Part shown: one piece after another, positions 1 through 11,349 of the stretch
How the letters are laid out: the number at the start of each line of letters is the position of its first letter
How positions within the stretch are numbered: position 1 is the first letter of the stretch
Assembly (NCBI GenBank): GCA_027625225.1
Contig: JAQBWG010000032.1
Span: 1-11,349, forward strand
DNA: 11,349 nt
Direction: 5' to 3'
Source of the DNA: Chloroflexota bacterium
GTDB lineage: Bacteria > Chloroflexota > Dehalococcoidia > Lucifugimonadales > VGZR01
Program-made: the position numbers and the translations under genes
The notes under the pieces: model-generated
What the model was told of the DNA's origin: nothing
Seen by the model: only the letters and a program-made list of their open reading frames with translations
The model's database searches: none

Positions 1-202
1 TCAGGACAATACCAATTGATGGAGCTACGCGTTTCATACCAACCTCTTTGTTCGTCAAGCTGCCACGCTGACTCACGTTTAGAATGCGTTAAGCCCCTCA
101 CTGTATCCCAGCGCTGTCAATATAGTTTTGTAAATCACAATCACAGATACGCGATAGCTTCCTCTCTGACGGAGAGAAACCACGGGTTATGACGGGCGCC
201 GG

Positions 203-829
203 TTATCGTCCGAATGTAGGAGAGGAGCGTCGGTTGCCTTTGCTTTCAAAGAAGTCCATGTCTATGGCAAAGGCGGCGGCAAGGACGAGCGCCCAGAGCT
301 TGGGGTCGGTGGTGGTGGCTTCGCGCTGAACGTGGAAGGTATCGGCGTCGGTGGCCATTTCACGCAGGACGCCGCTCCATTTTTTGGTGACGCGGGCGAC
401 TTCCCTGTCGTGTTGGCTGACGATGAAGGTGTTGGGCTTCATGAGCGGACCAACGATTTCGGCTATGGGTTTGCCGGAGGGGTCGTGCACGCTGAATTTG
501 CGCTTGAGTATGGCGAAGCGCCGCTGGAGTGAGCCGAGGGGCTGGCCATGTGAGTCGGTGACGTGGAGGTGGGAGAACAGCCAAAAGAAGCCGCGCTTGG
601 CCTGCAACACGGGGGTTTTAGCGTTGTCGATGAAGTGGAAGGTGAGCGGCCGGTGGGTGGCCAGGAATTGGCGGGCGAGCCAGTTGGACTCTTCGTAGGC
701 GTAGAGCACCGGTTCGCCGGAGCCACTGCTGACGGTGTAGCGGTTGGAGGTTTCGAAGCCGGTGAAGACTTCGATGCCTTCTACTTTCTGGCGAACGATG
801 AATTCTTTATGGTCTGCAAGGGTGTCCAT
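203..829 (-). CDS. Phospholipid scramblase (PLSCR, PF03803-like) family protein, 208 aa
   Basis: Translation aligns by eye with human PLSCR1 core motifs: FTGFETSNRY vs LTGFETNNKY, KKWSGVLREMATDADTFHVQ vs KHWTGILREAFTDADNFGIQ, and C-terminal helix AAAFAIDMDFFES vs GACFLIDFMFFES. It lacks the eukaryotic Cys-rich palmitoylation motif and the Pro-rich N-terminus. RBS GGAGGTG lies 5-6 nt before the ATG at 829. Confidence 0.75.
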   Translation of the reverse strand: MDTLADHKEFIVRQKVEGIEVFTGFETSNRYTVSSGSGEPVLYAYEESNWLARQFLATHRPLTFHFIDNAKTPVLQAKRGFFWLFSHLHVTDSHGQPLGSLQRRFAILKRKFSVHDPSGKPIAEIVGPLMKPNTFIVSQHDREVARVTKKWSGVLREMATDADTFHVQREATTTDPKLWALVLAAAFAIDMDFFESKGNRRSSPTFGR

Positions 830-866
830 AGGGCACCTCCATTCGGAAAGTTTACCATCCGAAAAG

Positions 867-903
867 AAACTGCCCCCGCAGCGATGTGCTGCGGGGGCAG
901 TTT
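867..903. terminator. Bidirectional rho-independent terminator: perfect 16-bp stem (AAACTGCCCCCGCAGC / GCTGCGGGGGCAGTTT), 5-nt loop
   Basis: Perfect inverted repeat at 867-882 and 888-903 with loop GATGT. On the minus strand it is followed by TTTCTTTTCGG, so it terminates the SBP gene that ends at 930. On the plus strand it is followed by TTTACGTT. Confidence 0.7.
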
Positions 904-929
904 ACGTTCCTACTGTTCAGGGAAACGAC

Positions 930-2561
930 TTAGCGTTCAAGCCAAGCGTTGGCATAGTACGGGAAGGCCTTCACCTCAAAGTTCTTCAGCGCCGCCGTCG
1001 CGGGGTAGATGCTGTAGAACACGCCCTCGTATACTGCGGGAACAGCCTTGAAGAACTCTAATTGAATCTCGTCCAAAAGTCGGAACTTCTCATCGTCGGT
1101 AGTCGCCTGGGCGAACTGCGAGCGCAGTTCGTGCAGCTTGTCTATCTTGGGGAACAGCGGAATCGAAGCGCCAATGGCTTCGTGTTCCAGCGGGCTTGTG
1201 CTGTTCCAGTGCACGTCCCAGCTTGTTGCGACGTTAAAGCTTTCGGGGTTGCCGAACTTGGTTACGATGGTTGCCCAGTCAAGTGCCGGCATTTCCACGT
1301 TGAAGCCTATCTGTTCCAGCTCTTGCCTGACGACGAAGCCGGTCGGCGTGATGGTGGAGTAGTCGGTGGGGTTCAACAAGATGATGGTTTCCCCAGCGTA
1401 TCCGGACGCGTCCAAAAGCTCTTTCGCCCTTACTTTGTCGTTAACGTTGTAGTATTCGTCCACGCCAGCGCTGGTTTCCCAGCGCGTGCCGCAGTAGAAG
1501 ACTGCGCCGCATAGAGTCCAGAGGTCGCTCGGGCCAAGGGAAGTCATGATGGCTTCCATGTCCAATCCGGTCTGGACTGCCAAACGAGCATTGGTGTTGT
1601 CAAAGGGTGCCTGGCCGGGGATTAGGAACACGTTGCTCCTGTGACCCGGCTTGTACAACGGCACAGTCAGGTCTGCGTTGCTGTTTAACCGCTGGAAGAA
1701 ATCGAGGCCTGCACCGTCCACGACGTCCCATTCGCCGGTCTCCAGACCAGCTATCTTGGTTTCTTCGTCGGGTATCTCAAGCCAGATAAGCTCGTCTATG
1801 TACGCGGTTACTTTTCCGGTATAGAGGCTGGACGGTTCGTCTCTGGTGGTAAAGCCCTCGTTGCGGTTGAGGACGATTCTATCGCCCTGTTCCCAGCGGA
1901 CGAACTTGTAGGGGCCGGAGCCGACCCATTCTTCGACGGCGATGGCAGAGGTTACACCTTCGTCAATCCGGCTAGGCATAATGCGCGGGCTGCCATATGG
2001 CTTGGCCAAGCTTAAGATAACCGCACCGGTGCGTTTTTTCAGGTTGATGGTGAACGAGGTGTCGCTATTCACGACGAAGGAGTCTTCGTCCATGAACTCA
2101 CCCATAAGTCCGGCGATGGAGTACCAGCCGTTTATCCAGCGGGTGTACGTGCTCTTTACGTCGCCCGCGGTAACGGGGGTGCCGTCGTGGAACTTCATAC
2201 CTTCGCGAAGGGTGAAGTTCCAGGTCATGCTGTCGCTACTCACGTTCCAGGTATCCACCATGACGGGCTGGTCTTCGGTGTTTTCATCCCAGCCAAAGAG
2301 AGTTTCGTAGATGTGGGAGCCGACTGCGGTGGTCACATACGCGCCGCCAATCATCGGGTCCAATGTTGGAATACTCGCCTGGGAAACTATCCTCAGGGTG
2401 CCCCCAAATTTGGAGCCTTCACTCGTAGGTGTGGAGCCGGTTGTTGCCGTTGCCTGAACCACCTGCGTCGAATCGGTCGCAGTAGACTCGCTACAGGCCG
2501 CGGCAGCTAATACCAAGCTAAGAATCAGGACAAGCAGCCCCATGGATACCGTACGTTTCAT
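930..2561 (-). CDS. ABC transporter substrate-binding protein, family 5 (DppA/OppA/NikA-like), probable lipoprotein, 543 aa
   Basis: N-terminal signal peptide MKRTVSMGLLVLILSLVLAAAAC with Cys23, followed by a Thr/Ser-rich linker, at a size typical of SBP family 5. RBS AAGGGGA lies upstream of the ATG at 2561. No permease or ATPase genes are adjacent, so this is an orphan SBP. Confidence 0.75.
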   Translation of the reverse strand: MKRTVSMGLLVLILSLVLAAAACSESTATDSTQVVQATATTGSTPTSEGSKFGGTLRIVSQASIPTLDPMIGGAYVTTAVGSHIYETLFGWDENTEDQPVMVDTWNVSSDSMTWNFTLREGMKFHDGTPVTAGDVKSTYTRWINGWYSIAGLMGEFMDEDSFVVNSDTSFTINLKKRTGAVILSLAKPYGSPRIMPSRIDEGVTSAIAVEEWVGSGPYKFVRWEQGDRIVLNRNEGFTTRDEPSSLYTGKVTAYIDELIWLEIPDEETKIAGLETGEWDVVDGAGLDFFQRLNSNADLTVPLYKPGHRSNVFLIPGQAPFDNTNARLAVQTGLDMEAIMTSLGPSDLWTLCGAVFYCGTRWETSAGVDEYYNVNDKVRAKELLDASGYAGETIILLNPTDYSTITPTGFVVRQELEQIGFNVEMPALDWATIVTKFGNPESFNVATSWDVHWNSTSPLEHEAIGASIPLFPKIDKLHELRSQFAQATTDDEKFRLLDEIQLEFFKAVPAVYEGVFYSIYPATAALKNFEVKAFPYYANAWLER

Positions 2562-2656
2562 TCCAATCCCCTTAAATTAAGTTCGTCAAGCTGTATAGAT
2601 TTGTTTTTCCTAACGGATCTGGGCAAGGTTCGCACTGTTATGCTATAGCTGTCAAC

Positions 2657-2676
2657 ATTGTGAAGCTAATCACAAT
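2657..2676. promoter_or_regulatory. CRP/FNR-family-type operator: ATTGTGA-agctaa-TCACAAT (TGTGA-N6-TCACA consensus)
   Basis: Perfect 7-bp inverted arms with a 6-bp spacer, directly seen in sequence. It sits in the AT-rich leader about 95-115 bp upstream of the SBP start codon. Confidence 0.5.
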
Positions 2677-2712
2677 TTGTATGCAACGATGGGCACCAGA
2701 CGGTACAGCGTG

Positions 2713-3171
2713 CTAGGCAGTAGGAACTGTAAGGTCACCCGACTCGATGAGGTGCTTGACATTGGCAAGCCGTGACTTCTCACGTTTGGAGAAGTCCATC
2801 CGAATCATGGGGTACATGAGCCAGCCCATAATCGGCCTCGAGGTGGCGTGGATGCTCAAAGAGACACTGGTGTCGTCGCCACTGGAGTGAAATGCCCATT
2901 CGGCCTCGCCGCGCATGGCAGATGTAGTGAACTTCACTCCGAACGACTTGTTCGGATCGAGCTGAGTGGTTTCCAAGTCGATTTCGATGGTCGAGCCGGG
3001 CACTTTGAGGACTTCTTTCCATGTGGTACCGACCTTCACTGAGCCGTCGCCCGTATTTGCTATGGATACGACATCGGGGTCAGCCTTGGGAAGCCAAGTC
3101 GCCAAGTCGCTGAGAACAGCAAAGACTTCCTCAGTTGGTTCGTTTATGGTGGCTGTGGCGTTAAAACGCAT
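2713..3171 (-). CDS. SRPBCC superfamily protein (polyketide cyclase/dehydrase-like, Bet v1/START fold), 152 aa
   Basis: N-terminal INEPTEEVFAVLSDLATWLP motif and a long C-terminal helix (GWLMYPMIRMDFSKREKSRLANVKHLIE) are typical of Polyketide_cyc2-type proteins. RBS AAAGGGAG is present. It lies 40 bp downstream of the flotillin gene with no terminator between them, so co-transcription is likely. Confidence 0.65.
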   Translation of the reverse strand: MRFNATATINEPTEEVFAVLSDLATWLPKADPDVVSIANTGDGSVKVGTTWKEVLKVPGSTIEIDLETTQLDPNKSFGVKFTTSAMRGEAEWAFHSSGDDTSVSLSIHATSRPIMGWLMYPMIRMDFSKREKSRLANVKHLIESGDLTVPTA

Positions 3172-3211
3172 GATGCTCCCTTTGTTTCAGGTGACTCTCC
3201 GTTGTGACTAT

Positions 3212-5140
3212 TTATTCGTCGGTAGATTTACCCTTTTTAGGTTTCCTGGCTCCGTTGCCGCCGTTCTTGTCGGTATTCTCAGGTATGTCAAGCTTAGGCC
3301 CCAGGGTAGTGGCAAGCCAGGCGTTGAACAGGCCACCGCCGGGGCCTCCGTCGCCGCCACCGCTGACCATGACGTCGGGGGTGATTTTAACTTTGCCATC
3401 GGAGACTTCTTCCAACACCTTGAGGATGGCAAGGCGTTCGGGACCGACCACCTTGGCCTGGGCGAGGTAGGCGTCAGCAGTAGCTTCACCGACCTTACGG
3501 ACGGCGTCGGCATCACCGTCGGCGCGGGTTTTGGTGGAGTCGCGTACACCTTCGGCTTCGCGGCGGGCGGACTCGGCACGGTCGGCTGCCATCTCGATGG
3601 ACAGCTTTGCAGCCACGACCTGCACCTGCTGGTCGGCGCGGGCTTTCTGTTCCTGTACGCCGATACGTTCGAGTTCGGCACGGGCTTCTTCTTTGTACTG
3701 AGTCTGCTGCTGGATGGCAATCTCTTTCTTCGTCTGGGTATCGAGCAGCGTCTGGTCAACGGCGATGTAGGCGATGAGGAGGTTTTGGGCCTCGACGAAG
3801 TAGTGGTGGAATTCGTCACGCGCCTTGGAGAGTGCCTGCTGCTGCAACTCGGAGCGTCCCTGCACGAAACCGATAGCCTTTTCCTCTCCCGCACGGTTGC
3901 GGAACGAGGAGTCTACCAGCGGGTGGACGATTTGCTCGATAAGATTTTCAACGGAGCCGAAGCGGGCGATGACGAAGGGTGCGTACTCCGGCCGGATGCG
4001 GATAATCATGCGAACGTCGACGTCGAGGTGGAAGCCGTCCCGGGAGGTTACCCGTAGTTGGGCGAATTTGAAGAACTCGGCGGCTTTTCCTTCCGCGCTG
4101 GGCTCGGGTTCGATAGGCACGGGTGACATGGCATCCATCCGCACCCTGGCGCCAGCCGCCCAGTCAATGGTGACGGCGCTGGTGGGTACGAGATAGGACG
4201 TGTAGGCGATGGGATTGAGGTTGTAGGTACCAGGCGCGACAGGGTCACGAAGGATGCCACGGCGTTCGCGGTCGGTGATGAGCAGCTTTTCGACAGCCTC
4301 ATGGATGGGTTGCCGCAGGTCTTCGGGGGTGTGCGGAATCTCGGGCGGGCCGTCGCTGATGTCAAGTTCCTGGCCGACGTTGGACCGCAGGACGGCGACA
4401 TAGCCGGGAGGAATATCGGTGATGGCGTGCTTTTCGACTTCGAACAACAAGGGGTTGATGTAGTAGTCGCCGGGCTGGATGGTGTCGAGCTGGGGACCAC
4501 GGAAGCCGCCGCTATCGATGAACGCTTGCCCATCCTGGTAAAACTTATGGTGGCGGATGCGGGCGTTAATATCGGTGGGCGCTTCGGGCGGCTTGGGAGC
4601 CACGATGAAGCCGGGGGGCAAGGGAATGCCGTCCATAGCAACGATGACGCCGAGTTTACCCGATTCGATGCTGGTGGCGGCAAACTTTTGCACGCGGAAC
4701 AGCTTGGTGTTGATTCGATAGACACCGGGTCGCAATATTTCGACCTGGGGCCCTTTCTTGCCGCCGTTCTCCAAGAAGGTTTTGCCGTCCTGATAGGAAT
4801 CACAATCCACTAAGTCACCGAGAAGGCGCCTGGTGGGCAGCGGTTCGCCGTCAACCGATTCGATAACGCCCACTTCATCAACACGTATGACCGTAATGGG
4901 CAGGCGTTCAATCTTCCAAAACAACGGGAAGCGCCAGTAGAGGCCGGGCTTCAATGTTTCGGAGAGAATGCCCACTTCCTGGTTGCGGGCGATGATGTGG
5001 CCCTGAGGAAGGGGGGTGGCGAACATTTTGCGGGTGAGAACGCCTACCTGGTCGTCGCGAACGAGCGCAAGGCCCAGGATAAGTATCGCGAGTCCTATGA
5101 CTCCAGCAATAATAGGAAGCACGATTACTAGAGCAATCAT
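3212..5140 (-). CDS. Flotillin-like SPFH/Band-7 protein (YqiK/FloT family) with N-terminal TM anchor, repeated N-terminal modules, Glu/Ala-rich coiled coil and Gly-rich C-tail, 642 aa
   Basis: N-terminal hydrophobic helix (IALVIVLPIIAGVIGLAILILGLALV). SPFH core near aa 350-400. Long EA/Q-rich coiled coil at aa 430-570. C-terminal KVKITPDVMVSGGGDGGPGGG resembles the YqiK Gly-rich tail. RBS GGAGGGG precedes the ATG at 5140. The tandem internal repeats are described in the findings. Confidence 0.8.
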   Translation of the reverse strand: MIALVIVLPIIAGVIGLAILILGLALVRDDQVGVLTRKMFATPLPQGHIIARNQEVGILSETLKPGLYWRFPLFWKIERLPITVIRVDEVGVIESVDGEPLPTRRLLGDLVDCDSYQDGKTFLENGGKKGPQVEILRPGVYRINTKLFRVQKFAATSIESGKLGVIVAMDGIPLPPGFIVAPKPPEAPTDINARIRHHKFYQDGQAFIDSGGFRGPQLDTIQPGDYYINPLLFEVEKHAITDIPPGYVAVLRSNVGQELDISDGPPEIPHTPEDLRQPIHEAVEKLLITDRERRGILRDPVAPGTYNLNPIAYTSYLVPTSAVTIDWAAGARVRMDAMSPVPIEPEPSAEGKAAEFFKFAQLRVTSRDGFHLDVDVRMIIRIRPEYAPFVIARFGSVENLIEQIVHPLVDSSFRNRAGEEKAIGFVQGRSELQQQALSKARDEFHHYFVEAQNLLIAYIAVDQTLLDTQTKKEIAIQQQTQYKEEARAELERIGVQEQKARADQQVQVVAAKLSIEMAADRAESARREAEGVRDSTKTRADGDADAVRKVGEATADAYLAQAKVVGPERLAILKVLEEVSDGKVKITPDVMVSGGGDGGPGGGLFNAWLATTLGPKLDIPENTDKNGGNGARKPKKGKSTDE

Positions 5141-5280
5141 GTATCCCCTCCTCTGTTGTGTTGTATCCGGCTTGCCAGCTGCGCCCAGAGGGTCAGCAAT
5201 TCCAAGTTAACGAAGAGGAACGGCTGTACACGGTGAATACCGGTACGTGATTCGGCGCGCGCTCACCTCAAGATGGCACC

Positions 5281-5309
5281 ATGATAATGATTAAGGAATA
5301 TCATGGCAA
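5281..5309 (-). promoter_or_regulatory. Candidate sigma70-type promoter for the flotillin-SRPBCC operon: -35 TTGCCA (rc of 5304-5309), 17-bp spacer, -10 TATCAT (rc of 5281-5286); overlapped by inverted repeat CCATGATA-N12-TATCATGG (5279-5306)
   Basis: Hexamers and spacing are read directly from the minus strand in an AT-rich island. The implied 5' UTR is about 130 nt. Confidence 0.35.
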
Positions 5310-5358
5310 GATTTCCACCAACATGACACCGTCTCAGCAAGCGATTCGTCGGCGTCGG

Positions 5359-6189
5359 CTAGGTTTGCTGAGGCGTCTCCAACCAAAGGCTGTAGGCCTG
5401 ACGGCGGGAGAGTCCGAACTCAGCGGTGAGGGTTTCGGTGGCTTGCTTGGCGGTAAGACGGTTACGACGCAGGTCTACGATGCGCAAGGCGATGGCGTGG
5501 AAATCGGGATCATCGGAGGTGGAGGCAGGATCGGCGGCGGCGATGACGAGGGTGAATTCGCCGCGCGGTTCGGTAAAGTGGGCGACTGCTTGAGAGACGG
5601 TTCCGCGATAAATTTCTTCGTGGAGCTTGGTTAGCTCACGGCACACGGCGATACGTCGCTCACCAAAAGTGTCGTGGATGTCCTGCAACGCGGCTATGAG
5701 ACGTTGCGGGGTTTCGAAAGCGACGAGCGCGCGGGTATCGCGGACGTGTTCGGAGAGCAGGCGGCGGCGGTCGGCGGGTTTGCGGGGCAGGAATCCGGCG
5801 AATACGTAGCCGTCTACCGGGATACCGGAAGCGGCGATGGCGGTGGCGACGGCTGAAGGGCCGGGTATGGGGACGACGGTTGCACCCTGCTCTGCTGCCA
5901 CCGCGACGAGGTCTGCGCCAGGGTCGGATATGCCGGGAGTGCCGGCGTCGGTGACGAGGGCGACGTCGTGATTTTCCAAAGCACTAAGCAGTTCTTCCAG
6001 CTTGGCACGTTTGCTGTGCTCGTGGTAGCTGACCAGACGGGTTTTGATGTCGTAGCGAGCGAGTAGCTTTCGGGTGACGCGGGTATCTTCCGCTGCAATC
6101 AGTTGCACCTGCGACAGGATGCGAAGGGCACGCGCGGAGACATCTTCGAGGTTGCCGATGGGCGTAGCGATGACGTACAGGGTGTGCAT
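5359..6189 (-). CDS. rsmI: 16S rRNA (cytidine1402-2'-O)-methyltransferase RsmI, 276 aa
   Basis: N-terminus LYVIATPIGNLEDVSARALRILSQVQLIAAEDTR is the canonical RsmI / tetrapyrrole-methylase-fold signature, and the length fits. There is no good SD. A TAGAAT -10 (rc of 6196-6201) ends 6 nt before the ATG, which suggests a leaderless mRNA. Confidence 0.85.
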   Translation of the reverse strand: MHTLYVIATPIGNLEDVSARALRILSQVQLIAAEDTRVTRKLLARYDIKTRLVSYHEHSKRAKLEELLSALENHDVALVTDAGTPGISDPGADLVAVAAEQGATVVPIPGPSAVATAIAASGIPVDGYVFAGFLPRKPADRRRLLSEHVRDTRALVAFETPQRLIAALQDIHDTFGERRIAVCRELTKLHEEIYRGTVSQAVAHFTEPRGEFTLVIAAADPASTSDDPDFHAIALRIVDLRRNRLTAKQATETLTAEFGLSRRQAYSLWLETPQQT

Positions 6190-6249
6190 GAGGATATTCT
6201 ACCCTGCCCGCCCGATTTTCCGAGGGCCGATCCCTATAAAAATAAGTTC

Positions 6250-6278
6250 TTGACAATACTTCACGACACCTATAATAT
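6250..6278 (+). promoter_or_regulatory. Strong sigma70-like promoter for the ArsR-type gene: -35 TTGACA (6250-6255); -10 TATAAT (6271-6276, 15-bp spacer) or TAATAT (6273-6278, 17-bp spacer)
   Basis: Consensus hexamers in an AT-rich divergent intergenic region. The predicted TSS is about 4-6 nt before the ATG at 6290, giving a leaderless or near-leaderless transcript. Confidence 0.55.
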
Positions 6279-6289
6279 TTTTCTTATAC

Positions 6290-6763
6290 ATGAAAGATAA
6301 CAACACAACAATCAATCAGGAGATGAACGGCGACGAGCTGCTCGCGACGCTGTCGGCGCTGGCAAGCGTGCACAGGCTGCGCATCGTCGCGCTGCTGACG
6401 GCGGGACGCATCCACGTAAGCCAGTTGGCAAGGGAGATGCAGATGAGCCGCCCGCTGGTACACATGCATCTGCAGCGACTTGAGGCTGCGGGGTTGGTGA
6501 AGGGCGAACTGGAGCTGTCCGAGGACGGCAAGGCGATGAAGTACTTCGAGGTGGCTCCCTTCATGTTGTCGGTCAGTCCGGCGAGCATCGTCGAGGCGAT
6601 TCAGACCCTGACGACTGAGTCGGGCGAGACAGGGGACGTAGCCCAGGTGCAACAGCGGGTCGCACAGGAGATGGAGCGGGTGGCGGGCGAGCTTTCACAG
6701 CTTCAGGAGCGGGCGGGCGCGATGAAGCGGATGTTCAAATCCCCGGATTCAAAAAAAGAGTAA
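6290..6763 (+). CDS. ArsR/SmtB-family winged-HTH transcriptional regulator with C-terminal coiled-coil extension, 157 aa (start may instead be the ATG at 6322)
   Basis: LSALASVHRLRIVALLTAGRIHVSQLAREMQMSRPLVHMHLQRLEAAGLV matches the ArsR HTH signature, including the HxHL motif. There are no metal-binding Cys residues. About 60 extra C-terminal residues are heptad-like (AQVQQRVAQEMERVAGELSQLQERAGAMKRMFKS). Confidence 0.7.
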   Translation: MKDNNTTINQEMNGDELLATLSALASVHRLRIVALLTAGRIHVSQLAREMQMSRPLVHMHLQRLEAAGLVKGELELSEDGKAMKYFEVAPFMLSVSPASIVEAIQTLTTESGETGDVAQVQQRVAQEMERVAGELSQLQERAGAMKRMFKSPDSKKE

Positions 6764-6795
6764 CGATGAAGGTAAAGGTTTAGGAGGATACGCAT

Positions 6796-7068
6796 ATGAA
6801 CAACGATTTTCCATGGCCCCTTGCGGTAATGATTATCTGCACCTCGGCAGCCGTGTTTGCCGCTGGCGCGTTCATCATTTACCAGGCGTTCGCGACATGG
6901 CGGGCGAAGATGTCCATCGCACGCGAGGAAGCGTACAAGCGGTTGGCTGAGCAGTCGATACAGGCGCAGCAGCGCATCTCGCAGGAGATGGAGCTGGTGA
7001 TGACCGAGCTTTCGCAGGTGCAGAAGCAGGCGAGCGAGATGGAGCGGCTATTGAAGTCGGTTGAGTAG
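6796..7068 (+). CDS. Small single-pass membrane protein with cytoplasmic coiled coil, paralogous to the C-terminus of the upstream ArsR-type regulator, 90 aa
   Basis: RBS AGGAGG (6783-6788) lies 7 nt before the ATG. The N-terminal TM helix is PWPLAVMIICTSAAVFAAGAFIIYQAF, followed by basic residues (positive-inside rule). The C-terminus QAQQRISQEMELVMTELSQVQKQASEMERLLKS is about 54% identical to the ArsR tail. Confidence 0.65.
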   Translation: MNNDFPWPLAVMIICTSAAVFAAGAFIIYQAFATWRAKMSIAREEAYKRLAEQSIQAQQRISQEMELVMTELSQVQKQASEMERLLKSVE

Positions 7069-7095
7069 ACGGGGCCAAGCCCTTCGCAACAGAGG

Positions 7096-7141
7096 AAACC
7101 CGCGCTCCTTTAGCCTCTTCTAGGATGCGCGGGTTTTTGTT
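7096..7141 (+). terminator. Rho-independent terminator: stem CCCGCGC(TCCT)...(AGGA)tGCGCGGG followed by TTTTTGTT
   Basis: GC-rich inverted repeat at 7099-7105 and 7127-7133, with inner TCCT/AGGA pairing, then a T-run at 7134-7138. It lies 28 nt after the stop of the small membrane protein gene. Confidence 0.7.
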
Positions 7142-7168
7142 GCTCCGGCGCACGGGTATCATATACGT

Positions 7169-8023
7169 GTGAAAGAGAGGGCGACTTTGGGACTACACCT
7201 AGACCACGTACTCATAGCGGTGCACGACCTGAACCGGTCGGCGCAGACGTATGCTGAAAAACTGGGGTTCACACTGACGCCGGAAGGGTCGCATCCGGGC
7301 CGGGGTACACATAACCGGCTCATCGTGTTCGGGTCGAACTATCTGGAACTCATCGCGGTGCGGGATTCGTCTGAGGGTGTGTTCCGGCAGTCGATGGTGG
7401 ACATGCTGAAGCATCGCGAAGGGTTGTACATGTTCGCGATGGGGAGCGGCGATGTCGTCCAAGACGCCGAGGCGATACGCGAACGCGGCGTGGAGGTGGG
7501 CGAGCCAGCGTTGGGCAAACGGGACGCGCAGGGCGGCGCCCCGGGCTACACGTGGGAGGCCGCGCCAGTAGCCACCGAAGCGACGCCGGGGAGCGAGACG
7601 TTCGTTATTCAGCACCACGTACCGATCTCCAAGCGATACCCAAAAGAGGCGACACAACATGCTAACGGGGCAACGGCGGTGACGGGGATAGCGCTGGGCG
7701 TGGCAGACGTGCGAAAGGCGGCGGAGGCGTGGGAACGGGTGCTGGGTCAGCCTCCGGTATCGGTGGAGGAACGGGCGGCGGAGAGCGGCCACCGGGCAAG
7801 GTTCCGGCTGGGCGATTTATCGCTCGATCTGGTAGACGGCGCGGATTACGTCGGGATTCCGGTGGCGCTGACGCTTCGAGTGGAACGCCTACAGAAAACG
7901 GAATCGTGGCTACGGGAGCATGGCGTGATGTTCGTGCGGGGACGGGACGAGTCGGAACCGGTTATCGCGGTGCCGCCGCAGGACGCGCACGGGGCGACGC
8001 TGAGGTTTACCGCGGCAGGTTAA
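7169..8023 (+). CDS. VOC-family (glyoxalase/bleomycin-resistance/dioxygenase-like) protein with two tandem glyoxalase-like domains, 284 aa
   Basis: HLDHVLIAVHDLNRSAQTYAEKLGF is a typical VOC/Glyoxalase-like N-terminus, with a second beta-alpha-beta-beta-beta module in the C-terminal half. The GTG start at 7169 is uncertain. An in-frame TTG at 7187 is preceded by GAGAGGG with 5-nt spacing and is an alternative start. Confidence 0.6.
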   Translation: MKERATLGLHLDHVLIAVHDLNRSAQTYAEKLGFTLTPEGSHPGRGTHNRLIVFGSNYLELIAVRDSSEGVFRQSMVDMLKHREGLYMFAMGSGDVVQDAEAIRERGVEVGEPALGKRDAQGGAPGYTWEAAPVATEATPGSETFVIQHHVPISKRYPKEATQHANGATAVTGIALGVADVRKAAEAWERVLGQPPVSVEERAAESGHRARFRLGDLSLDLVDGADYVGIPVALTLRVERLQKTESWLREHGVMFVRGRDESEPVIAVPPQDAHGATLRFTAAG

Positions 8024-8223
8024 TGTGTCTGCGGGTTGGCGCCGTGGGTGTCAACCTTCTGGCAGGTACGGACGAAGGCGTCGAAGTAGGGACGGGGTTG
8101 CTTGCAGTCGTAGGGGTGGTCGGAATAGTTCACGCCCTGGCAACCGCACTCCCAGATACGCACTGTGGCCTGCGTTCTGCACGCGGGGCAGGTAAGTACT
8201 ACTGCTGTAACTACATCGGCCAT
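8020..8223 (-). CDS. Small cysteine-rich protein (putative zinc-ribbon-like, CPxC...CGC...C...C), 67 aa
   Basis: ATG start with a GAGG motif upstream. Six Cys are present (TCPAC, WECGC, DC, TC), and codon usage is consistent with the neighbours. It is the last gene of the ADH operon on the minus strand. Its stop codon overlaps the stop of the convergent VOC gene on a shared TTAA (8020-8023). Confidence 0.45.
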   Translation of the reverse strand: MADVVTAVVLTCPACRTQATVRIWECGCQGVNYSDHPYDCKQPRPYFDAFVRTCQKVDTHGANPQTH

Positions 8224-8275
8224 GGTGTCCGCCTCACTTTAATGTTGCGCGTATAGCTTACCAGACGAGCGAATT

Positions 8276-8725
8276 CTACTTCACGAAGATGACGCCGAAT
8301 TGGTAGTCGTTCATGGAGCCGTCGGCGTTGCCCATGAAGTTTGATGTTATGTATCCGGACGCTCCCTCGAACTGGCCGGTGCCGCCTTCGACCTTCCAGA
8401 TAATGCAGCCGCCGGTCACGTTGGGTTCGACGGTGCCGCCCATAAAGCCTTCGCCGACGGTGCTGAAATTCAGGGTGTGGCCGGGGCCGAAGCTAATGGT
8501 GCCCCATTCGATGAGGGTGGTGTCGGTGAGGAACTTGGCCTCGGAGTCGAAGACGATCTCGTGTCCCCCGATAGCCTCAAATTTACTTTCCAGACCGTTC
8601 GGCCCGGCTTTGGTGGTGATTGTAGCGCTCGGCGCGGTGGAGTGAGCCTCCCACAGTGTCGGGTCGGCGGGGTTTTGGGGGCCGCCTTTGCCGGTGAATA
8701 CCGCGGTATAGATAAGACGTTGCAT
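8276..8725 (-). CDS. Dirigent/allene-oxide-cyclase barrel-like domain protein, 150 aa (re-called; the track ORF 8276..8884 is over-extended)
   Basis: The internal ATG (rc of 8723-8725) is preceded by GGAGGA with 7-nt spacing. The longer ORF would overlap the ADH gene's 3' end by 139 nt. The motif VEGGTGQFEGASGY matches the conserved GG[ST]GxFxxAxG[YQ] of dirigent proteins and the AOC barrel. Confidence 0.5.
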   Translation of the reverse strand: MQRLIYTAVFTGKGGPQNPADPTLWEAHSTAPSATITTKAGPNGLESKFEAIGGHEIVFDSEAKFLTDTTLIEWGTISFGPGHTLNFSTVGEGFMGGTVEPNVTGGCIIWKVEGGTGQFEGASGYITSNFMGNADGSMNDYQFGVIFVK

Positions 8726-8745
8726 GAGATATTCCTCCAGGGTGT

Positions 8746-9828
8746 TTAGAAGGTGAAAACGGTGCGGATGGCCGTACCCGCATTCATGTCGTCGAAGGCC
8801 TCGTTGAACTCTTCGATGGGACGGACTTTCGTTGCCAGTTCGTCGAGCTTGAGCCGGCCATCCTGGTACAGGTCGAGCATCCACGGGAAGTCGGTTTTGG
8901 GGCGGCCTGCACCGTAGAACGTGCCCATGACGGTGCGGTCCCAGAATAGTTTCATGCCGGGAACGGCGATATCCTGTCCCTTGAACGGCACGCCAACCAT
9001 GACGCAGGTGCCACCGGGACGGATGCAGTCGAACGCCTGACGGACGGTCTGGGGAAACCCGATGACCTCGAAGGCGTAATCGGCGCCGCCGTTGGTCAGA
9101 TCCATGACCCGCTTGACCACATCCTCTTTGGAGGCGTCTATGAAGTGGGTCGCACCAACCGACTCGGCCATATCCAGCTTGAACTGCACTTTGTCCACGG
9201 CGATGATTTTGCCCGCGTTGGCGAGGACGGCACCCTGCACCACGTTCATGCCCACGCCGCCGCAGCCGATGATGACGACGGTGCTGCCCGCCTCCACCTT
9301 GGCACGGTTGAGAACGGCGCCGACACCGGTCATGACACCGCAGCCGATGAGACAGGCCTTTTCGAGAGGAATGTCCTCGCGAATCTTCACAAGGTAGGTC
9401 TCAGGGACAACAGTCTCCTCGGCGAAGGTGGCGAGGTCGGCATAGAGTTCGACTCCATCCTGAGAGAAGGGGCGACGGCCGGTTGGCAGCGTGGCCTTGC
9501 CCAACACCCAGAATTCGCAGAGGTTGGCCTTGCCATCGTGGCAGTTGCGGCAGCGTCCGCACTGGGCAGTGAGCGAGAAGATGACGTGATCGCCGACGGC
9601 TACGGTGGAGACGCCGGGGCCGACTTCCTTCACGATGCCGGAGCCTTCGTGGCCCAGGATGTAAGGTACGGTGCCGAAGTCCACGTGACCGCTGATGCGG
9701 TGGTAGTCGCTGTGACAGGCGCCCGCGCCGACGAGCTGGACGCGAACTTCGCCCTGCTCAGGGCCATCAAGGTCAACCTGCTCTATTTTGACGGGAACTC
9801 CCTGTTCTCGAAGTATGGCTGCCCTCAT
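8746..9828 (-). CDS. Zinc-dependent alcohol dehydrogenase, MDR superfamily, class III-like (FrmA/AdhC-like), 360 aa
   Basis: Catalytic-Zn motif GACHSD...GHEGSG. Structural-Zn Cys cluster CGRCRNCHDGKANLC. Rossmann motif GCGGVG. The C-terminus AIRTVFTF resembles the class III ADH C-terminus. RBS AGGAGA lies upstream of the ATG. Confidence 0.85.
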   Translation of the reverse strand: MRAAILREQGVPVKIEQVDLDGPEQGEVRVQLVGAGACHSDYHRISGHVDFGTVPYILGHEGSGIVKEVGPGVSTVAVGDHVIFSLTAQCGRCRNCHDGKANLCEFWVLGKATLPTGRRPFSQDGVELYADLATFAEETVVPETYLVKIREDIPLEKACLIGCGVMTGVGAVLNRAKVEAGSTVVIIGCGGVGMNVVQGAVLANAGKIIAVDKVQFKLDMAESVGATHFIDASKEDVVKRVMDLTNGGADYAFEVIGFPQTVRQAFDCIRPGGTCVMVGVPFKGQDIAVPGMKLFWDRTVMGTFYGAGRPKTDFPWMLDLYQDGRLKLDELATKVRPIEEFNEAFDDMNAGTAIRTVFTF

Positions 9829-9871
9829 GTTTTGTCTCCTAAACGGGCGTCGGTTTCCCTGATGACTGCGG

Positions 9872-9877
9872 ATTATA
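9872..9877 (-). promoter_or_regulatory. Perfect -10 hexamer TATAAT on the minus strand in the 51-bp YqeK-ADH intergenic region (candidate ADH operon promoter; -35 weak)
   Basis: rc of ATTATA at 9872-9877. It sits about 44 nt upstream of the ADH ATG, with the AGGAGA RBS in between. The -35 would fall inside the 3' end of yqeK and matches poorly. Confidence 0.35.
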
Positions 9878-9879
9878 GC

Positions 9880-10449
9880 CTATTGGTTGCTATTCATGAG
9901 GTGATTGCGGAGTTCGATGGCGCGAGGATGTACAGGCTGCCCTTTGCCTTGTAGGTCTGCCATCTGGATATCGAGGAAGCTGAGGATGGCCTTGTCGAGG
10001 CTCTCGTCCGCAAGATCGCGCACCTCTGCGAGCGCGGGATTGAAACGAACTTTCTCCGGTTCGGCCTTGTCGGCGACGAAGACCACTTTCTCGACATTGT
10101 CCATGCCGATACGCCCGGTGGTGTGCCAACGCACGGCGTCAAGCACACGGGTGTCCTGTACATCACCGTCGGCTTCGAGCCAGGCGGCGGCGATGGGGCC
10201 GTGTAGCAGGACGGGGGCTTGCTTCTCGACGGAATGCACCGTCAGCGAGAGGCGTTCCGCTTCGTCGACCAGGTCGGCAGGCGAAAGGGCGCGGGCGAGG
10301 TCGTGACAGGCGGCAGCGAGGTTGACGGCGGATTCGTCAGCCCCGTGGGCGCGCGCGAGTTCGCGGGCGAGAGTGCGGGTGCGGGCGATGTGGTCGAGAA
10401 GACTTTGTGGCAGCTTGCGAAGACGGGACTCGACCGAGCCGGGAAGCAA
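9880..10449 (-). CDS. yqeK: HD-domain hydrolase YqeK family (bis(5'-nucleosyl)-tetraphosphatase, symmetrical), 189 aa, TTG start
   Basis: HD motif H...CHDLAR and RWHTTGRIGM are present, and the overall layout matches Bacillus YqeK (RYxHS...LHDxAK...RYHTTGR). The only start upstream of the HD motif is a TTG at 10447-10449, preceded by the G-rich GGTAGGGGAG. Confidence 0.75.
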   Translation of the reverse strand: MLPGSVESRLRKLPQSLLDHIARTRTLARELARAHGADESAVNLAAACHDLARALSPADLVDEAERLSLTVHSVEKQAPVLLHGPIAAAWLEADGDVQDTRVLDAVRWHTTGRIGMDNVEKVVFVADKAEPEKVRFNPALAEVRDLADESLDKAILSFLDIQMADLQGKGQPVHPRAIELRNHLMNSNQ

Positions 10450-10455
10450 GCTCCC

Positions 10456-10800
10456 CTACCCCATCGCGGCGAGTTTTCGGCCACCGAGGACGTGCAGGTG
10501 GAGGTGCGGGACTTCCTGACCGCCGTCGCTACCCTGGTTGAAGACGAGACGGTAGCCGGATTTGTCTATTCCCTCGCGCTTGGCCATCTCCTTGGCGGCA
10601 AGGAACATGCCGGAAATCATATCGGCGTGGCCAGGCGTCAAGCCGGTGAGTTCCAGGAAGTGTTCGTTGGGGATGACCAGCAAGTGAACGGTCGCTTTGG
10701 GAGCAATGTCCCGAATCACGAAGCACACGTCGTCGCGGTGGAGAATCTCGCTCGGAATTTTCCCGTCACGAATCTTGCAGAAAATGCAGTCGTTAGCCAT
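10456..10800 (-). CDS. HIT (histidine triad) family nucleotide hydrolase (Hint-like), 114 aa
   Basis: N-terminal CIFCKI, a histidine triad HLHLHVLGG, and a length typical of Hint. GGAGAA lies 9 nt upstream of the ATG. Confidence 0.85.
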   Translation of the reverse strand: MANDCIFCKIRDGKIPSEILHRDDVCFVIRDIAPKATVHLLVIPNEHFLELTGLTPGHADMISGMFLAAKEMAKREGIDKSGYRLVFNQGSDGGQEVPHLHLHVLGGRKLAAMG

Positions 10801-10820
10801 ATCGTTGGGTTCTCCGAAGC

Positions 10821-11222
10821 CTATGCCGCGCCGAAAGGCTGCTGAAGTACTGCCACTCCCTCGATTTCGATGAGGAATTCGGGCTTGACGAGCGCCTTGA
10901 TGACCACCGTACTGCTGGCAGGCCCGCTGCTCGGGAACAGCTTTTGGCGGACCGAGGCGTAGGCTTCATAGTCTGAGACGTTCACCAAAAAGCAGGTGAC
11001 CTTGACCAGGTCGTCCATCTCACCGCCCGCGGCTTTGAGCGCGGCTTCCAGGTTTTTGAAGCACTGCTCGGCCTGAGCTTTGCAGTTGCCCTCTCCGACC
11101 AGAACGCCGTTGTTGTCGAGCCCGACCTGTCCGGAAAGATGCACAACTTTGTCAACACGACTGGCTGGTGAATAGCCGGACGGTTTCCGGTTGGGGTTAG
11201 GGAAAAATACCTCTCGTCCCAT
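10821..11222 (-). CDS. RidA/YjgF/TdcF-family reactive-intermediate deaminase, 133 aa
   Basis: YSPASRV...VHLSGQVGLD...QAEQCFKNLEAALKAAGG...VKVTCFL is the canonical RidA pattern. RBS AAAGGAG lies 8 nt before the ATG at 11222. Confidence 0.8.
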   Translation of the reverse strand: MGREVFFPNPNRKPSGYSPASRVDKVVHLSGQVGLDNNGVLVGEGNCKAQAEQCFKNLEAALKAAGGEMDDLVKVTCFLVNVSDYEAYASVRQKLFPSSGPASSTVVIKALVKPEFLIEIEGVAVLQQPFGAA

Positions 11223-11281
11223 TGCGCGCTCCTTTAACTGATGACTATTTCGACGGGATTGTATCGCAGAGTCTTCGTGTA

Positions 11282-11309
11282 ATCATACCCCCTAATCCAA
11301 TACCAACAA
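11282..11309 (-). promoter_or_regulatory. Candidate promoter of the RidA-HIT-YqeK operon: -35 TTGTTG (rc of 11304-11309), 16-bp spacer, -10 TATGAT (rc of 11282-11287)
   Basis: Hexamers are read from the minus strand in an AT-rich non-coding region. The implied 5' UTR is about 50 nt. Confidence 0.3.
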
Positions 11310-11349
11310 GTTAATAACTGCGACCGGAACATATCCGATAACGGCGGGG

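Follow-up and report, generated by a model that had tools for sequence, protein, structure and literature searches.

A conserved dyad in fixed register with a predicted sigma-70-type promoter upstream of orphan family-5 substrate-binding protein genes of SAR202 Chloroflexota

The stretch of DNA analysed here (the window) covers positions 1 to 11,349 of contig JAQBWG010000032.1 from the Chloroflexota assembly GCA_027625225.1, and carries on its minus strand a gene for a family-5 ABC substrate-binding lipoprotein (SBP), a gene for an SRPBCC protein upstream of it and, between the two, a palindromic dyad (Table 1). No permease or ATPase gene accompanies the SBP gene anywhere in the window and it is in that sense an orphan. 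The best match of the SBP among solved structures is 8vdx, an unnamed SBP (E 6e-56), and its sequence is 100% identical to that of a protein with the annotation 'MAG: Chloroflexi bacterium', with relatives annotated as SAR202 cluster or Dehalococcoidia. SAR202 ranks among the bacterial lineages that are most abundant in the dark ocean and in deep lakes, has only recently been cultured and comprises deep-water degraders of recalcitrant organic matter. A public copy of the locus (L001) lies on scaffold MEHR18-1_SAMN03444961_METAG-scaffold_8246 (18,079 bp) of a SAR202/Chloroflexi MAG, which probably derives from a Caspian Sea SAR202 population (cf. PMC5864207). Over their overlap the window and this copy are identical except in two places, a 10-N scaffold gap and a single nucleotide polymorphism at 2674. 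The gap (7711-7720 of L001) is closed by CC in the window (4842-4844), where two called genes thereby become a single 642-aa SPFH/Band-7 ORF (3212..5140). The polymorphic site (L001 9888) falls inside the palindrome, and it is the window base that makes the palindrome perfect. Among regulator genes Pfam finds an ArsR-type HTH at 6290-6763 alone in the window, unrelated to the site, and the absence of a CRP gene from the window, as an earlier note on this DNA had it, holds for the Crp/Fnr family by Pfam.

Table 1. Features of the window, with the corresponding islands upstream of orthologues (gene sense) and the paralogue clades that carry the module
Feature	Position	Strand	Remarks
SBP gene, family-5 ABC substrate-binding lipoprotein (proposed regulated gene)	930..2561	-	543 aa; lipobox Cys23; PF00496 E 2e-54
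Predicted extended -10, TGc-GAACCT	2626..2634	-	18-nt spacer from -35; from comparative alignment
Predicted -35 hexamer, TTGACA	2650..2655	-	3 nt downstream of dyad; from comparative alignment
Predicted dyad operator	2657..2676	-	ATTGTGAagctaaTCACAAT; ATTGTGA-N6-TCACAAT; core 2659-2674
SRPBCC protein gene	2713..3171	-	152 aa; gene upstream of the site
Truncated gene start	2..37	-	ATG at 37; MKRVAPSIGIVL..., signal-peptide-like; first 12 codons; runs off contig end
-35 of second module, TTGACA	115..120	-	
Weaker operator copy, TGTGA-tttaca-AAACT	124..139	-	PWM 26.9 bits; distal half-site alone intact
13-mer CAGCTTGACGAAC	2581..2593 and 50-62	-	identical in both 5' leaders
Island, window			atTGTGAttagctTCACAatgTTGACA-N15-TGcGAACCT
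Island, L002			atTGTGAagaaacACACGatgTTGACA-N14-TGcGAGACT
Island, L004			atTGTGActtattTAACCaagTTGACA-N14-TGcGAGTAT
Island, L010			tcTGTGAtgcgaaACACAttgTTGATA
Island, L050/L053			ttTGTGAtgcgaaACACGaagTTGACA-N14-TGgGAGTAT
Island, L052/L063			layout as L050/L053, spacers differ
Paralogue clade, L012			SBP 62% identical to window SBP
Paralogue clade, L061/62/64/69			SBP 51% identical to window SBP
Paralogue clade, L083/84/108/123			SBP 46% identical to window SBP
Paralogue clade, L025			SBP 44% identical to window SBP; 2-nt gap to -35
Paralogue clade, L091			weak module

Positions 2657-2676 read ATTGTGAAGCTAATCACAAT, two perfect 7-bp arms around a 6-bp spacer, and the arms stop there, C2656 and T2677 being unpaired. 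In gene sense the dyad is aT-TGTGA-ttagct-TCACA-At, with its promoter-distal half-site at 2670-2674 and its promoter-proximal half-site at 2659-2663. The earlier note had singled out this palindrome as perfect, had put the chance of such a core at about 0.02 and had placed it about 105 bp upstream of the SBP ATG. The first is confirmed, the second has the right order of magnitude (base composition gives about 0.007 perfect cores per window, and the perfect TGTGA-N6-TCACA, present once in the window, occurs in 0 of 200 dinucleotide-preserving shuffles) and the third is exact, the site centre at 2666.5 lying 105.5 nt from the start at 2561. At two mismatches or fewer the window holds 3 sites against 3.8 expected and is without general enrichment. 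A location in an AT-rich leader had also been proposed, of which the AT-richness stands (the intergenic DNA around the site has a GC content of about 48-49%, and the rest about 58%) and the leader does not, the site lying upstream of the predicted −35 and so outside the predicted transcribed leader. Position 2674 is A in the window and G in the public contig, whose site, TGTGAagctaaTCACG, matches the 16-bp CRP/GlxR-type dyad TGTGA-N6-TCACA at 9 of 10 positions as compared with 10 of 10 in the window; because of this G the perfection of the palindrome is specific to the allele or to the assembly. The base concerned is the outermost of the core, a position that is Y/R-degenerate among related sites.

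Orthologues of the SBP (63-73% amino acid identity) sit in quite different gene neighbourhoods, always as orphans with no ABC permease or ATPase nearby, and their upstream DNA is unalignable save for one island, TTGTGA..CAC..GTTGACA..GGTGsGAG (Table 1). The island consensus, T-YGTGA-N6-nCACR-A-nG-TTGACA-N17/18-(TGn)-nAnnnT, can be taken as a dyad site joined at a fixed distance to a sigma-70-type promoter, in itself an ordinary kind of operator-promoter arrangement. Conservation in orthologous upstream regions, the want of which the earlier note would have taken as refuting the site, is thus seen, with the dyad and the −35 and −10 elements the sole conserved parts. One orthologue (L005/L056) has lost the motif and keeps a decayed form of it in unchanged register, TTCTGA-N6-ACGGT-att-TGGACA.

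The spacing of 3 nt between operator and −35 is invariant among the related promoters. Downstream of TTGACA, at 17 nt (18 in the window), come nAnnnT hexamers, frequently with TG in front, the orthologue −10 being TGs-GAGTAT at 17 nt from the −35. The −35 has the consensus sequence and does not vary; the −10 boxes retain A2 and T6 yet match at 2-4 of 6 positions only. A generic scan for sigma-70 promoters made no call in 2400-2900, which is put down to the weakness of the window −10 (GAACCT, 2/6). When the −10 is taken as −12 to −7, the −35 hexamer occupies −35 to −30 and the dyad about −54 to −39, so that the dyad is predicted to be centred at −46.5 (−47.5 in the window); the transcription start would then fall near window position 2619 and the leader would be about 58 nt long. 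Promoters of SBP paralogues that have no dyad show the same TTGACA-N17-TAnnnT layout, and because these keep their −35 and −10 the dyad is regarded as a regulatory addition rather than as a general component of SAR202 promoters.

Scans guided by the orthologue alignment added 119 loci (L007-L125; 125 in total), all from SAR202/Dehalococcoidia MAGs or metagenome contigs, and 101 non-redundant loci amounting to 573 kb of SAR202 DNA were then covered by pattern and PWM scans. Together these give about 21 strong modules in the 101 loci, almost all in sense orientation before SBP_bac_5 genes, in a sample that is biased in that every locus was obtained via an SBP gene, so that the motif need not be confined to SBP genes. 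Close kinship among the carriers (L050-L053 with L063; L061-L069; L083-L123) reduces the 21 to about nine independent lineages. With start codons corrected, the modules lie roughly 85-145 nt from the SBP ATG. Shuffled sequences gave 2-11 PWM matches, at a lower threshold. A register test independent of the trained PWM took the 551 occurrences of TTGAC[AG] in the 573 kb and found GTGA-N7-CAC at exactly 3 nt upstream in 13 cases, which represent 11 distinct 16-mers, at 2 nt in one case, and at none of the other 14 offsets in the range 0 to 15. An enrichment of the CRP motif, which the earlier note had proposed to look for genome-wide, is not seen overall in this DNA, TGTGA-N6-TCACA at one mismatch or fewer being seen 9 times in the 573 kb against about 11 expected by composition. 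Since the strict consensus is not enriched and the 3-nt register is, the signal is the dyad in its promoter register and not the CRP consensus as such. Besides the orthologues, at least five SBP paralogue clades are preceded by the fixed-register module (Table 1), a pattern of conservation and shared targets of the sort sought for a Crp/Fnr-type site. Among complete SAR202/Dehalococcoidia chromosomes the module is present in OY760908.2, OZ242262.1, OZ244723.1 and OZ220697.1.

Twelve lineage representatives yield a-T-Y-GTGA-N7-CAC-r-A-n-G-TTGACA. GTGA is kept in 12 of 12, C, A and C of the second half in 10, 11 and 12, the flanking T in 10 and the flanking A in 11; the first core base is T in 8 sites and C in 4, and where TCACA has its T the sites show no conserved base. 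Strictness is thus found in the distal half-site, the proximal one being looser, and poor in L004 and in the second module of the window. Spacers are unconserved across the 12 sites, and that they have diverged with the dyad kept points to a dyad bound by protein rather than to a repeated element. A MITE carrying a promoter was considered separately and rejected: the clades share the dyad and the promoter hexamers alone, with spacers and flanks that differ.

The second module lies at the contig end, downstream of a scramblase-family gene (203..829). On the minus strand 139..124 reads TGTGAtttacaAAACT, followed by ata-TTGACA, and so the 3-nt register is kept. The truncated gene that follows is probably a paralogous SBP, given the leader blocks that it has in common with the SBP leader, which include the 13-mer of Table 1 and a further block, TTGG-ATGAAACG. 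In both leaders the 13-mer stands 12-20 nt upstream of the start codon, and the orthologues of other genomes do not show it; it could serve as a second promoter or in the control of translation, or be the trace of a recent duplication or gene conversion.

Overall the palindrome is very probably a real transcription factor site that controls the orphan SBP gene, and a functional operator with a small SBP regulon is well supported by the comparison of sequences. The reading that we regard as likely is of an operator-promoter module under a dimeric helix-turn-helix regulator, with the orphan SBP gene as one member of a lineage-wide SBP regulon. The module would be compact: T-YGTGA-N6-nCACR-A, 3 bp, TTGACA, a spacer of 17-18 bp and an extended, weak −10 (TGn-nAnnnT). 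A regulator encoded elsewhere in the genome would bind the dyad near −46.5/−47.5 as a dimer, with the proximal edge of the dyad in contact with the −35 hexamer, and SBP transcription would be controlled thereby; the same module before at least five other SBP_bac_5 clades and before the truncated gene of the window would extend that control into a regulon. The combination of an unconserved spacer, strict half-sites and an invariant −35 spacing is the signature of a dimeric regulator held at a fixed position relative to RNA polymerase. Activation by a regulator that contacts sigma region 4 or the alpha-CTD of RNA polymerase is favoured, because the −35 spacing is invariant, the −10 boxes are weak and the site abuts the −35 without covering it. 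Alternatively, a repressor at the site could mask the upstream edge of the −35 or block alpha-CTD contacts, since a consensus −35 is as compatible with repression as with activation. Because the proximal half-site is poorly conserved in some members (the second window module and L004), the site might instead be read by a monomer or an asymmetric binder, or be contacted directly by RNA polymerase. The neighbours of the motif-bearing SBP genes include no obvious regulator.

The element would act in the manner of a class-II-type activator site or of an operator of the CRP/Rex motif class. As for which regulator would read the dyad, a perfect CRP consensus does not by itself identify it, because the Rex operator has the same core. 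The Rex consensus, given as the 18-bp palindrome TTGTGAAnnnnTTCACAA by Ravcheev 2012 as quoted in PMC6391272, is matched by the window site at 13 of 14 positions and the CRP 20-mer at 12 of 14; for the related sites the figures are 9-12 of 14 and 8-11 of 14. Thus of the CRP-type regulatory site put forward in the earlier note the conserved transcription factor site is very probable, and the CRP identity is not established, the fit to Rex being equal or better and the centre being predicted at −46.5/−47.5. A Crp/Fnr-type regulator is tentatively ranked the most likely, at somewhat less than an even chance, with a Rex-type regulator a close second; the remainder goes to HTH families other than these two.

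In E. coli the canonical positions of CRP and FNR sites are −41.5 (class II) and −61.5 (class I, which also takes sites farther upstream in steps of about one helical turn), repression going with overlap of the core promoter, and regulators of the CRP family often activate uptake genes. That a cAMP-responsive CRP/GlxR regulator binds the dyad, so that the SBP gene comes under carbon-catabolite control at a class I or class II promoter, is possible, though on the unlikely side. The site resembles those of CRP, GlxR and Bacillus Fnr in its half-sites, its canonical 6-bp spacer and its 16-bp dyad form, the window core being complete and GTG-N8-CAC being the core conserved among relatives. Like CRP and GlxR sites it lies upstream of genes for nutrient-uptake proteins and near the −35 as activator sites do, and a fixed register beside the −35 would suit an activator. 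However the predicted centre is roughly half a helical turn off both canonical positions, and it falls beside an intact consensus −35 whereas CRP at −41.5 lies over a poor one. The conserved flanks, T-TGTGA and TCACA-A, are the reverse of the E. coli A-TGTGA and TCACA-T, matches to the 20-mer reach 8-12 of 14, the end bases of the dyad are Y/R, and the distal half-site alone is strict, all of which are unlike CRP sites. Phmmer searches with E. coli CRP and FNR had no match among the 1851 ORFs of the 573 kb of SAR202 DNA, a weak negative from a small genome fraction. In the literature searched, no paper was found that ties SAR202 to Crp or deals with SAR202 transcriptional regulation, nor anything relevant on Chloroflexi Crp with TGTGA sites, and the supplements of SAR202 genome papers had no Crp/K10914/COG0664 entries.

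That the site is a Rex operator, through which the NADH/NAD+-sensing repressor Rex would couple SBP expression to redox state, is doubtful. It has in its favour the TGTGA-N6-TCACA geometry, the conserved outer T and A, which are Rex-like, match counts generally above those for CRP, and the Rex orthologues in Chloroflexi that PMC6682613 mentions in citing Ravcheev 2012. The inner A7 and T12 typical of Rex operators are not conserved here (A 4/12, T 4/12), and known Rex regulons, according to PMC6391272, are those of energy and NAD(H)-linked metabolism and not SBPs; by contrast all targets seen here, in a sample of SBP loci, are SBP_bac_5 genes. Rex is moreover a repressor with operators that usually overlap the core promoter, whereas the present site is kept in strict register upstream of the −35 with no such overlap. 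A phmmer search with B. subtilis Rex gave no match among the same 1851 ORFs of 573 kb, again a small genome fraction. Were the regulator nevertheless Rex-like, the NADH/NAD+ state of the cell would have a direct hold on solute capture, and the content of the regulon and its activating geometry would be of a kind not described for Rex.

More doubtful still, when taken as a specific proposal, is a lineage-specific global SAR202 regulator that would read T-YGTGA-N6-CACR-A at an unusual and fixed place near −46.5, directly beside a consensus −35, and co-ordinate the orphan family-5 SBP paralogues. In geometry alone the arrangement has a counterpart in LuxR/TraR-type boxes, which are 18 bp long, class-II-like and centred near −42 to −45: in both a dyad of 16-18 bp has a promoter-proximal edge that touches or just overlaps the −35, with a spacing invariant across the regulon. 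In contrast the half-sites are unrelated, and there is no sign of a LuxR-type regulator here.

It seems improbable that the block is intrinsic to the promoter, that is an UP-element-like or extended −35 sequence contacted by RNA polymerase and inherited through SBP duplication. A single register with the −35 throughout and a proximal half that is degenerate in some members would fit such an element, as would the further leader blocks shared by both window modules; all carriers are paralogues, and the sharing could in part stem from common descent. Yet the block contains G and C and has dyad symmetry (GTG-N8-CAC), in which it differs from A/T-rich UP elements, SBP paralogue promoters of the same −35/−10 layout do without it, and the dyad is kept with spacers and flanks fully diverged across paralogues 44-73% identical to the window SBP. 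Weakest of all, and very improbable, is a chance palindrome without function or an RNA hairpin or terminator of the upstream SRPBCC gene, for which the single site in the window, its position 37 nt downstream of the SRPBCC stop (2713), and a perfect form that hangs on one SNP would speak, and which, with no perfect core among the shuffles, is largely refuted by the conservation in orthologues and paralogues. The SRPBCC terminator or hairpin was also rejected on its fold, which is no better than that of shuffles (z = −0.15) with no terminator-like site, and Rfam had no match in the window.

With the dimeric helix-turn-helix regulator at an operator-promoter module as the preferred reading, what is new here would be a first candidate cis-regulatory motif and candidate regulon for SAR202, linking, as judged from sequence, a subset of the orphan family-5 SBP paralogues. 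A shared cis-element of this kind defines a candidate regulon, predicts co-expression of the SBP paralogues concerned and provides a bait sequence for the regulator.

Several further observations were made along the 101 loci. Family-5 SBP genes (L002-L125) are almost always orphan, an ABC ATPase-like ORF occurring within 2.5 kb in 3 of the 101 loci, and ten or more SBP paralogues occur in single SAR202 genomes (e.g. OZ242262.1, OZ220697.1). Between relA and hisS on a SAR202 contig, at L005 336-351, TGTGATATCCTTCACT has one mismatch to the CRP core; it is probably due to chance, because it is without the flanking T and without a following TTGACA. Another SBP clade (L035, L036, L047, L093) has the block TACAT-N6-GCAAG-ggg-TTGACA in the same register, about 20-45 nt upstream of TTGACA, with the spacer to the −10 conserved as well, and this block may reflect close kinship only or be the site of a different regulator. 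At L123 2045-2092 the dyad centres a 46-bp near-perfect palindrome, CCAAGAGCGTCAACaTTGTGAgagattCCACAAcGTTGACGCTCTTGG, in which TTGACG boxes flank the dyad symmetrically on both strands; there is no divergent gene, and the sister locus L083 is without the outer symmetry. At L123 2240-2450, and at its equivalent in L083, the N-terminal linker of one SBP paralogue clade is long, repetitive, acidic and Glu/Val-rich (VEVEKVVEVV...), and arises from tandem GAGGTnGAG repeats.

Follow-up and report, generated by a model that had tools for sequence, protein, structure and literature searches.

The stretch of DNA analyzed here (the window, 11,349 nucleotides of a Chloroflexota contig) contains at 3212..5140 on the minus strand a complete coding sequence for a 642-residue protein, assigned from the open reading frame list and the Pfam Band_7 match to the SPFH/Band 7 superfamily. 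The reading frame, its coordinates and the peptides quoted in the original prediction were all correct on re-checking. A Shine-Dalgarno-like GGAGG read from the sequence at 5147..5151 (minus strand), 6 nt upstream of the ATG at 5140, supports initiation at this codon and argues against the internal GTG of database entry P0001. A scan for promoters and terminators returned a single promoter-like site at 5281-5309 on the minus strand, no more than expected by chance. The neighbors of the gene in the window encode an SRPBCC protein and RsmI.

The protein, all features of which are given in coordinates of the minus strand, begins with a predicted transmembrane helix (aa 2-23; 5072..5137; pLDDT 80-91), the best 19-residue window of which (within aa 4-22) has a Kyte-Doolittle mean of 3.15. 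The alignment, predicted structure and hydropathy showed that the helix is present and conserved across homologues. The AF2 model of the monomer is of moderate confidence (mean pLDDT 74, pTM 0.57). Pfam Band_7 (PF01145, clan CL0433) matched aa 294-489 at E 2.4e-21, scoring 77 bits where the gathering cutoff is 23.6. The SPFH alpha/beta core (SPFH2, the "shoulder") occupies aa 360-461 (3758..4063) and is preceded by a low-confidence, disordered linker (aa 326-359; 4064..4165; pLDDT <50 at aa 333-359) that varies in length and sequence among homologues. It is followed by about 120 residues of long helices, located by DSSP on the AF2 model at aa 463-529, 535-565 and 567-580 (3401..3754), that correspond to CC1/CC2, the helices of the wall and roof in SPFH cages. 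The protein thus has the alpha/beta fold of the SPFH superfamily and, after it, the long coiled-coil helices. About 225 residues spanning the SPFH and helical regions align structurally to HflC, HflK, QmcA and PHB1, and in the predicted model the C-terminal half superimposes on the subunits of membrane-bound SPFH cages, structural comparison giving 12.6 for PHB1, 12.1 for both HflC and erlin-2, 11.2 for QmcA, 10.5 for HflK and 10.4 for flotillin-1. The C-terminal tail (aa 581-642; 3215..3400) comprises GKVKITPD (K584-D589), a Gly-rich stretch, a short hydrophobic helix LFNAWLATTL (helix predicted at 603-613) and a variable basic end, with P588 invariant and I586 and A610 found in at least 90% of homologues. 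Both the EA-rich coiled coil and the Gly-rich tail noted originally were thus seen in sequence and predicted structure.

The region between the transmembrane helix and the linker is composed of four units. R1 (aa 28-85; 4886..5059), identified by hhalign, the unit HMM (E 8.2e-17) and the Band_7 profile, is the shortest and carries the aromatic hairpin PGLYWRFPLFWKI, in which W75 is invariant and Y68 and W69 are kept in at least 90% of homologues. R2 (aa 86-158; 4667..4885), identified by hhalign and the unit HMM (E 3.3e-30) with pLDDT of about 81-95, contains an insert that forms a loop and a short helix, FQD..FL..GG.KGPQ, with Q117, L123, G127, G130, P131 and Q132 invariant. R3 (aa 159-243; 4412..4666), identified by Smith-Waterman comparison, hhalign and the unit HMM (E 1.1e-30), has a like insert in which Q202, G204, F207, G212, R214, G215 and Q217 are invariant. 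R4 (aa 244-325; 4166..4411) is degenerate, and its acidic/Pro-rich loop (aa 254-293) is disordered.

The significance of the repeats was evaluated from Smith-Waterman scores between segments compared with 2000 shuffles. Residues 116-200 and 201-290 scored 143 against a shuffle mean of 25.7 (z = 24.7), a score reached by none of the 2000 shuffles; the same was true for aa 30-115 compared with aa 116-200 (z = 11.6) and with aa 201-290 (z = 8.4), while the fourth segment, aa 291-350, was weak (z 1.9-5.4). R2 and R3 in register are 42% identical over 73 columns; the original prediction gave about 40% for aa 116-175 and 201-260. Profile-profile comparison of the units by hhalign, with sub-alignments from 48 homologues, paired R2 with R3 (probability 99.4%, E 1.4e-21), R1 with R3 (96.7%, E 3.9e-10) and R1 with R2 (95.9%, E 5.6e-9), whereas R4 matched R2 and R3 with a probability of only 68-70% (E about 4e-5), confined to the PG.Y.lNP hairpin, and had no match to the unit HMM. 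The order of strands was predicted to be identical in all four units, a five-strand layout, with pLDDT of about 85-95 for R1-R3. These results establish that the repeats are real and conserved. Self-BLASTP of the protein returned the identity match only, and Tandem Repeats Finder detected no repeat in the DNA, indicating that the duplication is old and detectable at the protein level only.

The Band_7 profile also located the origin of the repeats. R4 and the core (aa 294-489) aligned to profile positions 14-175, so that R4 is SPFH1, the N-terminal beta subdomain native to the SPFH domain, an assignment shared by strand order and hhalign, and only R1-R3 are additional. Isolated R1 aligned to profile positions 8-46 with E 0.0057, below threshold. 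Judged from these profile alignments, what is repeated is the beta segment at the N-terminus of the SPFH domain, and it is the membrane-proximal module that has been multiplied, as first suggested. The expectation of about four copies ahead of the SPFH core holds for three clearly related units, but the fourth belongs to the SPFH domain itself, with Band_7 beginning at aa 294.

The original prediction had filed the protein as flotillin/YqiK-like, which would make it an ordinary orthologue of this group with a lineage-specific insertion. It does share with YqiK and FloT an anchor in the membrane, an SPFH domain, long helices rich in Glu and Ala and a Gly-rich C-terminus, and the overall order of these parts resembles that of YqiK; several homologues have indeed been named "uncharacterized membrane protein YqiK" by JGI. 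However, others were named "HflC" by the same source, indicating that these are generic COG labels. Moreover, the Flot domain (PF15975) had no match in the protein at E<=1, whereas E. coli YqiK, the positive control, has it at E 6.4e-41, and Band_7 there follows immediately on the transmembrane helix, at aa 39-192; the SPFH core of the protein analyzed here starts near aa 294. Comparison of the family profile with YqiK by hhalign gave a probability of 0.6%. Bacterial flotillin genes are usually found in an operon with the gene for an NfeD protein, and no gene of the NfeD/YqiJ type (yqiJ/yuaF) was present near the SPFH gene in the window or among 80 related loci. The architecture is furthermore common to two domains of life, as described below. 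The label was accordingly dropped, and an orthologous relationship to flotillin or YqiK is considered very improbable.

Homologues with E<=1e-3 numbered 1978 among scored candidates, and hundreds of homologues, from Chloroflexota, Thermoplasmata, Bathyarchaeia, methanogens, Zixibacteria and other taxa, can be aligned over their full length. Query coverage was at least 72% in every one of the 120 matches listed and mostly 92-100%, and all 47 aligned homologues, bacterial and archaeal, could be aligned end to end, contrary to the idea of a lineage-specific architecture. Bacterial and archaeal members are 53-78% identical, and such identity over the whole length is as expected if the surfaces are mostly interfaces. 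No NCBIfam family was matched, the PDB yielded chance matches only (E 0.26-1.2) when searched by sequence with either the protein or the family profile, and no description of the family was found in the literature. The proteins constitute an uncharacterized SPFH repeat family common to bacteria and archaea. Between 1 and 14 units were detectable with the unit HMM in the best 150 representatives (mode 3), and copy number is tunable within this family: cultured Geomonas (G. subterranea/oryzae) have seven-module relatives, and some relatives in filamentous cyanobacteria have 6-14 units and no transmembrane helix. Cyanobacterial forms without the helix include those of Microseira wollei (WP_226585611) and Okeania (WP_293079066). 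VWA or zinc-ribbon domains are added in cyanobacterial relatives, and signal-peptide-like N-termini with extra transmembrane segments occur in some relatives.

Open reading frames from the window and 80 related loci were clustered, and no conserved neighbor was found among them. The largest cluster apart from the SPFH proteins consisted of generic ABC ATPases at varying positions in 11 loci, and clusters of immediate neighbors spanned at most 4 loci, all from Bathyarchaeota. Synteny was absent even with Chloroflexota loci at 72-74% identity. The SPFH protein is encoded by a single gene. Unlike hflK and hflC, which are paired and linked to FtsH/HflX, it has no paralogue or protease gene next to it in the window or the 80 related loci, and genes for an FtsH or NfeD partner were likewise missing from the vicinity. 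One PADLOC match, to ZorD (E 0.0034), was a spurious coiled-coil match, and there is thus no sign of a defense system.

The Lys/Arg count is 0.24 for the N-terminal flank of the transmembrane helix and 1.96 for the C-terminal flank, the latter being the richer in 99 of 118 homologues. By the positive-inside rule, the one basis used for the topology, the repeats and core are probably located in the cytoplasm. To our knowledge, all structurally solved SPFH proteins form a large homo-oligomeric ring or cage, and by analogy the protein would form such an assembly on the membrane. It is proposed, with moderate confidence, that copies of the protein make up an SPFH cage, taller than usual and half-vault-like, that arose by tandem duplication of SPFH1 and sits on the membrane's cytoplasmic face. 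The SPFH1 module beside the membrane has been duplicated in tandem, giving a chain with the order transmembrane helix, R1, R2, R3, R4 (the native SPFH1), SPFH2 core, coiled-coil helices and Gly-rich tail. The aromatic hairpin of R1 is a putative contact with the bilayer; hydrophobic and aromatic residues of SPFH1 have been described as contacting the membrane in erlin and prohibitin (PMC12624060). R2-R4 would be stacked end to end by analogy with the vault wall, on which basis the SPFH ring and helical dome would be raised by a few nanometres per unit, an estimate based on MVP (the major vault protein). The outcome would be a taller half-vault-like enclosure above a patch of membrane, probably on its cytoplasmic side.

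The extra modules could instead serve as a spacer or stalk holding a conventional SPFH ring off the membrane, or as modules binding ligands, lipids or partners with clients recruited through the conserved FQD..FL..GG.[KR]GPQ loops, and the protein might sit on the outer face of the membrane. The inserts of R2 and R3, rich in invariant residues and missing from R1, could mark a candidate binding site, the VWA and zinc-ribbon domains of the cyanobacterial relatives are typical interaction modules, and the signal-peptide-like N-termini and extra transmembrane segments of some relatives count on the same side. However, interfaces between laterally packed subunits would be just as likely to show invariant loops, and MVP, which alone among solved proteins has an array of this kind, uses its repeats as the wall. 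The positive-inside statistics favor the cytoplasm, and no signal peptide was found in the relatives without a transmembrane helix. These alternatives are judged rather unlikely, and the taller half-vault-like cage is retained as the working model.

The repeat array superimposes on the MVP repeat array in the predicted model, and tandem units of the MVP-repeat fold lie directly N-terminal to an SPFH shoulder, as in the MVP family. The order of parts is also that of MVP (same-fold tandem repeats, SPFH shoulder, long helix and short C-terminal tail), and the relatives with 6-14 units and no transmembrane helix extend the likeness. The family could be a true evolutionary relative of MVP, either a prokaryotic source or a sister lineage, with repeats orthologous to those of MVP, instead of having multiplied SPFH1 independently. 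Prokaryotic homologues of MVP that possess fewer repeats are on record from Asgard archaea, where the protein has five (PMC12962969), and from some bacteria (Daly et al. 2013; PMC3762200), the bacterial candidates including H8MNI3, A6FXM1, A1ZGE7, H6L4P8, I4AHY9 and the Herpetosiphon "band 7" protein A9AUD4. The best local alignment with MVP, although non-significant, fell at the equivalent hairpin ("GPGTYIP" in MVP and "RPGVYRIN" here), and that of the tail, likewise non-significant, fell on "...GGLFNAWLAT". However, the Pfam Vault (PF01505, PF17794-6) and MVP_shoulder (PF11978) domains had no match in the protein at E<=1 or in isolated units at E<=10; a scan of nine long relatives with multiple units found none either, although both are present in the listed MVPs. 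When profiles for the whole family, for the repeat region and for the units were compared by hhalign with human MVP and 11 vertebrate MVPs, probabilities were at most 1.6%, with power limited by the shallow MVP profile. The SPFH half is structurally nearer to PHB, HflC and erlin than to the MVP shoulder, and the continued resemblance of the repeats to their own SPFH N-terminus fits a separate duplication history. Direct kinship with MVP is thus considered unlikely.

The layout of repeats, shoulder and long helix found here is otherwise known from eukaryotic MVP. The family unites the membrane anchor of canonical SPFH cages with MVP-type repeats of widely varying copy number, offering a natural series for how SPFH assemblies set the height and volume of the cage. 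It also provides sequence-level evidence that MVP-type repeats can arise through SPFH1 duplication, complementing the fold-level grouping by ECOD, in which ordinary SPFH proteins of archaea have their SPFH N-terminal domain placed in the MVP-repeat homology group (PMC13607799). A more tentative and doubtful proposal is that the family, from membrane-anchored four-module forms to those with 6-14 modules and no anchor, builds vault-like barrels in bacteria and archaea, as membrane-capped half vaults and possibly free particles, and preserves the step from which the vault wall originated. If so, tandem duplication of SPFH1 would be the step that gave the vault wall, kept in sequences that can still be aligned, and the family would supply a testable model for the origin of the eukaryotic vault, through descent or parallel invention. 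Cultured Geomonas are a place to look for a prokaryotic vault-like assembly. Since the role of SPFH cages and vaults is still unclear, a new architectural intermediate is useful, though it does not reveal the cargo.

In canonical SPFH members a motif that binds the membrane immediately precedes the SPFH domain, and the assemblies are half cages on membranes, while the vault, with its "unique" MVP domains, is a free closed particle, and structural reviews treat the two sets of features as mutually exclusive (PMC13100048). Relative to prohibitin, HflK/C, erlin, QmcA and stomatin, the protein analyzed here has three extra SPFH1-like modules (about 216 aa) between the transmembrane helix and SPFH1, and it has no sequence match to solved SPFH chains. 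MVP (PDB 4V60, 9BW5, 3GF5) is eukaryotic, has nine modules, is soluble, dimerizes through its N-terminal repeats and forms a closed particle of two halves; the protein here is prokaryotic, has four modules, bears a conserved N-terminal transmembrane anchor that some relatives lack, has repeats still resembling its own Band_7 N-terminus, and shows no similarity to MVP at the Pfam or profile level. It was their resemblance to MVP itself that brought the Asgard and bacterial homologues to light, a route by which the present family was not detected here. The family also differs from these homologues, as they have been described, in its taxonomic spread and in being membrane-anchored in its common form, while both have more than one MVP-type repeat together with a shoulder and a helix.

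The SPFH protein is the 642-aa product of a single ORF at 3212-5140 on the minus strand. The public copy in ENA (P0001, 532 aa) begins at an internal GTG, codon 111, a start that removes the transmembrane (TM) helix and the first repeat unit (codons 1-111, window 4808-5140, minus strand). Since the ATG at 5140 has a GGAGG six nucleotides upstream and residues 1-110 are conserved in all homologues, the start of P0001 is mis-called and the longer form is correct. The sole Pfam match was Band_7/SPFH (E 2.4e-21), the best stretch of which spans aa 294-489 and profile positions 14-175. NCBIfam gave no match, nor did PDB sequence searches with either the protein or a 48-sequence family profile as query.

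Smith-Waterman comparison of aa 116-200 with aa 201-290 gave a score of 143 against 25.7±4.8 for shuffled sequences (z 24.7, reached by 0 of 2000 shuffles), confirming that the two segments singled out in the original prediction are related. The segment at aa 30-115 matched each of the next two (z 11.6 and 8.4), and the fourth, aa 291-350, matched weakly (z 1.9-5.4). In order to compare the units as profiles, an alignment of 48 homologues was cut into R1 (aa 28-85), R2 (86-158), R3 (159-243) and R4 (244-325). Profile-profile probabilities were 99.4% for R2 with R3 (E 1.4e-21), 96.7% for R1 with R3 and 95.9% for R1 with R2; R4 aligned with R2 and R3 at 68-70% (E about 4e-5) through the PG.Y.lNP hairpin only. 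All four share in register the pattern ..vGVi....G.pLp.g.i....[insert]....G.q...l.PG.Y.iN..lf.v.k...t.I. An AlphaFold2 prediction, with pLDDT of about 85-95 across R1-R3, likewise showed an identical strand order in R1-R4, comprising a 7-residue strand, a loop and strands of 7, 3, 7 and 3 residues. No repeat was detected at the DNA level, indicating that the duplications are old. Of the roughly four copies proposed originally, R1-R3 are extra units; the fourth belongs to the SPFH domain itself, as its N-terminal subdomain (SPFH1), and is not an addition. The membrane-proximal SPFH module is nonetheless multiplied as proposed, with three units added ahead of that subdomain, and by fold the protein therefore combines a canonical TM-anchored SPFH cage subunit with a repeat array of the type found in major vault protein (MVP).

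The flotillin/YqiK-like label did not hold. E. coli YqiK, used as control, has Band_7 at aa 39-192 immediately behind the TM helix and a Flot domain (E 6.4e-41), whereas Pfam detected no Flot domain in the SPFH protein and its family profile gave no alignment with YqiK (probability 0.6%); flotillin identity was rejected on these results. Further, no gene for NfeD, the usual operon partner of YqiK, or for a protease partner was found next to the SPFH gene in the window or in 80 related loci. The window holds a prokaryotic Scramblase-family protein (203-829, minus strand; PF03803, E 1.4e-45), an ABC substrate-binding protein, an SRPBCC protein of the lipid-binding type (2713-3171, minus strand) 40 nt downstream of the SPFH gene, and RsmI upstream. 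None of these is kept beside the SPFH gene in the window and 80 related loci, where clusters of immediate neighbours span no more than 4 loci and the largest non-target cluster consists of generic ABC ATPases in varying positions (11 loci). There is no synteny with the loci of the closest relatives, and the SPFH gene is free-standing.

Elsewhere in the window, an ArsR-type HTH protein of 157 aa (6290-6763, plus strand) adjoins a small membrane protein of 90 aa with no Pfam match (6796-7068, plus strand). The two share a 33-residue C-terminal helical segment (58% identity, E 4e-10), and the HTH protein may be a regulator with the membrane protein as its partner. A 202-aa ORF with no Pfam match (8276-8884, minus strand) overlaps with its 5' part the alcohol dehydrogenase gene (8746-9828, minus strand); its true start is probably an internal ATG (MQRLIYTAVF...), which would leave an uncharacterised product about 150 aa long.

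Scoring 8000 candidates gave 1978 homologues at E≤1e-3. Most of the 120 listed are 600-720 aa long, with a few shorter fragments; they are 53-100% identical and for the most part cover 92-100% of the query. A scan of 185,579 genomes, one per species, found at least 173 relatives, a lower bound since two peptide patterns alone were used, and nearly all were in MAGs. The closest belong to Dehalococcoidia/Chloroflexota (72-74%), with others in Thermoplasmata, Methanomassiliicoccales, Bathyarchaeia, Methanoregula, Methanocellaceae, Zixibacteria, Kiritimatiellia, Thermodesulfobacteriota and Nitrospirota. Because the distribution is patchy in two domains of life, yet identity exceeds 50%, it points to horizontal transfer and strong constraint.

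The repeat-region profile searched against 1.84 billion cluster representatives yielded 1722 matches at E≤1e-3, 965 at E≤1e-10 and 269 at E≤1e-30, the top matches unexpectedly being far longer than the SPFH protein. A 73-position HMM of the unit found 3 units in the SPFH protein and 1-14 in the 150 best representatives (3 in 61, 4 in 39, 5 in 17), with the highest counts, 12-14, in proteins of 1638-1802 aa. The long forms derive from the filamentous cyanobacteria Symploca, Okeania, Iningainema and Microseira and carry an extra C-terminal von Willebrand A (VWA) domain or zinc ribbon; the latter is present in P0134 of Microseira wollei, while P0121, P0122, P0123 and P0125 (Symploca and Iningainema among the sources) have 9-14 units and VWA behind the SPFH domain and helices. 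The vault-associated PARP4 also has a VWA domain, a parallel that may be coincidental. Cultured Geomonas species have a 7-unit form. Annotation of these long and 7-unit forms goes no further than SPFH, Band 7 or VWA domain-containing, or hypothetical. Four multi-unit proteins (P0123, P0127, P0134 and P0141) have no TM or hydrophobic N-terminal helix, the first unit lying at the very start, and are candidates for soluble, vault-like forms.

The human MVP query was checked against the human chain in PDB (1983.7 bits, residues 1-893). Family, repeat-region and unit profiles gave probabilities of at most 1.6% against human MVP or an 11-sequence vertebrate alignment; as the vertebrate profile is shallow, a distant homology to MVP may have escaped detection. 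Pfam Vault and MVP_shoulder, which match the listed MVPs, were absent from the SPFH protein and from nine long, multi-unit relatives; thus, MVP identity by sequence was rejected. The sole hhalign alignment, of aa 569-611 (DNA about 3308-3434, minus strand; ...GKVKITPDVMVSGGGDGGPGGGLFNAWLAT) with the MVP tail, was non-significant (probability 1.1%) and is recorded as a lead only.

The wall of the MVP barrel is formed by repeats stacked end to end. All solved SPFH proteins form a ring or cage with a base of membrane anchor and SPFH1, a wall of SPFH2 and helix CC1, and a roof of helix CC2 and the C-terminus (PMC12624060, PMC13100048). By analogy with both, R1 would rest on the bilayer and R2-R4 would stack over it, lifting the SPFH ring and helical dome to give a taller enclosure above a membrane patch. 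R1 resembles the Band_7 N-terminus more closely than the other units do, and its aromatic hairpin PGLYWRFPLFWKI is kept among homologues, with W75 invariant and both Y68 and W69 close to invariant. Lys and Arg in the TM flanks (0.24 vs 1.96, the C flank richer in 99 of 118 homologues) would put most of the protein on the cytoplasmic side by the positive-inside rule. The highly conserved R2/R3 loop, FQD..FL..GG.[KR]GPQ, fits lateral contacts between subunits, although such conservation fits equally well the main rival reading, in which the loop is a putative binding site. The stacked enclosure with lateral contacts is a plausible model by analogy.

Bacterial homologues of MVP have been reported through similarity to MVP (PMC3762200; bioRxiv 10.1101/872010), including by Daly et al. 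a Herpetosiphon 'band 7' protein threading onto MVP (PMC3762200), and an Asgard homologue has five repeats (PMC12962969). No account of an SPFH family that is TM-anchored, has multiple repeats and varies in their copy number was found in the literature searched. The architecture described here is real and conserved, with relevance to the evolution of vault-type walls. It is consistent with ECOD, which assigns the N-terminal domain of ordinary archaeal SPFH proteins to the 'MVP repeat' homology group and from which one MVP-repeat fold ahead of SPFH has been argued for archaeal proteins (PMC13607799).

Follow-up and report, generated by a model that had tools for sequence, protein, structure and literature searches.

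A widespread ArsR-type regulator and small membrane protein pair, with a putative copy of the partner's distal helix on the regulator of one Chloroflexota lineage

The window analyzed here is a stretch of 11,349 nucleotides from a Chloroflexota bacterium (assembly GCA_027625225.1, contig JAQBWG010000032.1). It contains a compact operon of two genes, which encode a DNA-binding protein (the regulator) and a small membrane protein (the partner), with the following features.

6250 to 6255, forward strand: -35 element TTGACA, from a promoter scan and from its spacing, which is kept across loci
6271 to 6288, no strand assigned: putative operator, the 18-bp palindrome TATAAT-ATTTTT-CTTATA, from cross-locus comparison
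6290 to 6763, forward strand: regulator gene (157 aa, MDA1188645.1) encoding an ArsR-like wHTH protein, from an ORF scan
6329 to 6601, forward strand: wHTH core (residues 14 to 104) with helices a1 to a4, a beta wing and a5; AF2 pLDDT above 90 across the core
6602 to 6628, forward strand: flexible linker (residues 105 to 113, TTESGETGD), with a pLDDT of about 64 and no secondary structure in the AF2 model
6629 to 6736, forward strand: C-terminal tail helix (residues 114 to 149), from AF2, BLASTP and profile alignment
6782 to 6787, forward strand: Shine-Dalgarno sequence AGGAGG of the partner gene, 8 nt before its ATG, from the sequence
6796 to 7068, forward strand: partner gene (90 aa, MDA1188646.1) encoding a bitopic membrane protein, from an ORF scan
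6817 to 6891, forward strand: transmembrane segment (residues 8 to 32, approximately), hydrophobic PLAVMIICTSAAVFAAGAFIIYQAF and then WRAKMSIAR, with inferred topology
6883 to 6951, forward strand: juxtamembrane motif (W)Q..ATWRA(R/K)MS.AREEAY(R/K).LAE, the best-conserved region in the alignment of the partner family
6952 to 7059, forward strand: distal cytoplasmic coiled-coil helix (residues 53 to 88), from BLASTP and profile alignment, the candidate source or paralogue of the regulator tail
7095 to 7141, forward strand: intrinsic terminator, a GC-rich 14-bp stem with a 12-nt loop and then UUUUUGUU, from RNA folding

The regulator has the fold of the ArsR/SmtB proteins, as a preliminary description of the locus had proposed. 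Pfam HTH_5 (ArsR, PF01022) matches residues 29 to 71 above its gathering score (36.6 bits; cutoff, 22), and the AF2 model has the a1-to-a5 and beta-wing topology (helices 14-24, 27-36, 43-50 and 54-66, strands 70-76 and 82-88, and helix 97-104). In the PDB the regulator-family profile matches Phr best (2p4w; E=4.5e-12) and then further ArsR/SmtB proteins, and these are also the nearest folds in a Foldseek search with the regulator model (2p4w; E=1.7e-6). The same description had noted the absence of metal-sensing cysteines, and we agree: the regulator sequence is free of cysteine, the a5 segment PASIVEAIQTL does not carry a His/Asp/Glu ligand cluster, and neither a metal site nor a ligand domain was found in the 105-aa wHTH core with Pfam, NCBIfam or the AF2 model. 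This leaves a protein partner as the most economical source of the signal. The regulator also falls below the cutoff of the ArsR/SmtB metalloregulator family (NF033788; 45.4 bits against 55).

The partner has one hydrophobic segment and is predicted to form a single continuous helix from residue 7 to residue 89 (AF2 pLDDT, 96), in line with its earlier description as a single-pass membrane protein. By the positive-inside rule its N terminus would lie outside and its C terminus in the cytoplasm, leaving at most 7 residues outside and a cytoplasmic helix of roughly 55 aa. The distal part of this helix has the a/d core I61, M65, V68, L72, V75, A79, M82, L86 and V89, and the family keeps a conserved C-terminal motif, E.ER.LKEV, in the alignment. 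An exhaustive HMMER search defined a partner family of 130 representative clusters; a word-index homologue search with the 90-aa protein had returned the query alone and was thus a false negative. There is no Pfam model for this family and no Pfam match at an E value of 0.01 or below, the faint matches up to an E value of 1 do not include an SdpI family, and the annotation in every source is "hypothetical."

Sequence analysis confirmed the ORF coordinates given previously, the 32-nt gap between the two genes and the AGGAGG ribosome-binding site within it. The regulator gene has no Shine-Dalgarno sequence and is leaderless or nearly so; an in-frame stop lies at 6251-6253, with no alternative start between this stop and 6290. 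The AT-rich island reported around the promoter is also present (GC content of 0.39, compared with about 0.6 elsewhere). A TTGACA/TATAAT promoter had been proposed, of which the TTGACA -35 element stands, whereas TATAAT (6271-6276), 15 nt further on, is the left arm of the putative operator; the likely -10 element is TAATAT (6273-6278), which has a 17-nt spacer and is overlapped by the operator. An inverted-repeat search of the window's promoter missed the operator because its arms are only 5 to 6 nt long, and it emerged from the comparison of related loci. There the family consensus is TGT[A/C]A[G/A]-N6-[C/T]T[T/G]ACA, and the strict pattern TGTnAn-N6-nTnACA occurs in 119 of the 152 related loci but in none of 3371 control windows. 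In 52 of these 119 the palindrome is preceded by TTGAC[AG] at a distance of exactly 15 nt, and in 57 loci it ends 1 nt before an in-frame start. The window operator departs from the consensus by the symmetric pair G2>A and C17>T; it agrees with the consensus at 5 of the 6 arm positions but does not match the strict pattern. With 15 nt between TTGACA and its start and 1 nt between its end and the ATG, its geometry is exactly that of the family. Such a placement suggests a leaderless, autorepressed operon, with the regulator presumably binding at the palindrome. Several loci have additional half-site-like sequences upstream of the palindrome. At the other end, the terminator is real (-31.7 kcal/mol, z = -4.3, with none of 200 shuffles as stable), if less clean than described, as its loop is 12 nt long; a terminator pattern scan missed it on account of this loop. 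The reading of the locus as a self-contained module from promoter to terminator hence holds.

The two-gene operon occurs widely in Actinobacteria and Chloroflexi but has not been studied. We found 1997 regulator homologues, the best of them 60 to 70% identical over the wHTH core, and 534 relatives among GTDB species representatives; the core of the window regulator falls within the identity of about 55 to 70% to its members that we took to define this family. Shorter, tail-less regulators of 105 to 140 aa are common in Actinomycetota and Chloroflexota. Among the matches listed, the partner gene lies downstream of the regulator gene in 154 of 155 related loci, and the sole exception has a partner gene with an internal deletion; synteny of the pair, which had been named earlier as a check, is thus conserved far more strongly than expected then. 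Among the 51 tail-less loci parsed, 40 have a 4-nt overlap between the two genes, pointing to stoichiometric co-translation. In the window they are instead separated by the 32-nt spacer, and in an orthologous SAR202 locus by 29 nt. An MMPL transporter gene follows the pair directly in 59 of 131 loci (about 45%). A literature search for an ArsR protein paired with a small membrane protein, a coiled coil or MMPL found nothing relevant. As for a role as an anti-phage defense system, PADLOC gave only generic wHTH matches to the regulator (Csa3/CasR C-terminal domains) and none to the partner.

Beyond its core, the window regulator has the extra C-terminal segment noted before, which is made up not of some 60 aa of heptads but of a 9-aa linker and one helix of about 36 aa (residues 114 to 149). 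Its claimed resemblance to the partner's C terminus withstood both direct and profile alignment. BLASTP aligns regulator residues 119-151 with partner residues 56-88 without gaps (19/33 identical; E=4e-10), and overall residues 116-151 of the regulator are homologous to the partner's distal helix, giving a shared helix of 33 to 35 aa. The heptad core of the tail (V124, M128, V131, L135, L138, A142, M145 and F149) is in register with that of the partner helix, and the a/d positions are hydrophobic throughout. We also built a profile from the partners of other genomes (51 proteins), leaving out the one in this window. The tail scores 22.8 bits in register with positions 60-94 of this profile, and the window partner itself scores 75.9 bits. 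The DNA over the same stretch is 76% identical (75/99) and has an exact run of 13 nt, CAGGAGATGGAGC, common to the coding sequences of tail and partner. This run is about as long as 76% identity predicts and gives no support to recent gene conversion between the two.

Could this likeness be the chance resemblance or convergence of two unrelated coiled coils, which share composition and heptad periodicity and are compared here over a short segment? We regard this as highly improbable. With the partner profile, 2000 full shuffles of the tail peaked at 9.1 bits and 2000 shuffles that preserved the heptads at 12.8 bits, so that none of the 4000 attained the 22.8 bits of the tail, and the reversed tail reached 8.1. 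A six-frame scan of the whole window with the profile matched only the partner and the tail, and the same profile columns align in register in a second lineage; the nucleotide identity speaks against chance as well. The similarity goes beyond coiled-coil composition, and the regulator of this lineage appears to have acquired its tail as a copy of the partner's distal helix.

Among the matches listed, a partner-like tail is present only in this organism and in one SAR202 relative, and more than 99% of the family members function without it. A metagenome scan for further tail-bearing regulators gave none among the matches listed. Four apparently long matches (L005, L014, L133 and L161) reflect tblastn alignments running on into the downstream partner gene, and other long regulator tails are of low complexity and unmatched by the partner profile. 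The tail-bearing arrangement is present in two further independent assemblies, three in total with the window. The SAR202 orthologue shares the gene order (rsmI, the pair, and a glyoxalase-like gene), and its tail matches the same region of the partner profile with 13.8 bits, a score reached by none of 4000 shuffles. Between the window and SAR202 the tails are identical at 11 of 35 positions, the partner helices at 24/35 and the wHTH cores at 54/66; the tail, which we regard as a lineage-specific addition, is evolving far more quickly than the core and the partner helix. The SAR202 tail is identical to its own partner at 9/35 positions, no closer than to unrelated partners, which makes a need for tail and partner to match less likely. 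Moreover, because nearly all members pair without a shared helix, the helix cannot be the general basis of coupling.

Why does this regulator then carry a helix of its partner? The partial fusion of a partner helix onto the regulator, with the intact partner gene kept, is Rosetta-stone-type evidence for contact, and the shared helix hints at binding between the two proteins. A serious rival, which we consider possible, is that the tail is only a homo-oligomerization device, as in Phr or the coiled-coil autorepressor TlpA, which raises operator affinity or bridges sites, and that its likeness to the partner merely records an origin by local duplication. Phr, the closest solved relative by both sequence and fold, likewise combines an ArsR-type wHTH with long helices after it at the C terminus, and these reportedly mediate dimerization. 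However, Phr is an archaeal protein (Pyrococcus furiosus) of 202 aa without a membrane partner, and the tail described here appears to derive from the neighboring gene and not from a Phr-like C-terminal domain; the helices of the two proteins do not superpose (rmsd of about 20 Å over 167 columns). Against the model of the Phr heat-shock regulators (NF053602) the window regulator scores 32.2 bits against a cutoff of 320, the wHTH alone aligning.

The fast divergence of the tail outside a hydrophobic heptad core that both lineages keep is expected if only self-association matters, and the half-site-like extras upstream of the palindrome would suit a bridging role. On the other hand, the ArsR fold already dimerizes through a1/a5, hundreds of tail-less relatives manage with this interface, and a tail with the same a/d core as the helix of a co-expressed partner could hardly be prevented from mixing with it. 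The charges at the g and e positions give hetero-pairing a marginal advantage in the window and none in the SAR202 orthologue. In a parallel homodimer of the window tail, R141/K146 would give a g-e' repulsion that turns into an R-E attraction with the partner, whereas the SAR202 tail has favorable g/e pairs as a homodimer.

Another explanation, which we consider quite unlikely, is that the C-terminal helix of the ancestral partner docks on the wHTH dimer and that its fused copy competes in cis as a partner mimic, acting as an autoinhibitory element or a decoy. The copied segment includes the equivalent of the partner motif E.ER.LKEV, and the 9-aa flexible linker would permit folding back. Yet the AF2 model shows a free long helix with no sign of packing on the core (pTM, 0.63), little of the terminal motif survives in the two tails (AMKRMFKSP and ELERLTESM), and docking of the partner helix on the wHTH is hypothetical in every family member.

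We return to direct contact between regulator and partner at the membrane, for which known systems offer parallels. Membrane-anchored anti-sigma factors and PspB/PspC of the phage-shock system are systems in which the cytoplasmic helical domain of a small bitopic protein controls a transcription regulator by contact. Their targets are a sigma factor or PspA/PspF, whereas the target here would be a wHTH repressor; the partner gives only a faint match to PspC (TIGR02978; E=0.007), which at 16.2 bits stays far below the cutoff of 104 and does not amount to homology. The precedent comes from Bacillus subtilis, where the co-transcribed membrane protein SdpI captures the ArsR-family autorepressor SdpR on the cytoplasmic face of the membrane and thereby causes derepression (PMC2910880). 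The window operon has the same order, a putative ArsR-fold autorepressor first and a membrane protein second, and the same proposed logic. However, SdpI is a polytopic immunity protein (about 6 transmembrane segments) that senses an external toxin, while the partner has one transmembrane segment and a long cytoplasmic coiled coil, and SdpR and SdpI share no domain, unlike the two proteins here. Membership of the SdpR family (NF033789) was rejected at 28.7 bits against a cutoff of 100, and an SdpI-type polytopic partner was rejected on the single hydrophobic segment and the one continuous helix. In Streptomyces griseus, the ArsR/SmtB-family protein SrnR works only with SrnQ, a small co-encoded protein of no known family that forms a 1:1 complex with it and is described as a nickel-binding co-repressor (PMC7055735). 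SrnQ differs from the partner in that it is not described as a membrane protein and shares no helix with its regulator, and SrnR itself is distantly related at best (7p6f; E=6e-4 with the regulator-family profile); membership in this system was rejected. By its resemblance to SdpR/SdpI the membrane tethering proposed in the preliminary description is plausible, and the operon is a variant of a known regulatory logic in an uncharacterized conserved family.

We hypothesize that the metal-site-free ArsR-fold protein represses its own leaderless transcript through the 18-bp palindrome overlapping the -10 element and the transcription start, and that the co-expressed bitopic partner is its signaling partner, controlling the repressor by direct binding at the membrane as SdpI does with SdpR. 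In the Chloroflexota lineage of SAR202 type, the regulator would have acquired a copy of the distal coiled-coil helix of its partner, fused to its C terminus via the flexible linker. The tail would most likely co-assemble with partner helices into a mixed bundle, for example of two tails of the dimer and two partner helices, and so hard-wire or strengthen the recruitment of the repressor to the membrane. We infer DNA binding at the palindrome, autorepression, the contact, the hetero-helical bundle and the direction of control; the explanation as a whole, an autorepressor under a membrane partner with a tail joining a mixed helical bundle, is the one that we favor, while rating it somewhat short of probable. 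If it is true, several hundred species, many of them Streptomyces, possess a regulator-sensor pair, so far unstudied, whose genes are linked in nearly 100% of cases and which has a sharply defined operator, often beside MMPL lipid/envelope exporters, and a Pfam-less family of "hypothetical proteins" gains a functional context. The tail-bearing SAR202 version provides a testable hypothesis for the contact site of the two proteins and would be a compact example of a regulatory interaction hard-wired by copying the partner's oligomerization helix. In practice, the system could serve as a small orthogonal repressor/operator pair.

More speculatively, the pair might be an unrecognized one-step system, in which a partner without an ectodomain senses the state of the membrane or envelope and captures or releases a ligand-less repressor, with a possible link to MMPL and with the tail variant revealing the contact in a mixed bundle; we put this forward tentatively. 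The MMPL genes directly downstream also fit another arrangement, in which the two genes are co-regulated without interaction of their products, the partner serving as an effector, for instance in membrane stress or as an accessory subunit of the MMPL exporter, and the tail being a tolerated by-product of a local duplication and fusion. The rapid divergence of the tail agrees with this, but we think it unlikely. The regulator has no other obvious sensing module, and it pairs with the partner in nearly 100% of the loci, compared with about 45% for MMPL. An intact amphipathic tail helix is kept across strains and between two lineages with an overall identity of only about 60%, and the 4-nt gene overlap of the tail-less relatives is typical of interacting pairs.

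The new element at this locus is a regulator that bears its partner's helix, within a widespread uncharacterized operon family. Both genes lie where the preliminary description placed them:

6290..6763, + strand: regulator gene, 157-aa ORF (MDA1188645.1)
6796..7068, + strand: partner gene, 90-aa ORF (MDA1188646.1)

The spacer between them is 32 nt long, with AGGAGG 8 nt upstream of the partner ATG. Pfam HTH_5 (ArsR) matches regulator residues 29-71 above threshold, in agreement with the ArsR-type wHTH assigned earlier, and the reported lack of metal-sensing cysteines extends to zero Cys in the sequence. The partner is indeed a single-TM protein, with its sole hydrophobic segment at about residues 8-32, and matched no family in Pfam or NCBIfam. 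In the AF2 model of the regulator (mean pLDDT, 88), a canonical ArsR-type wHTH (α1 to α4, wing, and α5 at residues 97-104) leads, through a linker of low confidence (105-113), into a single long helix (114-149); the partner is modeled as a single continuous helix (7-89; pLDDT, 96). By the positive-inside rule, the partner helix after the TM is probably cytoplasmic. Only about 7 partner residues face outward, and therefore any signal would have to be perceived in the membrane or intracellularly. By sequence profile and by Foldseek, the solved structure nearest the regulator is that of Phr (P. furiosus; 2p4w), which has a similar architecture, followed by HlyU, NolR, CzrA, and SrnR, the last only a distant match. 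The regulator scores below the membership cutoffs of Phr (32 bits versus 320) and HTH_metalloreg (45.4 bits versus 55).

Is the C-terminal tail of the regulator a copy of the partner's helix? BLASTP aligns regulator residues 119-151 with partner residues 56-88 at 19/33 identities (E=4e-10), ungapped as first described, and 75/99 nt are identical across this stretch. To test for similarity beyond coiled-coil composition, 51 partners encoded in other genomes were combined into a profile. The two C termini are also related by profile alignment: the tail aligns to columns 60-94 with 22.8 bits, against at best 9.1 for 2,000 full shuffles, 12.8 for 2,000 heptad-preserving shuffles, and 8.1 for the reversed tail. 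Scanned with the profile in six frames, the window gave just two hits, the partner and the tail. A chance similarity is highly improbable, the least likely reading that we consider, and from BLASTP, profile, and shuffles we judge the paralogy to be real. Recent gene conversion is not needed, as the 13-nt identical run is about that expected from 76% identity.

Among the matches listed, a partner-like tail on the regulator occurs only in the window organism (a Chloroflexota MAG) and in one SAR202 relative (P0002, 165 aa), where the synteny is that of the window (rsmI / regulator / 90-aa gene / glyoxalase-like gene). The window's flanking genes are as follows:

5359-6189, - strand: rsmI (TP_methylase), divergent from the pair
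7169-8023, + strand: Glyoxalase_3 gene

This order is kept in the SAR202 contig despite regulators that are only ~61% identical. Both tail-bearing pairs are uncoupled, with spacers of 32 nt (window) and 29 nt (SAR202) and an SD sequence of their own in each. Two more independent assemblies, from close strains, reproduce the arrangement, and the tail is therefore not an assembly artifact; these strains differ from the window by a single tail substitution (A118V) and, in the partner gene, by one synonymous change. The SAR202 tail aligns to the same profile columns (13.8 bits, reached by 0/4000 shuffles). Between window and SAR202, identical residues number 11/35 in the tails, 24/35 in the partner helices, 54/66 in the wHTH cores, and 64/90 in the partner proteins. 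For the window tail, its own partner is the best match (18/35), and the SAR202 tail shows no such preference (9/35 with its own partner, up to 14/35 with unrelated ones). These sequences would be most simply explained by a single duplication-fusion predating the split of the two lineages, then rapid tail divergence, with constraint acting on the amphipathic heptad core alone.

A search of the protein collection with the wHTH core gave 1997 homologues; almost all measure 105-130 aa and span only ~65-75% of the query, and so lack the tail. Scanning one genome for each GTDB species gave 534 relatives, and a metagenome scan at least 390 more, the hosts being mainly Streptomyces and other Actinomycetota but also Dehalococcoidia, Thermomicrobiales, and Chloroflexia. 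Co-occurrence of the pair is conserved: of 162 loci fetched, 155 had enough downstream sequence to judge, and a partner homologue follows the regulator in 154. In the sole exception, L096 (1560-1720), the partner gene has an internal deletion or frameshift: the N terminus, with the TM, and the C-terminal ...LKAVE end lie in different frames. An MMPL-like gene comes next. Regulator and partner overlap by 4 nt (ATGA/GTGA) at 40 of the 51 cleanly parsed loci. The partner family (130 representative clusters, E≤1e-3) strongly conserves a juxtamembrane (W)Q..ATWRA(R/K)MS.AREEAY(R/K).LAE and a terminal E.ER.LKEVE; it has no Pfam model and in source databases carries only "hypothetical" or spurious names, and a literature search for such a regulator and small membrane protein pair found no paper. 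One representative, P0167 (298 aa), has five distinct regions of similarity to the 90-aa partner and may be a tandem repeat of it or a fusion. A word-index protein search with the partner returned only the query, missing the whole family, although 9-residue words, FATWRAKMS among them, are common to relatives (as in the translated ORFs of loci L001 and L005); that index may underrepresent short ORFs.

An 18-bp palindrome, TGT[A/C]A[G/A]-N6-[C/T]T[T/G]ACA, emerges from the aligned upstream regions of the family: 119/152 loci have it, as against 0/3371 control windows taken from those loci. Its distance from an upstream TTGAC[AG] is exactly 15 nt in 52 loci, and an in-frame start codon lies 1 nt past it in 57. 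The window has the same geometry:

6250-6255, + strand: -35 TTGACA, then 15 nt to the palindrome
6271-6288: putative operator TATAAT-ATTTTT-CTTATA, then C and the ATG at 6290

We infer autorepression of the operon, with the regulator bound at this palindrome. Of the consensus TTGACA/TATAAT promoter described earlier, TTGACA stands; TATAAT is the left operator arm, and TAATAT, with a 17-nt spacer, is the better -10. The space before the regulator ATG is too short for an SD sequence, and the transcript is therefore leaderless or nearly so. Relative to the consensus, G2 and C17 are both changed, symmetrically (TGTAAG>TATAAT and CTTACA>CTTATA), which preserves the palindrome and yields a perfect TATAAT. 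The window's recognition helix has no obvious change to match the arms, and the SAR202 orthologue retains TGT/ACA. The clean terminator noted earlier is a strong hairpin with a U-run at 7095-7141 (-31.7 kcal/mol; z = -4.3).

The locus belongs to the ArsR fold superfamily and to an unnamed conserved operon family, from which it differs by the tail, the uncoupled genes, and the variant operator arms. The family appears to employ an already known regulatory logic, similar to that of SdpR/SdpI, anti-sigma factors, and PspBC. Scores for SdpR (regulator, 28.7 bits; cutoff, 100) and PspC (16 bits; cutoff, 104) lie below membership, and a PADLOC search for defense proteins gave generic wHTH matches only. 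Tentatively, we favor an autorepressed operon in which the partner, by direct contact, would feed a signal to a ligand-less repressor, and in which the duplicated tail would let the repressor enter the partner's helical bundle and keep it at the membrane. We favor it because pairing is near-obligate and translationally coupled across the family, the regulator has no sensing module, the tail resembles a Rosetta-stone-like partial fusion, and the a/d cores of tail (V124 M128 V131 L135 L138 A142 M145 F149) and partner (I61 M65 V68 L72 V75 A79 M82 L86) match. There is also a precedent, as SdpR is an ArsR-family autorepressor sequestered by its cotranscribed membrane protein SdpI (PMC2910880). The membrane tethering proposed in the preliminary description is a plausible but tentative interpretation that has to be set in the wider context of the operon family. 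Beta-branched residues at d and Leu/Met at a suggest a bundle order above a simple dimer, as reportedly follows from the work of Harbury et al. in 1993; this would fit a 2:2 assembly.

Against this model, the tail evolves fast and is unmatched to its own partner in the SAR202 orthologue, and the family works without it. Charges at g/e give hetero-pairing a marginal edge in the window and none in the orthologue. A tail that serves self-association only, as in Phr or TlpA, is a possible but less likely reading, and one that imitates the partner helix intramolecularly is very unlikely.

Directly downstream of the pair and on its strand, 59/131 loci carry an MMPL transporter gene (PF03176, ~720-760 aa), in both phyla (Streptomyces and Chloroflexi), with a median gap of 126 nt; at about 10 loci, a PF13796 "putative sensor" membrane protein takes its place:

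L007:3828-6035; L009:3595-5880; L016:3938-6091; 56 other loci: MMPL gene
L080:4156-5394; L131:2111-2938; ~8 other loci: PF13796 gene

MMPL may be what the module chiefly regulates. That regulator and partner do not interact at all, the partner being an effector or MMPL accessory, is quite unlikely. Downstream of the pair, the window has neither MMPL nor PF13796, the Glyoxalase_3 gene following the terminator. Farther on, a 202-aa ORF (8276-8884, - strand) has no Pfam match at E≤1e-5, overlaps the start of an alcohol-dehydrogenase ORF (8746-9828), and may not be a real gene. Upstream of the pair lie rsmI, SPFH/Band-7, SRPBCC, solute-binding protein, and scramblase genes, and the stretch 203-5140 (- strand) is rich in membrane- or lipid-related genes:

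203-829, - strand: scramblase
2713-3171, - strand: SRPBCC/polyketide_cyc2 protein
3212-5140, - strand: SPFH/Band-7 protein, 642 aa

These neighbors could be coincidental or tied to a membrane-state role of the pair.
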